IMG/VR virus record: IMGVR_UViG_3300027566_000003
DNA from: a virus
Lineage: Duplodnaviria; Caudoviricetes
Reading direction: 5' to 3' (one strand)
DNA: 64,000 nt
Shown here: one piece after another, positions 1 to 64,000 of the stretch
Layout: the number at the start of each line of letters is the position of its first letter
How positions within the stretch are numbered: position 1 is the stretch's first letter
The notes under the pieces: generated by a model
What the model was told of the DNA's origin: nothing
Databases searched by the model: none
Seen by the model: the letters and a program-made list of their open reading frames with translations, nothing else
Position numbers and translations under genes: made by a program

Positions 1-2019
1 CAATGGATAGGTAAACCGAGTAGTGCATATATTCCTCCGATTGTGATAACTGCTACTGATAAAGAAACAATTGCTACTTATTTACAAAATGTGTCAGATA
101 CAAAAGCATTATTACAAACAAAAATATCAACAATGCAAGCAGAAATAGCAAATACAGTAGTAAGTGCTAAATTAGTAGAATTTGTGAATATATTATATAC
201 AGCAGATACTACAAATTTTAGTAATCAAACAGATAGTAAAATTGAATGTTGGTTTTATGGATATGCTCCTACTTTATTGAATTTACCTGCTAGTGAGTGG
301 ACGACAACAACAATAAAAAATTATCATATAGGAGATTTATTTTACGATATATCTACTGGATATGGTTACAGATTTAGTGGCACATTATGGGAACAAATTA
401 CCGACACAAATGTACTAAATGCTTTAAAATCAGCTTCAATGTCCCAAGGGTCTATAGATGCCAGCGTTCGAATATTTACAGTAACACCACAACCTCCTTA
501 CAGTATTCAGGACTTATGGTTAGAATTAGCAAACAATAGTGTGAATATTTGTGTGGTAGAAAAAGAAACTGGAAGCTATGTCGCTACGGACTGGATTGAT
601 TCTAATGAATATACTGATGATATTGTAGCAAATATAACAAAGGCATTAGCAAATAAGGCGAAAACAGATGCCATTTTAGCATTGGAAGAATTAAGTGATA
701 TTTCAGACGGTAATAAAATAACAAAAAGCGAAAAAACTCAATTAAAACCAATATGGGATACAATAGTTGTAGAAAAAATAAATTTAGACGCACAGGCATT
801 ATTGTATCCATCAACTGAGATGACTTCTTATTACATACCTTATGATACTGCTTATAATGCTCTATATACTTATCTTTTGGTTACGGTTCTTCCTAATAAT
901 ACTAGTAATCCAACTCCGATTTTAAGTGATCTTACCAAAACTACTAACATTGATAGAGATGAATTTGATGGTAAGTTCAGTGATTATTATAGCACGAGAG
1001 AAGAGTTATTGGAATTTATTGCGACATCTGCTAAAGAATATGCTGATACAAAAGCTTCTTATATGCATATTGCTTATGCAACAAATAGTGATGGAACATC
1101 AGGTTTTAATTTTGCTAGTGGTACTTATATAGGAATTTATTCTGATTCAAACCCAACAGCGTCTACAGATCCTACAAAATATACATGGAGTAAAATAGTA
1201 GGCACAGATGGGACTCCTGGTTCTAATGGCTCTAGTTCATATCTTCATATTAAATATTCAAATGATGGAGGGTCAACTTTTACAACAAATAATGGTGAAG
1301 ATCCCGGAACTTATATAGGAACCTATACGGATTTTTATTACTTAGATTCATCATTAGTTACTGCCTATACATGGGCAAAAATACAGGATACTCAAGCTAT
1401 GGATATATTGGAAGACTATGCAGATGATTCTAAACTTTTAGCATTTGAGAAAAAGTTTGTGAGTAAAGAGTGGGATGTTATATACTCTGAATATCCTGAG
1501 ATTATAAATCAAACCTTTTATACTACTGAAGGTGGATTGAATATAACTATTGGTGGATCAGCATTGTATGCTACTAACTATTTTACACCTGCATATAATG
1601 CATTAGCTAGTTATATATCTACTCTTTCGTTGTCTACATCCGATACGATAACTATAAATAGAAATGATTTTAATAATTATTTTCATAATTATTATTCAAC
1701 TAAGGCTCATTTATTGTATTTAATTAGTAATGGTGGATGGACACAAAACACATCATCTACTGAGACTGATATCCAAACAGCATTAGATACGGCAAATACT
1801 GCTCTTACTAATGCTAATTCAGCAGCAACAACAGCAAATGCTGCAAATATGGCAGCAAGTGATGCTCTTTCAATAGCAATAAGCGCATCTAATACGGCAA
1901 ATACGGCATCAAGCACAGCGAACACAGCATTAGATGAAATAAGTGGGGCACTGTCCTATATAGATGATCAAATAATTCTTGTTAAGCAGTGGGTAGAAGC
2001 TAATTTCGTACATCAGTAA
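1..2019 (+). CDS. Tail fibre / host-specificity protein, 5'-truncated by the window edge
   Basis: Frame is open from base 1 (QWIGKPSSAY...). Has HIAYA..DG / YIGxYxD..YTWxKI repeats and two DxxKxxxxEK...W repeats typical of siphophage tail-fibre proteins; Ala/Thr/Asn-rich coiled-coil C-terminus. Confidence 0.7.
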   Translation, partial: QWIGKPSSAYIPPIVITATDKETIATYLQNVSDTKALLQTKISTMQAEIANTVVSAKLVEFVNILYTADTTNFSNQTDSKIECWFYGYAPTLLNLPASEWTTTTIKNYHIGDLFYDISTGYGYRFSGTLWEQITDTNVLNALKSASMSQGSIDASVRIFTVTPQPPYSIQDLWLELANNSVNICVVEKETGSYVATDWIDSNEYTDDIVANITKALANKAKTDAILALEELSDISDGNKITKSEKTQLKPIWDTIVVEKINLDAQALLYPSTEMTSYYIPYDTAYNALYTYLLVTVLPNNTSNPTPILSDLTKTTNIDRDEFDGKFSDYYSTREELLEFIATSAKEYADTKASYMHIAYATNSDGTSGFNFASGTYIGIYSDSNPTASTDPTKYTWSKIVGTDGTPGSNGSSSYLHIKYSNDGGSTFTTNNGEDPGTYIGTYTDFYYLDSSLVTAYTWAKIQDTQAMDILEDYADDSKLLAFEKKFVSKEWDVIYSEYPEIINQTFYTTEGGLNITIGGSALYATNYFTPAYNALASYISTLSLSTSDTITINRNDFNNYFHNYYSTKAHLLYLISNGGWTQNTSSTETDIQTALDTANTALTNANSAATTANAANMAASDALSIAISASNTANTASSTANTALDEISGALSYIDDQIILVKQWVEANFVHQ

Positions 2020-2045
2020 AATAACATTATTATAAAGTGAGGTGA

Positions 2046-2285
2046 TTGAGAGTGGTAAGTAGAGTAGAATTATCTAGCGGAGAATCATTTAATAAAATAA
2101 ATGACATTCGAGAATATGTTGACAATATCTCTAATCCGATAAATGTATTATTAAATATAATGATTGGTAAAGATTCCGAGGGAATATTGCCAGATGTAAT
2201 TGAAATTCATGATAAATTTCTAAGTTCATTAAACTTGATAAAGATTTATATGAAAGATAATGAGTTGTCAGAAGAATATATATAG
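2046..2285 (+). CDS. Small hypothetical protein downstream of the tail fibre
   Basis: 79-aa ORF with GAGGTGA RBS before the TTG start. Confidence 0.5.
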   Translation: MRVVSRVELSSGESFNKINDIREYVDNISNPINVLLNIMIGKDSEGILPDVIEIHDKFLSSLNLIKIYMKDNELSEEYI

Positions 2286-2458
2286 GAAATACATTTACGG
2301 ATTATGTTAAAATTCGTTCAGTGAATAAAAGTTATAATCATAATTTTGTTTCGATTACTTTGTCTAAGATTTAAAAAATTTTATCTATTTTGTATATATG
2401 TGTCGAAACACTAGATGATAATACAAAAATAAAATTTTAAAAAACTACACTTCATCAC

Positions 2459-2487
2459 TTGCTTTATTTCCCCCAATACTATATACT
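2459..2487 (+). promoter_or_regulatory. SigA-type promoter of the moron gene
   Basis: TTGCTT (2459-2464), 17-nt spacer, TATACT (2482-2487). Confidence 0.6.
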
Positions 2488-2528
2488 ACACACATAAACA
2501 AAAATACAAAAAATAGTAAAGGAAGGAA

Positions 2529-3029
2529 ATGAATATGAAGAAATTAAATACAAAAAGATTAGGTAGATTATTTGCTACATCTATATTATCAATTTCCTTA
2601 TTGCTTGTATCGGCAATTCCAGTGATGGCTAGTTCAGATTTTAACGAAAAAGAACCAAATAATTCAATATCTCAAGCAAATACTATCAAATTGAATAAAA
2701 AAGTGAATGGTGTAACTGATCAATTTGAAAATTATGACTATTATAAATTAAAAATTACTAAGAAAGGTGAATTGACGATTAGAGGAAATGCATTCCAGTA
2801 TTTTTCAAATAAATCAAAATTATGCTATGATATTAGTTCATATTTCGCAATTTCTCTATATGACAGCGATAATAATGAAATAGAAGTTAGTTCATTATTA
2901 AGTTCACGCGGATTTACTTATGGAAGAGAACTTAAAATATCTTTAGAACCAGGAGTTTATTACATTAATGTTAATGGGTATAATGGATTGAATTATAAGT
3001 TTAGTACGAGTTTTAGTAATAAGAAGTAG
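2529..3029 (+). CDS. Secreted protein: signal peptide plus a single PPC / collagenase collagen-binding-like domain (moron)
   Basis: Basic N-terminus, hydrophobic core, VMA|S cleavage-like site. EKEPNN, DYY, LEPGVYY and NY motifs match clostridial collagenase CBD/PPC domains. Confidence 0.65.
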   Translation: MNMKKLNTKRLGRLFATSILSISLLLVSAIPVMASSDFNEKEPNNSISQANTIKLNKKVNGVTDQFENYDYYKLKITKKGELTIRGNAFQYFSNKSKLCYDISSYFAISLYDSDNNEIEVSSLLSSRGFTYGRELKISLEPGVYYINVNGYNGLNYKFSTSFSNKK

Positions 3030-3063
3030 TAATAAGTATGGGTATAGTGATAGATGGGGGGAA

Positions 3064-3092
3064 AGGGACTCTATGATATGGAGTCTCTTTTT
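3064..3092 (+). terminator. Intrinsic terminator
   Basis: AGGGACTCT/GGAGTCTCT stem (two G-U pairs) followed by a T run. Confidence 0.7.
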
Positions 3093-3133
3093 GTGTTGTT
3101 TATGTTTATAAATAAAGAGGAGGAAATAAATAA

Positions 3134-4330
3134 ATGGCATTTGAATTTAATAATCCACTTCTGTATGAATTAAGAGAAGATTTAGTTAGCAAAGAAGATT
3201 TGTGTGTAATTTCTAATGAAAGTAAAATAGTTCTTGATGAACTTCCCAGTGAATTTCAGGGTGTAACTGCTGTATTGGTTGGTACAGCACAAGCAGGGTC
3301 ATCGAGCACAATAACTTTAACATCCAGTGCTTCAATTATAGATGATAGATATAATAATTTTACAATAACTATCACAGGGGGAACTGGCGCAGGGCAATCA
3401 AAATTAATTACAGATTATGCGGGTAGTACAAAAGTAGCAACAATATCTGGAATATGGACAACAAATCCAGATAATACTTCTGTATACTCTATTGCTTGTT
3501 ACAATGAATCTAAAACAGTTACAGGTTTATCTATTAATTCTTTTTATGTAAATTATTTGAATTCCATAATTACTTTTAATTCTTCAGAAATTGGGCAAAC
3601 AGTTTTAGCGTCATATTTTGGACGGGGAGTTATCGAGATCCCGGCTGAAAGAATTTATACAAAATCGGTAAATGGTGCATCAACGGAATCGATGCAGGAC
3701 GTGGCAAATAGTGTTGGTAGTGCCTCTACGGTTTTATCTAATCTAAACACGGCAATTACAACAGGAAATTCAACAACATCAACTTTAGCATCAACAATTT
3801 CAAATGCTAATGTAACAAAAAATAATTTAGATTCCAGTAATGAAATTGCTTCTGCAACAAAAACTTTATTGGATAATTTTAATAGTATAGCATTGGCAAC
3901 AAAAACAGATTTAACAAATATAAATGATGAAGCTAATGTAACTAAAGGTAATCTTGAAATTTTGATTCAAAATAATCAATATTCTATTGAGGCAGAAAAT
4001 ACTCGAATAACTAATGAAAATATTAGAATAGAAAATGAAAATGCAAGAGTAACTGAATATCAAAATATGATAAATACATCAAAAATGATATTAAAAAATC
4101 CTGTGGAGACTTATTCAGCAATAGCAACAACATATCCAAACCCACAAATTTATTGGACAGTAAGAACAACTGATGACGGGAAATTATATCGATATGATGG
4201 TAGTACTTGGGTATGGATTGATACTTTGAGTATTACTGTTTATGATACTTTGGTAAAAAAAGTAACGGTAAGTTTTACTGCTCCATTAGCACCAAATTTA
4301 TATGATGTTTGGTTAGATTTAAGTGTATAA
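3134..4330 (+). CDS. Virion structural protein (tail/baseplate-associated)
   Basis: In the tail module. GTAQAG..TITL..GGTGAGQ..ITDY.G.TKVAT..W..PD motif common in phage tail proteins; coiled coil; YRYDGSTWVWI C-terminal motif. Confidence 0.6.
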   Translation: MAFEFNNPLLYELREDLVSKEDLCVISNESKIVLDELPSEFQGVTAVLVGTAQAGSSSTITLTSSASIIDDRYNNFTITITGGTGAGQSKLITDYAGSTKVATISGIWTTNPDNTSVYSIACYNESKTVTGLSINSFYVNYLNSIITFNSSEIGQTVLASYFGRGVIEIPAERIYTKSVNGASTESMQDVANSVGSASTVLSNLNTAITTGNSTTSTLASTISNANVTKNNLDSSNEIASATKTLLDNFNSIALATKTDLTNINDEANVTKGNLEILIQNNQYSIEAENTRITNENIRIENENARVTEYQNMINTSKMILKNPVETYSAIATTYPNPQIYWTVRTTDDGKLYRYDGSTWVWIDTLSITVYDTLVKKVTVSFTAPLAPNLYDVWLDLSV

Positions 4331-4375
4331 ATATATTAATCCGATTATTAAATAAAAAAACAATATAGTTTTACT

Positions 4376-4404
4376 AAGACAGGTTTAATCACCTGTCTTT
4401 TTTT
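4376..4404 (+). terminator. Intrinsic terminator
   Basis: AAGACAGGT-TTAATC-ACCTGTCTT followed by TTTTT. Confidence 0.8.
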
Positions 4405-4428
4405 GATGTGTAATTTTAAGGAGGAAAA

Positions 4429-5208
4429 ATGGAAGATAGTTACGGGATAATATATTGTGCTACAAATGTAGTAAATAATAAAAGATATATTGGTCAAACA
4501 ATAAGAAATCTAAATAGAAGAAAGAAAGAACATATTAGTCAAGCGAATAATGGTAGTAGTTACGCTTTTCATTTGGCAATTATTAAATATGGTGCAGACA
4601 AATTTGAGTGGTCCATAATTGATGTTGCTGAAAATCAAGAAGAATTGGATGAGAAAGAACTGTACTGGATTGATTACTACGATTGCTTTAGAACTGGTGG
4701 ATATAATATGAGTATAGGTGGGCAATTTGGTAAGAAAACAGACAGTAATGCAGATGATTTATCCGTAATGAATGGAGGTAAGGAATTTTTAGTTTTTGAT
4801 ATGGAAGGTAATTTTGAGAGAAGTTGTATATCTCAAAGTGCTTTTGCTATAGAGATTGGAAGTTGTGTACAAAGTGTTAATAATGTTTTAAGAGGAAAGA
4901 AAAATAAACACTCAGTCAAGGAGAAAATATTATTTTTTAAAGATGAGTTTACAGAAGATAAATTGAGAGATAGGTTGATAATAATAAATAATATACATAG
5001 AGAATTTGTTTTGTTTGATAAAAATAATAATTATATCGGGATGTGGAATAATCAAACCAGATGTAGTGAGGAAATAGACATCAGTACAAGAGGCATTCAA
5101 CGACAGTTAAATGAAAATCCATTTCAACGAACTTTTAGAAAATATAAAATTTATTATATTGAAGATGTTCCAGAAGATTTAAAATATTTAATTAAGGAGA
5201 TGGTTTAA
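4429..5208 (+). CDS. Free-standing GIY-YIG homing endonuclease (Seg-like)
   Basis: GIIY...RYIGQT, R..EH, E..WI..Y...GYN catalytic motifs; duplicated C-terminal NUMOD-like HTH units. Confidence 0.85.
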   Translation: MEDSYGIIYCATNVVNNKRYIGQTIRNLNRRKKEHISQANNGSSYAFHLAIIKYGADKFEWSIIDVAENQEELDEKELYWIDYYDCFRTGGYNMSIGGQFGKKTDSNADDLSVMNGGKEFLVFDMEGNFERSCISQSAFAIEIGSCVQSVNNVLRGKKNKHSVKEKILFFKDEFTEDKLRDRLIIINNIHREFVLFDKNNNYIGMWNNQTRCSEEIDISTRGIQRQLNENPFQRTFRKYKIYYIEDVPEDLKYLIKEMV

Positions 5209-5211
5209 CTA

Positions 5212-7443
5212 ATGGCTAAAAATAAATATTGGGATGGTTCAGCGTGGCAAGAAGTAGGAGTTAGTGCTAGTAAAGTTACACTAACAGATTCAGGAAATAT
5301 AATAACTGCAACTGAAGTTGAAGGTGCTTTACAAGAAATAGTTACCACTGTTAGCGAACTACAGGCACAAACTACGACAGAGCTTGTAGCAAAAGCAAGC
5401 CAAGTAGATCTGGCTTTAGAAAGCGCAAGAATAACAAATCTTGCAACGTTATCGGAAGGAAGCACAACGGGAGATGCGGAGTTAATTGACGGTCGGGTTG
5501 GGGCAGATGGGATAACCTACGCAAATATAGGTAGCGCAGTCAGAGGACAGTTTGGTAAAATTAATGATTTGATTGGCGATAATTTTTCCGGCACAATATC
5601 GGAATCTAATGTCGAATTAATTATTGGTACATTTAATGTTACTAACGGTTCAATCGCTGCGAGTAATATTAGAGCAAATACCGTATTAGACTCTAAACCA
5701 GTTGCTAACGTATTTTGCAAGAGTGGATATTCTTTTCTTGTGTATGGAACTAATATAAAAGGCACCGCGCTCACAGCTATAACGAGTTGGGTGACTTCAT
5801 TTACCAACACAAATACTTATCAATATTTATATATAATTGTTAAATATACAGGCGATATCGACATATCAGGACATGATTTAACCAGTATTTTAATTGTTGT
5901 AAGTCGTGGTGACGTAGTATTATCAAAGGTCGAGAATACAACTAGATATGGCGGAGATATTGCCAGTGCTTATGCGAATTTAATTTCTGGCAACCTCGAC
6001 AGTACGGGCAATAAGTTTGTTATCCTGACTAGGGCGTTTATTGTACTTCCGACATATAATATAAGCGGATTTACAGCATCTTCAGGCTGTCTAATTTATG
6101 TGCTCACGAACAATAAAGGATATGGGTATCCTTTTAATGCTGTCGGGGATTGGGTTGCAGAATATACCATTGATGATGATTCTTTATATGTTGCAGTTAT
6201 CGTAAAGAATAATGATGGTAGTAATGTTACAAATTTAACGTCAAGTCTTACGGTTAATTATCTTTCCGAGAAAAGAAAACTTGCAACTTATGAAGAAATG
6301 CAAAAAATCTCACAGGGAGAATTATATTTGGCGGGTAAAATACTTTTATGGACGGGTACTTCCATTCCCGAACAGGGACATCCTATCTTTGTTGGTGCAG
6401 CACTTGGAGCAACCGTAATTAATAATGCAGTCGGTTCGTCAATGATGCGCATTGGTAGTTCAGTCTATGATTCTTCAGACCTTGGGGATGATTTAGGTAT
6501 AACAGGAATGTGGATGGCAAATGTATTGCGTTCCTTATCAATGACACAAGATGAACGGAGACGGTTATTTGATTGCTGGACTACAGCAGACCGGAAGTCT
6601 TATCTAATTAATGATGGCTACACGTCCGAGCAGGTTGCAAGCGTTATAGGCTATAGCAATATGTTTGCTGATGCGTATGTTGGTTCCGACCCCGTCACAC
6701 CTGTTACTGGAATCCCTTCTTCTAAACCTGTTGATGTGTGGGCAGGGGATGGAGAAATATATAAAAGTATGCGACAATTGTCGTACTCGTACTGCTGGGA
6801 TGATTCTTTAGATATCGAAGGTGATTTGAGTATAAACGGTAAAATTACGGGCACAATTCTTGGCCGCATCGAATCATATATAGACATTTCAGATGCAATT
6901 GTTTTTGAGCATTTCCGCAATGATGCTACGGGAGACGCTTTAGCTTCTACTTTTACTAGTGTTCCTGCAACGCCAAATGATAGACATTATTGTGTGGGAG
7001 CATTTATTTATCTGGTACAGCAAATTTATTTAAGAAATCCTAGAATGAAAATACTAATGGTTGGTCATTATGACAATGACGATACTAGGTATAATTTAGG
7101 AAGTGTTTGGGAGGCCGAAAAAACTGCTGCTGATTATTTTGGATTTCCATTATATCCACTTTGGGAAGATAGTGGAATAAGAGCTAGAACGCAGGTTACA
7201 ACTACAGGCTATTGGGATGCATCCCACGTATGGCACGATGCAGGTTATAACGGCACAAATCATGTTGGATCAAACCTTGAGAATTTAAGCGAAAACCCCC
7301 GTCAAATTGATGGTGTATGGGTACATGACTTATCACTTCGGCAAATTTGGATGTACGATGATATTCACCCGATGTCGGATGCTTGTAAACAGCATTTAGC
7401 TGGCTTGATTTCAGCATGGTTAAAAACACAAACTATATCGTAG
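5212..7443 (+). CDS. Receptor-binding / tail fibre protein with C-terminal SGNH-hydrolase-like domain
   Basis: N-terminal phage anchor motifs (YWDGSAW; TTGDAELIDGRVGADG). C-terminal WTGTSI (block I), EHFRND (block III) and DDIHP (block V) resemble SGNH esterases. Confidence 0.65.
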   Translation: MAKNKYWDGSAWQEVGVSASKVTLTDSGNIITATEVEGALQEIVTTVSELQAQTTTELVAKASQVDLALESARITNLATLSEGSTTGDAELIDGRVGADGITYANIGSAVRGQFGKINDLIGDNFSGTISESNVELIIGTFNVTNGSIAASNIRANTVLDSKPVANVFCKSGYSFLVYGTNIKGTALTAITSWVTSFTNTNTYQYLYIIVKYTGDIDISGHDLTSILIVVSRGDVVLSKVENTTRYGGDIASAYANLISGNLDSTGNKFVILTRAFIVLPTYNISGFTASSGCLIYVLTNNKGYGYPFNAVGDWVAEYTIDDDSLYVAVIVKNNDGSNVTNLTSSLTVNYLSEKRKLATYEEMQKISQGELYLAGKILLWTGTSIPEQGHPIFVGAALGATVINNAVGSSMMRIGSSVYDSSDLGDDLGITGMWMANVLRSLSMTQDERRRLFDCWTTADRKSYLINDGYTSEQVASVIGYSNMFADAYVGSDPVTPVTGIPSSKPVDVWAGDGEIYKSMRQLSYSYCWDDSLDIEGDLSINGKITGTILGRIESYIDISDAIVFEHFRNDATGDALASTFTSVPATPNDRHYCVGAFIYLVQQIYLRNPRMKILMVGHYDNDDTRYNLGSVWEAEKTAADYFGFPLYPLWEDSGIRARTQVTTTGYWDASHVWHDAGYNGTNHVGSNLENLSENPRQIDGVWVHDLSLRQIWMYDDIHPMSDACKQHLAGLISAWLKTQTIS

Positions 7444-7465
7444 TAGACTTATACTGTCTAGCAAG

Positions 7466-7490
7466 AAGAGAGTAGTAAATACTCTCTTTA
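7466..7490 (+). terminator. Intrinsic terminator
   Basis: AAGAGAGTA-GTAAA-TACTCTCTT hairpin. Confidence 0.65.
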
Positions 7491-7619
7491 AATATTCCTT
7501 CAACCATTTGAAAGTGCAGTTTTATTCTATTATATCAAAAATAAAAGTGGCCTATAGTAAGGGTTTCAGGGTTTTAGAAAATTTAATATTCATAAAATTT
7601 ATAGGAGGTGTAACAAATA

Positions 7620-8360
7620 ATGATTAATTTAGTATCTCCTCAATGTGTTGATTTTGTTAAATCCTTTGAAGGATTTTCTGCAACACCATATTATGACATT
7701 GTAGGAGTAAAAACAATTGGTTATGGCATGACTGGTTCAGAAATAGCTGGTTTATATTCAGTAACAGAAAAACAAGCTTCTGATATGTTAAAAAATCTAT
7801 TGAATAATAATTATGCATTACCATTAAAAAATAATTTAGACAGTAAAAAAGTTAATTTAAATCAAAATCAATTTGATGCTTTAGTTTCTATGGCATATAA
7901 CGTTGGAATTAATGGATTATTAGGATCTACATTATACAGAAATGTTTGTGCTGGCGTTAGAGATGTTAATACTATTACAGAAAATTTTTGTGCATGGAGT
8001 TACGCAGGCGGTAAAGTTATTGCTGGATTATTGAGACGGAGAAAAGATGAAGCAAATATGTTTTTTGGAAGTGGAAATGAAAATATAATAAATAAAGGAG
8101 ATGATTTTCAAATGGATGTATGCGTTGTATATTATACCCCTGCCGACTTTTCAAGTGCCTTAATATTGGCTAATTTAAACGGATCATGCGGAATGTTTTG
8201 TAGAAATGCGAGTGCCAATGTAAATCCAATTGCATTAAAAGCAAAGAAGATTATTAATGTAGGAGGGCCAAAATTAGGAGTTCCTGGAGAGGTATATTTA
8301 AGTGGAAATACTGCTGGAGATACTTTAATTATTGTTTCTAATTATCTTAAAGGGAATTAA
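7620..8360 (+). CDS. Endolysin: GH24 phage lysozyme plus CTP1L/CD27L-like C-terminal cell-wall-binding domain
   Basis: FEG...YYDIVGVKTIGYG, QNQFDALVS.AYNVG, GL.RRR..E motifs. C-terminal VVY...D...A..LA...VGG...SG...DT pattern. Confidence 0.9.
   Translation: MINLVSPQCVDFVKSFEGFSATPYYDIVGVKTIGYGMTGSEIAGLYSVTEKQASDMLKNLLNNNYALPLKNNLDSKKVNLNQNQFDALVSMAYNVGINGLLGSTLYRNVCAGVRDVNTITENFCAWSYAGGKVIAGLLRRRKDEANMFFGSGNENIINKGDDFQMDVCVVYYTPADFSSALILANLNGSCGMFCRNASANVNPIALKAKKIINVGGPKLGVPGEVYLSGNTAGDTLIIVSNYLKGN
8094..8114 (+). promoter_or_regulatory. Internal RBS and in-frame ATG (Met165) for the endolysin C-terminal domain
   Basis: AAAGGAGATGATTTTCAA-ATG; the ATG at 8112 is in frame at the catalytic/binding domain boundary. 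Confidence 0.65.
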
Positions 8361-8380
8361 AAAAATTTAAAACGACAATT

Positions 8381-8413
8381 AGAGGTGTATTTTTTTTATT
8401 TTACACCTCTTTA
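8381..8413 (+). terminator. Terminator after the endolysin
   Basis: AGAGGTGTA...TACACCTCT 9-bp stem followed by T residues. Confidence 0.65.
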
Positions 8414-8457
8414 ATGTCATTGTCATATTGATCAATATTAAATTGTCTATGTATATA

Positions 8458-8551
8458 GCAAGTCCAGATTGCCCTCTGAGACTTGCTGGATTAACAAAGT
8501 ATACGCTTTGCTAACCCTTGAAACAAAGTATAGCACAAAGAAAGGGGCAAT
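8458..8551 (+). ncRNA. Candidate structured (pseudoknot) RNA upstream of the holin-like genes
   Basis: GCAAGTC/GACTTGC stem; loop ATTGCCCT is complementary to GGGGCAAT at 8544-8551. Confidence 0.3.
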
Positions 8552-8593
8552 GTCAAGATGAATTATCAATATCAAATGGAGGTGTTAGAAGAT

Positions 8594-8995
8594 ATGAGTA
8601 TTGAACCAGAAGTAGAGAAAGTGTTGGACGAACATAAGCAGATACTAAATGAACATACTGATAAAATCCAACAATTGGAGTTAGATCAAGTTGCCGTAAA
8701 ATCAGATTTAACAAACATAAAATCTCAAATGGCAGATGTAAAAGACGCAATAATCAGATTTGAAAGCAATTCTTATCAGACATTCAATTCAATTCTACAA
8801 TCCACAACACAATTAGTAACAATTGCGTCTAATAACAATGCTGAAATTATTAAATCAAAAGACTCAAATGACACAGAAATTGTAAAAACAAAAAATAATA
8901 ACAGAAAGGATATAATTATAAAAGTTTTAACTGTTTTAGGAGCATGTATCGCCGGGTATTTAGCTAGTAAATACGGTGTAAAAATTTCTATGTGA
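8594..8995 (+). CDS. XhlA-like / holin-associated coiled-coil protein with C-terminal TM helix
   Basis: GGAGGTG RBS supports the ATG at 8594 (ORF track starts at 8558). Coiled coil then IIKVLTVLGACIAGYLA; lies in the lysis module. Confidence 0.55.
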   Translation: MSIEPEVEKVLDEHKQILNEHTDKIQQLELDQVAVKSDLTNIKSQMADVKDAIIRFESNSYQTFNSILQSTTQLVTIASNNNAEIIKSKDSNDTEIVKTKNNNRKDIIIKVLTVLGACIAGYLASKYGVKISM

Positions 8996-9039
8996 TTATA
9001 AAAATAAATATAAAATAAATAATAAGGAGATGTATTTAA

Positions 9040-9555
9040 ATGGATATTCAAAATATAATTAGTTTAGCACAAAATTATTGGGGTTTTATTTCTGTTGCTT
9101 TAGGGTTTGGTGGATTCGCATTTTTCCAACGGGAACAAGCAAAGAAAATAATTTTATCATTAATGCTTAGACTCGAAAAAGAGGCAGAAACATTAGCATT
9201 AAATACAGGTGATGAGAAATTAGAATTTATGATGGATAAAGGATATCAATTACTTCCGGCTAGTGTTAGACTATTTGTTCCTCAAGCAACATTTAATGGA
9301 TTAGTTAAAAGTTTATATGACAAAGCAAAAGCATATTTAATTGTACAACAAGCAAAAAATGATAATACTATTGACATTGTAAAGTCTCCAACTGAATCTA
9401 TAAATAGTGGCACCACAGTTACTATTACTGCTCCTGTTGTAGATATTAAAGATGCAGTTACACAATTTACCATTGAAGCATCTCAACAAGCCATAAATAA
9501 AGTATTAGTAGATATTACATCAGCAATTAATAATTCTGTAAAACCAAATAAATAG
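9040..9555 (+). CDS. Putative holin (single N-terminal TM, LL-H-like)
   Basis: Hydrophobic WGFISVALGFGGFAFF, then an amphipathic helix with a GDEK motif; follows the endolysin. Confidence 0.55.
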   Translation: MDIQNIISLAQNYWGFISVALGFGGFAFFQREQAKKIILSLMLRLEKEAETLALNTGDEKLEFMMDKGYQLLPASVRLFVPQATFNGLVKSLYDKAKAYLIVQQAKNDNTIDIVKSPTESINSGTTVTITAPVVDIKDAVTQFTIEASQQAINKVLVDITSAINNSVKPNK

Positions 9556-9600
9556 AACCCCAGAAAAGTTAGGATTTATAGGGATTGTATTTTAGAGGTT

Positions 9601-9630
9601 AGAGAGTCGTAGAAATATGACTCTCTTTTA
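9601..9630 (+). terminator. Terminator ending the lysis module
   Basis: AGAGAGTC...GACTCTCT followed by TTT. Confidence 0.7.
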
Positions 9631-9664
9631 TTATATTCAAATTTATTGAAAGGAGGTGAGAGGA

Positions 9665-9850
9665 TTGGAAAATGATTCAGTAGATAAATATGTTTATTTG
9701 TATGATCTTGTTCAAGTACAGTTTTATATTTCAAAAGGAAAAATGGTTAAAGACGTTGGAGTACACTACGCAACTAAAAAGATGTGGCATAAATTTGATA
9801 GAAAAGATACCGCAGATGTTTACGAACTGTGGAAAAATTATCAAAGATAA
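9665..9850 (+). CDS. Small hypothetical protein
   Basis: AGGAGGTGA RBS, TTG start, 61 aa. Confidence 0.5.
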   Translation: MENDSVDKYVYLYDLVQVQFYISKGKMVKDVGVHYATKKMWHKFDRKDTADVYELWKNYQR

Positions 9851-9907
9851 ATTCAATATTTAAGTACTTAATAAAGAAATAAAATTAAAGAAAGAAGGAA
9901 TAATAAA

Positions 9908-11035
9908 ATGGAAAATAATAATAATGATTTAATTGTATTTACGGGAGAATTAGGAAAGTTTAGAATGGCAAATATCAATGGGAAAGATTATTTTGTTGCA
10001 AAAGATATTGCAAGTTCATTAGGATATAGTAATCCAAGAGACGCTATTAGTAGGCATTGCAAGGGTGTCGTGAAACACGACAGCTTTAAAGATGGAGGAA
10101 ATATGGTATCTTTAATTCCTGAAGGTGATGTTTATCGTCTTGTGGCAAGGTCTAAGCTTCCAAATGCGGATAAATTTGAATCTTGGATCTTTGATGATGT
10201 AATTCCTTCTATAAATAAAAATGGTGCTTATGTATCTCCAAATATTACTGAAAAACAAGAAGAACAATTAGATAAATACTCTACAAATAAGAAAATTAGG
10301 AACACATTTAATTCTTGCAATATCGAATCAATAGAGCAAGAATTTAAAGAGTGTATGATATATCACAAAAACAAAGATGGCAAAGGTAAAAATGGTATTC
10401 AAAATACTGTAATTAATGCCTTAAACAATAGGAAACAAACATTAATAGATAGTGGTAAAGGATCTTTTGCTTTAGTTTTAGCAGAAGTAATTACTACTAT
10501 TGGAAAGAAGCAACTTGAAACAAATAATAAAAGCAAAAGTCAAATTATATCACATAAAAATAAAATCATAGATAAGCAATTGCAGATTATTGACGAAAAA
10601 GATGAAGAGTTAAATAGTTTAGCAAATACAATCGCAATATTGAATCCTTCATTATCGGAATACATGTGCATAAATTCTCATGGAATGTCTGAAAATTACC
10701 TCTACGAAAAAGTTGTTAGTGATTACACAGGGAAATTTATCACAGTAAAAACAAATACATATAAAAATTGGATTAAGAATTTTCCATCGCAACAATTAAT
10801 CCCAAAAAGTGAGTTGAATATAGATTGGAGCAAACCAATTATAGTTTATATAAAATTTGATTGTCTAGCAAGATTTGATAAGCAAAATCTATTAAAAAGT
10901 GCTTTCGACCAAATTATTACGAGGGAATACGGTGAAGACGATTGCATAATTGATAAAATAATTGTGGAAAAGAATTTAGAAGTCGATAATTATAAAGATG
11001 GTAAGATTTATTGCTATATTAGAAATGTAGATTAA
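9908..11035 (+). CDS. Bro-N antirepressor-like protein fused to a C-terminal RusA-like domain
   Basis: FVAKDIA..LGY.NP..AI..HCK, IPEGDVYRL..RSKLP.A.KFE.W (Bro-N). C-terminal RFDKQNLLKSAFDQ...EDDCII resembles RusA RRDLDNLQKAAFDAL...LDDAQV. Confidence 0.75.
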   Translation: MENNNNDLIVFTGELGKFRMANINGKDYFVAKDIASSLGYSNPRDAISRHCKGVVKHDSFKDGGNMVSLIPEGDVYRLVARSKLPNADKFESWIFDDVIPSINKNGAYVSPNITEKQEEQLDKYSTNKKIRNTFNSCNIESIEQEFKECMIYHKNKDGKGKNGIQNTVINALNNRKQTLIDSGKGSFALVLAEVITTIGKKQLETNNKSKSQIISHKNKIIDKQLQIIDEKDEELNSLANTIAILNPSLSEYMCINSHGMSENYLYEKVVSDYTGKFITVKTNTYKNWIKNFPSQQLIPKSELNIDWSKPIIVYIKFDCLARFDKQNLLKSAFDQIITREYGEDDCIIDKIIVEKNLEVDNYKDGKIYCYIRNVD

Positions 11036-11065
11036 TAATATATAAATAATATTATCATGTTAACT

Positions 11066-11102
11066 AGGGGGTTGTCCAATATAATTTGGATGACCTCTTA
11101 TT
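11066..11102 (+). terminator. Terminator hairpin
   Basis: GGGGTTGTCCAA/TTGGATGACCTC pairs fully with G-U wobbles. Confidence 0.6.
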
Positions 11103-11159
11103 GGGTTAAATTGTGGCACATATTATTAGAGAGAATAATTATAAAAAAGGAATGATTTT

Positions 11160-11366
11160 ATGACAAATCAAACATTAGAAAGCAACAAATCAGAACTCAA
11201 AACCTTCTATGTCAAATCAATGAAATTAGCTGGATACCTCATGATGAAAGGATTTGTCTTACATGGAGTAAAACCAGAAGAAAATTCTAATAGAAATCTA
11301 TTTCTTTTTACAAATAGTCCTCAATTATTAAAAGCAATTGAACAATATAAGCAGATTAAGAAGTAA
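11160..11366 (+). CDS. DUF5659-like small protein
   Basis: SMKLAGYLMMKGF...LFLF.NSPQL..AIEQY pattern, typically found beside phage/plasmid rep genes. Confidence 0.5.
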   Translation: MTNQTLESNKSELKTFYVKSMKLAGYLMMKGFVLHGVKPEENSNRNLFLFTNSPQLLKAIEQYKQIKK

Positions 11367-11371
11367 AAATA

Positions 11372-11504
11372 TTGAACTACATAAATAGTGTAGTTAAAAC
11401 TTAGTTACTTATCCATAATGACAGTAAAAATATTTGACTACCACTTTTATGTAGTTCAATACTTACAATTTACTGTATTTGACTACACAAAACAGGTAGT
11501 CAAA
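11372..11504. repeat. Three 27-bp palindromic operators/iterons; putative replication origin
   Basis: TTGAACTAC-N9-GTAGTTAAA (11372-11398), TTTGACTAC-N9-GTAGTTCAA (11433-11459), TTTGACTAC-N9-GTAGTCAAA (11478-11504). DnaA-box-like TTATCCATA at 11409-11417. Confidence 0.65.
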
Positions 11505-11629
11505 TGAGGTGTAATAAGAGTAACTAAGTAATAATAAGAGAGAATAAAATACTCATGTACGCTAAAGCGATACATATTTTTCTCTTCTAATGATTTTATA
11601 AACAAATTAAAGAAAGAGGGTTTTAACAA

Positions 11630-12970
11630 ATGACAGAAAAACAAACATTAAATAATAAAGGTATATTTTGCAAACTACCAAATGAATTATTCTATTTCTC
11701 TGAAAAGAGTCAAGACTCAGACCCAAAGAAAAGGAAGTTTAGTATCTTGGAAAATACAAAATCTGACAAAGGTAAATTTAATTATAAATCTTTATTCATT
11801 TTAGATTTTATTTACATGAATAAGAATATGAGAAATATCACAAATTTCTACCTTAAAGATATGATTATTGATTGTGGTTATAAATACAATACTAGAACTG
11901 GTGAATCAGTTGACCAATTTAAACAAATATTATTCAAACTGCAAAAGTTAAAATTAATAAGTTGTAATATTAATTTTATGGATGTAAAAGTTAATGAAAG
12001 GATATCATGCACATTAGATATTGATTTAGATAATCAATTCTTTATGCTTTATGATTGTGATAAAGAGAAAATACTTAATCAAACTATAGATAAAACTGAT
12101 AACATGAATCTTCTTATTTATTTTTGCTACTTGACTTGTAAAATGTATAAGCGTCCAAAAGGTGATGAGGTTGAAAAATCAGGTGGTAGAACAGAGGTAT
12201 GTTGGCCTCCCTATAAAACAATCAATAAAGAATTAGGTCTTGTAGATGATTCGATTAATAAATACAATAAGATATTAGTGGGGTTGGATTTAATAAGAAT
12301 CGATAATGCAGGTTTATGGTATTACAAAGATGATATTAATAAATCTCTTAAAGAGAGTTGTAATATTTATACTTTATTTACTAACGAAGAAGAATCTAGT
12401 CATAATCTTAAAGAAGGTATTAAATATTGGAAGAAATTAGATACAAATCAGAATAAAATATTCAAAGGTACTAGAGAGTATGAGAATAATAACCGTAAAT
12501 TAAATGGAGAATTAGGTTCTATTATTAAAAAAGAAAATTTGGGTACTGCTACAGCCGAAGATATTATTAGAAAAGGTGAAATATTAGCATCAACAAAACC
12601 TGATGAAGAGAAATATAAAATTATGTCAATATTAGATTCTAATCCTAATGAATTATTATCTAGTATATTTGAGAGTAAGAATATTGATATTTCTGATAAG
12701 TATTATGATTTAGAAGATTCATTAGGATTAATGGATGGAGAAAATTTAGCAGATGGTATCAAATATGATGATTATAAATGGGTAATGATTAATTATAAAG
12801 AGAATGAGCATCAAAAGTTTGTAGATTATGTTGTTAAGAAAAAGACAGATGTATTTGATATCATAGATAATCGTTCTATCACAGAGATTAAAGGTAAGGG
12901 GTTACAGAATCATAAGAAGAAAGTTGTTGTAGAGGAAGTTATTATGGATATGGACGTTAAACTTAAATAA
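11630..12970 (+). CDS. Putative replication initiator (Rep-like, winged-HTH)
   Basis: VCWPPYKTINKELGL..DSINKYNKILVGLDLI resembles the wHTH of phage/plasmid initiators; lies directly downstream of the palindromic repeats. Confidence 0.55.
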   Translation: MTEKQTLNNKGIFCKLPNELFYFSEKSQDSDPKKRKFSILENTKSDKGKFNYKSLFILDFIYMNKNMRNITNFYLKDMIIDCGYKYNTRTGESVDQFKQILFKLQKLKLISCNINFMDVKVNERISCTLDIDLDNQFFMLYDCDKEKILNQTIDKTDNMNLLIYFCYLTCKMYKRPKGDEVEKSGGRTEVCWPPYKTINKELGLVDDSINKYNKILVGLDLIRIDNAGLWYYKDDINKSLKESCNIYTLFTNEEESSHNLKEGIKYWKKLDTNQNKIFKGTREYENNNRKLNGELGSIIKKENLGTATAEDIIRKGEILASTKPDEEKYKIMSILDSNPNELLSSIFESKNIDISDKYYDLEDSLGLMDGENLADGIKYDDYKWVMINYKENEHQKFVDYVVKKKTDVFDIIDNRSITEIKGKGLQNHKKKVVVEEVIMDMDVKLK

Positions 12971-13133
12971 AATATATTTGAGGATTGGTTTGAAGAGGAT
13001 AATGAACACAATTATGAAATGACCGAAGATGATATTCAAATAATGTATGAGATAGATGAATTGAATAGATCGATGATTCCCGATGAGGTTTTGAGAATTA
13101 TTGAACAGCAAGATAATAACTAATAGTAGTATT

Positions 13134-13182
13134 ATAAGGAATAATAATCTTATTAATTTAAGATTATTATTCCTTATTTTTT
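13134..13182. terminator. Bidirectional terminator between convergent genes
   Basis: Perfect 19-bp stem ATAAGGAATAATAATCTTA/TAAGATTATTATTCCTTAT. Confidence 0.8.
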
Positions 13183-13187
13183 CGTTT

Positions 13188-14744
13188 TTATTTATTAGAT
13201 GTTTCTTCCTCTTTAATATTATTAATTGTATAATCTAAACCAAACTCAACATAATTGCCTAATACCTTTCTTACATAATTTTGGGTAGTAGTTCCCGAAA
13301 CTATCTTTCCATCACCTCTGAAGATTTTATTCTTCCACAAAGGGCAATCTGGTTGAAGAACATTCCCTTCCCACCCATCAATTTTGATAGTGTTTTTAAA
13401 TGTCATTAATTTAGATTCCCAATCTTCTTTTCCATACAGTCTAGCACTCGCAGAGATATAACCATGAAACATTAGTAATTCTAGAATTAGATTATCTTGA
13501 TTACGCGCTTTTTCTCTTTCTTCTAATGACATATTTCCAAAGTAATCAGGATACATACTAATTAGTTTATTAAAGAATGCAACTAAATGTTTGGTAATGG
13601 AATCGACTGAATCCTCTGTTGAAATCTTATAACTCTTTTTAATTGCATCATCTAAGGTTGAGAATGTTACTATATGATTAGTTTTCTTTGTTGATGTTTT
13701 ATCAATTTCCACTTTATTACGCAATACGCTTGTTAAAAGTGACCTTACAATCATATTGGAATAATCATCAATATCAAGATACTTAACCTTTGAAGAAGAA
13801 ATTTTAGTTGGAGTAGCACCGTATTCAGAGAACAAAATTCCGGCTTTTGGCTCCGGCATGCGTTCTATTGCTACGATGAAGTTATACTCCCAAGGACTAG
13901 GAAGGGATTTGTTTTTCTCCCATTTCCGTAACCAGTATTGACTTGTATAAATACGATGCCACCCATCAACCGCATCAAGATATCCTGTACCAGTTAGTGT
14001 GTTATTATTATCTTCGTCAAATTCAATTTCGTTTATAATATTTCCATTTTCATTTTTTAGAATTCTTGCGTTTAAAGTAATCAACATGCCGTTCAGCTCA
14101 CCAGAAATTAGTTTGGAGTAAATTTGTCTTATCTTTGATGTGCTAATTTTTGGTGTAAACCCCTTCGCTTTTTTGACTAATCCTCTCTGTGTATTTTTGT
14201 TGTAAAAAATTTGCCCTTCGTTTGCCATGGTAGCAAGTAATCCTGCTGACATATGGCAAGAATATTTTTTTACTTGTTTGTTGATAAAAAGTGGTTTAAC
14301 ATCTTCAATTTCCCATTCTACTAAATCATTTTCTTTATTCTTCTCCCCCTTCGTCTCATCTTTTTCATTTTTATCACTTATATTACTCATCGAAGGAAAA
14401 TCTCCTTTATCATCATTATTATCACCTTTATCATTTACCAAATCTAAATTACCCATCTTCAAACTAGCCTCCGCTCCCAATTTTTCCATATCCTCTTCGC
14501 TCATATCTTTATAAACATTAACACCATTTACCATTTTCATCCCCATATCACTATCTCCTTTCAAATTATCGTTCCCATTATCAGTAATTTCCTTTAAACC
14601 CTCAATATCGTCTAAACTATACTGTACAATATTTTTATCATCCCAAGGTTCGTCTATTGGTGTCTTGCTCATATTATGCTCATCTTCCTTTTGTTGTGTT
14701 TGTTGTGTTTGTGGTTCCAATCTCCTAACTAATTTTAGTTTCAA
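13188..14744 (-). CDS. DGQHR/DndB-like (ParB/Srx superfamily) protein with an acidic N-terminal region
   Basis: YNKNTQRG, ITLNAR and LDAVDGWHRI motifs; Asp/Glu/Lys-rich N-terminal ~140 aa. Confidence 0.6.
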   Translation of the reverse strand: MKLKLVRRLEPQTQQTQQKEDEHNMSKTPIDEPWDDKNIVQYSLDDIEGLKEITDNGNDNLKGDSDMGMKMVNGVNVYKDMSEEDMEKLGAEASLKMGNLDLVNDKGDNNDDKGDFPSMSNISDKNEKDETKGEKNKENDLVEWEIEDVKPLFINKQVKKYSCHMSAGLLATMANEGQIFYNKNTQRGLVKKAKGFTPKISTSKIRQIYSKLISGELNGMLITLNARILKNENGNIINEIEFDEDNNNTLTGTGYLDAVDGWHRIYTSQYWLRKWEKNKSLPSPWEYNFIVAIERMPEPKAGILFSEYGATPTKISSSKVKYLDIDDYSNMIVRSLLTSVLRNKVEIDKTSTKKTNHIVTFSTLDDAIKKSYKISTEDSVDSITKHLVAFFNKLISMYPDYFGNMSLEEREKARNQDNLILELLMFHGYISASARLYGKEDWESKLMTFKNTIKIDGWEGNVLQPDCPLWKNKIFRGDGKIVSGTTTQNYVRKVLGNYVEFGLDYTINNIKEEETSNK

Positions 14745-14836
14745 CTTAAAACGCTCCTTTTCATTATCTTATCATATATTTATTACCAAACACAATTAAA
14801 AATAACCACAAAATATAAGAAATTTTAAAAATAAAC

Positions 14837-14865
14837 AAAAAAGAGTGAACCTGTCACTCTCTTAA
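14837..14865 (-). terminator. Terminator closing the transfer-like operon
   Basis: Minus strand GAGAGTGA-CAGGT-TCACTCTT followed by a T run. Confidence 0.7.
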
Positions 14866-15030
14866 TCAATAGGTAACCCCTTTTTCTCTTAAAAATTCTT
14901 CTTCAGCAACTAAAATTGCTTTAATAATACCCTCATCTATATTCACTCTATTAGAAATAAACTCAATCATTTCGTCAACATCAATTGATGGTTTACTAAA
15001 ACCACTAATTAAATTACTTACAAATCCCAT
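14866..15030 (-). CDS. Small acidic hypothetical protein (54 aa), last gene of the transfer-like operon
   Basis: MGFVSNLISG...EEEFLREKGVTY with an upstream GGAGA/GGGTGA RBS; below the ORF-track cutoff. Confidence 0.5.
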   Translation of the reverse strand: MGFVSNLISGFSKPSIDVDEMIEFISNRVNIDEGIIKAILVAEEEFLREKGVTY

Positions 15031-15043
15031 TCACCCACATCTC

Positions 15044-15808
15044 CTATATCTTCCAGATAACAATATCTTTAATTAATCTGATCCTTTTCATATTAGGATA
15101 TCTAGTCCAAATATAAAAATTTTCTCTCAATTCTTCGACTTTAGCAATATTAACTTTCTTATCTAAACTAATCAGTCTATTAAATCCTCTTTCATTCGCC
15201 AACCAAAATAATTGAGGGAATCCCTTTACTTTCATAGACGCCTTCTCATAAACATTAATCTTATCCTTCAATTGTTTCTTGCTTTCTGTTCCAGCATCTA
15301 TCTCAAATAATAAAGTAGTATCTACATTTCCTTTCTCTAAGATAGCTAAAATATCAGACCTAAAGATATATTCTTTCTTTTCTTCTCTGTCTACAAATTT
15401 ATATACAAATTCAGGTTTATATTGTTTGACAATAATTTGATTAAGTCTTTGCTCACGAAACAATAAGGCATAAATCTCATTTACTAATAATTGATGAGTA
15501 TAATCAGATGGTAATCTTGATATATAAGTTCCACCTGCTTCACATAATAACTTTCCAGCAGTAATCAAGAACTCACCATTTAAGGTAATAGGAGTTCTAT
15601 TAATAAATCCTAGTTTTTCAATTTTAGCTAATCTACGATTACATATATTTAAACTTTGTTTAGTAGGGAAAAACATAATTTGAATTTGACTTCTAGATAT
15701 AATTTGCAAATCTCTTACTGTTTTAATTATCTCTAAATCTCGGTCTGTTAAATCTCGGTACTTTTGCCCCAAAATCAACTTCTTCAACATTAAATCTTTG
15801 TTGTTCAT
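15044..15808 (-). CDS. Replication-relaxation (Replic_Relax / MOBC-like) relaxase-family protein
   Basis: LTDRD..I.......SRSQI..MFF....CNRRL.K (wHTH); HQL.VNE; RSD...EID.GTES..QL..K...Y (PD-(D/E)xK-like). Confidence 0.8.
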   Translation of the reverse strand: MNNKDLMLKKLILGQKYRDLTDRDLEIIKTVRDLQIISRSQIQIMFFPTKQSLNICNRRLAKIEKLGFINRTPITLNGEFLITAGKLLCEAGGTYISRLPSDYTHQLLVNEIYALLFREQRLNQIIVKQYKPEFVYKFVDREEKKEYIFRSDILAILEKGNVDTTLLFEIDAGTESKKQLKDKINVYEKASMKVKGFPQLFWLANERGFNRLISLDKKVNIAKVEELRENFYIWTRYPNMKRIRLIKDIVIWKI

Positions 15809-17426
15809 TATTGTTTACCTCCATTGAGAAGTCTGGTTCTGGTACATAATCTGATTCTAAAATTTCTTCCATGATTTCATCTATATAACGTAAATATTTT
15901 TGACTATTTTCTATGATTATATCAGGTATTTTCTTTCGTATATGTTTTGCAGGAGGATCACATTTAATAATAGATACACTCTTTTCACTTTTATATAAGA
16001 ATCTACATAACGCATGATATTTTGGTAAATTAAGAAGAGAGAATCTAACTTGCATATCTTTATCTTCGTCACCAGTTTCAAATTCTTTGTATAAGGTTTG
16101 TGCTCCACCCCGCCCTATGGCAAATGATATAATTTGAGGATTAACTTCCAGCATCATTCTAATAACTGATTGTAATTGCGTTTGCTCTGGAGATTGGAAG
16201 AAGAAATGAAGTCCAAACCTGTACTTCCTCATTTCTGTGAGCATTTCTTCTATCCCTGCTTCATTAGATAGGTACATTTGAGGTTCATCTAGAAAGGCGA
16301 AGAAAGGTCTTCTTAAATTAGTATTTGTTGTGTCAAATCTTGACAATGCTGCAATCCAAAATTTTGAAAGAATCAAAGGTATTAGAATTTCAATATTAAC
16401 TTTCCCAACTGCAACTTTTGGTGCTTTGATTAATAATATTTTTCCACTATCCATAATTTCTCTGAAATCAATAGTTGATTTATTTTGGCATATAATAGAT
16501 TTTAAATAATCATTGTTAGTTAGATTGCCAACTTTATTTAATAAAGGTTTAACTATATCTCTTTTAACTGAAGGGGATTGCGCTTCAAATCTATCCCAAT
16601 ATCTAACTATAGAATTATTTCTTTTATTTTTTCTTAAAGATGTTAATATTTGTTCACGATAATCAGATTCAGTTAACATTTTGATAATTCCTAATAATGT
16701 CTTAGGATAATCAGTTTGTTTTAATATTGCATTAAGTGAGTTTGATAAAAGGTCTTCACTTGCAAATCCAATTTGTTCCCCAAATCTTTTCTTAAAGAAT
16801 GAGATAATTTCTGCGTGAATAAAGTGAGGGAATTGCTTTTCAACTTTTTCATCAAATTCTAAGAGGTTAATACCCGGAAGGAAATTCTTATTTGAAAAGT
16901 CTAATAATACAACATCTTCTAATCTATGGTCAGGAAGAGTCATTAAAATATTATCAATTAATGCTCCGTCTGCAACATCAACAACACAAAATCCTGCTGT
17001 ATTGAAATTTGGTAAATTATTAATTTTAGCAATTTGGATAGAAATACTTTCCGCTAAATTTGATTTGCCACTGCCGGGAGCACCAACATATATAAAGTTT
17101 TTACATAAATCATCAAAATGATCTATAGGATAATTAAGAATATTTTTAGTGTTAAAATCTTTGCCAACAATTATTCCATTGCCTCTAAGAAGGAATTTAC
17201 TTGGAGTAAGGGCAACTTTTTCATTTAGCATATTTTTATTACTTTCAAATTTCAAATCAGGCAATTTATAGTCTGGAACGCTTAATCCAAAAACGCCATT
17301 AGATACAAGTTGAACAGCATAACCTAAACTACCCAAAACAAATTTTCCACTATAAAGAGCAGAGTATTTTCCAGATTTAATTATAGCATCTTTAATCTTT
17401 TCAATTTTTTCACCCACTATATCCAA
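15723..17426 (-). CDS. VirD4/TraD-like type IV coupling ATPase
   Basis: Walker A GAPGSGKS; VVD.ADG; all-alpha insert; L.NKVG; IDFREIMDSGKILL; Walker B FLDEPQ; EMRKY..G..F..QS. Confidence 0.8.
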   Translation of the reverse strand: MDIVGEKIEKIKDAIIKSGKYSALYSGKFVLGSLGYAVQLVSNGVFGLSVPDYKLPDLKFESNKNMLNEKVALTPSKFLLRGNGIIVGKDFNTKNILNYPIDHFDDLCKNFIYVGAPGSGKSNLAESISIQIAKINNLPNFNTAGFCVVDVADGALIDNILMTLPDHRLEDVVLLDFSNKNFLPGINLLEFDEKVEKQFPHFIHAEIISFFKKRFGEQIGFASEDLLSNSLNAILKQTDYPKTLLGIIKMLTESDYREQILTSLRKNKRNNSIVRYWDRFEAQSPSVKRDIVKPLLNKVGNLTNNDYLKSIICQNKSTIDFREIMDSGKILLIKAPKVAVGKVNIEILIPLILSKFWIAALSRFDTTNTNLRRPFFAFLDEPQMYLSNEAGIEEMLTEMRKYRFGLHFFFQSPEQTQLQSVIRMMLEVNPQIISFAIGRGGAQTLYKEFETGDEDKDMQVRFSLLNLPKYHALCRFLYKSEKSVSIIKCDPPAKHIRKKIPDIIIENSQKYLRYIDEIMEEILESDYVPEPDFSMEVNNNEQQRFNVEEVDFGAKVPRFNRPRFRDN

Positions 17427-18918
17427 CCCCTTTCATCTCCTCATAATTGGTATTAAATAATAGATATTCATCATTGCTAAATATTGGCCTAAAGGCATAT
17501 TGTTGATTCCCTATAGTCATCCAACCTTGGCCTTTTTCTATTTGAGAAAGATATTCGATTATATGTGAAGGAATATTCATATAATCATTAATCTGTTGAA
17601 GTTCTAAAGAAGTTAAATGAAGTATTAAAGTATTAGCACAATTTTTAATAATAAGCTCTATATCTTCTTTAGATGTGTCAGAGATGTTTTGAGTACAGAC
17701 AAAAATCCCCACACCCTTCTTGCGATATCCTTTAGCAATAGCAACAACCCTTTTGATAACTGTATCAGTTTTTAAAATATCCCATGCTTCGTCTATGACA
17801 ATCAAACAATCTTTAAAATCTGTATCTAAAAGAAACTTTTCAAAATCTTTAGAAATAATGATTATATTCTTAGAAGATAAGTTTGCATATTCTCCAGTAA
17901 TATCCAATATATAAATTTTCTTATGGTCTGATATTTTTTTGATTATTGACTTAACAGCGAACGATTTGCCACTTCCTGAAATTCCAAAGATAAACCATGA
18001 TTGATTAAATTGTTCAGCAAAATTAATCTTGATTAGTTGATGGTTTTGATAATCATATCCAATAGTGATGCCATCTTTAGAAACATATCTAATAAAAGGA
18101 TAGAAATTACTGATTATACTTGTCAAAAAAGGTTTTAAGTTTTGCACATAATCAATTTCTTTATATGCTCTAAAATTTTTAAAGTAATTAAAGTGTTCGC
18201 AATTAGTAAACTTAAATCTAATTTGCATACCATCTAAAAGCATAGATATTTGTTTTGTTTTTATCTCCAATGATTCAAGAGTCTGCCCTTTAATTAAAAT
18301 ATAAAATCCAATCATACAAAGTTTTTCTTCATTCCCCATTAAATCAACCATTGTTTTTTGCAGTTTATCAACAATTTCATCTTCTACAAAGAATTCTTGA
18401 TTTGGAGTCTTAGAAGCTTTCCAATTGACATTTGCTTCAGTAATATCTAATCTCTTTTTAATAGTCCTTATAGCCTCATCTTGTGGCAATGGGAAGATTG
18501 TAAGAGCAATCTCGGTATCAGGAATCATTAAAGTATTAATAAATCCAATCTGAAGCATTTGAGGAAATTGGACAATTTTAACAGATTTAGCAAAGTATTT
18601 TTCTCCATTTTCAATAATAGAGATATAATTTCTATGCTCTTTGATTTGAATATTATTTGGAATAGGACATTTGTTTTGAGTGTATTCTATTCCTGAATTT
18701 CGTAAATTTTCATATATATTAGCATTAGTAATCAAGTAATAATAAGGTTCATTGATGTTAGTATCCTTATTAATTTGATTTAATTCTGTTTTACATATTA
18801 ATCTAGATGGTTCATTTAGAGAATTTAATAGATATTTAAACTTGAACCGCAATATTTTCTGTCCGTCTTTTGTTTCTAAAAGATAGTTTGCTCTTGGGTA
18901 TAGGCTGTATTGAAACAT
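17410..18918 (-). CDS. VirB4-like ATPase (compact)
   Basis: Walker A GISGSGKS, LDITGEY, Walker B VIDEAW, RKKG....TQ; N-terminal region resembles Gram-positive VirB4/TrsE; follows a PrgI gene. Confidence 0.75.
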   Translation of the reverse strand: MFQYSLYPRANYLLETKDGQKILRFKFKYLLNSLNEPSRLICKTELNQINKDTNINEPYYYLITNANIYENLRNSGIEYTQNKCPIPNNIQIKEHRNYISIIENGEKYFAKSVKIVQFPQMLQIGFINTLMIPDTEIALTIFPLPQDEAIRTIKKRLDITEANVNWKASKTPNQEFFVEDEIVDKLQKTMVDLMGNEEKLCMIGFYILIKGQTLESLEIKTKQISMLLDGMQIRFKFTNCEHFNYFKNFRAYKEIDYVQNLKPFLTSIISNFYPFIRYVSKDGITIGYDYQNHQLIKINFAEQFNQSWFIFGISGSGKSFAVKSIIKKISDHKKIYILDITGEYANLSSKNIIIISKDFEKFLLDTDFKDCLIVIDEAWDILKTDTVIKRVVAIAKGYRKKGVGIFVCTQNISDTSKEDIELIIKNCANTLILHLTSLELQQINDYMNIPSHIIEYLSQIEKGQGWMTIGNQQYAFRPIFSNDEYLLFNTNYEEMKGVGYSG

Positions 18919-19186
18919 TTTGTTTGGTCACTCCTCTCCATTGAAATTTAAAAAAGGACAATATCCCATAATCAATATCAGTTTTAGTGAGTATAGCAGT
19001 AGGAATTCCAATATTAGGGATGATTAGTATTTTTGCTACTAAAGGCAGAGAAGTAATATTAAATACTAATAAACCAATTGCAATTCCACCTACAAGATAA
19101 ATTGTTTGTTTACCTGAAAGTCCATAAAACATTTCATCTTTCATCTCAATAATTTGATTAGTGTCAAACATTTCCGTAACAAACAT
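18836..19186 (-). CDS. PrgI / VirB3-like membrane protein
   Basis: E.KDE.FYGLS.KQ.IYL followed by two TM helices; immediately upstream of VirB4. Confidence 0.65.
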   Translation of the reverse strand: MFVTEMFDTNQIIEMKDEMFYGLSGKQTIYLVGGIAIGLLVFNITSLPLVAKILIIPNIGIPTAILTKTDIDYGILSFFKFQWRGVTKQNVSIQPIPKSKLSFRNKRRTENIAVQV

Positions 19187-19193
19187 TTAATAA

Positions 19194-20231
19194 TTACCTC
19201 CTTTTAGCAGAACTCATAGTTCTACTTCGCATACTTCTTCCCATACTTCCAAGTCTACCATAACCAATAAGTTTTCTAGGATTTAAACCATATTTGATCT
19301 CTTTAAACATTTGTACAGGGTTTGGACTTTGATGTCCAAAACTGATCCAATTTTGTACATACGAAGGCGCTTTAAGCATGAATGAACCACAAGATATACA
19401 GAGCATGATATGATATAATTCTCCATGAGATGATTTAGATATAGATGAATTAAATCCTAACCAAATAACCATGATTATCGCATGAATGATAGGTGCTTGT
19501 AGATTATCTAATAATTCATCTATCCATATTTGTCTCATATTTTGATGTTTAGGGAACAACCATAAGAAGAAAAATATTGGTGCTGTAGCAATAAGAAACA
19601 TAATAGAAATCATTCTCATGAAATAAAACCATATGAGATTTATTAAGATTAATGCAAAAATTAGAGTGAATATAATTAATCCAAAACCATACTGAGGAGT
19701 TAGAGATTTTATCATTTCTGCTTCTGAACCACCAATAGAGAGAATTGCTATAGTGAATTTGTTAACGACTTCTATTAAAATGGGTAATACCATTATGACA
19801 ATATTTATAATGATCATAGATTGAACTATTTTTACACAATATTCTGTAGATTGATATTTATTACCTTTATTTGCAATTTGCATTATTCCAAAATATACTA
19901 TTCCTGCAAATGTGAAAGATATTATGATTTTTAAGAAGAAAAAATATAGAGTTAATATTGTGGGATTTTCTGCTAATACATTTGGTGTGTGAAGAAATAA
20001 TTGTGCAAAGTTTTGTACTAATGAATCAGTGATAAAATGTTCAAGTTTCCCATTTACTGTAGAAATGTCATTAGATGTGGGTGCTTTAACTAGTGCATCA
20101 TGAACATTTTGTACTGTTTCTGGTGATGGTGAATTAAACAATACTTCATGCACTTTATTAATTGTTTCTGTAGAGGGAGGAGTGATGAAAAATTTAACAA
20201 CAGCATCTCCTACTTCTCCAATAGTAAGCAT
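19194..20231 (-). CDS. VirB6/TrbL-like polytopic membrane protein
   Basis: About 5-6 TM helices with YFMR...I..L...API...LW..P...W motif; operon position. Confidence 0.65.
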   Translation of the reverse strand: MLTIGEVGDAVVKFFITPPSTETINKVHEVLFNSPSPETVQNVHDALVKAPTSNDISTVNGKLEHFITDSLVQNFAQLFLHTPNVLAENPTILTLYFFFLKIIISFTFAGIVYFGIMQIANKGNKYQSTEYCVKIVQSMIIINIVIMVLPILIEVVNKFTIAILSIGGSEAEMIKSLTPQYGFGLIIFTLIFALILINLIWFYFMRMISIMFLIATAPIFFFLWLFPKHQNMRQIWIDELLDNLQAPIIHAIIMVIWLGFNSSISKSSHGELYHIMLCISCGSFMLKAPSYVQNWISFGHQSPNPVQMFKEIKYGLNPRKLIGYGRLGSMGRSMRSRTMSSAKRR

Positions 20232-20261
20232 AAAACCATCTCTTTTCTATATTTAATATAA

Positions 20262-20513
20262 TTAAAATTTAGGCAATGTTGGAAAAATTCCTTTGAGTAG
20301 TTTCCATAAAATAAATATAACCCAGGGGCCTACGATAATGGTTATACAGCCTCGAATAACCGATTCCTTTAATTCCTTGGCCTGTGTCTTCCAATTTCCA
20401 TTTCCAATTATATCCATTATTCCTGACCAGACGATCATGCACATAGCCAATCCTCCACCAACAGCAGTCATAGCCAAACATATCTTCATTGACCAACTTA
20501 AAAATTCATTCAT
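20262..20513 (-). CDS. VirB2/TrbC-like pilin-type small membrane protein
   Basis: AAAGGAGG RBS before the ATG at 20513; 83 aa with two hydrophobic helices split by a K..AK..K loop; first gene of the operon. Confidence 0.6.
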   Translation of the reverse strand: MNEFLSWSMKICLAMTAVGGGLAMCMIVWSGIMDIIGNGNWKTQAKELKESVIRGCITIIVGPWVIFILWKLLKGIFPTLPKF

Positions 20514-20770
20514 GATAAATCCTCCTTTGAAAAAGATTACAGCGAAAGTCGCCCCACGCATTCTTATAAAGAGATTCTTTATAAGAAGAGTTCATTTTTT
20601 GAATTTGAAAACCATTGCGTACCAATGGTTGTAGGATTTAGGGTGTGTTTTAGGTAATACAATAGGTTAATATAGGGTTCTTGTCTTAAAAATTTCAGAA
20701 TTCATGTATATTCGACAATATTTTGGACACAATATGATTTAACAAATTAAATTTAAGGAGCGTGAAATAT

Positions 20771-20881
20771 ATGTTTGTAGTATTTTCTTTAATTGGATCG
20801 GTAGTTGGAGTTGGATTAATAGGTTATGGTGGGAGTCAGTTAATCGATATAGCACATCAATTAGTTAAGCTTGCACAATAA
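20771..20881 (+). CDS. 36-aa hydrophobic peptide (type I toxin-like or exclusion peptide candidate)
   Basis: AAGGAG RBS; MFVVFSLIGSVVGVGLIGYGGSQLIDIAHQLVKLAQ; followed by its own terminator. Confidence 0.55.
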   Translation: MFVVFSLIGSVVGVGLIGYGGSQLIDIAHQLVKLAQ

Positions 20882-20893
20882 GCCCTTTCGCAA

Positions 20894-20921
20894 AACCCTC
20901 TTTTGAGGGTTATTTTTTTTT
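20894..20921 (+). terminator. Intrinsic terminator
   Basis: AACCCTC-TTTT-GAGGGTT followed by a long T run. Confidence 0.8.
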
Positions 20922-20957
20922 GCAATTTTTTCTTAATTTATACATAAAACTCACTCC

Positions 20958-21197
20958 TTAAATATCCTTAATTTCATTAATGCCTAATTCACTAATATAA
21001 TAAGTTTTACTTTGTCTTTCTTTATAACCATTTTTAACCATACCTATATTACACAAGTGCATCAAATTATTGCGTACCCTTAGATTGTTCAATCCTACAT
21101 CTTTTGAGATATTACTAATAGTACGACTGTTGATTGGATCAATTAAACCATCTTTGAGCAATAATTTAAGAATATCTATCTCTACTTTGTTTAGCAT
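20958..21197 (-). CDS. Small winged-HTH DNA-binding protein
   Basis: I.ILKLL...TISNISKDVGL...VRNNL..L...G.V..G.....KTYYISELG. Confidence 0.65.
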   Translation of the reverse strand: MLNKVEIDILKLLLKDGLIDPINSRTISNISKDVGLNNLRVRNNLMHLCNIGMVKNGYKERQSKTYYISELGINEIKDI

Positions 21198-21547
21198 CAG
21201 ATTAAATCACCTCCTATTATAATGTTTGATAAAGTATGATAATGTTCAATAACCTGTGATATGTTTTAATATAGTAATGAGCGATTGTACAATATTCTAT
21301 GTAATAAATTCCAATTATCACAAATCACAGATCATAAAACCATCAAATATCTCATTCTAAACACCCTAAAACCCCTCACGAAATCACACCCTTATAAAAT
21401 TACACTCCAAAAACTTTTGCTCTCAACCTGACTCGATAAATTCATCAAATCATGAAAATTGCTAAAATAGTTAAAAATCCATCCTTTGAAACCCTTGATA
21501 TAAGCAGGTTTGAGAGATGGTAAAAATAGATAAAAACATCAACTTTA

Positions 21548-21625
21548 ACCTATATAGAACTATATACTCAAATATATAGTCAACAACCTTAACCATATAC
21601 AAAACTATATTGTTTCTATATAGTC
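21548..21625. repeat. parC-like array downstream of parR: six nACTATATAGTn-like units
   Basis: Cores CTATATAG, CTATATAC, ATATATAG, CCATATAC, CTATATTG, CTATATAG at ~10-12 bp pitch, with one 21-bp gap. Confidence 0.6.
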
Positions 21626-21672
21626 ATAAATTAATCCCCACAATCTCAACAAAAACAAAAAGCTCCGATTAT

Positions 21673-22035
21673 CTAATCAGAGCTTTGGCAAATATCATTT
21701 AAAAATTTATTAATTTTAGTTTTTGGTTTTGTCTCAAATTCTTTAATCTCATTTCCATTTTCATTAACAATCTCGGGTTTCTCAGTTTGTACTAATACTT
21801 TTCCTTTTAACGCTTCTTGAATTTGAGTTTTAATTTCTTGCTTAATCGTTTCAGATAATTCGATATTTCCATTGGCTTTTTCTCCTTCGCTAATTCCAAG
21901 ATATTCTCTAATCTTATCTTTTACCCATTTGCTAAAATTATCAGTTCCATTATTAGCAAATTCCCATTCCTTACTTTCTTCTACGATGTTAAAATAAACT
22001 AATTTCCCTTTACCTGATTCTTTTGATTTTCCCAT
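21673..22035 (-). CDS. ParR-like adaptor (RHH-type DNA-binding protein)
   Basis: Small gene overlapping the parM 3' end; NFSKWVKDKIREYL motif; probable start ATG at 22035. Confidence 0.6.
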   Translation of the reverse strand: MGKSKESGKGKLVYFNIVEESKEWEFANNGTDNFSKWVKDKIREYLGISEGEKANGNIELSETIKQEIKTQIQEALKGKVLVQTEKPEIVNENGNEIKEFETKPKTKINKFLNDICQSSD

Positions 22036-22916
22036 GAAGCCACCGCCATTTTCAAGAATCCTCTTGAATTTGCCCACACTGGATTATTCACAGTTTTTGA
22101 ATTAGGAAATTCTTTTTTGAAATATTCTTCAAGTAATATAGAACCTCCACCTGCTAATATCAGTATATCATCTTTTTCTAAATCCATCCAGAAATTAGAA
22201 CACTCAGATATAATTTTATTATACCAATCTTCAAGTTGATCAGGATTTGGGTTTTTACTATTGCATATATTTTTAGTTAATTCTAACATGCCAATTTCTA
22301 AAGTGGTTGATTGAGAATTTATCCATCCCTGATTATCCATTACTCCAATATTTGTTGTCTTTGAACCTAAGTCAATTATTCTAATCCTTTCTTCTGTATA
22401 TTCAGCATCATCATTTATACTTCCATCTTGGTTTAACCACATATCCCACACACTACCGCCACCTTCAGGGATGATAAATAAATGATTTTTAAGTATAGTA
22501 AATTCATTAATTAAACCTTCATTGATAGATATTTTATAAGTCCCACAAAGTAAATCACTAAAGTCTTTTCTTATCTTTGGTGTATACTGATTTATAGGTA
22601 AACCAACTCCAATAATCGGTAATTTATCTTCACATAAAATTCCAATTCCTGTAGCAAAAATAATTTTTGTTTCTAAGTTAAGTTTACTTATAGTAGTTTT
22701 TTGTCTTTTGATACGTGATTCTCTTTTTGCCAAATCACCAACAAAATATTTTTTACCATTAAACTCTATTCTATAATTATTATTACTTCCATCACTTAAA
22801 TGAAGATTGTTCCAGTTCCCTACTTCATTAGGGATTTTAACATTTAGATTTTCATCAATCCAAAACTTACCTTTGTCTCTTCCAATATCTGCCCCAATGA
22901 CTTGTTGACCAATCAT
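21999..22916 (-). CDS. parM: ParM/StbA-family actin-like partition ATPase
   Basis: Actin-fold motifs: IGADIGR..GK (phosphate 1), IPEGGG, IIDLGS.TT (phosphate 2), LAGGGS (adenosine), WAN.RGF. Confidence 0.85.
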   Translation of the reverse strand: MIGQQVIGADIGRDKGKFWIDENLNVKIPNEVGNWNNLHLSDGSNNNYRIEFNGKKYFVGDLAKRESRIKRQKTTISKLNLETKIIFATGIGILCEDKLPIIGVGLPINQYTPKIRKDFSDLLCGTYKISINEGLINEFTILKNHLFIIPEGGGSVWDMWLNQDGSINDDAEYTEERIRIIDLGSKTTNIGVMDNQGWINSQSTTLEIGMLELTKNICNSKNPNPDQLEDWYNKIISECSNFWMDLEKDDILILAGGGSILLEEYFKKEFPNSKTVNNPVWANSRGFLKMAVASWENQKNQVKGN

Positions 22917-22935
22917 ATTGATTCCTCCTCGATAA

Positions 22936-22981
22936 AACTATATAGTTGACTATATTGTACACCATATAGTTCATTTGTCAA
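22936..22981 (-). promoter_or_regulatory. parMR promoter overlapped by three in-phase 12-bp parC-like repeats
   Basis: Minus-strand TTGACA (22976-22981), 16-nt spacer, TACAAT (22954-22959). Units AACTATATAGTT, GACTATATTGTA and CACCATATAGTT at 22936-22971. Confidence 0.7.
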
Positions 22982-23012
22982 AGTGGAAAATTAGGGATAT
23001 ATGTTTATTTTA

Positions 23013-23056
23013 ACCTCTCTTACCTCTCCCCTATCACCTCTCTTACCTCTCCCCTA
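23013..23056. repeat. Tandem 21-bp polypyrimidine repeat (period 23)
   Basis: ACCTCTCTTACCTCTCCCCTA at 23013-23033 and 23036-23056. Confidence 0.85.
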
Positions 23057-23079
23057 CTGACATATATTTACAATATTTA

Positions 23080-23127
23080 ATGTTCCTTTCGTTTAGTTTG
23101 TTTCTACATATTGTACGAAAGGAACAT
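23080..23127. other. Candidate attP site of the large serine recombinase
   Basis: 13-bp perfect inverted repeat ATGTTCCTTTCGT / ACGAAAGGAACAT with a 22-bp spacer (48 bp total), just upstream of the integrase. Confidence 0.5.
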
Positions 23128-23139
23128 ATATGGTATGCT
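23111..23139 (+). promoter_or_regulatory. Integrase promoter overlapping the candidate attP arm
   Basis: TTGTAC, 17-nt spacer, TG-extended TATGCT. Confidence 0.55.
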
Positions 23140-23194
23140 TGTATTAAGTATTTAATGCTAATTATATCATATAAAACTTTGGAGGAATTCATAT

Positions 23195-24787
23195 ATGGCA
23201 AATTTAAGAGCAAAAACAAAAATTATAAATATTGATCCCAATAAAGTTGCTATTTATGTTCGATGGTCTACAGACGAGCAAGCAGAAGGAACAACATTGA
23301 CAATTCAACTTGAACGTAGTAAACAATTTATTCTATCACAGGGCTGGACTATTAGTGAAGATTTAATTTATATTGATGAGGGATATTCAGGAGGAACATT
23401 AGATAGGCCTGCAATAAAAAAACTTCGTAAAGATGTAGATAATGGCTTAATAGATTGTGTTGTGATATTTAAATTAGACAGACTTTCTAGAAATATCGTC
23501 GATACAGTAAATTTAGTCCTAGAAGAATGGGATGACACAGCATATATAAAAAGCGTAACAGAGCCTTTCGATACTAGTCAGCAAATAGGAAGACAAATTC
23601 TTACTATGCTTGCTGGATTTGCAGAATGGGAAAGATACAATATTAAATTAAGAACATTTGAAGGGAAAATTGAAACCGTAGAAAAGGGATTCAGTCCAGG
23701 AATCAAACCTCCTTTTGGTTTCCGCATTGGAGAAAAAACAGGTACATTTGAAATAGTTGAGCAAGAAGCAAATATTGTAAAGAGAATATTTAGAGAATAT
23801 AGAAACGGTAAAGGCACAAGTCTTATATGTACAGAATTAAACAATGAAGGAATTCAATTTGGAGTAGGTAAAAAATGGAACTCTAATACCATTGCATATA
23901 TGCTTTCTAATCAATTATATATTGGAAGATTGATATATGGCAAACTACAAAACAATCCTAAACGATTAAAAAAAGATGGTGAACCATATCGTAAAAGAAG
24001 AGATGTAGAAGATATTATGGTTAAAGATTTAACAGAAGAGGTAATTACACCAATTATTACTGTAGAAGAATTTAACTTAATCCAAAAGATAAGAAAATCA
24101 AGGAATGTATTTATGGAGCATAAAACCTCTGGTAGAATATTTACTAGTCCACATTTATTATCTGGATTGTTGAGATGTAAACAATGTAACTATGGATTAA
24201 TAGCTAGAGGGAAACAAAAGGGTGATAACCATAGTTATTATGTGTGTAGAGGTAATAAACAGAAAGGAACTGGATTCTGCAATGCAGGATATATTAGGCA
24301 GGATAAATTAGATAAATTAGTTTCTAAACGATGTGCTGATAGATATTTAAGTGAGGAAATGTCTTTGATTGATGATTTTCTAGAACAAAATAAAATTCGT
24401 TTAAGTGAATTAAATACTTCATTAATTGAAGTAGATACTTCCTTAAAAAGACTAGAAAAGGAGTTTGAGAATATTAAACTTAAACTCAGGAAAGATAATT
24501 TAGACGTAAATACTTTTAATATGATTAAAAACGATATTGATAAAGAAGAAAAAGGATTAAAAGAAAAAAAAGAAGTCATGATTGAGGAAATTAATAAAAT
24601 TAATGCTAGTAAACAAGACGATAAAGAAATTAAGGAATTATGTTTGCAATTTAGTAATTGGGAATTAATACCACTAGAAATTAAAAAACAAATATTAAGA
24701 AAATGTATTGATTATGTTTTAGTTTATAAATCAAAAGGGAAAGAAACAGAAAAAACTGTGTTTGATTATCATATTGAATGGAAATAA
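23195..24787 (+). CDS. Large serine recombinase (integrase)
   Basis: AIYVRWST..Q (catalytic Ser), DEGYSG...DRP, KLDRLSRN; recombinase domain; zinc ribbon LSGLLRC..C...YY.C...C; coiled coil. Confidence 0.92.
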   Translation: MANLRAKTKIINIDPNKVAIYVRWSTDEQAEGTTLTIQLERSKQFILSQGWTISEDLIYIDEGYSGGTLDRPAIKKLRKDVDNGLIDCVVIFKLDRLSRNIVDTVNLVLEEWDDTAYIKSVTEPFDTSQQIGRQILTMLAGFAEWERYNIKLRTFEGKIETVEKGFSPGIKPPFGFRIGEKTGTFEIVEQEANIVKRIFREYRNGKGTSLICTELNNEGIQFGVGKKWNSNTIAYMLSNQLYIGRLIYGKLQNNPKRLKKDGEPYRKRRDVEDIMVKDLTEEVITPIITVEEFNLIQKIRKSRNVFMEHKTSGRIFTSPHLLSGLLRCKQCNYGLIARGKQKGDNHSYYVCRGNKQKGTGFCNAGYIRQDKLDKLVSKRCADRYLSEEMSLIDDFLEQNKIRLSELNTSLIEVDTSLKRLEKEFENIKLKLRKDNLDVNTFNMIKNDIDKEEKGLKEKKEVMIEEINKINASKQDDKEIKELCLQFSNWELIPLEIKKQILRKCIDYVLVYKSKGKETEKTVFDYHIEWK

Positions 24788-24817
24788 GAAACCGTAGGAA
24801 TTAACCTACGGTTTCTT
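24786..24817. terminator. Bidirectional terminator
   Basis: Perfect 13-bp stem AAGAAACCGTAGG/CCTACGGTTTCTT. Confidence 0.8.
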
Positions 24818-24962
24818 TAAATATTTCGTTATTATATTTTATGTCATTTCTTTTCTTCAACTCTTCTAAAACAAGTTTGGCAATAGTTTCTTTATATATC
24901 CTTTTACCCTCTTGAACGCTTTCAGGATCAGGAGTACAACCTTCTGTATAAGTTATAATCAT
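24801..24962 (-). CDS. 53-aa protein convergent with the integrase; candidate recombination directionality factor
   Basis: GAGGTGA RBS; MIITYTEGCTPDPESVQEGKRIYKETIAKLVLEELKKRN...; not in the ORF track. Confidence 0.45.
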   Translation of the reverse strand: MIITYTEGCTPDPESVQEGKRIYKETIAKLVLEELKKRNDIKYNNEIFKETVG

Positions 24963-25013
24963 CTCTTTCACCTCGATAATATGTATAACAATTAGTATTC
25001 GTATTACTCACTT

Positions 25014-25058
25014 AAAGAATTATCCAAACCCACTGCCTATCACAGTAGACTTGGATAA
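25014..25058 (-). terminator. Terminator ending the long minus-strand early/middle region
   Basis: TTATCCAAGTCTACTG / CAGTGGGTTTGGATAA stem with G-U pairs, followed by TTCTTT. Confidence 0.65.
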
Positions 25059-25085
25059 TATTATTTTAATATTTATATTTAGATC

Positions 25086-25736
25086 TTACATTCCATAAAT
25101 CTTTGCATGATTTTGAATTAAGTTTAATATCTCTCTATAAGCATTAATAAGATTCTTATATGTCCCATAATCTTTGTTTTCTCTAGTTGCTTGCAATTTA
25201 GGAGTAAGGGCATCAATCTCATCTACAAGAGTTTTCATTACTTTTTCTTTAAAAGACAAAGCATTATCTTCTTGTTTTGGAGTATAAAATCCAGTAATAA
25301 TATTAAATCCTGCATCCTTAATTTCTTGAATGTTTGTTACTCCTTCATCAACTACAATATCTTTTATGTATAAATCACCATTAGGTTTACAACCTCTTCT
25401 TAAAGAATTAATATCTGAATCATAAATTTCTTGATAATTTTCACGTATTTTTATTAATCCTGCACCAACCATTGATGGTTCTATTACACCATATCCATGT
25501 TGTTTTGCAAAACTAATAAGTTCATGTGTTTTACCAATGCCTCTTAACCATTGAGTATGTACTAGTTGATTTGTTTGTGATGCTAATTTAAGTTTATTAA
25601 CAATAATATTATTTAGATTAAAGTCAGCATAATAAATTTTGTCTGATTCAACGGAAATCCAATTATTATTAGGATCAAAATGAGATTTTTGTGCCTCTAT
25701 ACTTTTAAATTCACTACCATCTAATAAATACAACAT
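25086..25736 (-). CDS. Hypothetical phage protein with a P-loop-like motif
   Basis: RGIGKT and VVDEG motifs. Confidence 0.45.
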   Translation of the reverse strand: MLYLLDGSEFKSIEAQKSHFDPNNNWISVESDKIYYADFNLNNIIVNKLKLASQTNQLVHTQWLRGIGKTHELISFAKQHGYGVIEPSMVGAGLIKIRENYQEIYDSDINSLRRGCKPNGDLYIKDIVVDEGVTNIQEIKDAGFNIITGFYTPKQEDNALSFKEKVMKTLVDEIDALTPKLQATRENKDYGTYKNLINAYREILNLIQNHAKIYGM

Positions 25737-25846
25737 ATTTTATCTCTCCTTGATGTCGGTCATCACCCAAATTTATTATATAAACGTCCAATAGGAAGAC
25801 GTTGATACCAGTTTTTACTTGTTACCCTATCTTATTTGTTTTAAAT

Positions 25847-26570
25847 TTAATCTTTATATTCTTCTTGGAATCTTTCATCCATCTCATTTTGCATATCAAT
25901 AGTAATATTATTTTCAGTTATCCATTTTTCCATATCTCTATATGATTTAATGTCTTGTGCGTACCCTTTTAAATCTATTTCTGAACCTATTTGAAGTATG
26001 TATTTAGAATATATTTTATATTGTTCTTCTGTGTAAGATATATGAACCACCTCCTTTCAAGTATAATATCTCTTATCCACCACACTTAGGACAAATAACC
26101 ATTTTCTCATAACTGTTTCTACCAAAATGTTCTCCTCTAGATTCACTAACTTCTTCTAACTCACTTCTGCATACTTTACATAAATTATTATCTTCACAAT
26201 ATTTATCATTAATATCTGATAAAATTATAAGTAAAGATTCTCCACTAATAATCTTCTTTACATCTACTAACCCATTTACTACAGCAAGAAATTCAGGACT
26301 CTCTATTGGGAAGTTTAAGATATCTTCAATATCAACATAATTTTCATTATATATTTTATTTTTGTCGTTATTACTACCATCCAATGAAAGTTCGCTTTTA
26401 TCATAAATATCATCACCTAAAACCCTTGCTACAGGCTGATTGTACGATTGTGAATTTATAGAATTTAGTATTTTAAGTTCATTATAGAGGTCTTCACATG
26501 GATATATGCAATAATTATCTCTTTTGCATTTTCCACATGCCTCTAGTGGGAATAATTTGTTAAATTCCAT
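25847..26570 (-). other. Two hypothetical ORFs (25847-26050; 26073-26570 with Cys clusters)
   Basis: ORF track; RBSs present; CxxC motifs in the larger ORF. Confidence 0.45.
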
Positions 26571-26599
26571 ATGTATTTTTGTCTCCTTTTTATTTTATA

Positions 26600-27178
26600 T
26601 TACAATAATTTATTTCCTACATCTGTCCAATTCCATAATCTTTCATAATCATTTGTTTTACTCCATGGATAATCTTTGCCAAATACATATTTGTTTATAG
26701 CATTACTTGAAATTAAATTGTCGGCATGATCGTCTATAAATATTGATTCGGGATAATCCATTTTAACTATCTCTTTATTCATTTTGATTCCTTTATTATA
26801 CAATAAAACATAATCCTTAATAAAAGGTAAAGTTTCTTGTAGGTATAATGCTTTTAGAGATAAGTTAATAGGTGTTCCAATTGATACAATAATAATGTGA
26901 TATTTTTCATTTAACTCTCTTGCGATTTCATATGTATTCTCATTTATAAGTTTTAGTAGTTTAAAGAATATTGGAGTTTCAAATATTTCTAACACATCTG
27001 ATTCAGACTTAAGAAGTTTACACTGATCATGCATGTTCCAAGTATCTACTAGCTCCCAGTTTGCAGGAGTAAAGTCTTTATGATATTTATAAAGAAAATT
27101 ATAACTCTCACAAAATGATTTAGTGCTTGCAGTCAAGGAGTTATCCATGTCTAGATAAATTTTCATTTTACTCATCAA
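26600..27178 (-). CDS. 5'(3')-deoxyribonucleotidase (HAD, NT5C-like)
   Basis: YLDMDNSL (motif I), IFIDDH (motif IV), YPW. Confidence 0.8.
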   Translation of the reverse strand: MMSKMKIYLDMDNSLTASTKSFCESYNFLYKYHKDFTPANWELVDTWNMHDQCKLLKSESDVLEIFETPIFFKLLKLINENTYEIARELNEKYHIIIVSIGTPINLSLKALYLQETLPFIKDYVLLYNKGIKMNKEIVKMDYPESIFIDDHADNLISSNAINKYVFGKDYPWSKTNDYERLWNWTDVGNKLL

Positions 27179-27705
27179 AATATCTCCTTTAATTTATTTT
27201 CCAATTCTTCAATTGTTCCATTATTTTCTATAATATAATCAAAATTAAAATTGTCTAAATCTGATTCGGAAACATGTTTTTTATGATTTTTGTCTTTTAT
27301 AGCATCGAAATTAGGTCTTATTATTCTAATTGTAGTAATATCATCAATTATTTTTTGTTTCCAAAGTTCTACAAAATAATCATAATTAACTTTTTCTCTA
27401 AAACTTTCTACAATTGCTACTGTATTTTTATTTACATAAGGTTGAATATCTCTTTCCCATACCCTTCTCGCCATATGATATGGATAAAACTCTGTACCAA
27501 TACGATAAACTTCACCCATGAATATACGACTTTCTAATGTATCTATTCCATCCCAATAGAAGTCATCTTTTGCAATTTGTCTTATGTATGTTGATAAACT
27601 ACATCTGATTACATGTTTATTTTGTGATTGTAGGATTTGTTCTAATATTTCTGAAGAAGTCCCTTTGCCAGAGTGTGATTTTCCACTTACTAAAATGATT
27701 AACAT
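27175..27705 (-). CDS. Deoxynucleoside-monophosphate kinase-like protein
   Basis: SGKSHSGKGT P-loop; HVSESDLD.F.FDYII.NNGT. Confidence 0.75.
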   Translation of the reverse strand: MLIILVSGKSHSGKGTSSEILEQILQSQNKHVIRCSLSTYIRQIAKDDFYWDGIDTLESRIFMGEVYRIGTEFYPYHMARRVWERDIQPYVNKNTVAIVESFREKVNYDYFVELWKQKIIDDITTIRIIRPNFDAIKDKNHKKHVSESDLDNFNFDYIIENNGTIEELENKLKEIF

Positions 27706-28340
27706 TTACTAGCATACCTCCCACAACTATTTTTCTCTGAGCAGAACCCATTTTCTTCGCATTTTGGTTTAGCATAACTCATAATTTTTAACCATTCATT
27801 ATCAATGTTGCCTGTAACGTTAATTAATTCTGTCATAAAATCTCTATATTCTTTCAATGCTCTTGTACATAATCTTACCAAAGCCATATCAATAATTGCT
27901 CTAGCATTAATTTTAAGAATAACTTTGCTATGCATTGCCAATGGAAGAACGTTGGCAGTATCTTCTTTAGGAATACCTAATTCTTCTAATCTTAAATATG
28001 CCATTGAAATATCTTGCATGATATTTTCATAAACATTAAGAGCTTTATCATTATTTTTGATTGATTCAGGGATATAATAATCAAATTCTCCATATTTTAT
28101 ATATCGTGTGCTTGCTTGCAATCTTGTAACCCCAATGATTTTTGTATATAGTTCACGAATCATACGGGCAGAATACCCGTCAATTTCAACGATAATGTCA
28201 GGATACTCCAATACCCTTCCGTGTCCTGATTCAATGCAGTCTATGCCTATCTGTGGGCTTGACGTACTATCCCAACAAAGACTAGCACATTCTCCCATTA
28301 ATGATAAAGGATTTTGTGTTGCTCTAATAACTTTAATCAT
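27699..28340 (-). CDS. thyX: FAD-dependent thymidylate synthase
   Basis: GHGRVLEY, SAR..REL, QASTRY, E....VLP, RLC.RA..E.R. Confidence 0.9.
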   Translation of the reverse strand: MIKVIRATQNPLSLMGECASLCWDSTSSPQIGIDCIESGHGRVLEYPDIIVEIDGYSARMIRELYTKIIGVTRLQASTRYIKYGEFDYYIPESIKNNDKALNVYENIMQDISMAYLRLEELGIPKEDTANVLPLAMHSKVILKINARAIIDMALVRLCTRALKEYRDFMTELINVTGNIDNEWLKIMSYAKPKCEENGFCSEKNSCGRYASKC

Positions 28341-28400
28341 ATGTAATCATCCTCTTTCCTTAATTTATTATTTTATTTATATATTATCGACCTACCAAAA

Positions 28401-30605
28401 TTATACCACATTAAACAACTTATTTTCAATAAAATTATTTTTATATTTATACAACCTAATTTCATCTCCTTTCTTTAAATAATTACCAATAGAATTAACG
28501 TTCCCCTTATAATACTCAGCACCCTCTAATCCACCCAACCCCTCAACACTAACAATATCCATTGGCACACACATTCCCATAAAACTGTCCTTCTTACTCT
28601 TTAAAACACTAACTCCTACAGAAATTTTACTTGATTTTACGGCAATTTGCTCAGTATTGATAATTAACACTTTATTAATACTACTCTTACACAATAAATC
28701 AATATCTTTTTCTAAGTGCAACATATTTACAATTTCACAATCTGTACTATAAGCATTAATTAATTTATTTCGGTTTGTTTTTGTTGCATATGAAGATAAA
28801 TTAATCTTAGCAATCTTTCCATTTTTAAAAGCAATTAACAGATAACCTGAATAATTAGTAGTAGAAATCATATAGATAATCTTTTCATCTTTGTCTAAGT
28901 CAATGATATTATTAATATAATCTCCAAGTAAAGATGTTTTTGAATCATTTATTTCATTGATTTTTAATTTATAAGCAATCTGTTTACTAGAGAATAAAAT
29001 TAAATCTGCTTTATTTGAAGTATCTAATTCTTGTGTTACTGCATCCCCTTCTTTTAGTTTTTGTAGATTTACACCTCTTAAAGAAGTTAATGGCACTTTT
29101 TTAAGATATCCTTCTTTTGTAAAGAATATTTTACAATTGTAATCATCAATGATTTCTTCTTCGACAATATTATCATTTTTATAAATTATTTTAGTTTTTC
29201 TTTCACGACTATGTTTTTTTATTACATCTTGTAGCTGCTCAATAATGACATTTTTAATCTTATTATCATCAGAACGTATATCTTCCAATCTAGTCAATTC
29301 TTTTTCAATATCATCAATATTTTTAATTCTCTTGATAATATAATCTTTATTGATATTGATAAGTCTAATTTGGCTAATATAATCAGCTTGAACATCATCA
29401 ATAGGAAAATTTTCCTTCAGTTTTTCAATTGCTTCTTGATCATTTTTAGATAAACGAATTAGTGATATTGCTTTATCTAAATCTAACAATATATTATGTA
29501 GTCCCTTAAGTAAATGTAATTGCTTTTTATTTTTATTTATATCAAATTCAAATTCATTTTTTATGCAATTAATCCTATGTTCGATCCATCTGTCATAAAT
29601 CATTTGTAAACTCATGAGGACTGGAGTTTTACAATCTAAATCTATCATTTGACAATTGAACGATAAACTAGATTCAAAGGGAGTGTATTTTCTTAACTTT
29701 GAAATAAACAAATTGATGTCAGTATTCTTTTTAAGATAAATGTCTAATTGAATACCTTGCATACCACTTGAATCATGAATATCAATAACTTCTTTAAATA
29801 ATCCTTTTTCATATGCTTTACGAAATTTTTCTTCAATATCTTCTATATATGTTCCTTGTGGCACTTCAGTAATAAATACTTTATTTTCTTTTTCATCGTA
29901 TACATAGTTCCCTATAACAGTAAAAGAACCAAGTCCAGTTGTATAAATTTTATAAAAAGTATTCTTGTCATAAATTATTTTTCCACCAATAGAAAAATCT
30001 GGACATTTAATAATACTAATTGCTTCATCAATATTATTATTTTGAATGTAAGAAATAATACTCAAACAAGTTTCCTCTAAGTTATGAGAGTACATTTTAC
30101 TTGCCTCTCCAACTGCAATACTTTGTGATGAATTAATTAGTGTATTTGGAATAATTGAGGGGAGCATAACTGGTTCATCTTCTGTATCATCAAAATTTCT
30201 TTTCATTGGAATTATACTTTTATCAATACCATTTAACATATCCTCGCTATATTTTGATAATCTACATTCAATATAACGAGGAGATGCCCCAACACCTTCT
30301 TTTTTTCTTTTGTCTCCAAAACTACCTTTAGGATCAAGATATAAATAATTAATGCCATTATTAGCCATGTTTTTCATAGCAGAAGCTAAAGGGAGATCAC
30401 CAAATACATAATATACCATAGAAAACGCGCTTGCTCTTAATAGTTTGATATATGGTTTATCACTTGATATTTTATTCTTGTGTAGTGCCCATAACACCTT
30501 ACGTTGCACTGGTAATAAACCATCAGCAACATTAGGTAAATTATTAAGTAATATTTCTCCAGCGTATGGTATAAATTCTGATTTCAACGTATCAATTATA
30601 TTCAC
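28401..30605 (-). CDS. gyrA: Type IIA topoisomerase subunit A (GyrA/ParC family, no GyrA-box seen)
   Basis: DGL.PVQR..L, ASPRY (catalytic Tyr), EP..LP...P..L.N, CPDF, ITEVP; C-terminal pinwheel repeats. Confidence 0.9.
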   Translation of the reverse strand: MNIIDTLKSEFIPYAGEILLNNLPNVADGLLPVQRKVLWALHKNKISSDKPYIKLLRASAFSMVYYVFGDLPLASAMKNMANNGINYLYLDPKGSFGDKRKKEGVGASPRYIECRLSKYSEDMLNGIDKSIIPMKRNFDDTEDEPVMLPSIIPNTLINSSQSIAVGEASKMYSHNLEETCLSIISYIQNNNIDEAISIIKCPDFSIGGKIIYDKNTFYKIYTTGLGSFTVIGNYVYDEKENKVFITEVPQGTYIEDIEEKFRKAYEKGLFKEVIDIHDSSGMQGIQLDIYLKKNTDINLFISKLRKYTPFESSLSFNCQMIDLDCKTPVLMSLQMIYDRWIEHRINCIKNEFEFDINKNKKQLHLLKGLHNILLDLDKAISLIRLSKNDQEAIEKLKENFPIDDVQADYISQIRLININKDYIIKRIKNIDDIEKELTRLEDIRSDDNKIKNVIIEQLQDVIKKHSRERKTKIIYKNDNIVEEEIIDDYNCKIFFTKEGYLKKVPLTSLRGVNLQKLKEGDAVTQELDTSNKADLILFSSKQIAYKLKINEINDSKTSLLGDYINNIIDLDKDEKIIYMISTTNYSGYLLIAFKNGKIAKINLSSYATKTNRNKLINAYSTDCEIVNMLHLEKDIDLLCKSSINKVLIINTEQIAVKSSKISVGVSVLKSKKDSFMGMCVPMDIVSVEGLGGLEGAEYYKGNVNSIGNYLKKGDEIRLYKYKNNFIENKLFNVV

Positions 30606-30615
30606 TTTTTATCTC

Positions 30616-32637
30616 CTATTCAATTTCATTAAGGTTGATGTTAACAATATTATCCCTAATAAATTTTTTCCTGTTTACAATATCATCTCCCATAAGCATA
30701 TCAAAGTAATATTTAATCATTTCTTCAGCACCTTCATACTCGATTGGTATAAATGTTTTTTTTCTAGCTTCTTCGCATAAGACATATTTATAAAAATCTT
30801 CTTTATTAAATTCTCCTAACCCTTTTTTAATACCAATATAATATGATTTGTTTTTAGATTTTAATTCATCAATTATAGTTTGCTTCTCTATTTCATTGTA
30901 GCAGAAAATAGTTTCGTTCTTTGTTACAACCTCATATCTAGGTGATATAACTAAATAAATTCTATTTTGCTTTAATAGTGTCGGGAAAAATTTATAGAAG
31001 AATGTAATAAGCGATAAATTAATTCCTTTTCCAAATGCATCTGCATCACATAAAATCCCAATATTAGCATATTTAAGATTATTAATATCAAAATAATCAA
31101 TATGTTTATATTTTTTTCGTTCATTGTATGGTATTTCGATTCCACAACCTAACGCTTGAATAATTTTTAATGCTGGCTCATTTTCTAATACTTTTGATAC
31201 GCTTGTTTTTAAACTATTGATAAATCTTCCTTTTAAACCGCAACATCCCATTATTCTAGCATCAATAGCATCTGATATGGTGGAATTAGCAGATACGCCC
31301 TCATCAATTAAGAAATATCGCTCTTCTAATTTAGAATTTCTCATATCACAGTGTTTAACACCTTCGATTTTTTGTGATAATGATGATTTTCCTCCACTAT
31401 TGCCTTGTAATTTTTTTTTAATATCCAATTTAGTTTGCTGTGCTTTATTATTTGCTCTTGAATTAATTAAAATTTGATTGACAATTTTATCTGCTTCTAA
31501 TTTATTTTCTGCAAAATATATTTCTAATTGCTGTTTTAACCAACTAGTGATATATTCTTGCATAAACTTAGACTCCATATCTTTTTTGGCTTGACCTAAG
31601 AACAAAGAAATTGTTGAATATGTGTCACTAATGATAACTAAACTGTCTTCAATATCATTGAAGTTGATTTTTTTATCTTGCTTTGAATATATATTATTAT
31701 CTTTCAAATATTTATCAATGGCATAAACGAATGAAGTTTTGATATATAACTCTGGTGTGCCCCCATTTTCAAGGAATGAAGAATTGTGATAGCATTCTAT
31801 AATATTCACTTCATTATTAAAACAAAATGATATTTCAGCTTTAATTTTATATTCATCACTTTCTTCATTATCCTTGCCTGTTGCTTCAGTTTTGAATTGA
31901 ATTATATCACTAATATTTTTATCATCGTTGATTTCTTTAATATAGTCTAAGACACCATTCTCATAATAAAATGTAAGCACAGTATCATTGATCTCATTGA
32001 TAAACTCGAATTGCAATCCTGCATTGACAATAGATTGCTGTTTTAAAATCTTTTCTATAAAAGAAGAGTCAATATTACTTTCTCCTCTAAAAACTTCTTT
32101 AGATGGCAACCAATGAATAATTGTTCCTGTATAATCTAAATCATGTTTGGTTTTTTCTAATTGTCCTTGTAGAACTCCATTTTCATATCGTATATAATAT
32201 TGACAACCTTTATTGCTAATTGCAGTTGCTTCAAGAAAATCGCTAGTGTAATTTGTGCCAGTACAACCGATGCCGTTTGTGCCTAGACTATATATGTAAT
32301 TACCATTTGATTGATTATTGTTGTATTTCCCACCACTCCACAATTCATCAAAAACCTTTTTATAAGCATATTCTCCTTTAGAATTTTTATCCATAGGAAC
32401 AGACCTACCAAAGTCCTGTATTGTAATTGAATTATCTTTATGTTTAGTTATGATTATTTTGCTCCCATAACCACCACGACTTTCATCAAGTGAATTTCCT
32501 AGTATTTCTAGAAATCCATGTTGATGATTCTCCATACCTATAGATGCAGGTTTTGCTCTAACCCCACCCAATATGCCCAATGAATCTAACGAATCTGGAT
32601 TATATGTATTTTGATTATTGTGTTCTATAATAAACAT
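30616..32637 (-). CDS. gyrB: Type IIA topoisomerase subunit B (GyrB/ParE family)
   Basis: GHKL motifs EILGNSLDE, QDFGR, GGK, GTNGIG; TOPRIM DEGVSA, LKGR, DADAFG, KGLGE. Confidence 0.9.
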   Translation of the reverse strand: MFIIEHNNQNTYNPDSLDSLGILGGVRAKPASIGMENHQHGFLEILGNSLDESRGGYGSKIIITKHKDNSITIQDFGRSVPMDKNSKGEYAYKKVFDELWSGGKYNNNQSNGNYIYSLGTNGIGCTGTNYTSDFLEATAISNKGCQYYIRYENGVLQGQLEKTKHDLDYTGTIIHWLPSKEVFRGESNIDSSFIEKILKQQSIVNAGLQFEFINEINDTVLTFYYENGVLDYIKEINDDKNISDIIQFKTEATGKDNEESDEYKIKAEISFCFNNEVNIIECYHNSSFLENGGTPELYIKTSFVYAIDKYLKDNNIYSKQDKKINFNDIEDSLVIISDTYSTISLFLGQAKKDMESKFMQEYITSWLKQQLEIYFAENKLEADKIVNQILINSRANNKAQQTKLDIKKKLQGNSGGKSSLSQKIEGVKHCDMRNSKLEERYFLIDEGVSANSTISDAIDARIMGCCGLKGRFINSLKTSVSKVLENEPALKIIQALGCGIEIPYNERKKYKHIDYFDINNLKYANIGILCDADAFGKGINLSLITFFYKFFPTLLKQNRIYLVISPRYEVVTKNETIFCYNEIEKQTIIDELKSKNKSYYIGIKKGLGEFNKEDFYKYVLCEEARKKTFIPIEYEGAEEMIKYYFDMLMGDDIVNRKKFIRDNIVNINLNEIE

Positions 32638-32664
32638 TCCTTTCCATGCCCATATGATAAGTTA

Positions 32665-32693
32665 ATTATATCTTACTTTAACAATTTAATCAA
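32665..32693 (-). promoter_or_regulatory. SigA-type promoter of the topoisomerase genes
   Basis: TTGATT, 17-nt spacer, TATAAT on the minus strand. Confidence 0.65.
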
Positions 32694-33454
32694 TAAATAT
32701 AATTTTGATTAATAACAATAAATCAATACTGAACAAATCCCACCACATTTTCATCAACCCAATTATCGTCAAGAAGTCTAACATATGTAAAAATATCATT
32801 ATCTCTAATATTCCTATACAAAACTAAAATACTATGATCATGTTCACTTACTTGCCAATTTGAAAAACATAAACTTATATTCTCATTAATAACTAAAATA
32901 TATCCATTGTAATAATACTCATCAATGAATTTAATTTCTGCATCATTTACTACAACATTTAATAAGATTCCTAAATCTCCTTCTGCATTAGCAGATTCAA
33001 TTTGAATTTGTGTTCCAATTACTTTTTTCATGAAGAAATCTAAATTAAATTCTTGAAATTCATCCATTTAAAACAACCCCAATCTTTTTATTTTTGTCTT
33101 TAATTTACCGCATTTGAAGCATATGTAGTGAATAAATTTATGAGATTTTGTGTATTTGGATTCAATATGGATATAATTGTGGATACAGAATAGTTGTTTG
33201 ATGAATTTTATGATGGGTTTAAATATTCTAATAGTCATCATTTATTTCTCGTTTGATAAAATTTGGTCTTATATTTGATTCTTTTGGTCTATTTGGTGAA
33301 TTACAATCACAACAAAAACATTTACATTTAATATTACAGAATTTTGTATTACATCCGAAATAATTTTCTATACGTTGTTTTAAATCATTCCAATGAATGC
33401 AATCTGTGCAAGATACTGTGGGATTTTTGTTTGACATTTTTCATTTCTCCTTAT

Positions 33455-33886
33455 TTAATAATCCTCTTCATCTTCATCCAAACCTAATTCTCTTTCATAA
33501 AATCTAACTTTATCTGCTAATTCGTTTTCCAACTTATAAATTTTATTTTGTAAATATTCTTCAATTAATACCCCTGTGTTCGGAATAATTTGTTTACATC
33601 TGTCATCATATAATTCAATCATCCCATAATCTTTTTCTGATGTAACTTCTAATACCTGACCAATATGTTTTTCACACCATTTATTAATAATATATAAAGA
33701 ATATATTCTCTCGGGATTGTTACTCGAAACTCTTGCCGTAAATATCTTTACATTTCTACCTTCATTTAACCATTCTTTTACTCTGTTTAACATTAGAGGT
33801 ATTGGTTCTCCTATATGTTCTGATCCTCTCCATTTATCATATTTTGCTAAAGTTCTATCTAAGTCCACGCCTATCCAACCATTCAT
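33455..33886 (-). CDS. HAD-family phosphatase (polynucleotide 3'-phosphatase-like)
   Basis: IGVDLDRTLA, IFTAR, LYDDR. Confidence 0.7.
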   Translation of the reverse strand: MNGWIGVDLDRTLAKYDKWRGSEHIGEPIPLMLNRVKEWLNEGRNVKIFTARVSSNNPERIYSLYIINKWCEKHIGQVLEVTSEKDYGMIELYDDRCKQIIPNTGVLIEEYLQNKIYKLENELADKVRFYERELGLDEDEEDY

Positions 33887-34731
33887 TTTTTATATTCATC
33901 CTTTCTTAATTAACATAGAATTTATCTTTTCTGGGAACTAATCTTCTATAAGATTCTCTAATTGGGTTGGATAATCTTTTCTTTCTAAACTAGTTTTAAT
34001 AATATTTACTCTATTGCTAATTATATCTTTTAAAAATAGAATGCATTCTGCCCAAGTATCATCTATGTCATTAAATGCTTTGCCATCAACATATAGTAAG
34101 CAATCATCAAGGTCATTTATTAATATAGTTAATTCTCTCATGTAATTCTCCTTTTCAATCAACACGAAATAGGTTCTTTATCGGGTTGCTTTAAGCGAAG
34201 GCAGATAATAGTCAAGACTATACGCCTTAATATCTAACACATCTGAGCATCCTATCTCCTGACTATGAGTTAATTGTACTATTGCAAAGTAATTATTGCC
34301 AAATTTTATGTAATCTTGATGTCTAATCTCAATTGTTTTATAATGTTTATTTATCCAATAAGCAAGTTTTAGTAAATATTTTTTAATCATTTGTAATATC
34401 TCCTTTCCGATAAATTCATTATTTCTCAGGATTACATTACATCTCTTTTCATATAGTCATTTATAATATCTCTTAATCTCTGCTCAATCTCTTTATTCCA
34501 AAACCAAGTAGGAGTATCAAAATTTGCTATTCTTTCACATGCTTCACAGTCATGCATAGATTGGGCAGTACCTAGAGACTCATGCTCTATCTTACCTTGA
34601 TTTATATAATAATTGCATCCAGACCATTTAAAATTTGTTTCTTGTGGATAATGTTTAAGATAATCTGCATTAAGTTCATCTAATTCTTCTTGTGTTGTAA
34701 TTTTATATGTGGTCAATATAATTCACCTCCT

Positions 34732-35424
34732 TTACAAATTTACTCTAACAGTAAAATCAGCATAATAAGTAGTCGTTCCTGCTCTATTATCCTCACACCA
34801 TTTATCTAACAACATCTGTAATTCTTTTTGGTCTTCATCTGAGATATTATCCATTGCATCTTCATGTAAGTCACTACAAGCATTTTCAATAATATCATAA
34901 GCATCTATAGACAATTCAATTGCTTGTGTCCCATAAACTCTTAATGACGCTACCTCATTTTCCTCATAACCTTTGTCATGTATCCATTCTTCAAAATCTT
35001 CGACATTAATATATTTATCATGACTATGACTATAAAGCATTTCGTATTTTTCACTTGCTTCTTCAAATGATATTTTCTTTGCGTTGTTCCATGTTTCTAA
35101 ATCTTTATCATGTCTTTCTTTAATACGCTCTTGTACAACATATTCACAATTACACTGAGATGAACTTCTATCTAATATTTTTCCGCAATATAAACATTTA
35201 CTTTGTACACCTCTATAACAATGTCTACAACCTGTGATTGTTTGTTGTTTATATGGAAAATGAACTTTATTATTTTCACTTTTAAGTCCGAAAGGATGAT
35301 CATCTATTTGAAGTCCTGTGCCTCCACAGTGGGAGCAGATAACTTCATGTTCTTGTAAGTCTTTTTGAAGTTTTAAGTTGAATGATACGCCTACTAATTC
35401 GGTTCTAATTGTCATTTTATTCAT
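34732..35424 (-). CDS. DnaJ-type zinc-finger-containing hypothetical protein
   Basis: CSHCGGTG and CRHCYRG motifs. Confidence 0.5.
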   Translation of the reverse strand: MNKMTIRTELVGVSFNLKLQKDLQEHEVICSHCGGTGLQIDDHPFGLKSENNKVHFPYKQQTITGCRHCYRGVQSKCLYCGKILDRSSSQCNCEYVVQERIKERHDKDLETWNNAKKISFEEASEKYEMLYSHSHDKYINVEDFEEWIHDKGYEENEVASLRVYGTQAIELSIDAYDIIENACSDLHEDAMDNISDEDQKELQMLLDKWCEDNRAGTTTYYADFTVRVNL

Positions 35425-36306
35425 CTCCTTTATATGAGTTAAACTATTTCTCCATCTGCTTCAATTTCATTTAATTTACATTCAATATAGTCAATTATTT
35501 CATTTGGGTATTTATTTTTAAGTTTCTCTTCTGCTTTATCAACTTCCCATTTACTATTACAAACCCCATATACATTACCTTTTAAATCTACAACTACATA
35601 AACCGTCATAAAATTTCTCCTTTTTAAGATATTACAAAACTATCATTTTTTCGGATTTAGCAAACTTCATAAGGTGATACATAAAACATCTCTGGTTTAT
35701 AATCTGCATAAGTAACAGTTCTCTTCTGATAATAAACTTTCATATCACTATTGTCTCTTGGGGTAAACCAATAATACTTTTCTCCACCATACTTAGGATC
35801 GTTGATTCTATATTCTTGACCTTTTCTAACTTTAAGATTATCTTCAACAACTTGTTCTACATCAAATTCAATAAATGCACCATAGTCACCTATGACTATA
35901 CGATTGTAACCAGTTGCTATTAGTGTCCCATTTAAACTATGTATTTTGAAATTTATATTGCCATTTATATTTAATTCTGAAGGTAGGTTATCTAGATATT
36001 TTTGTCTAACTTCTGCCGACAAAGTTTTATTTAATTTGCGATATGCTAATTCTTCTTGAAATTTTAGTAGATTTTCGATATGGAAACCTCCTTTCTTTAT
36101 GAGATAAATTTATCAGTTTAACTCATCTCTGATGTGTTTGATAAAATCAGAAACCATACATATTTCACATTCTAAACCATGACAAATTATCATTTCTGTT
36201 GAAGGACAATATTCACAATTTTGCTTACAAGAATTATCTTCTTTTTGTTTATTTGGGCAATACCATTTACAAAATTGTTCTTTAAGTTCTAATAATTTAT
36301 CTTCCA

Positions 36307-36621
36307 TCATTCACCATCTCTAATAAACTCAATGATATCTTGCATTGCATAGGTTCTTAAAGCATCTTTTTCTACATCAAACACTTCTAGTAACCACTGG
36401 TCTTCTTTATGAAAATCAGTACGCCCAAAGAACACTTTTGCAGGGATAATAGTTCTGATTGATGTTTCATTACGCCAGTTTTTGTATTTTACTTTGATTG
36501 GGACACATGGATTATAATGAGGGCATGAATCTTTATGATTTAGTAAACATCCTTCTCCAAATGGTTCTTCCCAGTCAGGAGAATAACAAACTCCGCTATC
36601 AAAATGTGTACATGGGTTCAT
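36307..36621 (-). CDS. Stand-alone WYL-like domain protein
   Basis: KYKNWRNE...R.I.P......QWLLEVFDVEKDA.RTY....I. Confidence 0.65.
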   Translation of the reverse strand: MNPCTHFDSGVCYSPDWEEPFGEGCLLNHKDSCPHYNPCVPIKVKYKNWRNETSIRTIIPAKVFFGRTDFHKEDQWLLEVFDVEKDALRTYAMQDIIEFIRDGE

Positions 36622-38166
36622 ATTAATGCACCTCCTTTTAAAATCCTTCTTCTACTCTTCCACCAAAGATTAAATAAACTGCTTCTAAACCATCTTTTAA
36701 ACCTTTAATATAACATGATTCATCTATATTTAATTCTTCATTACTTCTTCCGTTTTGAAGTGACTCAATTATTTTATATATAAATGTTCTATATTCTTTA
36801 ACATCTGATTTATAAAATTCAAGTGCTTCATCAAATGTAAATAAATTAACATCGAACTTTTCCTCAATTGGTTTTAATGCTTTGATTAATTTTTTATCCA
36901 TCATAAAATTTACCTCTTTCTTAAATAACATAGAATTCCATTTTCATTGGGTTTGTGAAACCCCCAAACCCGCATGGTATAAGGGTTTCACTTTTTGAAT
37001 TTATACGTTTATGTGTAAATTATAAACAGTTTTACTATTAGATACATCAATCATAAATTGAAAGTCTTTCTTAAGATAATCTCTCATTCTCAATTTTGCA
37101 TATTTTATCAGTAATCTTAATATAAGCATCATTCAAACATCTGTACTGATTATATTCTTTTTTACATTTATCTTTAAGTTTATGTAAATCTTTTAATTCT
37201 TTAATCAAATTTTCTAAAAAATCTTCTATAAACTTAATATCCTCTGATTCTAATCCATAATTCAACATCATTTTATTGAAATTATCATACGTATTCATAA
37301 GAGTATTTACCATACTCCTATACGGTCTAAAATCCATTACATAACATCAAATAATTCTTTCGTCTCCAATAATATCATGTGTAAAATTTGTCATTTCATT
37401 TAATTCTTCTTTGTTTCTGATATTTTTTATTTCATTTACCATATACTTAATATCTTCCTTGATTGTTTTAATCATAATTTCTTTCATGTTTTTACTCCTT
37501 CTTGCGTTTGGACGCAACCCTTATTTTTTATTTATTGTTTACATATATTGTTTTTAGAACATATCAACTAAGAATATCCGCCATGTATATTGAATATCAT
37601 AGTATTTTCACATCCTTTCAATATAATAAGGATAAACTGAATACCTATCCATATGCAATCTGCATAATTATTTCTCCTTTTAACTTATTTTTCAATCTCA
37701 TACTCAATTTTTAAATCGAATTCTTTACGACAATTAGGGCATTTACAATTAAAAACTTCAATCTCATATCCATTCTCTTCATAAAAATCTTTAGAGTCAT
37801 AAACTCTATAAAAATTTCTTTCACCACAATTAGGACATTTTTCTGATATTGTTGTATTACTCCATACTGTATTATTTGGGTTATCATTATTTACTGAATA
37901 AATTGTTCGCATTTCTCCGCAAAAATCACCTTCAAATGGAACTATAAAAGTCAATTTAATCTTCCTCCTCTTCATTAGTATCATTTATAACATTGACACT
38001 ATTGGTTATCCCATTATCTCCCAATATTTCATGGATGTCATGTGCTATATCTTTAGCATCTTTTTCAGAATCTACTTCTATGTAGATTTGTAAAATGAAA
38101 TACATATGCTTACTCCTTTTTAAAATCCTTGGAAATGTTTATTTCTTGGCAAGTAAGGGAAAGCAA

Positions 38167-38595
38167 CTATGCTCTCCCACTACTCCCATATCCTCCACGA
38201 TCTTTATCGCCCAAAGTTTTTACTTCTTCAAATTCAATTTCTGGCATTTTTTCAACAATTCTAAATTGGCAAATTCTATCATTAATTTTTATTTCTGTAT
38301 CTCGTAAAGCATAAGCAGGGAAAAACCATTGATCATTATTACCTTTAAATGATTCATCGACTACGCCTTGATGGTTAGTTTGAATTACTCCAAAATGTTT
38401 AAATGTACTTCCTCTCGGTACAATGTGTGCTTCGTTATTTTTCGGAAGTTCCATTCCTACTCCTAGAGGAATTAATTTAAATTCTCCTGCTTTAAGAATA
38501 CAATTAATTGCTGAACGTAGATCAATCCAATCACCATTTTTGAATTTTGTTAATTTATTAATTTGATCACTAAAGTATTTAATTTTAATTTTCAT
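38167..38595 (-). CDS. dut: Trimeric dUTPase
   Basis: [28 protein letters not shown]. Confidence 0.92.
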
Positions 38596-38628
38596 ATATG
38601 TATTACCTCGCTTTTATTATTTATTAAC

Positions 38629-41337
38629 TTAACGTACAGGACATACCCCTGAACTACATCCATCATTTCCGATATCAAATTCTGTTTCTACTTCTTCATA
38701 TTTACTAATTAAAGAAGGAATAAATGGTTTCATTTCTGAAACTCTTCTATTATACTCTTCCTCTGTAATTGCTTCATACGGCATTAATTTATAAAATGAA
38801 TCAGATAATGATAAGAAACTTACAGCCACAACATCATCCCAATTATTATACATCCATTCTTCTACTTCTCCCCATTCATTATCACGAACCGTAACTGTAA
38901 TTGAAGCATTATGATCTACGTAGCAATCCATAAACATTTTATAATTTTCAAGTTGTTCAATTGCGGATACATCATATTTAGTTCTTCCAATAGGAGATTT
39001 TACAGGAAACTCAATAACTTTTGTTGTACATGTTTCCATTTCTTGACCTACTTCAGGAAATATAGGATAATTCAATTCTTCACAAACTTTAACTAAAGGA
39101 TCATGAGCATTAATTCTCACTCTTCTAATAAACCAATCAGATTCAGAATAATGAACTCCAGATGAAACTCCAGGAATTTGACTCAATGTGCCCTCTGGCT
39201 TGACGGTGGTTATTAATAATGATACTGGAAAACCCAATTCTTCTGCGTAAATTTTAATTGTGTCATGAGCAACTTTGCGTAATTCTCTTAATAATTCAGC
39301 TTCTTGATCTTTTGACATATCGGTAGCATTAACCATGTCTTGCCATCCAGTCAAAGAACATCCAGTAAGTCTATCTCTTTTTTGTATTATATTCCATTTT
39401 GGAAGTTCTAACTCTACGCAAGTCATACGATAACCAGCTTTTGCTGACAGTCTTTGTGCTTCCAATAAAGAAATTAAATCTAATGTACCATCAGAAACAA
39501 AAGCGTATACATTAACTGTTGTTAAGTTGCACAATCCATTTGCATCTAATAAAATTTCGGCACAATTATGTGCAACTACATTTTCTACAATCCCCCAATT
39601 AGTAGATGGTTCTGAAAAATCATAAACCTTTTGCTTATCTAATATTTTAATAGATATTACCGTTGGATTTTTCCCATAATATGCTGATAAATTTTTATTT
39701 AATGATTCTACAGCCTTACATTCTTGACAATTTTCTAACATTAATACGTGATCAGGAGTACATTTAATAACTTTATTATTGCTCAGTTGTACTTCAACAA
39801 TATCTTTTTCTCCATTACACCAAACTTTACCACTAGATATTTCCCCATTTAAATTAACAATCTTAACTTCTTTTCCATCTAATTCTTCAAATGTTTTATA
39901 TCCATCTGAGGTCAATAAATTCATATCGCCAGTGAAACAAGGATTAACCCCATTAAAGTTTGATCTACGTTTATTACCTGTAATTTCATTAACAAAAGCA
40001 GGTTCCCCTGAATATCTCATCTGTTCAACTTGCCAATGAATTTGTTCTCTTGAAGGTTTTTCTTTATAATAGATAGAATTATTACTCATTTGTCTATGAG
40101 ATAGTTCTGAATCTATTTCCCATTTTCCATTAGATGATTGTTTGTATAAGTTGCTTTTTGCTTTAATACATTCATCATCATCTGAATCAATTAAAGCAAT
40201 CAAGCTAGTCCTTCTTACTCCTCCGATTACAACATTTTCACCAATACTTGCCAACATATCTAAACAATTAATTGGTCTAAGTTTAATTTTATCTAATCCT
40301 TGAATGAGTCCTTCTTTGTTAATAATTTTATTTACTTTAGAAAACATTGATTTTAAACTTTCGTACCCTGATGCAGTTCCACCAAATGTCTTTAATCTTT
40401 CTCCTTTTGGTCTAACATAATTGTAATCAAATACAACTGTTTTAATATCTGTAAAGTCTTTATCCCATAATATCTTAAAATAATAATCTAATGCTTGACT
40501 CCAGCCACCCTTGCTATCACCTACAATGATCTTTATCATATTGTTGTTTATGAAAATAATAGATGTATTATCTTCACGTTTATCTTTAAGAACAGGAGTA
40601 TAATCTTTATGAATCACTTCTATATTTGTTTTTACTTTTGGAAGTTTAGATACGTCATTTTTTAAAATTCTAAAACCAAAACCAGAACCAATCATAAGCA
40701 AGTAAAAAGCATCTTTAAAAGATTCAAAGTTATCAATTACGGAGAAACTGCAATTAAAGTTAGAAGTAGGGTATTTTTCTGAAACTAATGTTCCACCTAT
40801 GTATAATGTTCTTCCAGACAAGAATTGTCTAAGATAAAAGATATTATCATATAATTTTTCTGCTTCTTCTACAGAAGTTGGAACTAAACTACAATTGTAT
40901 TCTACAGCCCTTTTTACTGTTTCCCACCAATATTCTCTACGTCCTTCATATGGGAGATATCTACTATATGTACGGTAATAAACAAAACTTCCTAGTTGTT
41001 TCATTGGTGATGGTAGATGTTTATATTTACTAAGGAACTCTTCACTGAGGAGACCTTTCACTTTATTTTTTCTTGTTTTATCCCTTTGATTTCTATAAAT
41101 TATATATCGTTTGGCTACATCTTTTCTATTACTTTCCATTAACATATCTTCTACAAAATCTTGAATATTTTCAACTGAGTATATATCTAGTCCAATAGAC
41201 TCAATTTTATTTGCAATTTCATGACTTAGTTTTGTATCAACACCATCTTTTGTTTCAAGCATAGCATTTTCAATTGCACGAATGATACTATTTTTATCAA
41301 AATCAACTAGTGTACTATTTCTTTTTTGTACCTTCAA
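38629..41337 (-). CDS. nrdJ: Class II (B12-dependent) ribonucleotide reductase with N-terminal ATP-cone and a mini-intein
   Basis: ATP-cone MKVQKR....DFDK..I..AI; RTYSR, SGR.L, FNCSF, VRR..LI, GVNP|C.E, T.VKPEGTLS, YCPVR-like C-terminus (CPVR). Confidence 0.92.
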   Translation of the reverse strand: MKVQKRNSTLVDFDKNSIIRAIENAMLETKDGVDTKLSHEIANKIESIGLDIYSVENIQDFVEDMLMESNRKDVAKRYIIYRNQRDKTRKNKVKGLLSEEFLSKYKHLPSPMKQLGSFVYYRTYSRYLPYEGRREYWWETVKRAVEYNCSLVPTSVEEAEKLYDNIFYLRQFLSGRTLYIGGTLVSEKYPTSNFNCSFSVIDNFESFKDAFYLLMIGSGFGFRILKNDVSKLPKVKTNIEVIHKDYTPVLKDKREDNTSIIFINNNMIKIIVGDSKGGWSQALDYYFKILWDKDFTDIKTVVFDYNYVRPKGERLKTFGGTASGYESLKSMFSKVNKIINKEGLIQGLDKIKLRPINCLDMLASIGENVVIGGVRRTSLIALIDSDDDECIKAKSNLYKQSSNGKWEIDSELSHRQMSNNSIYYKEKPSREQIHWQVEQMRYSGEPAFVNEITGNKRRSNFNGVNPCFTGDMNLLTSDGYKTFEELDGKEVKIVNLNGEISSGKVWCNGEKDIVEVQLSNNKVIKCTPDHVLMLENCQECKAVESLNKNLSAYYGKNPTVISIKILDKQKVYDFSEPSTNWGIVENVVAHNCAEILLDANGLCNLTTVNVYAFVSDGTLDLISLLEAQRLSAKAGYRMTCVELELPKWNIIQKRDRLTGCSLTGWQDMVNATDMSKDQEAELLRELRKVAHDTIKIYAEELGFPVSLLITTVKPEGTLSQIPGVSSGVHYSESDWFIRRVRINAHDPLVKVCEELNYPIFPEVGQEMETCTTKVIEFPVKSPIGRTKYDVSAIEQLENYKMFMDCYVDHNASITVTVRDNEWGEVEEWMYNNWDDVVAVSFLSLSDSFYKLMPYEAITEEEYNRRVSEMKPFIPSLISKYEEVETEFDIGNDGCSSGVCPVR
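39565..39939 (-). mobile_element. 125-aa mini-intein in RNR at the NP|C catalytic motif
   Basis: Block A CFTGDM, block B TPDH, block F VYDF, terminal AHN, +1 Cys; 375 nt; no endonuclease domain. Confidence 0.92.
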
Positions 41338-41568
41338 TTATGTATCCTCCAATATATTTATTTTATAATTATACGATGAATATCTTCTTTTAAGGTAATT
41401 ACTTACCCCAATCATATAAAACATGGCTACATTCACAACTAAAATTATTTGATAATACCCTCATCTGTTCAATTTCTTCTTTCTTCATTCTTTCACCTTT
41501 ACTATATTTCTCTAATAATTTTCTAAGTTCTCTTGTAATATCAAGAATATCCATGTCTCCATAGTTCA

Positions 41569-42030
41569 TTATGCATCACCTTCTTCCTTAACTACTAATT
41601 CAGTAGATTCTACTTTAATTTGCCATTGATAATTATTTTCTTGACTACAAATATTTTTAAACCTGAACAGAACAGGATTCAAATTGTCAGGAGAGTCTTT
41701 ATTAATATATCTCTTACATTCATTACATTGTTCACATTCTGAATAATTACATAGTCCATATGTCACCAAGCCTTAATCTTCCATCCTTTCATTATTATTT
41801 TCTTTATTATTTAGAAACCACCCTCTGCCAAATGGTATCATAGGGTCTCTTTTATAATAAGCACCTTTATTGGTATCTTGGTCAACTATAAATGCGAAGT
41901 TAATTTTATCATCAGTATAGTTTTGTTTATATTCTTCAAAACTTATCTGAATCCAATTACAATCTCTACCATGTAATGTTTTTATGTAATTCACCTTCTT
42001 TATGTATGATTTTATATAGCAAGAGTTCAA
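41569..42030 (-). other. Two small hypothetical ORFs
   Basis: ORF track 41569-41769 (Cys-rich) and 41773-42030. Confidence 0.45.
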
Positions 42031-42339
42031 TTAGTATTGCAAATAGGATATGTGATCAAACCCTTGCCATTATGAGATATTTTATTTTGTACTTTATATT
42101 ATGATAATAGTTTGTGATTATTCACCAATACGTTTGTAGTAAAATCCTTTGAAAGAGATATTTTATTGGTTTTATAGTTTTGAAAAACGGAGCATTTGGG
42201 AGTAAATTGAAGTATAAGCGAGTATGAGAGAGGTGTTTTTTGGAATTGATGGATTTTTTGTTGGTTTTATAGATTTTACATGATAATTACCTTCTTTTGG
42301 TTAGAATTTTTTAGTGATATTTGTACCTGCTTGATAATT

Positions 42340-42369
42340 ATTATACAATAGATTAGGATTGTAAGTCAA
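42340..42369 (-). promoter_or_regulatory. SigA-type promoter
   Basis: TTGACT, 18-nt spacer, TATAAT on the minus strand. Confidence 0.65.
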
Positions 42370-42371
42370 CA

Positions 42372-45300
42372 TTATTTATTTTCTATTTTTAAGGGTAACA
42401 GCAGGTCTTTCAAAAACGTTTTTCTGTTTAAATTTTCGCTTTTTCTCAAAGCACTTTCTATTGTGTCTACAGTTCCAATATTATATATAAATTTTTTCGT
42501 TCTAGTATACATTACATAAAGTAAATTTCTATTTAAGAAAAATTTATGAGTTGGTGGGGTAATAACTATTACATAGTTGTACCCTGACCCTTGAGATCGA
42601 TGCCCAGATATTGCATATCCAAGTATTAAATCTCTTATGTCATCATTTCTATATAATACTAATTGCCCATTAAAATCAACAACCATGTATGGGATGCCTT
42701 TAGTATTTTTACCTACTTTAATTATTTTACCATCATCACCATTAAATATCTCTGTTAGTGACTCTTCTTTTTTAAGTTGGTCTTCGTGTTCAAATACAGG
42801 AGCTTTATAATTATTTACAATTTGCATTACTCTATCGTTGACTCTAAAACTAATTTCAAATTTCTGTCTGATATATGATAATTCCATATTCCCATTTGAT
42901 GGATTAATCAAATCTTGTATTAAAGAATTTATTTTATATGTACCATGTTCACCAACATTGTAAGCTGAAATTATTATTATATCATCGGCTGTTCCACCTT
43001 TCTCTTGCATTTTTTTGTATGCAGTTAATATTTTTTCAGTTAAATTATCTTTAGAAGTAGGTACAAATATAAAATCATCACCAAATTTTTGAACACCATC
43101 ACCCAATAAAAAATCATTCCCATTTCGAGTATCAGTTGCAACTTTAGCCAATCCACCATCTTTATATCTAAATACTTTATCAAGGAATATCACTGGGAAT
43201 ATTCCGCAATTAATAATATCTTGCATACAGTTTCCACAACCAACACTAGGTATTTGTGCCGGATCGCAAATAAATATAAGTTTACTTCTTTTTCTATCTA
43301 TTGCCCTCAATAAACTTTTCATCAAAAACACATCTATCATTGTAGCTTCGTCTACTAATATGTAATCATATGGTAATTTATTATTCTCATTAAACATAAA
43401 TCCTTCTGCTGGATTAAAGGCTAACCCCCTATGGATTGTACTTGCTGGACGGTTTGTATTCTGGTAAAAGTTTTTAGATGCTTTGCCAGTTGGAGCAAAA
43501 AGCACATATGAGTAGTTATTGTCATCCAACATATCCAATAGTATTTTTGTACTCGCTGTCTTCCCACAATTGCCAGTAATAAATATTTTATTATTTCTTC
43601 TTAATACCAATATTCCTGATGGCACAGTGAAACAGTATTTGTAACCGTCTAATGTTTTATATTTGTCTATTTTGGTAATAGTGTGGTCTTCCCTTTTGTC
43701 TGTACATAAAGATATTAAAGTTCTTTTTGTAAATTGCACACCATATTCAATAGACTTTCTTATGTATACTTTATTTGCAGTAATATATTCTTGATTTACT
43801 CTATCTAGGGTATCAATGGTTGCTTTATAACCACATGTAACCCCTACAAACTGTATAAAATCTGCATCTGACTTAATTGTAGTGAACCATCTATTTTTCT
43901 TTTTATAATCTCCATCCCAATAAAATATTTCATCAAAAATAATCTCGAATTGTTCTCTCGTACAATTATACCATTTATCCGTAAATGTTTTTTCATTATC
44001 TGTATAATAAAATTTATATACATTATATCCTTCTGCCCCATTTAGTATTTCATACTTAATATTATTTTTTGTTAATAGGTACTCTATTCGTTCCTTTTTT
44101 CTTTGTTTCTTTACATTGATATAACAATCAAAAGGTTTATACTTACTTTTAAAACTACCATCAGCTTTAATTGCAACTTTTAATCTTATTTCCCATTCGT
44201 TATAGGACAATCCTTTACCTTCATAATTAAAAGTTGTAATAAACTTTCCGAGAAAACCTGTTTTTTCATGATTTTCTCTAACTTCTTTAAATGATTTATG
44301 ATATAAATTATTTTTTGAGGTTATATAATATACTTCATGTTCGTCACATAAACATTGATCTAATCCATATTTGGTTTCAAAATGCCATAAATAATCTTCT
44401 GGATATTTATGATATTTTAAAGGACTTACTAACTCGGCACTTCCATCTTTATTATATTGTAATACATAATCACCATCTTTGTATTCAGATATTCTTTTCC
44501 ATTCCACTCCATTAAAATATTCTGTATCACAATCAACACATCCCGCATTCCCTGCTAAAACGAAGAAATTATATTTACTGGCATACTCTATAGACAGTTT
44601 TTGTTTATCGGTTAATTCAAATTCATCAATTTTATTATATTTTGAACAATCAATATCATAAACTCTAGGTTCACTTACAATTTCTAATAATTTTTCTGCG
44701 ACCTCTTTTTCACACAAATATGTTTGTCTTTTAGAAATTCTTTTTCCTTCTTTGTCAAAATAAATTCTATCATTGTGTTCCAAAACTCCTTTAAATTCTT
44801 GCATACACTGAGGAGTTGTTTTACTACATTCTGAATACAATTCATTAGTTTTTATCCATGTGTTACCACTTTCTTCATTTTGCTCTAGAATATATATTAT
44901 ACATTCTGTCATTCTGTATCTTGAATTTGCTAATGATTTGTTTTTACTTAGTATTTTTAAATCTGCTGTTTTAAATCCAATACCACCTATAGAAACTAAA
45001 CACTGATAGGGATTTTCATCCATTTTTTCTTTAAGCAAATCAAAAGAATTGTAGGCATCATATATTTTTTGTATTTGATTAAGTGTAAGTTCATATTCCT
45101 TATATTCATTTATAATATTAAAAAACATTATATTATTGTTAATTTTTTCAGTTATTTTTTTCAGAGTTAATTCTCCCAAACCATATACCTTACTTGTATC
45201 TATTTCATCTTCTTTACCTTTGATAATTGTTTTAATAAAGTTTGGATAAACTTTTAAAATACTATCTGTTAATTTATCCCCTATAAGTTCAGATAAAAAA

Positions 45301-45575
45301 TTAAATGATTCATTTTCATTCATATCCATAGGGTTATTTATAAACTTTTTAACTATATAACTTTCATATTTACCTTTTTTTTCGTATTCGACCTCCAACT
45401 CATATTCTTTTCCTTCAACCATAGATGGCAATTCACCTTTTATAGTAATATTGCCATAATCTGATAAAACTATTTTATCTAAGCAAGAATCGTTTGGATA
45501 AAATCCATACATCTTAAAGAACCCTTTTTGGAAAAATGGTTCCCCTGATACATAACCTTTTATAACAATACTCAA
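42372..45575 (-). CDS. recD2: RecD2/TraA-family SF1B helicase with an intein
   Basis: HhH GIGFKTAD; Walker A AGNAG|CGKT; FAPTGKA, STIHR, LVDEA, DPAQIPSV, AISGHRSQGS, NRNLLYV.YTR. Confidence 0.9.
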   Translation of the reverse strand: MSIVIKGYVSGEPFFQKGFFKMYGFYPNDSCLDKIVLSDYGNITIKGELPSMVEGKEYELEVEYEKKGKYESYIVKKFINNPMDMNENESFNFLSELIGDKLTDSILKVYPNFIKTIIKGKEDEIDTSKVYGLGELTLKKITEKINNNIMFFNIINEYKEYELTLNQIQKIYDAYNSFDLLKEKMDENPYQCLVSIGGIGFKTADLKILSKNKSLANSRYRMTECIIYILEQNEESGNTWIKTNELYSECSKTTPQCMQEFKGVLEHNDRIYFDKEGKRISKRQTYLCEKEVAEKLLEIVSEPRVYDIDCSKYNKIDEFELTDKQKLSIEYASKYNFFVLAGNAGCVDCDTEYFNGVEWKRISEYKDGDYVLQYNKDGSAELVSPLKYHKYPEDYLWHFETKYGLDQCLCDEHEVYYITSKNNLYHKSFKEVRENHEKTGFLGKFITTFNYEGKGLSYNEWEIRLKVAIKADGSFKSKYKPFDCYINVKKQRKKERIEYLLTKNNIKYEILNGAEGYNVYKFYYTDNEKTFTDKWYNCTREQFEIIFDEIFYWDGDYKKKNRWFTTIKSDADFIQFVGVTCGYKATIDTLDRVNQEYITANKVYIRKSIEYGVQFTKRTLISLCTDKREDHTITKIDKYKTLDGYKYCFTVPSGILVLRRNNKIFITGNCGKTASTKILLDMLDDNNYSYVLFAPTGKASKNFYQNTNRPASTIHRGLAFNPAEGFMFNENNKLPYDYILVDEATMIDVFLMKSLLRAIDRKRSKLIFICDPAQIPSVGCGNCMQDIINCGIFPVIFLDKVFRYKDGGLAKVATDTRNGNDFLLGDGVQKFGDDFIFVPTSKDNLTEKILTAYKKMQEKGGTADDIIIISAYNVGEHGTYKINSLIQDLINPSNGNMELSYIRQKFEISFRVNDRVMQIVNNYKAPVFEHEDQLKKEESLTEIFNGDDGKIIKVGKNTKGIPYMVVDFNGQLVLYRNDDIRDLILGYAISGHRSQGSGYNYVIVITPPTHKFFLNRNLLYVMYTRTKKFIYNIGTVDTIESALRKSENLNRKTFLKDLLLPLKIENK
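43569..44540 (-). mobile_element. 324-aa intein with LAGLIDADG-type endonuclease in the RecD2 P-loop
   Basis: Starts CVDCDT, has AIKADG and FYWDG motifs, block F YCFTVPSG, ends ITGN; +1 Cys. Confidence 0.88.
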
Positions 45576-45595
45576 ACTTCACCCTCCTTTATAGA

Positions 45596-48500
45596 TTACA
45601 TAGAAATTATATTGTTTAATTTTCTATCATCTATCCAATCTTCTATAGTTTTAATTTTTTTAATAATAAATGTATCTTCATTTGATTTTTCTGCATAAAA
45701 CGCCAGTTTATTATTTTTCTTTATAAAGTCTATGTATTTAGAATATATACTAGACCATGCTATCCCTTCTAATAAACCATTACTTTCATAAACATTAATA
45801 TACGCATAATCCTTTTTGTGTCGATCTTTTTTCTTTTGTATCCTTGATATAATACCAATAATTACACACTCATCTCCTATTTCACAATCATAGAAATTTT
45901 CATTATTATATTGAACTATTTCATTAAATGGATTATCGCTGAGGAAAATAGTTAAAGCTTCAAACTCCCAAAATTGCTGATTTTGCATATATTTTTCTTT
46001 AAACTCTTTAATAGCATTTTCTTTAACTTCATTTTGTTGTTTTAACCAATCTTGATATTTAGTTGTTTCGTGCTCAATTCTCCTCTTTTCATTATATAGT
46101 TTAAGTCTTTTTTCTTTGTCTTTTATAACATCAGTATCTATAAACCACTTAGTTTTTAGTTCTAATAAAGTTGGTAAACTTTTAACGTCAGAATATGGTT
46201 TATATTCTTTGTCAGTCTTTACATACTTTTCTGCATACCTTAAAAGCATATTATTTTTATCTTTTGTTGGTAAAGCACCCGATTTAATTAGCATTACTAC
46301 TTGTGCAGAGCTACATTGCACCCTGTTTATAAAATTATCTAATCCTTCAAATTTGCCATTTTGATCTCTTTCATTTATTATGTTTTGAACAATCTTCTCT
46401 CCAACTTGATTGATTGAATTTAAACCAAATAGTATATTTTTATTGTCTACATTAAATTTAAAATCAGATTTATTTATGTGTGGAGGAAAAACTTGTATTC
46501 CTAATTCTTGCGCTTCAACAAGATATTTATTTAATTTACCATTATCACCTTCACAGGCATTAAATACTTCACAATAAAATTCTACTGGATAATGTGCTTT
46601 TAGATAAGCTGTTTGTAGAGTGATAACCCCATAAAGAGCAGAATGTGATTTGTTAAACATGTAAGACCCCTTGGATCGTAAATCATCACTAATTATTTTT
46701 GCTATTTCTTCACTGTAGTTATTATTTTCAATCTCTTTATACAATTTATCAGATTCTTTTTTTACAATATCATGGTCTTTTTTTCCTATGCCTTTCCTAA
46801 ATTTATCAGCACCACCATATGTTCTTCCACCAAATTTTCTTACTATGTCCATCAGTTGTTCTTGATAAATCATCTGCCCATTTGTTGTTTCTAATATCAA
46901 TCTCATATCTTCATGTATGTATTTAATTTCATTTATATGATGCTTATAATAAATATAATCTTCTAGGTAACTCATGCTATCTGGTCTATAAAGTGCTAGA
47001 ACTGCTGAAATATCTTCTAATGATGTTGGTTGAAGTCTTAATAATAAGTCTTTCATGCCTTGCGATTCTACTTGAAAAACATTATTTGTTTTTCCACTTT
47101 GAAGTAACTTATACATTTTTTCATCATTTAAAAATTTAGGATTATTCGGGTCTAAATCCCAATCTGATAATCCAATGCGTTTTTTAACACCATCAATAAT
47201 TATTAGATTTTTTAATCCTAAAATATCAAACTTAATAATACCTATTTCTTCAATCATTATTTTATCTACTTGAATAACATGTTCGCCTTTTTCACCTAGT
47301 TTCATAGGCATATAGTCATTTATACTTGTGTCAACTATTCCAACCCCACCTGCATGTGTAGATACATGTCTAATTCTTCCACTTAGCATTCTAGCAATAT
47401 CGAATAGTTCTTTATATACTTCATTATTATATTTTCTTATTGTATCACCATTTAATTCAATACATTTATCAAATTCTTTTTCAGTAAATAATTTAGCTAT
47501 ATTATTTATTGTGGCACTAGGAATAAGTGGTTTGCCATTTTCATCTTTCAATATTCTTCCAACGTCTTTAATAGCAACAACTGGTGTAATTGATGCTAAA
47601 TTTAATACTTGGCAAACTCGCATTTCTCCATATTTTTTCATTAAATATTCTATAACCAATTCTCTATAAGCAAAATCAAGATCAATATCAGGCATACTTA
47701 CACGTTCTTTGTTTAAGAATCTTTCAAAAATTAAATTATAGTCAATTGGATCGAGTGCAGATATACCAAGTAGATAACACACAACTGATCCACCTGCACT
47801 ACCTCGACCTGCACCAACAGGGTAGTCATTTTCTTTGCAGAAATTAATATAATCCCATACTATAAGAAAGTAACCACAAAAACCCATTTCATCAATAACT
47901 TCTAATTCATGTTCAAGTCGTTCCTTCCTTATTTTTTGTTCATCAAAGGTTCGTTTATCATACCCTCTATTAAACCAACCAATATCTTGTGTTAAATGTT
48001 GTAAATATTCTTTGTTACTATTAAAACCTTCTGGTAATGGGAAAGTAGGTAATTGTGGAGATTGAAATGGCATATTAACCACTTCAATTAAATCTGCAAT
48101 AATATCTGTGTTTTTCAATCCAATGTCAACATTCTCTTTGCCAATTTGATTGTCCATTATTTCATGTATTTCTTCATCAGATTGCATATAACAACCTTCG
48201 TATAATTCTGACATTGTATCCGTATCTCTTGCTATTTGAACATGTCTTGCTTGATATTTTAAGTGTTCTTTGACCGCAACATGACTATCAGTTGTAATTA
48301 CAAAAGGCGTGTTTGTTTCTTGGGATAATTTTATTATTTTTTGATTGTAAGTTTGTTGATTTTGATGAGATTGCATTTCTAAATAAAAGTGAGGAAATAT
48401 GTTTTTATATTCATTGACGTATTCAATACATTTATTATAATTATCTTCTCTGGCTATTTTGCTTGCTAAACATGCACTTAATATAATAAGATTTTGTGCA

Positions 48501-48874
48501 TGTGGTTTTAGCATATTTAAATCTACTCTTGGTTTATAATATTTACCCTCAAATTCACTTTTTGTAATTAATTGATTTAAAGATTTCCTTCCCTGTTCGT
48601 TTTTAGCAAGTGCAACTAAATGAAAATATTTATTATCTTTGTCTTTAACACTAGTATCAAAACATTCATAGAATTCTACTCCATAAACCATTTTAATCTC
48701 AGGATATTCTTTTTTTAATATATCAAAATAAGGCCATGAATAAGCAACACCATGCTCTGTAATAGCAAATCCTTTTAGACCTATTTCTTTTGCTCTATCC
48801 AACATTTCTTTTGGGGTTCCAAGGCCGTCTTGCAAGCTGTACATGCTATGGTTGTGTAAGGAACTGTAACTCAT
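45596..48874 (-). CDS. dnaE: DNA polymerase III alpha subunit
   Basis: LHNHS.YSL.DG (PHP domain), GRGSAGGS, R.SMPDIDLDF, HAGG, KFDILGL, FNKSHS..Y. Confidence 0.95.
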   Translation of the reverse strand: MSYSSLHNHSMYSLQDGLGTPKEMLDRAKEIGLKGFAITEHGVAYSWPYFDILKKEYPEIKMVYGVEFYECFDTSVKDKDNKYFHLVALAKNEQGRKSLNQLITKSEFEGKYYKPRVDLNMLKPHAQNLIILSACLASKIAREDNYNKCIEYVNEYKNIFPHFYLEMQSHQNQQTYNQKIIKLSQETNTPFVITTDSHVAVKEHLKYQARHVQIARDTDTMSELYEGCYMQSDEEIHEIMDNQIGKENVDIGLKNTDIIADLIEVVNMPFQSPQLPTFPLPEGFNSNKEYLQHLTQDIGWFNRGYDKRTFDEQKIRKERLEHELEVIDEMGFCGYFLIVWDYINFCKENDYPVGAGRGSAGGSVVCYLLGISALDPIDYNLIFERFLNKERVSMPDIDLDFAYRELVIEYLMKKYGEMRVCQVLNLASITPVVAIKDVGRILKDENGKPLIPSATINNIAKLFTEKEFDKCIELNGDTIRKYNNEVYKELFDIARMLSGRIRHVSTHAGGVGIVDTSINDYMPMKLGEKGEHVIQVDKIMIEEIGIIKFDILGLKNLIIIDGVKKRIGLSDWDLDPNNPKFLNDEKMYKLLQSGKTNNVFQVESQGMKDLLLRLQPTSLEDISAVLALYRPDSMSYLEDYIYYKHHINEIKYIHEDMRLILETTNGQMIYQEQLMDIVRKFGGRTYGGADKFRKGIGKKDHDIVKKESDKLYKEIENNNYSEEIAKIISDDLRSKGSYMFNKSHSALYGVITLQTAYLKAHYPVEFYCEVFNACEGDNGKLNKYLVEAQELGIQVFPPHINKSDFKFNVDNKNILFGLNSINQVGEKIVQNIINERDQNGKFEGLDNFINRVQCSSAQVVMLIKSGALPTKDKNNMLLRYAEKYVKTDKEYKPYSDVKSLPTLLELKTKWFIDTDVIKDKEKRLKLYNEKRRIEHETTKYQDWLKQQNEVKENAIKEFKEKYMQNQQFWEFEALTIFLSDNPFNEIVQYNNENFYDCEIGDECVIIGIISRIQKKKDRHKKDYAYINVYESNGLLEGIAWSSIYSKYIDFIKKNNKLAFYAEKSNEDTFIIKKIKTIEDWIDDRKLNNIISM

Positions 48875-48885
48875 TATATCACATC

Positions 48886-49752
48886 CTATATATTGTATTG
48901 TTCAAATAAATGTCTTTGCGGAGCAAATTTTTCGCCAAATAAATCTTTTTCTGCCTTCAATCTCGCCACTATAGCATCTTCAAAATTATCATGATAACCC
49001 AAAAATATTCTTTTATAATTATATTTAATTTGCGCTAACCAATTATTATCTCTTTCCCACCAGCAAACTCCTATAATCCCACTTTTATTATCATATCTTT
49101 TACTTTGATTAAAAGAATTTAATTGATTAGTGGCAAATCTTAAATTTGTTTTTCTATTGTCTTTTCTATTTCTATTAATATGATCAATTTGTATATTGTC
49201 TGGAACATTAATAATAAACCGATGCATTCTAAATCCTATACGATTTTTGGTTCCAACCACATAACCATCGCTTCCTGTGATCCATGTAAAATTCTTAATT
49301 AAATAATAATCTTCCAAATCAAAGTAAAATTTATCATTTTTATTTGTTGTCCATCCTATTCCATATTCTCCAGATAAATCATATGTATTATATTTTTTGT
49401 TTGCCTCAATGGTTAAACATCCACATGAATGACTTCCATTATTTCTAAGTTTTCTGCCATCAATTATTTTTCTAGTCTTCTTTTCACATTGGCATTCACA
49501 TAACCACATATCTTTATTGTCGTGCATTATTACTAACCACCTACCAAATAATTTACCTGTTAAATCTGGTAGTCCACCACATCCACAATCTTGATTATTT
49601 TTTATCATTGCACCAATTTTTATCCTTTGAGTATGTTTATGACAATCGCATTCTACCAACCACAAAGAAGCACCATGTTTATTGAAACCTTTATGCTCCA
49701 ACACTTTCCAATTATTAATTTTTTGTCCAGTTAGATCTTTAAATTTTGGCAT
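48886..49752 (-). CDS. Free-standing HNH homing endonuclease with AP2-like C-terminal domain
   Basis: DLTG..F..W repeats; MHR...IDHINR.RKDNR..NLR; SG..GV.W....W.A.I....LG. Confidence 0.85.
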   Translation of the reverse strand: MPKFKDLTGQKINNWKVLEHKGFNKHGASLWLVECDCHKHTQRIKIGAMIKNNQDCGCGGLPDLTGKLFGRWLVIMHDNKDMWLCECQCEKKTRKIIDGRKLRNNGSHSCGCLTIEANKKYNTYDLSGEYGIGWTTNKNDKFYFDLEDYYLIKNFTWITGSDGYVVGTKNRIGFRMHRFIINVPDNIQIDHINRNRKDNRKTNLRFATNQLNSFNQSKRYDNKSGIIGVCWWERDNNWLAQIKYNYKRIFLGYHDNFEDAIVARLKAEKDLFGEKFAPQRHLFEQYNI

Positions 49753-49770
49753 ATATCAACCTACCTTTTA

Positions 49771-51522
49771 TTATATTTTACTTACTATCTGATAATCCTC
49801 AATTATTAATTGTGGCGTTGTTTTACTTCCAAATATATTAATTGAAGTCTTTCCAACAATATTCATTACAACATTACTATACATAAATGTATCAATATTA
49901 AGCATTTCATCATCCTCCGGTGAGTTAAATTTTATAAATTCAATAACATCATTTTGGAATTTCCAATGTTTTTTATTTTCATTTCCAAATGCGTTGAACC
50001 CTAATAAATCTATATTTACATTATTGATCGCGATCAATGGTTCTTTTACAAAACTTGAGAACAAATGTTGCATACTATGTATATCTCTAATAATTTTATA
50101 ATCTATTGTATTTTCAAATATAAAATCAACTTTATGTATTTTATCATTAGTTATTTCCGAATATTTATTATTGAAATATTCGATTGCATTGGGAATATTA
50201 TCTTTGTTAATTGATACTCCAAATGCATTTTCATGACCAACTAATTCTTCAAATAATTTACTACTTTCAAGTTCTGTTTTTAAATTTTCAACAAACCCAT
50301 TATTAATATTTCTTGCACTACCACTAAATATAACTTTTTCATTGGTACTTTTGTTAATATCCTTTCTTAGAATTAAGCAAGGTTTTTCGTATTTAGAAGC
50401 TATTTTAATTGCAACTAACCCAGTCAACTCTCTGGTTACATTTTCTAATTTACTTGCATTAACAAAACAAATAACATTTTCTTTATTACTATCATCATAC
50501 AGACTAATAATTTCATCTACAGCTTTTTGTTGTATTTTTGATTGTTTTGCTTTTGCATTATTACATAACCTTGCAATTCTATCATATATAGATTCCATTA
50601 CTTGTTCTGGATTAGGATTGTTTTTTGACTTCCTTGGGGTATACTCAAATTCTTCATAATCCTGAATAAACGCTCTAAATAATAATTCCTTTTCACTTTG
50701 TAAACCTGTTCTAATCATTGCGTTAATTAATGGAGTTATATAAAATGATATATCTATAATTGTTGGTTTTTCTGTATTTTTAATACTATATGATTGCTTG
50801 TTTATTAGTGATAATAATAAAGGGTGTGATATATTTTGCAACCCTATGTCAACTAAATATTTAGTTTCGCATTCTTTTAAATCCATTACATCTGAAATAT
50901 TTCCTAATGCCACCAAATCAATATAATCATCTGCATTTGATAACCAATATTCATCATCTAGGGCTTGAAGAAATTTAAACACAATGCCAACACCACATAA
51001 ATTTTTATTTGGATAGTCACATGTTTGGTTATTAATAATTATTGCATATTCATTGTCTCGTTCTTTTTGATGATGATCTAAAATTAAAATACTAAAACCA
51101 AACTCACTTAATGATTTACATTGTTCTGTATCATTAGTCCCTGCATCCGGCAATATTATTAATCCAACATCCTTGGTTAATAATACATTCATTACTTCTT
51201 CTGATAAACCATGTTTTTTGCCCTCTTGAATTATGTAATTGATATTTTTATATTTTATTTTTGTAACAATGTAATGAAACAAACTACTCGCACTTGTATA
51301 CCCATCTGGATCAGAATCAACTACTATATAAATGGGTAATTCACTTTCAATTGTTTTCTTTAATAAACTAACTCCTTCGCTTATATTATCTAACAACGAA
51401 TATTCAAACAAACAATTTGAATTTAGATTTAAGTAGTTTTGTATATCTGTAACCCCTCTGTTTTTCAAAATTGTATTTTTTACATTTCTTGTATTATTGT
51501 CTCCTATAAGAATATATTTCAT
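49771..51522 (-). CDS. recJ: RecJ-like ssDNA exonuclease (DHH)
   Basis: DSDPDGYTS, LDHH, GVG..FK, G...D.MD, SGSAR, GHENAFG. Confidence 0.9.
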   Translation of the reverse strand: MKYILIGDNNTRNVKNTILKNRGVTDIQNYLNLNSNCLFEYSLLDNISEGVSLLKKTIESELPIYIVVDSDPDGYTSASSLFHYIVTKIKYKNINYIIQEGKKHGLSEEVMNVLLTKDVGLIILPDAGTNDTEQCKSLSEFGFSILILDHHQKERDNEYAIIINNQTCDYPNKNLCGVGIVFKFLQALDDEYWLSNADDYIDLVALGNISDVMDLKECETKYLVDIGLQNISHPLLLSLINKQSYSIKNTEKPTIIDISFYITPLINAMIRTGLQSEKELLFRAFIQDYEEFEYTPRKSKNNPNPEQVMESIYDRIARLCNNAKAKQSKIQQKAVDEIISLYDDSNKENVICFVNASKLENVTRELTGLVAIKIASKYEKPCLILRKDINKSTNEKVIFSGSARNINNGFVENLKTELESSKLFEELVGHENAFGVSINKDNIPNAIEYFNNKYSEITNDKIHKVDFIFENTIDYKIIRDIHSMQHLFSSFVKEPLIAINNVNIDLLGFNAFGNENKKHWKFQNDVIEFIKFNSPEDDEMLNIDTFMYSNVVMNIVGKTSINIFGSKTTPQLIIEDYQIVSKI

Positions 51523-52565
51523 TTAATAGTTTCGTCCTTTCCTTTCTTTATTGGGATAATGCAATTTTTTATAAGTTTTTCCCATATTTGTGGATTATCA
51601 GATGGCGATTCTTTCTCTCCTAAAATATTGTTTGTATCATATAGCATATATATATTTGCCCCTTCTAACCCCTCTGACAATTCTTCTATCTCTTCTTTTA
51701 AAACATCTTTGTCAAAACAAAATATTAAATCAACTCCCAATGAACAAAGTTTGTTTTTCTGCATTCTACTAACTTTCTTTCCACCTGTTGAAACACAGTT
51801 GTAGTACCCCATGTTAAAGAGTTGCATGGTTGCTTTTTCAGATTCCAAAACATAGCAATAACCTTTTTCTTTTATATGTTTTATTGATTTATCTAATCCA
51901 AAAAGTATTTTGCTTCTAGCACATTTTTCTAAATATATATATTTATTTTCAATTTCTCCATATTCAAAAATTCTTCCTTTTATTCCAACCAAATTCCCTA
52001 TCTCATCTCTTATTGGGATTGTAATATGGTTTGTTTCATCATCATATCCAATTTCAAAATACTTTTGGGTATCATAAGAGATATTGTCTTTAAAAAACAT
52101 ATCATTAACATACGGTTTATAATAAGTTAATATTTTTTCACTTATAGGTTTTAATTTATAATTTTCATCTACATAGTCTCCAGTTTTCATATCATATAAC
52201 ATTTGCAACATTTTAAGACTTTCAGGCACATCATCTTCATTACTCATTTCGTAATAATCTAATCCTAAAATATCACATAGGTATTTAACACACTTAAACA
52301 AATTTACTTGTTTAACAAAACATACAAGGTCAATTATACTAGTTGGTTTATTTGATTTATTATATCTGATGTCTCTAGTATGATTGATGCAATTTAAATA
52401 TTCAGTGTCAAAGTATTGACATATGGCTTGATTATTATCACCGTCATAATTAGCACATGAATAATAATTGTCATGTCTGGAAATATTTTTACATCCAATC
52501 TGAGATAACACATAATCAACTTTTTCATTAGTAAAAATATACTGTTTCAATCTTTTAATATCCAT
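51519..52565 (-). CDS. dnaG: DnaG-like primase
   Basis: IPIRD..G.LVG..GR, KY, LFGL, TOPRIM ESEK, FCFDKD. Confidence 0.85.
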   Translation of the reverse strand: MDIKRLKQYIFTNEKVDYVLSQIGCKNISRHDNYYSCANYDGDNNQAICQYFDTEYLNCINHTRDIRYNKSNKPTSIIDLVCFVKQVNLFKCVKYLCDILGLDYYEMSNEDDVPESLKMLQMLYDMKTGDYVDENYKLKPISEKILTYYKPYVNDMFFKDNISYDTQKYFEIGYDDETNHITIPIRDEIGNLVGIKGRIFEYGEIENKYIYLEKCARSKILFGLDKSIKHIKEKGYCYVLESEKATMQLFNMGYYNCVSTGGKKVSRMQKNKLCSLGVDLIFCFDKDVLKEEIEELSEGLEGANIYMLYDTNNILGEKESPSDNPQIWEKLIKNCIIPIKKGKDETIK

Positions 52566-52580
52566 ATGTCAATACTCCTT

Positions 52581-54185
52581 TCACTTTGAATATTTCTTTT
52601 TATTATTTTTATTTCCACTGTCAACATTATGGTTTGATGGTACTAATGCACCTATATTTGACCAAATATTATAATCTAAATCCACATCGTATAAAATTAT
52701 ACCATTCTTATTCCCACCACGATTTTTTTCAACCTTAACTCCATAATATGTTTTATTTGGATTTAGATTTTCATAGGCTTCTTCTCCCCAACAACCAATA
52801 GGTATATATTTGTATTTATGATAATCTTCTTTATTTAGTCTTTTACCTAAACTTAAATGATCAGCAATATGTTTTATTTGTTTTGCATTTGCAATATGAT
52901 TGCTATTTAATTCAAATACATCAGTGTAAACTGCATCATCCGTAAGTTGAAACACAGCATATAAAAACATATTTATTTCTTTCATCAATTCTTTAAGTTT
53001 TGTCGCAGTTTGTTTTACAGTTTGCCAATCATCAGTACCAAACCCCTTTAGGGTATCGTAACCACCATATTTAATTCCATATATCATTTGGTGTTTCTTA
53101 AATTCAAATTCTAATGCCGTATCAGAATAATCCATTCCAACATCTTTAAAAAACAATTGTGTTTCCCTTTTGCTATCTACCCACTTAGCAACCTCTTGTG
53201 TCAATCTATATTCATTGGAATTTTTAGTCACTCTTTTAATATATTCATCTTCATCTTCAATAAAAATACCATGATTATTTGTTTTTCTGTATATAAATTC
53301 GCTACTAATATCATCTTTATATAATCCTAAGACTACTTCTCGTTCTTTTTTTACTATATCAATTCCATGTATTTCTTTAAACTCTTTATTATTTAATACT
53401 GTAGTAATTAAACAACTTCTTAAATCTTCTTCGTCCATTTCATTACTGGCTAAAAAAAATTTCTCATTCTTAACCATAGTAATATATGTAGCTAACAACA
53501 TTAATTTTCTAGTTTTACCTTCGTTTGATAACAAACCATCAAAAATTACTTTTCCCGATCTACATCCCCTAAACATTTCATTATACATATTCCAAGGAGT
53601 CATTAATCCCATTTGTGGAGTAATTAAATATTTATTTACTGTATCACTTACACCACTATTAATTACTGAACTTTCTTTGTTGCATAATATAACTGTGCTA
53701 ACTTTATCTGCGCCAGCCTTAATTGTTTTATAAACCTGCTCTGCTGTCATTGATGGGAATCTTTGATGTTGCACCATTTTTTGTATAGGATAACCTTTTC
53801 TATGGTATTCCCTAACAAGAGAATACTTTTTTACAGTTTCAAAATAATTATCTATGTCACTCGTATCACTAATAAGCACTATTTTTTTTATTGTTTCATA
53901 TCTTCCAAAGTTAGAATATATTTTAAATCTTTCTGAATCCTGTGTTATAAAAGTATTAACTTTAAACTCATCAATTGTTTGTGAAAATGTTTTATACATC
54001 AACTCAAAACAATCATAAAAAAACTTCATTGCCTCATCAGCAAAATCATATTTACTTCTAATAAATTGACCATATTTTATGTATAAATCTGGTTCTTTAT
54101 AAAAACATCCTACAAGTAGCATTTCATTTTGAACGTTTACTAATAAATCCTTTAGTTCACCTAAGTCACTATTGATTTTAGTAAT
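52581..54185 (-). CDS. dnaB: DnaB-like replicative helicase (probable ATT start at 54185; ORF track starts at 54122)
   Basis: SNEGKTR Walker A, SNEM, YDTLK, QL, K.EKNRGG; SPbeta yorI-like position. Confidence 0.8.
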   Translation of the reverse strand: MTKINSDLGELKDLLVNVQNEMLLVGCFYKEPDLYIKYGQFIRSKYDFADEAMKFFYDCFELMYKTFSQTIDEFKVNTFITQDSERFKIYSNFGRYETIKKIVLISDTSDIDNYFETVKKYSLVREYHRKGYPIQKMVQHQRFPSMTAEQVYKTIKAGADKVSTVILCNKESSVINSGVSDTVNKYLITPQMGLMTPWNMYNEMFRGCRSGKVIFDGLLSNEGKTRKLMLLATYITMVKNEKFFLASNEMDEEDLRSCLITTVLNNKEFKEIHGIDIVKKEREVVLGLYKDDISSEFIYRKTNNHGIFIEDEDEYIKRVTKNSNEYRLTQEVAKWVDSKRETQLFFKDVGMDYSDTALEFEFKKHQMIYGIKYGGYDTLKGFGTDDWQTVKQTATKLKELMKEINMFLYAVFQLTDDAVYTDVFELNSNHIANAKQIKHIADHLSLGKRLNKEDYHKYKYIPIGCWGEEAYENLNPNKTYYGVKVEKNRGGNKNGIILYDVDLDYNIWSNIGALVPSNHNVDSGNKNNKKKYSK

Positions 54186-54215
54186 TTAAACTCACCCCTA
54201 ACCATAGTCCAGATA

Positions 54216-54668
54216 TTAAATCAATTCATCTATTAAATCCGCAAAATTATTTTCTTCATTAGTATTTTTTATTTTTTGGTTATTGCTTTGACTATACAAA
54301 ACTTCAGTTATTACTACACTTTCTTTTAAATTGCTATTATCTGCTGATTGGGCTTTTTGTCTATCCAACCATGACAAATAATCATCGTATTTTGAAATGA
54401 TTATTGCCAAATCATAGTTTAGTCGTGCATAATTATCTAGTTTTTTACCTTTTGAAATATTTTTTGAATTTACTTTATCTAAATAACTAGATTTCCTAAT
54501 CCACATATCATACATATGTTCTGGAGGTATGGGTTTTGATAAACCGTCAAGTTTACCTTTAAATATATTTGACATTTTTATAAAGAATTGTTTTGGAAGT
54601 TTAGTAACTTCATATTTGTCTTGTAAATAGTTAAATAATATTTTTCTATCAAATTTGTCTTTACTCAA
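54216..54668 (-). CDS. Conserved phage replication-module protein (yorH-like position)
   Basis: Lies between the ATPase and the helicase, as in SPbeta-like replisome blocks. Confidence 0.5.
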   Translation of the reverse strand: MSKDKFDRKILFNYLQDKYEVTKLPKQFFIKMSNIFKGKLDGLSKPIPPEHMYDMWIRKSSYLDKVNSKNISKGKKLDNYARLNYDLAIIISKYDDYLSWLDRQKAQSADNSNLKESVVITEVLYSQSNNQKIKNTNEENNFADLIDELI

Positions 54669-54694
54669 TATACAAACACCTTCTATGTATTTAT

Positions 54695-54736
54695 ATTATA
54701 TAAGTCAAGGCATGAAAATACCCTGACTTATATAAT
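54695..54736. terminator. Hairpin/terminator
   Basis: ATTATATAAGTCA.GG / CC.TGACTTATATAAT inverted repeat. Confidence 0.6.
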
Positions 54737-54750
54737 TTTTTATATTTATA

Positions 54751-55905
54751 TTAACTTATTAATTCCAATGCTTTTTCAACAACCTCTATATTAGTTACAT
54801 TTTTAAAAGTAATTGGCAACCCTTCTTGTTTCAACTTGACTTTCATTTCTTCTTTTTCTTTTGGAGTTAATGAAGTTAGTTTTTGCATTAGTTGTTCCTT
54901 AAGTGAATCCAAGTCTTTAGTTTCGCTGTTTTCATTATCACTGTCGTTTGTTTCTGAACCAAGCACCTCTTTTTCAGTCTCTCTTAGTTCTTGTTTAATA
55001 GCATCATGCAATCTATTTTGAACAACAACGTCTTTATTATCTTTTGTTTTATCGATAACTGATTGGAAAGTGAATAATGAGGGATCTTCTACAATTTCGC
55101 CATTTTGATATGTTTTAGTTCTGTCTTTAACAACATGCGCTTTAACTAATTCCATATCTCCTTCTTCTCTGAACAATCTCATTTCTGTTTTTACATTGTA
55201 CCCCATGCCTTTAAATCCTTCTGGAATCTTCTTGCCAGTTGAAATAGAAGTAATTTTACCTTCAGAATCTTTTACAGATATTTTTTCATCAACTTCTCTG
55301 GCAGTTACAATATAATGCAACCCACTTCCAGTCAAGGTTAGCACTAAATCTTGACCTTTGAAATTGATAGTATTGTAATCCTTTAGTTCAATCCCTGCGC
55401 CTTCTACTTTTACAAATTTTTCTTCACCTAACAACTTGTCTCTTTCTGCTTTTACATTTGCCCTTTTTTTGCTAAACTCAATTATGCCTTGCTTTACTGC
55501 CAAATTTAAAACTGATGTTCCATCAACAACAATCGCATCTGGAACAAATTGTTCTCCATCTGCATCCAATATCATTTTATCAAAATTTTCTTTACCTTCT
55601 TCATTAAGTTCATAAAAAGGCTCTTTTTTTGTTGCTTTTTCTATGTATTGATTTACCTCTTTTAGGGACTGTGTGTAAACAATATATAAATTCTCTAAAT
55701 TAATTCCGTCTGCCTCAATGTCTTCTAGCATATCGTCAATTGAACCGGATTCTCCATCTAGAAATAACACTCTAAATGGTTTCCCATCTGGTCTTTTTAA
55801 GTATAAAAACTGTGAAGATATTGTACTTTTACCAGTTCCTTGTTCACCAAAAAGTAACATTTGAATTTTACTTTGTACTTTTCCACCTTTTCTTGCAGTT
55901 GCCAT
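54751..55905 (-). CDS. AAA/RecA-like ATPase (Sak4/yorG-like)
   Basis: LFGEQGTGKST, LDGESGS, IVVDG. Confidence 0.75.
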   Translation of the reverse strand: MATARKGGKVQSKIQMLLFGEQGTGKSTISSQFLYLKRPDGKPFRVLFLDGESGSIDDMLEDIEADGINLENLYIVYTQSLKEVNQYIEKATKKEPFYELNEEGKENFDKMILDADGEQFVPDAIVVDGTSVLNLAVKQGIIEFSKKRANVKAERDKLLGEEKFVKVEGAGIELKDYNTINFKGQDLVLTLTGSGLHYIVTAREVDEKISVKDSEGKITSISTGKKIPEGFKGMGYNVKTEMRLFREEGDMELVKAHVVKDRTKTYQNGEIVEDPSLFTFQSVIDKTKDNKDVVVQNRLHDAIKQELRETEKEVLGSETNDSDNENSETKDLDSLKEQLMQKLTSLTPKEKEEMKVKLKQEGLPITFKNVTNIEVVEKALELIS

Positions 55906-55978
55906 ATATTATAGTTACCTCCATTTTTATTATTCTTTTATATTCTCTAATTACATTTTAGATAATGGAAAGTGGTTT

Positions 55979-56968
55979 TTACCACTCTCCGTCATCTACG
56001 TCATTTACGCTACTTCCAGATCCCCAATCTCCTTGTGCATTACTTGACTGCTCAATTTTTTGAATAGCTTCTTCAATTTTTTCTTTAGTATAAGTAGTAG
56101 TATCTAATGTATTTCCCTTTGCTCCCGTAATTACTAATCTTCTTGTTGTTGGACTACCAATTTTTTTAGTAGGATCGCTTTCACCCCACGTATCATCATC
56201 TGTGACTGTTTCAACATTTTCTGATACTTCAATATGTCCATGAACTTGAATTGCATTATAAGATTTTAATTTCTGTTTAAAAGTATTAGCCAAAGCTTTA
56301 TCTTTAACAATAAACTCAGCATCTTCAATAGATGAATATGTTACAATTTTAGTTGAAACAACAAATTCGTTATCTTTTTTGTCTATGCCCATAAATACGA
56401 TTTGCTGACTAAAATCTGATTTGAGTTCAAAGTTTTCATCAGAAAAATCTAGATCTTTGCTACATAAGGAAATTTGTTGTGGTACAAATTTAATAGAACG
56501 TTTTTTTCCATCCTGACCTTCAAAACTACTAAACTCTATTTTACCTTTGGAAAAAATACTCATATCATCTTCTAATGTCTCTTCAATTTTTTTACAAGCG
56601 TCATATTCCGTAAGAGTTTGTTGAATGTTTTTACCACTTTCATCTTTTTCTAAACCAACCCTTAATCCAATAAGATTGTATCCTTCTTTATTAAATGTTT
56701 TTCTTTTATCCCATTTAACTTTTTCAGTAACAGATTTCCCTTCTTTATCTCTTGATGAAAAAACAACCTCATCTTTAACCATTCCATTAAGATTAAGATA
56801 AATAGATTTGTTTGGTTCTACTTCGACACCAAAATTTAGGATTCTCATATCTTTTAATGTCTTGGTTTTCTTTTCTGTATAAAATTTTTCCTTATCAGTT
56901 CCGTTAACAATACCTCTAATTTGATATAATCCTGTTGTTTCTTGTAAACCATGTTTTGTTTTTGCCAT
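55979..56968 (-). CDS. SSB-like protein (yorF-like)
   Basis: Two OB-like halves; acidic tail ending DVDDGEW; first gene of the replisome block. Confidence 0.55.
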   Translation of the reverse strand: MAKTKHGLQETTGLYQIRGIVNGTDKEKFYTEKKTKTLKDMRILNFGVEVEPNKSIYLNLNGMVKDEVVFSSRDKEGKSVTEKVKWDKRKTFNKEGYNLIGLRVGLEKDESGKNIQQTLTEYDACKKIEETLEDDMSIFSKGKIEFSSFEGQDGKKRSIKFVPQQISLCSKDLDFSDENFELKSDFSQQIVFMGIDKKDNEFVVSTKIVTYSSIEDAEFIVKDKALANTFKQKLKSYNAIQVHGHIEVSENVETVTDDDTWGESDPTKKIGSPTTRRLVITGAKGNTLDTTTYTKEKIEEAIQKIEQSSNAQGDWGSGSSVNDVDDGEW

Positions 56969-58250
56969 ATGTATAAATACCCTCTTCCATTATTTTTATT
57001 TTATTATCATTAAGTAAATAATTATTATATTGCAATAGGTGGCGGTACTCCACGTTTAATTGCTTTCCAACCTGTACCTGAATTCTTCAAGCAAGCAATC
57101 AATCCTTTCTAAAATTTATAATAGCTTAAAATTTTCCTTTGAAGTGATCAACCAACCCTACACCGAATATCATGTTCCTTCATAAAGTCAACAATCTTCC
57201 TGTGTCCAATTACCTCTTCTGGTCTTAATTTCTTGTACTGCTCAATTGTCATTTGTTTGAGTCGTGCAATCATTTTCTTTACTTTTTTCCTACGATTGTA
57301 TGATACACTCATATTTTTTTATATCTCCTTCTATTTATTATTTTAGCTTCTTTCTACAACTATAAACGATATACCATTATGACTCTTATGAAAATGTGTT
57401 GTTTCTAAACTATGTAAATCTGTTTGAATAAAATAATACTGATCATCTTCGCCTAGAATTACTCGATAAGAGTCTTTCGCAAATGTATCAAAGTCTTTAA
57501 GAAATCTTACTTTCTGCATGTTTCACCTCCTTCAATAAAAATACTGTGAAATAACTGTTCTAATTGGTTATCTTATGCGTTTCACACTCGTTAATAATTT
57601 CATTTAATCGGTCAATACGTGTCTGAATTAATCCATTATAAACTTCAACGCATTCTTCATATGTATTCGCATAGTGCCTAGAATAAATATCTACTACTTT
57701 ACTTTTAACTGGTTCATCATTTTTATTAAGTGGTACAAATACTTGACTGCTATATTTAGGTTTCGTCATTCCTGCTTGACGCTTATCTAAAATAACTCCT
57801 CTTATTGGTAATTGTTTTAAATGTGAATAATCATAATTATTATCTTCGTCATACGCACATGCCCAAACTATACTTTTATGTCCTAAACTCTTTCTATCTA
57901 ATTCCATATGTTTACCTCCAATCCTATTAAACTAAACTTTCAATGTATTGTCTTTTGTATTGTTTGTTATCTCATTTAATTCCAATCCAAGTAAAAAATC
58001 AGATGCTTGATGTAATGCTTCATCAATAGTATTTCCTGTAAACATTTTATCTTTAAGCAATCTATCTTCTTCATCTGGATCTTGATAATCTGTCATTCCA
58101 AAATCATAACCTTTGTTTGCAACCAACCAAACTAGAAACCCTTTATTTGCTCCTGTTTTTTCTTCATTAAGACACCTTACCTGTGCTACTCTTATATTGT
58201 TCATTATTGAGTTAATCAAAACAACATGCCTCCCTATTTATTATTTTCTA

Positions 58251-58871
58251 CTAACTAAACTCAATAAAATTCCTCCAAAACAACAATTCACTACCACATC
58301 TATAGGCAACTCTTTCTAAACTTCTTTCACACCATTTTCTATAAGCTTCCTCGTCTTTAAATCTTGAGTCAATTCTTTTCTTAGCTTTTCTTACCAAGGA
58401 TACACCCTTCATGTCTGAAATCTTTTGAGAATATTTTTTCATCTCAAAAATACTAAGATCAACCTCGATAACGCCTATATCCTTTGGAATCGTATCGATA
58501 GGAATAGTATTTATAGGACAAATTATGTATGTATAGGCACTTGCACAACAGAAACCATTGTTAAAATCACTTAAACTTGCTTTTGCTTCTATACCTTTCA
58601 TATCATAATGAAACTTTCTAGGAGCAACACGTACTTTCTTCAAACCAACACAATCGATTATTTCTTTTCTCTTTTTGCCAATATCTAAGTCCCACATGCC
58701 TGATACTTCAGTTGCTAAAATTTTATAACCCCATCCAAAAAGTATGTATTTGGATATTTCCTTTAGTAAGAAATGTGTTTCTGTTTCATTTTTAGGTTGT
58801 TTGAAATTCAATTTACCACCTCGATTCCATCCTTTCTTATAGAATAACCTTCCTACTTTAGGATACCACAA
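58251..58871 (-). CDS. PD-(D/E)xK nuclease-like (MmcB-like) protein
   Basis: ATEV...IDCVG...GIEAKASLSDF..G. Confidence 0.5.
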   Translation of the reverse strand: MWYPKVGRLFYKKGWNRGGKLNFKQPKNETETHFLLKEISKYILFGWGYKILATEVSGMWDLDIGKKRKEIIDCVGLKKVRVAPRKFHYDMKGIEAKASLSDFNNGFCCASAYTYIICPINTIPIDTIPKDIGVIEVDLSIFEMKKYSQKISDMKGVSLVRKAKKRIDSRFKDEEAYRKWCERSLERVAYRCGSELLFWRNFIEFS

Positions 58872-59628
58872 CCAAATTACAATTGCAAATAAATTATTTT
58901 ATATTTGTTAATGTAATTCTCTTTTGGCATATTTTACATTTTTATTTAAATAAAATACAGCATCTTCAACTGCTAGTTTCATTACCGACACTTCCCCATC
59001 TATCAGACGTAATATTAAATCATAGGCCACTACTAAATCTTCATACATCTGTTCTTCGAGCTTTGACATCTCAACCTCCTTAAAATCCTCTTTCCCAAAT
59101 AATCTTGACTTCACCAATTTTGTTTACAAAGAATTCATTATAACAATTTTTACACTTTCTTGGAGTAAATTCACTTATGTATTGGTAATGATATTTACCA
59201 CATAGAGGGCAGTACCATTCATATTTATCCAAGGCAATCACTCCTATGTAATTATTTATTTATTAATTATATGTTACTCCTTTGTACCCCTTCATATCAG
59301 TATCCATTCTTACTTCTGTTTCTAATGAATATTCAATATCTAAATGTTCCAAAGCATTTGTAAAACCATCAAGAAAATCATCAGGATTACCATGAATATT
59401 GTCATTCCAATATATAATCCATTTTCTATCTTCATCAACTAAAGCGGTTTGTGCATAATCTCCAAATTGAACATCTTCAAAATTTACATCTTTAATTGAT
59501 GTACATTCGCCATCATTAATTAATTCATCTAATAATTCTTGATCTATTACTGCAATTTGAGTTAGGTTTAACATTTATTTTCTCTCCTTTATATTAGTAA
59601 TTTACTATAGATTGAATGATTTAATGGG

Positions 59629-60525
59629 TTATTTATTACCTATAATATCTTTTACAATCTGAGGTATTTTACTACCAATTGCTTTCCTAAGTGCTTGAAT
59701 CTCATATCCTTCAGGTAAAGAATCACTTTCTTCTTTGAGAATATCTTCATAAATTCTAGTACCTAAATTACTAAGAATTAATCTCATATCTTCAATCCCA
59801 AAATCAGATTCAAGAATACCCTCATCAACTAATTTATATAACATCTTATCTACTCTAGCTTTTGTAACACACATATTAGCAAATTCTTGTTCAGGCGTAG
59901 CAGGTCGATTAGGATCTTTAGGTGGTTTCTGTTTTTGTGTTTCTGCGAATTCTTCATGGACTAATTTTACAAAACATTGATGTCCATATTTGTCTCTGTA
60001 TTTCACATTCTTAACTACAATTCCCTCACCAAAATTTACTGCCATATCTGACTTACCAACAAAACTCATCAAATGTTCGAACGATATGTATTGACCTTTA
60101 TATAAGATTGGTACTGTATTAAGACCTAATCTATTTGCTTCATTTTCCATAATGTCATCTGATAAGTATTCTTGTAATTCATCATCATAAACACTAAATA
60201 AATAGAATTTTTGATAGCACTCTTGTTTATATTGAATCTTATGTGATACCAACCATTCTCCGAAATACCTATACCTTGGATTCAACAATTCAGGTTTAAT
60301 TCCTTGAACCCATCCATAATATCCTCGCAAAGTATTAACCTCATCTACTGGAGTGTTTCTTGAAAATCCATCCACCTTATTTTCTTCATTTAATTTAAAG
60401 CTTGAATTTGCTCCATCTAGTTTTTCAGTTACCTCTATATAGTCTCCTTCATTTAAAACACCCACTGTTGATCTATGCCCTAGTCGAACAACATCAGTAT
60501 ATTTTTTAATTTCTCCCATTAACAC
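59629..60525 (-). CDS. RNA ligase (Rnl2-like nucleotidyltransferase)
   Basis: TEKLDGAN (motif I), FGEW, F.LFSVYD, GEGIVVK, VKLV. Confidence 0.85.
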   Translation of the reverse strand: MLMGEIKKYTDVVRLGHRSTVGVLNEGDYIEVTEKLDGANSSFKLNEENKVDGFSRNTPVDEVNTLRGYYGWVQGIKPELLNPRYRYFGEWLVSHKIQYKQECYQKFYLFSVYDDELQEYLSDDIMENEANRLGLNTVPILYKGQYISFEHLMSFVGKSDMAVNFGEGIVVKNVKYRDKYGHQCFVKLVHEEFAETQKQKPPKDPNRPATPEQEFANMCVTKARVDKMLYKLVDEGILESDFGIEDMRLILSNLGTRIYEDILKEESDSLPEGYEIQALRKAIGSKIPQIVKDIIGNK

Positions 60526-63500
60526 TTCTCCTCTTTAATTATTTTCTTATTACTACTTAATCTCAGCAATCTCTTCTACTTGATGACCGCCACAATTCAA
60601 ACACCTGATAACCAAACATAATTGATGAGAATCATCTAATCTAACGCTTTCCATTAAAGTAAGATGTACTCCACAATATTCACAAGTTTTTAAGAGTTTT
60701 ATATCTTGCATTTTTTCACTCCTTCCATTAAAGCAATTAAAATCAAACATTTATGCTATTTTCTATCAAGATATATTTGAGTAAACACTGATGCTCCTCC
60801 TATTGCAACAGCGTACCAATATTGAGCATGTATGGGTATTTGTGGATATAAGTAAAATCCTAATGCAGTAATAACAATTGTACTAATCATTCCTAACATT
60901 ATTTTCCCTCCTTTCTATAACCGATTAAAAACTACATTTGCTTTGAAATTAATAAGATTCTTCTTGAAAATCTTGCATTTCTAGTTTCCCATCTTCATTT
61001 ATCCATGCCATTGCATAACAATTAATTTCATAACCAGGGCTATCAAATCCTCCGCAATGACATGTATCGCACTGAATATTAAATTTGGTTCTTACTTCTT
61101 CTGCAACCGTTTCAACATACTCGCCAACAGGAGAACACTCTTGATTATCGACTAATTCAGCCATTCTAATAGCTACAAAATCATTTATTTTACTCATTTT
61201 TATATTCTTCCTTCTTTCCCATAAATTCTTAATTTCATCCTAATTCAATTGCTTTAAATTGTTGTTGTAAATGTTCTAATTTCTGTTTAGCTAAATCCAT
61301 TAGACTTGGATTAATAAACAAATCACAGAATTCTTTGTTACTAATATTAAGAACTCTCAGTATATCTTTAGAGGTTATACCTTTCTTTTCTTGTTTTAAT
61401 ACGAAACTAACTTCTTTAACTTCAAAATCTCCCTCTAGAGACTGAATAAATTTTTCTGCTTGCTTAATTTGAGAATTTAATCCTTCTAATTTTTTAAACT
61501 TGCTATGCATTTCTTCAAAATCTTTAATTTCCACTTTATTCCTCTTTCCCAACCCTATAGAAGAGTCATTTGTTTGTATTTAAATTACAATCTTTTGTTT
61601 CTTTATTCCAACGTTTACATTTTTCTTCACTACATAAATTTCCTAGATGCTGACCATCTAATACTTTCAACATACATAATCTAACTTTAATATCTTCCTG
61701 TTTATTCATACTACCCTCCCCAGAAATGAATTGTTTTAAACTTTTAATATACTTTTCACTTCTTGAAATACTTTAAGTGCATCTGGATTATATTTTATTC
61801 CAAAATAACGTTCATCTCTATGCTCTCTAATATCCATATCTGAACACTTCCCTAAAGCCAATAATATTGTTCCTAAATCACTTTCTGAAATTAAAATAGT
61901 AAATTGTTTTTCTAAATTTTCTATTTTGATTAATTTCATTTTAATTATTATCTCCTTCCAAAATAGTAATCAATGGTGCGGGGTTAATCATTTTGCCTAA
62001 TAATTCTTCTCTGATTATTTCGGTGATTTTCCCTAAAATTTCAATAATATTCTCAGAATCAGATTCAAAAGTTAATTTATATTCAAATTTATTCATAATG
62101 TCAAACATCCTTTCTATCCAATTTTGTATTCCCTTTCATATCTAATACCTAATTCCTCATTTAACATGTTATACTTTTTCATATCTTTCTCGAACCAAGA
62201 TGTATCTGTTCCAGGATAATTCTTAATCCAAAGCACACAACCCTCACTTACTAAAAACGTTAAGCATCCATATAGACATAATTCTTGTGAACCTAATTTT
62301 ACTTTCTTAGCTAAATGATAATTTCTGGTTAATTTCTTTTGAACCATTTCATATGTAAGAAGTTTATTACCCTTTACTTTATTAGTATAGCAATCATATA
62401 CATGATCATTTAGAGTTAGAATTTGAATATCTTCTTCATTATTTTTAGGTTTTATATTCCAAAATGCCATTAATTATTTCCCTCCTCCACAATCTCATAT
62501 TCACCATTAAATATTGAAAATTCACCTCCGTTTATAATTATCTCAGCATGGCCCTCCTCATCAATTTCTGCTTTAAATATCTGCCCAATCACCTTTATTA
62601 ATCTTTTCTTTTGCTTCCTTAATATTCTCTGCCGAAACATATCCTTTGCCAATACTATTTACTTCAATAAGAAAACGAAAACTTTTCATATTTTTTCACC
62701 CAGATCCTTTCAAACAGAATTTTTATTTGGTTAATTCTCAGTACACATAAACCATTTACCACGCTCTATCATTCTTTGGTTTAATATTACTGTTGCGTTG
62801 TTCTTGGAAAAATCAAATTGCCAAATTGAATAATTAACTCTACATTCAATTTTATATCCTAATGTAAATTTATGTAATGCTGTACTTAAATCTGTTTCTA
62901 TCCAATTTTTATCTTTGTTCATACCGAATTCTTTTTTACAAGTTAAACACCAGTCACTATCAGATGGTAAAGAACACATTGAACAATCACCATCAAACAT
63001 ACTCATATTAATCTTATCCCTCCTATAAATCTAAGATCCATTTTACTAAGCAAACTGTTTAAATACCTTCTCTGATTCTTTACCCATTGTCTCACCCATC
63101 ATTGCACCAGCAGATGCCAATTGTTCTTGAACTTTAGAAACATTAATCCTTACTTCTTTCTCTAAAACATCACAAACATCTAAAGATACACTGATATGAT
63201 AGACTGCTCCAGTTTGTTTTTGTTCTTTAGTCCATCCTACAATTGTACTTACTCCATTTTTGGCATTGTCTAATTCCTCTTTAGTCGTGTAAAGGTGTAA
63301 TGTTAATCCTGTACTTTTAATCATTTTTATTTTTCTTCTTTCTATTAATTTTATTTATTATTTATTTCATCTACTTCAGCCCAAATTGCTGTTAATAAAA
63401 GTATTACTGCGCTTACTGGTTTACCAACATAAGAAAAATATATTGCACTAGCAACCATAGCTATATGTAACCATTGATTTAATTCGTGTTTGGTAAATTT

Positions 63501-63857
63501 ATTAAACATTTATTTTACTCCTTTTTATTCCAATAGAATCAACTTATTAACTGATCTTATTCATCCATTATTCTAGTATTGCAATTACAATCCGATTCTT
63601 CATCATCTTCTAGTGGACACCATTCAGAAAAATAATCTTTATCTGTTTGCATATGTATGAATTTCCAATTCTTTTCTCCAGCAACTTTACATCTGTATTC
63701 ACTGATGGTTTTGCCAGTTTTAGTTTTTGTGTTCATTGAAAAGATATTAGGGCAATTTAAACAATGAGTAACTTTTTGTGTATATAGTTTTATGATTTAC
63801 TCACCTCCTTCCCTAACCCTATAAATGAAACCTTTCGTGCTATTTATATATACATTT

Positions 63858-63886
63858 ATTATATATTATTCATGCTATTAAGTCAA
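63858..63886 (-). promoter_or_regulatory. SigA-type early promoter
   Basis: TTGACT, 17-nt spacer, TATAAT on the minus strand. Confidence 0.7.
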
Positions 63887-64000
63887 ATAATTATTTTATA
63901 TTCATTATGCCTAGAACTTAAACAATCCTTCCATGAACATTTCTTTATATGGCGTATCAATACAATGTCTTCCGGCTTCAAAATGTTTTAAGTATTCCAG

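What the first reader, a model, noticed from the sequence alone, without database searches (positions are those of the whole stretch)
14866..20513. Minimal conjugation-like operon (VirB2-VirB6-PrgI-VirB4-VirD4-MOBC-like relaxase) inside a virion-encoding phage genome
Seen: six overlapping or abutting minus-strand genes in the order pilin-like, polytopic membrane protein, PrgI, Walker A/B ATPase, coupling-type ATPase, Replic_Relax protein, closed by a terminator at 14837-14865. Tail, endolysin and holin genes lie on one side and an SPbeta-like replisome on the other. Established: this gene order is the core of Gram-positive T4SSs, and Replic_Relax covers MOBC-type relaxases encoded next to their coupling protein. 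No VirB1-type wall hydrolase or VirB8-like gene is visible. Inference: a phage that can also move by cell contact, or a repurposed DNA-translocation machine. The adjacent phage endolysin might substitute for the missing hydrolase.
Basis: partly seen in the sequence, partly recalled or inferred. Interest (0 to 1): 0.9.

Follow-up and report, generated by a model that had tools for sequence, protein, structure and literature searches.

The report
Phage-borne minimal type IV secretion operon
A roughly 237-kb temperate phage, probably of a Clostridium host, carries an intact, selection-maintained set of conjugation-type DNA-transfer genes that turns out to be a recurring but functionally unexplained module of phages infecting spore-forming bacteria, not a one-off capture from a plasmid.

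Summary
Seven co-directional genes (20513-14866, minus strand) end at a terminator. They encode a pilin-like protein, a VirB6/TrbL-like membrane protein, a PrgI/VirB3-like protein, a VirB4 ATPase, a VirD4/TrwB-type coupling ATPase, a Replic_Relax (MOBC-type) wHTH-nuclease and a 54-aa protein. The six core genes are syntenic in four related metagenomic phage lineages, with dN/dS 0.07-0.20.

The operon is not a recent plasmid capture. Its closest curated relatives are phage proteins (phage G gp146 and gp153-156). A reduced form (small membrane proteins, a long coupling ATPase, in 65 records also Replic_Relax) occurs in 146 phage records, including the virulent SPO1, CP-51 and SPP1. The surveyed Replic_Relax-bearing modules usually lie near an actin-like or tubulin-like partition gene. 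Hosts are endospore formers in 145 of 146 records. Three sister phages carry a secreted M23 wall hydrolase just upstream, which this window has lost.

The most likely role is export of nicked phage DNA across the membrane into an adjacent compartment. Whether that is a neighbouring cell or the forespore is unresolved. This scan met related phage cassettes before on other DNA (e1-3544790, e1-5350770, e1-5350852).

The parts
20262..20513 (-). 83-aa pilin-like (VirB2/TrbC-like) protein with two hydrophobic helices; first gene of the operon
   Evidence: ORF and RBS. Two TM segments. No Pfam hit. phrog_3528 at 3.4e-7. Atlas feature search gives TrbC/VirB2 and T4SS_pilin clusters at 0.89-0.90, a lead only. 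dN/dS 0.07-0.12.
19194..20231 (-). 345-aa polytopic VirB6/TrbL-like membrane protein
   Evidence: At least 4 TM segments. blastp 3e-10 to phage G gp153, which matches Pfam TrbL_4 at 44.4 bits against a cut-off of 27. Atlas gives TrbL_3/4/5 clusters at 0.92 with 205 shared features. dN/dS 0.15-0.18.
18836..19186 (-). 116-aa PrgI/VirB3-like membrane protein
   Evidence: Pfam PrgI 25.4 bits, under the cut-off of 27. The orthologue in L007 scores 21.9 bits. Complex prediction with the VirB4-like protein gives weak support: 0.47 against a best control of 0.00. dN/dS about 0.2.
17410..18918 (-). VirB4-like ATPase, 502 aa from the first start; gene callers use the start at 18852, giving 480 aa
   Evidence: DUF87 at 1.5e-10 and P-loop_TraG at 27.7 bits, above the cut-off of 25.8. 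PDB 4ag5 VirB4 at 3.2e-5. Phage G gp155 at 6e-33 over 93% of the length. dN/dS 0.09-0.12.
15723..17426 (-). 567-aa type IV coupling protein (VirD4/TrwB-like) ATPase
   Evidence: No Pfam hit alone. A profile of homologues hits TrwB at 2.8e-9 and IcmO/DotL at 8.4e-9. Of 20 aligned sequences, 15-17 carry TrwB_AAD_bind or TraG-D_C. The AF2 model (pLDDT 77.7) has TM 0.60-0.67 to TrwB, with a helical insert at 193-327. phrog_5156 at 4e-68. dN/dS 0.08-0.16.
15044..15808 (-). Replic_Relax (MOBC-type) protein: N-terminal winged helix plus a PD-(D/E)XK-like domain. It overlaps the coupling-protein gene.
   Evidence: Pfam PF13814 at 41.2 bits. Invariant D152, K183 and Y187, with a conserved E-x-D-x-G-T-E block. 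AF2 model pLDDT 78; residues 12-92 match MarR-type wHTH at Z 10.2. dN/dS 0.10-0.14.
14866..15030 (-). 54-aa acidic helical protein, last gene of the operon, conserved in relatives
   Evidence: Present after the Replic_Relax gene in L005, L006, L009, L010-L014 and L015. dN/dS 0.25-0.40. No family match.
14839..14863 (-). Intrinsic terminator closing the operon
   Evidence: 10-pair stem, 5-nt loop and T run.
20562..20864 (-). Conserved upstream control region. It holds a -10-like TATATT (20669-20674) and an invariant block TGTCGAATATACATG containing a Spo0A-box heptamer (20711-20717).
   Evidence: About 70% DNA identity to relatives, with invariant blocks. The heptamer count in the window is not above chance, 6 against 3.7. 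In sister phages the M23 and DUF7678 genes lie just upstream of this region.
21999..22916 (-). Actin-like (ALP/ParM) partition ATPase in a linked operon. A 134-aa adaptor candidate follows at 21673-22077 and an HTH gene at 20958-21197.
   Evidence: ALP_N 64.3 bits. The same linkage of ALP to the coupling ATPase and Replic_Relax is seen in SPO1, CP-51, Thrax3, 0305phi8-36, L010 and L015.

Best explanation
This is a genuine, functional, minimal monoderm-type type IV secretion and DNA-processing module. It is an old accessory module of phages infecting endospore-forming Firmicutes, not a recent capture from a conjugative plasmid.

Proposed mechanism:
- The Replic_Relax protein (winged helix plus PD-(D/E)XK-type nuclease) binds and nicks a specific site on phage DNA.
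- The translationally coupled VirD4/TrwB-type hexameric ATPase receives this nucleoprotein.
- The VirB4 ATPase, with the VirB3-like, VirB6-like and pilin-like membrane proteins, forms the cytoplasmic-membrane channel. In sister phages a secreted M23 peptidase is added.
- Phage DNA is pumped out of the infected or lysogenic cell compartment into an adjacent membrane-bounded compartment.
- The linked actin-like (elsewhere tubulin-like) partition system would bring the phage DNA to the site.

Shown here: gene identities, intact motifs, purifying selection, synteny, distribution and linkage. Inferred: nicking, DNA export and the destination. The destination, a neighbouring vegetative cell (virion-free spread) or the forespore (virospore formation), is unresolved, and I rate the two about equally.
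For: Identity:
- VirB4.
- Coupling protein.
- VirB6/TrbL by transitive match and atlas features.
- PrgI, marginal, in two orthologues.
- Replic_Relax, which is CONJscan MobC (PMC5357655), with conserved acidic residues, lysine and tyrosine and a wHTH.
- Walker motifs intact.

Maintenance: six-gene synteny in L009, L010-L014, L015 and L007/L008, with dN/dS 0.07-0.20 at dS about 1. GC content equals the rest of the phage.

Phage ancestry:
- Phage G holds gp146, gp153, gp155 and gp156 homologues.
- L108 has the same set.
- 146 phage records hold the long coupling ATPase, and 65 hold the abutting Replic_Relax gene.
- The best plasmid hits reach only 24% identity.

Envelope-crossing apparatus: a secreted M23 peptidase with intact HxxxD and HxH motifs lies upstream of the pilin-like gene in three sister lineages. 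A homologous M23 sits in the same position in Thrax3.

Link to DNA positioning: an ALP lies next to the module in the window, L010, L015, SPO1, CP-51, Thrax3 and 0305phi8-36. A TubZ-type tubulin takes that place in L108 and L109.

Not virion parts: phage G gp155 and gp156 are absent from the virion proteome (PMC12484599).
Against: - No transfer, nicking or localisation has been measured for any member. The phage G authors call the function entirely unknown, and the SPP1 authors say it remains to be established.
- The window itself lacks the M23 hydrolase, and no VirB8-like scaffold or adhesin is seen.
- The coupling protein has no clear transmembrane anchor.
- Most phages carry only the reduced form without VirB4 or VirB6, so the ATPase/Replic_Relax pair may work without a secretion channel.
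- SPP1 gp32 is dispensable for lytic growth.
- The pilin-like and VirB3-like assignments rest on sub-threshold or feature-based matches.
- The fold search cannot separate the coupling protein from HerA by E-value.
Confidence: 0.55

Rival explanations
1. One reading: true conjugation. The phage (as prophage, plasmid or replicating genome) is nicked at an oriT and passed to a neighbouring cell through the T4SS, giving a virion-free route of spread.
For: The relaxase-family protein, coupling protein and VirB4 are all present with VirB6-, VirB3- and pilin-like partners. Sister phages have a dedicated secreted M23 wall hydrolase. The MOBC + VirD4 + serine integrase layout resembles streptococcal class-8 IMEs. 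A pilin, long coupling ATPase and Replic_Relax-like trio also occurs on large C. botulinum plasmids. The phage has partition and integration genes.
Against: Homologous modules occur in strictly virulent phages (SPO1, CP-51, SPP1), where lysogen-to-recipient conjugation makes little sense. There is no VirB8-like protein or adhesin, and the hydrolase is lost in this window. [quoted passage not shown] No oriT was identified.
Confidence: 0.25
2. Forespore delivery: the apparatus acts across the sporulation septum. [quoted passage not shown]
For: Hosts of 145 of 146 phage records with the long coupling ATPase are endospore formers: Bacillus, Geobacillus, Lysinibacillus, Alicyclobacillus, Brevibacillus and Clostridium. 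No staphylococcal, listerial, streptococcal or lactococcal phage appears, even within Herelleviridae. SPO1 forms virospores, and its ParM gp27.9, which sits in this module, was already suspected (PMC12991052). The module is linked to pole-directed cytoskeletal partition genes. The SPP1 homologue is an early, non-essential gene. A Spo0A-box heptamer lies in an invariant block of the operon's upstream region in three of the four lineages; the fourth has one mismatch. L109 carries SpoIIID and a SpoIIIAC-like small protein beside its module. The likely host here is Clostridium.
Against: The host pattern may only reflect gene exchange among phages that share hosts. The Spo0A box is a single 7-mer, not enriched in the window, and absent upstream of the SPO1, CP-51 and G modules. 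phi29-type entrapment works without such genes. No experiment links these genes to entrapment.
Confidence: 0.25
3. Plasmid-style maintenance only. Replic_Relax is a nicking replication initiator and the coupling-type ATPase is an intracellular DNA motor. Together with ParM or TubZ they replicate, resolve and partition the phage genome in the plasmid or carrier state, and nothing is exported.
For: Several Bacillus phage papers describe these genes as plasmid replication and segregation functions (PMC9658697, PMC7685451, PMC9703825). PHROGs and RefSeq label the family 'replication initiation by nicking'. The module is consistently linked to partition genes, and in Thrax3 to a recombinase and a Rep gene.
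Against: This does not explain why VirB4, VirB6-, VirB3- and pilin-like membrane proteins and a secreted M23 peptidase are kept under purifying selection. The phage has a full replisome of its own.
Confidence: 0.15
4. Another trans-membrane role: active completion of genome entry, export of a protein effector, or exclusion of incoming DNA (superinfection or conjugation exclusion).
For: [quoted passage not shown] T4SS relatives do import DNA (ComB and Ced systems; my own knowledge). The module is not a virion component in phage G.
Against: A site-specific nuclease-type partner and the linkage to partition genes are not expected for these roles. No effector or immunity gene is evident.
Confidence: 0.1
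5. Misannotated packaging motor, dead relic or assembly chimera.
For: phrog_2666, the best PHROG for the VirB4-like protein, is labelled 'terminase large subunit'.
Against: Motifs are intact and dN/dS is 0.07-0.20. The same junctions occur in independent assemblies. Earlier scan notes report a separate TerL elsewhere on the same contig (e1-5390127, unverified). The membrane partners and Replic_Relax do not fit a terminase.
Confidence: 0.03

Closest known systems
Bacillus phage G gp146 and gp149-gp156 (TraC-like and TraD-like ORFs; PMC12484599)
   Same: The same component set: a VirB6/TrbL_4 protein (gp153), a small protein (gp154), VirB4 (gp155, 6e-33), a coupling ATPase (gp156) and Replic_Relax (gp146, 2e-10), in a jumbo phage of a spore former. 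Function unknown, and the proteins are not in the virion.
   Different: In phage G the coupling ATPase is the long 825-aa form with an N-terminal DUF8128 region, and the Replic_Relax gene is separate and on the opposite strand. Identity is only 22-25%. The window's operon is compact and translationally coupled.
SPP1 genes 31, 31.1, 31.2 and 32, and SPO1 gp29.1 and gp27.9-gp27.3 (also CP-51 gp97-gp90, Tsamsa/Thrax and 0305phi8-36)
   Same: A homologous coupling-type ATPase preceded by small membrane proteins. In SPO1-like, Tsamsa-like and 0305phi8-36 phages there is also an abutting Replic_Relax gene and an upstream actin-like partition gene, as in the window. Thrax3 has an M23 peptidase like the window's sister phages.
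   Different: These phages lack the VirB4, VirB6-like and PrgI-like genes. Their ATPase is 800-935 aa with an extra N-terminal domain that the window's 567-aa protein lacks. Several are strictly virulent. SPP1 has no Replic_Relax partner.
Monoderm conjugative T4SSs (pCF10 Prg/Pcf, pIP501 Tra, ICEBs1 Con; MPF-FATA/FA types)
   Same: VirB6-VirB3-VirB4 gene order, a VirD4-type coupling protein, and a relaxase gene next to the coupling-protein gene. In sister phages there is also a wall hydrolase.
   Different: No VirB8-like scaffold, no adhesin, and no hydrolase in this window. All matches are remote (sub-threshold or profile-only for four of six proteins). The module is resident in a virion-forming phage.
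MOBC relaxases with a VirD4 partner (pAD1 TraX, CloDF13 MobC; streptococcal IME class 8, PMC5357655)
   Same: PF13814 family, a restriction-endonuclease-like core with an N-terminal DNA-binding domain, encoded next to a VirD4-type ATPase in an element with a serine integrase.
   Different: Only 11 of 263 related clusters reach E 1e-10, so the protein is very divergent. Relaxase activity and an oriT are not shown. An invariant tyrosine (Y187) has unknown meaning.
Large Clostridium botulinum/sporogenes plasmids (pCLK-type)
   Same: A TrbC/VirB2 protein, an 800-aa coupling-type ATPase (24% identity) and a downstream Replic_Relax-like ORF, in a Clostridium host.
   Different: The downstream ORF matches no Pfam family and lacks the acidic motif. 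No VirB4 or VirB6 is adjacent. The element is a plasmid, not a phage.

Membership tests
Monoderm conjugative T4SS (CONJscan-style: VirB4 + coupling protein + relaxase + MPF accessories) | VirB4-family ATPase | tested here: met
   DUF87 42 bits and P-loop_TraG 27.7 bits, both above cut-off. PDB VirB4 4ag5 at 3.2e-5. Walker A and B intact.
Monoderm conjugative T4SS (CONJscan-style: VirB4 + coupling protein + relaxase + MPF accessories) | VirD4/TrwB-type coupling protein (nucleotide-binding domain with an inserted all-alpha domain) | tested here: met
   Profile hits TrwB at 2.8e-9 and DotL at 8.4e-9. Aligned homologues carry TrwB_AAD_bind, T4SS-DNA_transf and TraG-D_C. The AF2 model has TM 0.60-0.67 to TrwB and a helical insert at 193-327. 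The single sequence fails Pfam, and HerA scores similar E-values.
Monoderm conjugative T4SS (CONJscan-style: VirB4 + coupling protein + relaxase + MPF accessories) | VirB6/TrbL polytopic channel protein | tested here: met
   No direct Pfam hit. blastp 3e-10 to phage G gp153, which matches TrbL_4 at 44.4 bits against a cut-off of 27. Atlas gives TrbL_3/4/5 clusters at 0.92. The L108 homologous module has a TrbL_3/4 protein.
Monoderm conjugative T4SS (CONJscan-style: VirB4 + coupling protein + relaxase + MPF accessories) | VirB3/PrgI-like small membrane protein upstream of VirB4 | tested here: inconclusive
   PrgI at 25.4 bits, below the cut-off of 27. The L007 orthologue scores 21.9 bits. The predicted complex with VirB4 has weak support only: 0.47 against a best control of 0.00.
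Monoderm conjugative T4SS (CONJscan-style: VirB4 + coupling protein + relaxase + MPF accessories) | VirB2/TrbC-like pilin | tested here: inconclusive
   Two-helix hairpin topology. No Pfam match. Atlas feature scores of 0.89-0.90 are a lead only. The positional equivalent in pCLK is TrbC at 28.5 bits.
Monoderm conjugative T4SS (CONJscan-style: VirB4 + coupling protein + relaxase + MPF accessories) | Dedicated peptidoglycan hydrolase (VirB1 role) | tested here: not met
   No hydrolase lies in the window's operon, and tblastn with the sister M23 finds nothing in the window. It is present as a secreted M23 in L009, L010-L014 and L015, and in Thrax3.
Monoderm conjugative T4SS (CONJscan-style: VirB4 + coupling protein + relaxase + MPF accessories) | VirB8-like scaffold (PrgL/TraM/ConB) and surface adhesin | tested here: not met
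   All seven operon ORFs are accounted for and none gives such a match in Pfam or PHROGs. The rest of the 237-kb genome was not available.
Monoderm conjugative T4SS (CONJscan-style: VirB4 + coupling protein + relaxase + MPF accessories) | oriT and demonstrated cell-to-cell transfer | not testable with these tools
   Only candidate repeats and a conserved upstream block were seen. No experiment was possible.
MOBC relaxases (Replic_Relax, PF13814) | Match to PF13814 above the curated cut-off | tested here: met
   41.2 bits against 25.3. Orthologues and phage homologues also match. PF13814 equals CONJscan MobC (PMC5357655).
MOBC relaxases (Replic_Relax, PF13814) | N-terminal DNA-binding domain plus a PD-(D/E)XK-type catalytic core with conserved acidic residues and lysine | tested here: met
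   wHTH at Z 10.2 to MarR, residues 12-92. Invariant D152 and K183, with a conserved E-x-D-x-G-T-E block. Foldseek gives only weak nuclease hits such as Bax1, FokI and BbvCI, so the core fold itself is inferred.
MOBC relaxases (Replic_Relax, PF13814) | Site-specific nicking at oriT | not testable with these tools
   Needs biochemistry.
Phage long coupling ATPase family (SPP1 gp32, SPO1 gp27.4, phrog_5156) | Homologous C-terminal ATPase preceded by small membrane-protein genes | tested here: met
   phrog_5156 at 4e-68. CP-51 gp91 at 2e-38 and SPO1 gp27.4 at 4e-31. Small TM genes lie upstream in all of them.
Phage long coupling ATPase family (SPP1 gp32, SPO1 gp27.4, phrog_5156) | N-terminal domain of about 370 aa (DUF8128) | tested here: not met
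   The window protein aligns only to profile positions 368-809 of 824 and to residues about 395-853 of CP-51 gp91. In its place there is a separate VirB4 gene.

The most novel reading that the evidence does not exclude
These phages are the first viruses with a working conjugation-type apparatus. They pass a relaxase-piloted copy of their genome through a minimal T4SS without virions, either into neighbouring cells in a chain or biofilm, or across the sporulation septum into the forespore. This would explain how even virulent phages such as SPO1 become entrapped in spores.
Probability: 0.3. Interest if true: 0.9.

Novelty: new variant of a known kind. Interest (0 to 1): 0.66.

Why it matters
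[quoted passage not shown] Yet this phage clade, phage G and related contigs carry a relaxase-family protein, a coupling protein and VirB4, together with channel proteins. In sister phages there is also a wall hydrolase.

The comparative picture assembled here links three things:
- a T4SS-derived module;
- cytoskeletal partition genes, actin-like in some phages and tubulin-like in others;
- hosts that form endospores.

I found no paper that states this combination. It turns scattered 'function unknown' annotations in SPP1, SPO1, CP-51, Tsamsa-like phages and phage G into one testable question, using model phages in which the genes can be deleted. Either answer would be a new route of phage transmission or persistence: virion-free spread between cells, or active delivery into the forespore.

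Tried and rejected
- DNA-level search of the operon against INPHARED phages found no match.
- No whole genome is held for the window, so the capsid and terminase claims rest on unverified earlier notes and on the 236,919-bp contig length.
- tblastn with the window's Replic_Relax protein found only phage G. The word-indexed homologue search gave only close relatives. The exhaustive profile search gave unnamed, mostly remote clusters.
- The genome-contig scan returned only Patescibacteria-type coupling ATPases at about 30% identity. None had module partners detectable with my small HMMs, and there was no isolate prophage, so no host came from that route.
- Ten remote IMG/VR loci carried only the ATPase and were uninformative.
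- Foldseek of the Replic_Relax model gave no hit at E <= 0.001. The wide structural search was dominated by the wHTH domain, and the nuclease domain was not folded separately.
- The sequencing-run search found only the probable source, a groundwater metagenome, with no RNA.
- Spo0A boxes are not enriched in the window and are absent upstream of the SPO1, CP-51 and G modules. I keep this as a lead only.
- The 'terminase' label of phrog_2666 was rejected as a misannotation.
- Chimeric assembly was rejected.

Full report
**Observation**

The minus strand between 20513 and 14866 carries seven abutting or overlapping ORFs:
- an 83-aa protein with two hydrophobic helices, with a GGAGG site 8 nt before the ATG at 20513;
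- a 345-aa polytopic protein;
- a 116-aa protein with one TM segment;
- a 502-aa ATPase (480 aa from the start that gene callers use);
- a 567-aa ATPase;
- a 254-aa protein;
- a 54-aa protein.

A stem-loop with a T run at 14863-14839 closes the set.

Pfam results:
- The 254-aa protein is Replic_Relax at 41.2 bits (cut-off 25.3).
- The 502-aa protein matches DUF87 and P-loop_TraG above cut-off, with AAA_10 just below.
- The 116-aa protein matches PrgI at 25.4 bits, just under the cut-off of 27.
- The other three proteins match nothing on their own.

The neighbourhood is phage. On one side lie a tail protein, a GH24 endolysin and an anti-repressor. On the other lie a serine integrase, topoisomerase II, RNR, a DNA polymerase III alpha-like protein, a RecJ-like exonuclease and a helicase. 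An actin-like ALP/ParM gene with a small downstream gene lies just upstream, at 22916-21673.

**Placing the unassigned proteins**

- The 502-aa protein hits the solved VirB4 of Thermoanaerobacter (4ag5, 3.2e-5).
- A 20-sequence profile of the 567-aa protein hits TrwB (2.8e-9) and IcmO/DotL (8.4e-9) best. Fifteen to seventeen of the aligned sequences carry TrwB_AAD_bind or TraG-D_C.
- Its AF2 model (pLDDT 77.7) superposes best, by target-normalised TM (0.60-0.67), on TrwB. HerA chains have similar E-values. The model has a helical insert at 193-327 where coupling proteins carry their all-alpha domain.
- The 345-aa protein is related to phage G gp153 (3e-10), which matches TrbL_4 at 44.4 bits. 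The atlas feature search points uniformly to TrbL families (0.92).
- The 83-aa protein gets only a feature-level lead to TrbC/VirB2 and T4SS_pilin.
- A complex prediction of the PrgI-like protein with the VirB4-like protein gave weak support. The score was 0.47 against a best control of 0.00. That mark was reached by 51 of 78 solved complexes and 2 of 108 mismatched pairs. At 0.60 or under, however, it was reached by only 5 of those 78 and by all 4 mismatches that passed. The runs agree in at least 77% of contacts, and the partner's pLDDT is at least 60.
- The Replic_Relax protein has a MarR-type winged helix at residues 12-92 (Z 10.2). It also has invariant D152, K183 and Y187, plus a conserved E-x-D-x-G-T-E block. 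This fits its published assignment to the PD-(D/E)XK superfamily (PMC3424549) and to CONJscan MobC (PMC5357655).

**The genes are maintained**

- The identical operon lies on contigs from two other JGI samples.
- Relatives at 72-87% identity sit on IMG/VR contigs of 230, 227 and 139 kb, and the window's own protein is on a 236,919-bp contig.
- All eight genes from the pilin-like gene to a downstream DndB-like gene are syntenic in three related lineages.
- The six core genes recur, at 35-48% identity, on a 72-kb contig with a quite different replisome (PolA, DnaB, primase).
- Pairwise dN/dS is 0.07-0.20 for the six core genes at dS near 1.
- GC content matches the rest of the window.

**The module is a phage module**

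- tblastn of the coupling ATPase finds 125 phage records, almost all Bacillus phages.
- The VirB4-like protein finds phage G gp155 over 93% of its length, but only partial hits on five plasmids.
- The best plasmid match of the coupling ATPase is 24% identity, on C. botulinum plasmids.
- Phage G carries a VirB6-like protein (gp153), VirB4 (gp155), a coupling ATPase (gp156) and Replic_Relax (gp146, 89 bits). Its authors call gp155 and gp156 TraC- and TraD-like, absent from the virion proteome, with a function 'entirely unknown' (PMC12484599).
- SPO1 has, in order: a pilin-like protein (gp29.1), an actin-like protein (gp27.9: ALP_N 96 bits plus Alp7A_C), gp27.8, three tiny membrane proteins, a 906-aa coupling-type ATPase (gp27.4) and Replic_Relax (gp27.3, 47.5 bits). 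CP-51 is the same.
- With SPO1 gp27.3 as query, 65 phage records of 117-498 kb carry Replic_Relax, nearly always abutting the P-loop gene. They include SPO1-like, CP-51-like and Tsamsa/Thrax/Izhevsk/Kirov-like phages, FADO-like phages, phage G and 0305phi8-36.
- With gp27.4 as query, 146 records match, including SPP1 gp32. SPP1 gp32 is an early, non-essential 836-aa protein. Its authors proposed that it forms a trans-membrane translocon with gp31.1 and gp31.2 (PMC6316719).

**Two linkages not stated in the papers I could find**

First, a cytoskeletal partition gene accompanies the module.
- It is an ALP in the window, L010, L015, SPO1, CP-51, Thrax3 and 0305phi8-36.
- It is a TubZ-type tubulin in L108, which has the full VirB6/VirB4/coupling-ATPase set, and in L109.
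- Two unrelated filament systems in the same position argue for a functional link, not an inherited one.

Second, a wall hydrolase belongs to the module.
- L009, L010-L014 and L015 all carry DUF7678 plus a 193-aa M23 peptidase directly upstream of the pilin-like gene. The peptidase has a signal sequence and intact HxxxD and HxH motifs.
- Thrax3 has a 34%-identical M23 in the equivalent place.
- DNA alignment shows that the window lacks this roughly 1.3-kb segment, while the flanks align.
It is not a feature of the system.

**Hosts**

Of the 146 records, 145 are from phages of endospore formers. One is a Microcystis phage. From my own knowledge, the collection holds thousands of staphylococcal, streptococcal, lactococcal, listerial and enterococcal phages, including Herelleviridae, and none appears. 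The window's endolysin has its named relatives in Clostridium species. The only run holding the DNA is a groundwater metagenome.

**What it does**

Sequence cannot settle the function. The component set is what a monoderm T4SS needs to move relaxase-bound DNA across the donor membrane and wall: a site-specific nuclease with a DNA-binding domain, a translationally coupled coupling ATPase, VirB4, VirB3-, VirB6- and pilin-like membrane proteins, and in relatives a secreted hydrolase. I therefore commit to DNA export into an adjacent compartment (confidence about 0.55).

The evidence bears on three readings:
- Against classical conjugation as the whole story: virulent phages carry the reduced module, and no VirB8-like protein or adhesin is present. 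A 2025 review notes that no conjugative phage is known (PMC12282955).
- For the forespore alternative: the host pattern; virospore formation by SPO1, with its ParM already suspected (PMC12991052); and the link to partition genes. As a weak lead, a Spo0A-box heptamer sits inside an invariant 15-nt block upstream of the operon. That box is not seen at the SPO1, CP-51 or G modules.
- A pure maintenance role, as assumed in several genome papers, does not explain the conserved membrane and wall components.

**Earlier scan notes**

- e1-3544790, on another genome, reached the same SPP1/SPO1 connection for a smaller cassette. I confirmed that connection independently.
- e1-5350770 and e1-5350852 describe other tailed phages with conjugation cassettes. 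I did not test those.

**Verdict**

This is a fuller, compact variant of a phage module that the literature has noticed piecemeal and never explained. It is now directly testable in SPO1, SPP1 and phage G.

Noticed in passing
window 20864-21108, against L015:5065-6594, L010:4667-6960 and L009:432-1310: The window lacks a segment of about 1.3 kb that in three sister phages encodes a DUF7678 protein and a secreted, motif-intact M23 peptidase just upstream of the T4SS-like operon.
   Followed up: yes
window 20711-20717 (minus strand): A perfect Spo0A-box heptamer TGTCGAA lies inside a 15-nt block (TGTCGAATATACATG) that is invariant in the window, L015 and L009, with one mismatch in L010. It sits about 45 bp upstream of a conserved TATATT. 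The heptamer is not enriched window-wide (6 against 3.7 expected).
   Followed up: partly
window 20561-20587: A perfect 12-nt inverted repeat (TTCTTATAAAGA n3 TCTTTATAAGAA) lies between the promoter-like site and the pilin-like gene. The alignment shows it is an insertion peculiar to the window, so it is a possible operator.
   Followed up: partly
window 13188-14744 (minus strand): A 518-aa gene (phrog_5732 at 3e-40; a precomputed DndB/PF14072 hit on the identical protein) follows the operon in all close relatives. It is only 25-32% identical between them (dN/dS about 0.4), while its neighbours are 72-87% identical. It is a fast-evolving slot, perhaps defence or counter-defence.
   Followed up: partly
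L109:7065-9756 and L109:16819-17130: A 56-kb phage contig has a tubulin gene, a small protein hitting SpoIIIAC, a 447-aa ORF and Replic_Relax in a row, plus a SpoIIID homologue. That places sporulation-type genes beside a reduced module.
   Followed up: no
L026-L105 (genome contigs): The nearest cellular relatives of the coupling ATPase (about 30% identity) are chromosomal genes widespread in Patescibacteria/CPR, many with the same DUF8128 N-terminal domain as the phage long form.
   Followed up: partly
L004:7568-11149 (C. botulinum pCLK): Large botulinum-toxin plasmids carry a TrbC/VirB2 gene, an 800-aa coupling-type ATPase and a downstream 197-aa ORF. An iterated HMM recruits that ORF to Replic_Relax, but it lacks the acidic motif and any Pfam hit.
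   Followed up: partly
PHROGs and RefSeq annotation of homologues: phrog_2666, which covers VirB4-like proteins, is labelled 'terminase large subunit'. Replic_Relax homologues are propagated in RefSeq phage records as 'replication initiation by nicking'. Neither label rests on an experiment that I could find.
   Followed up: no
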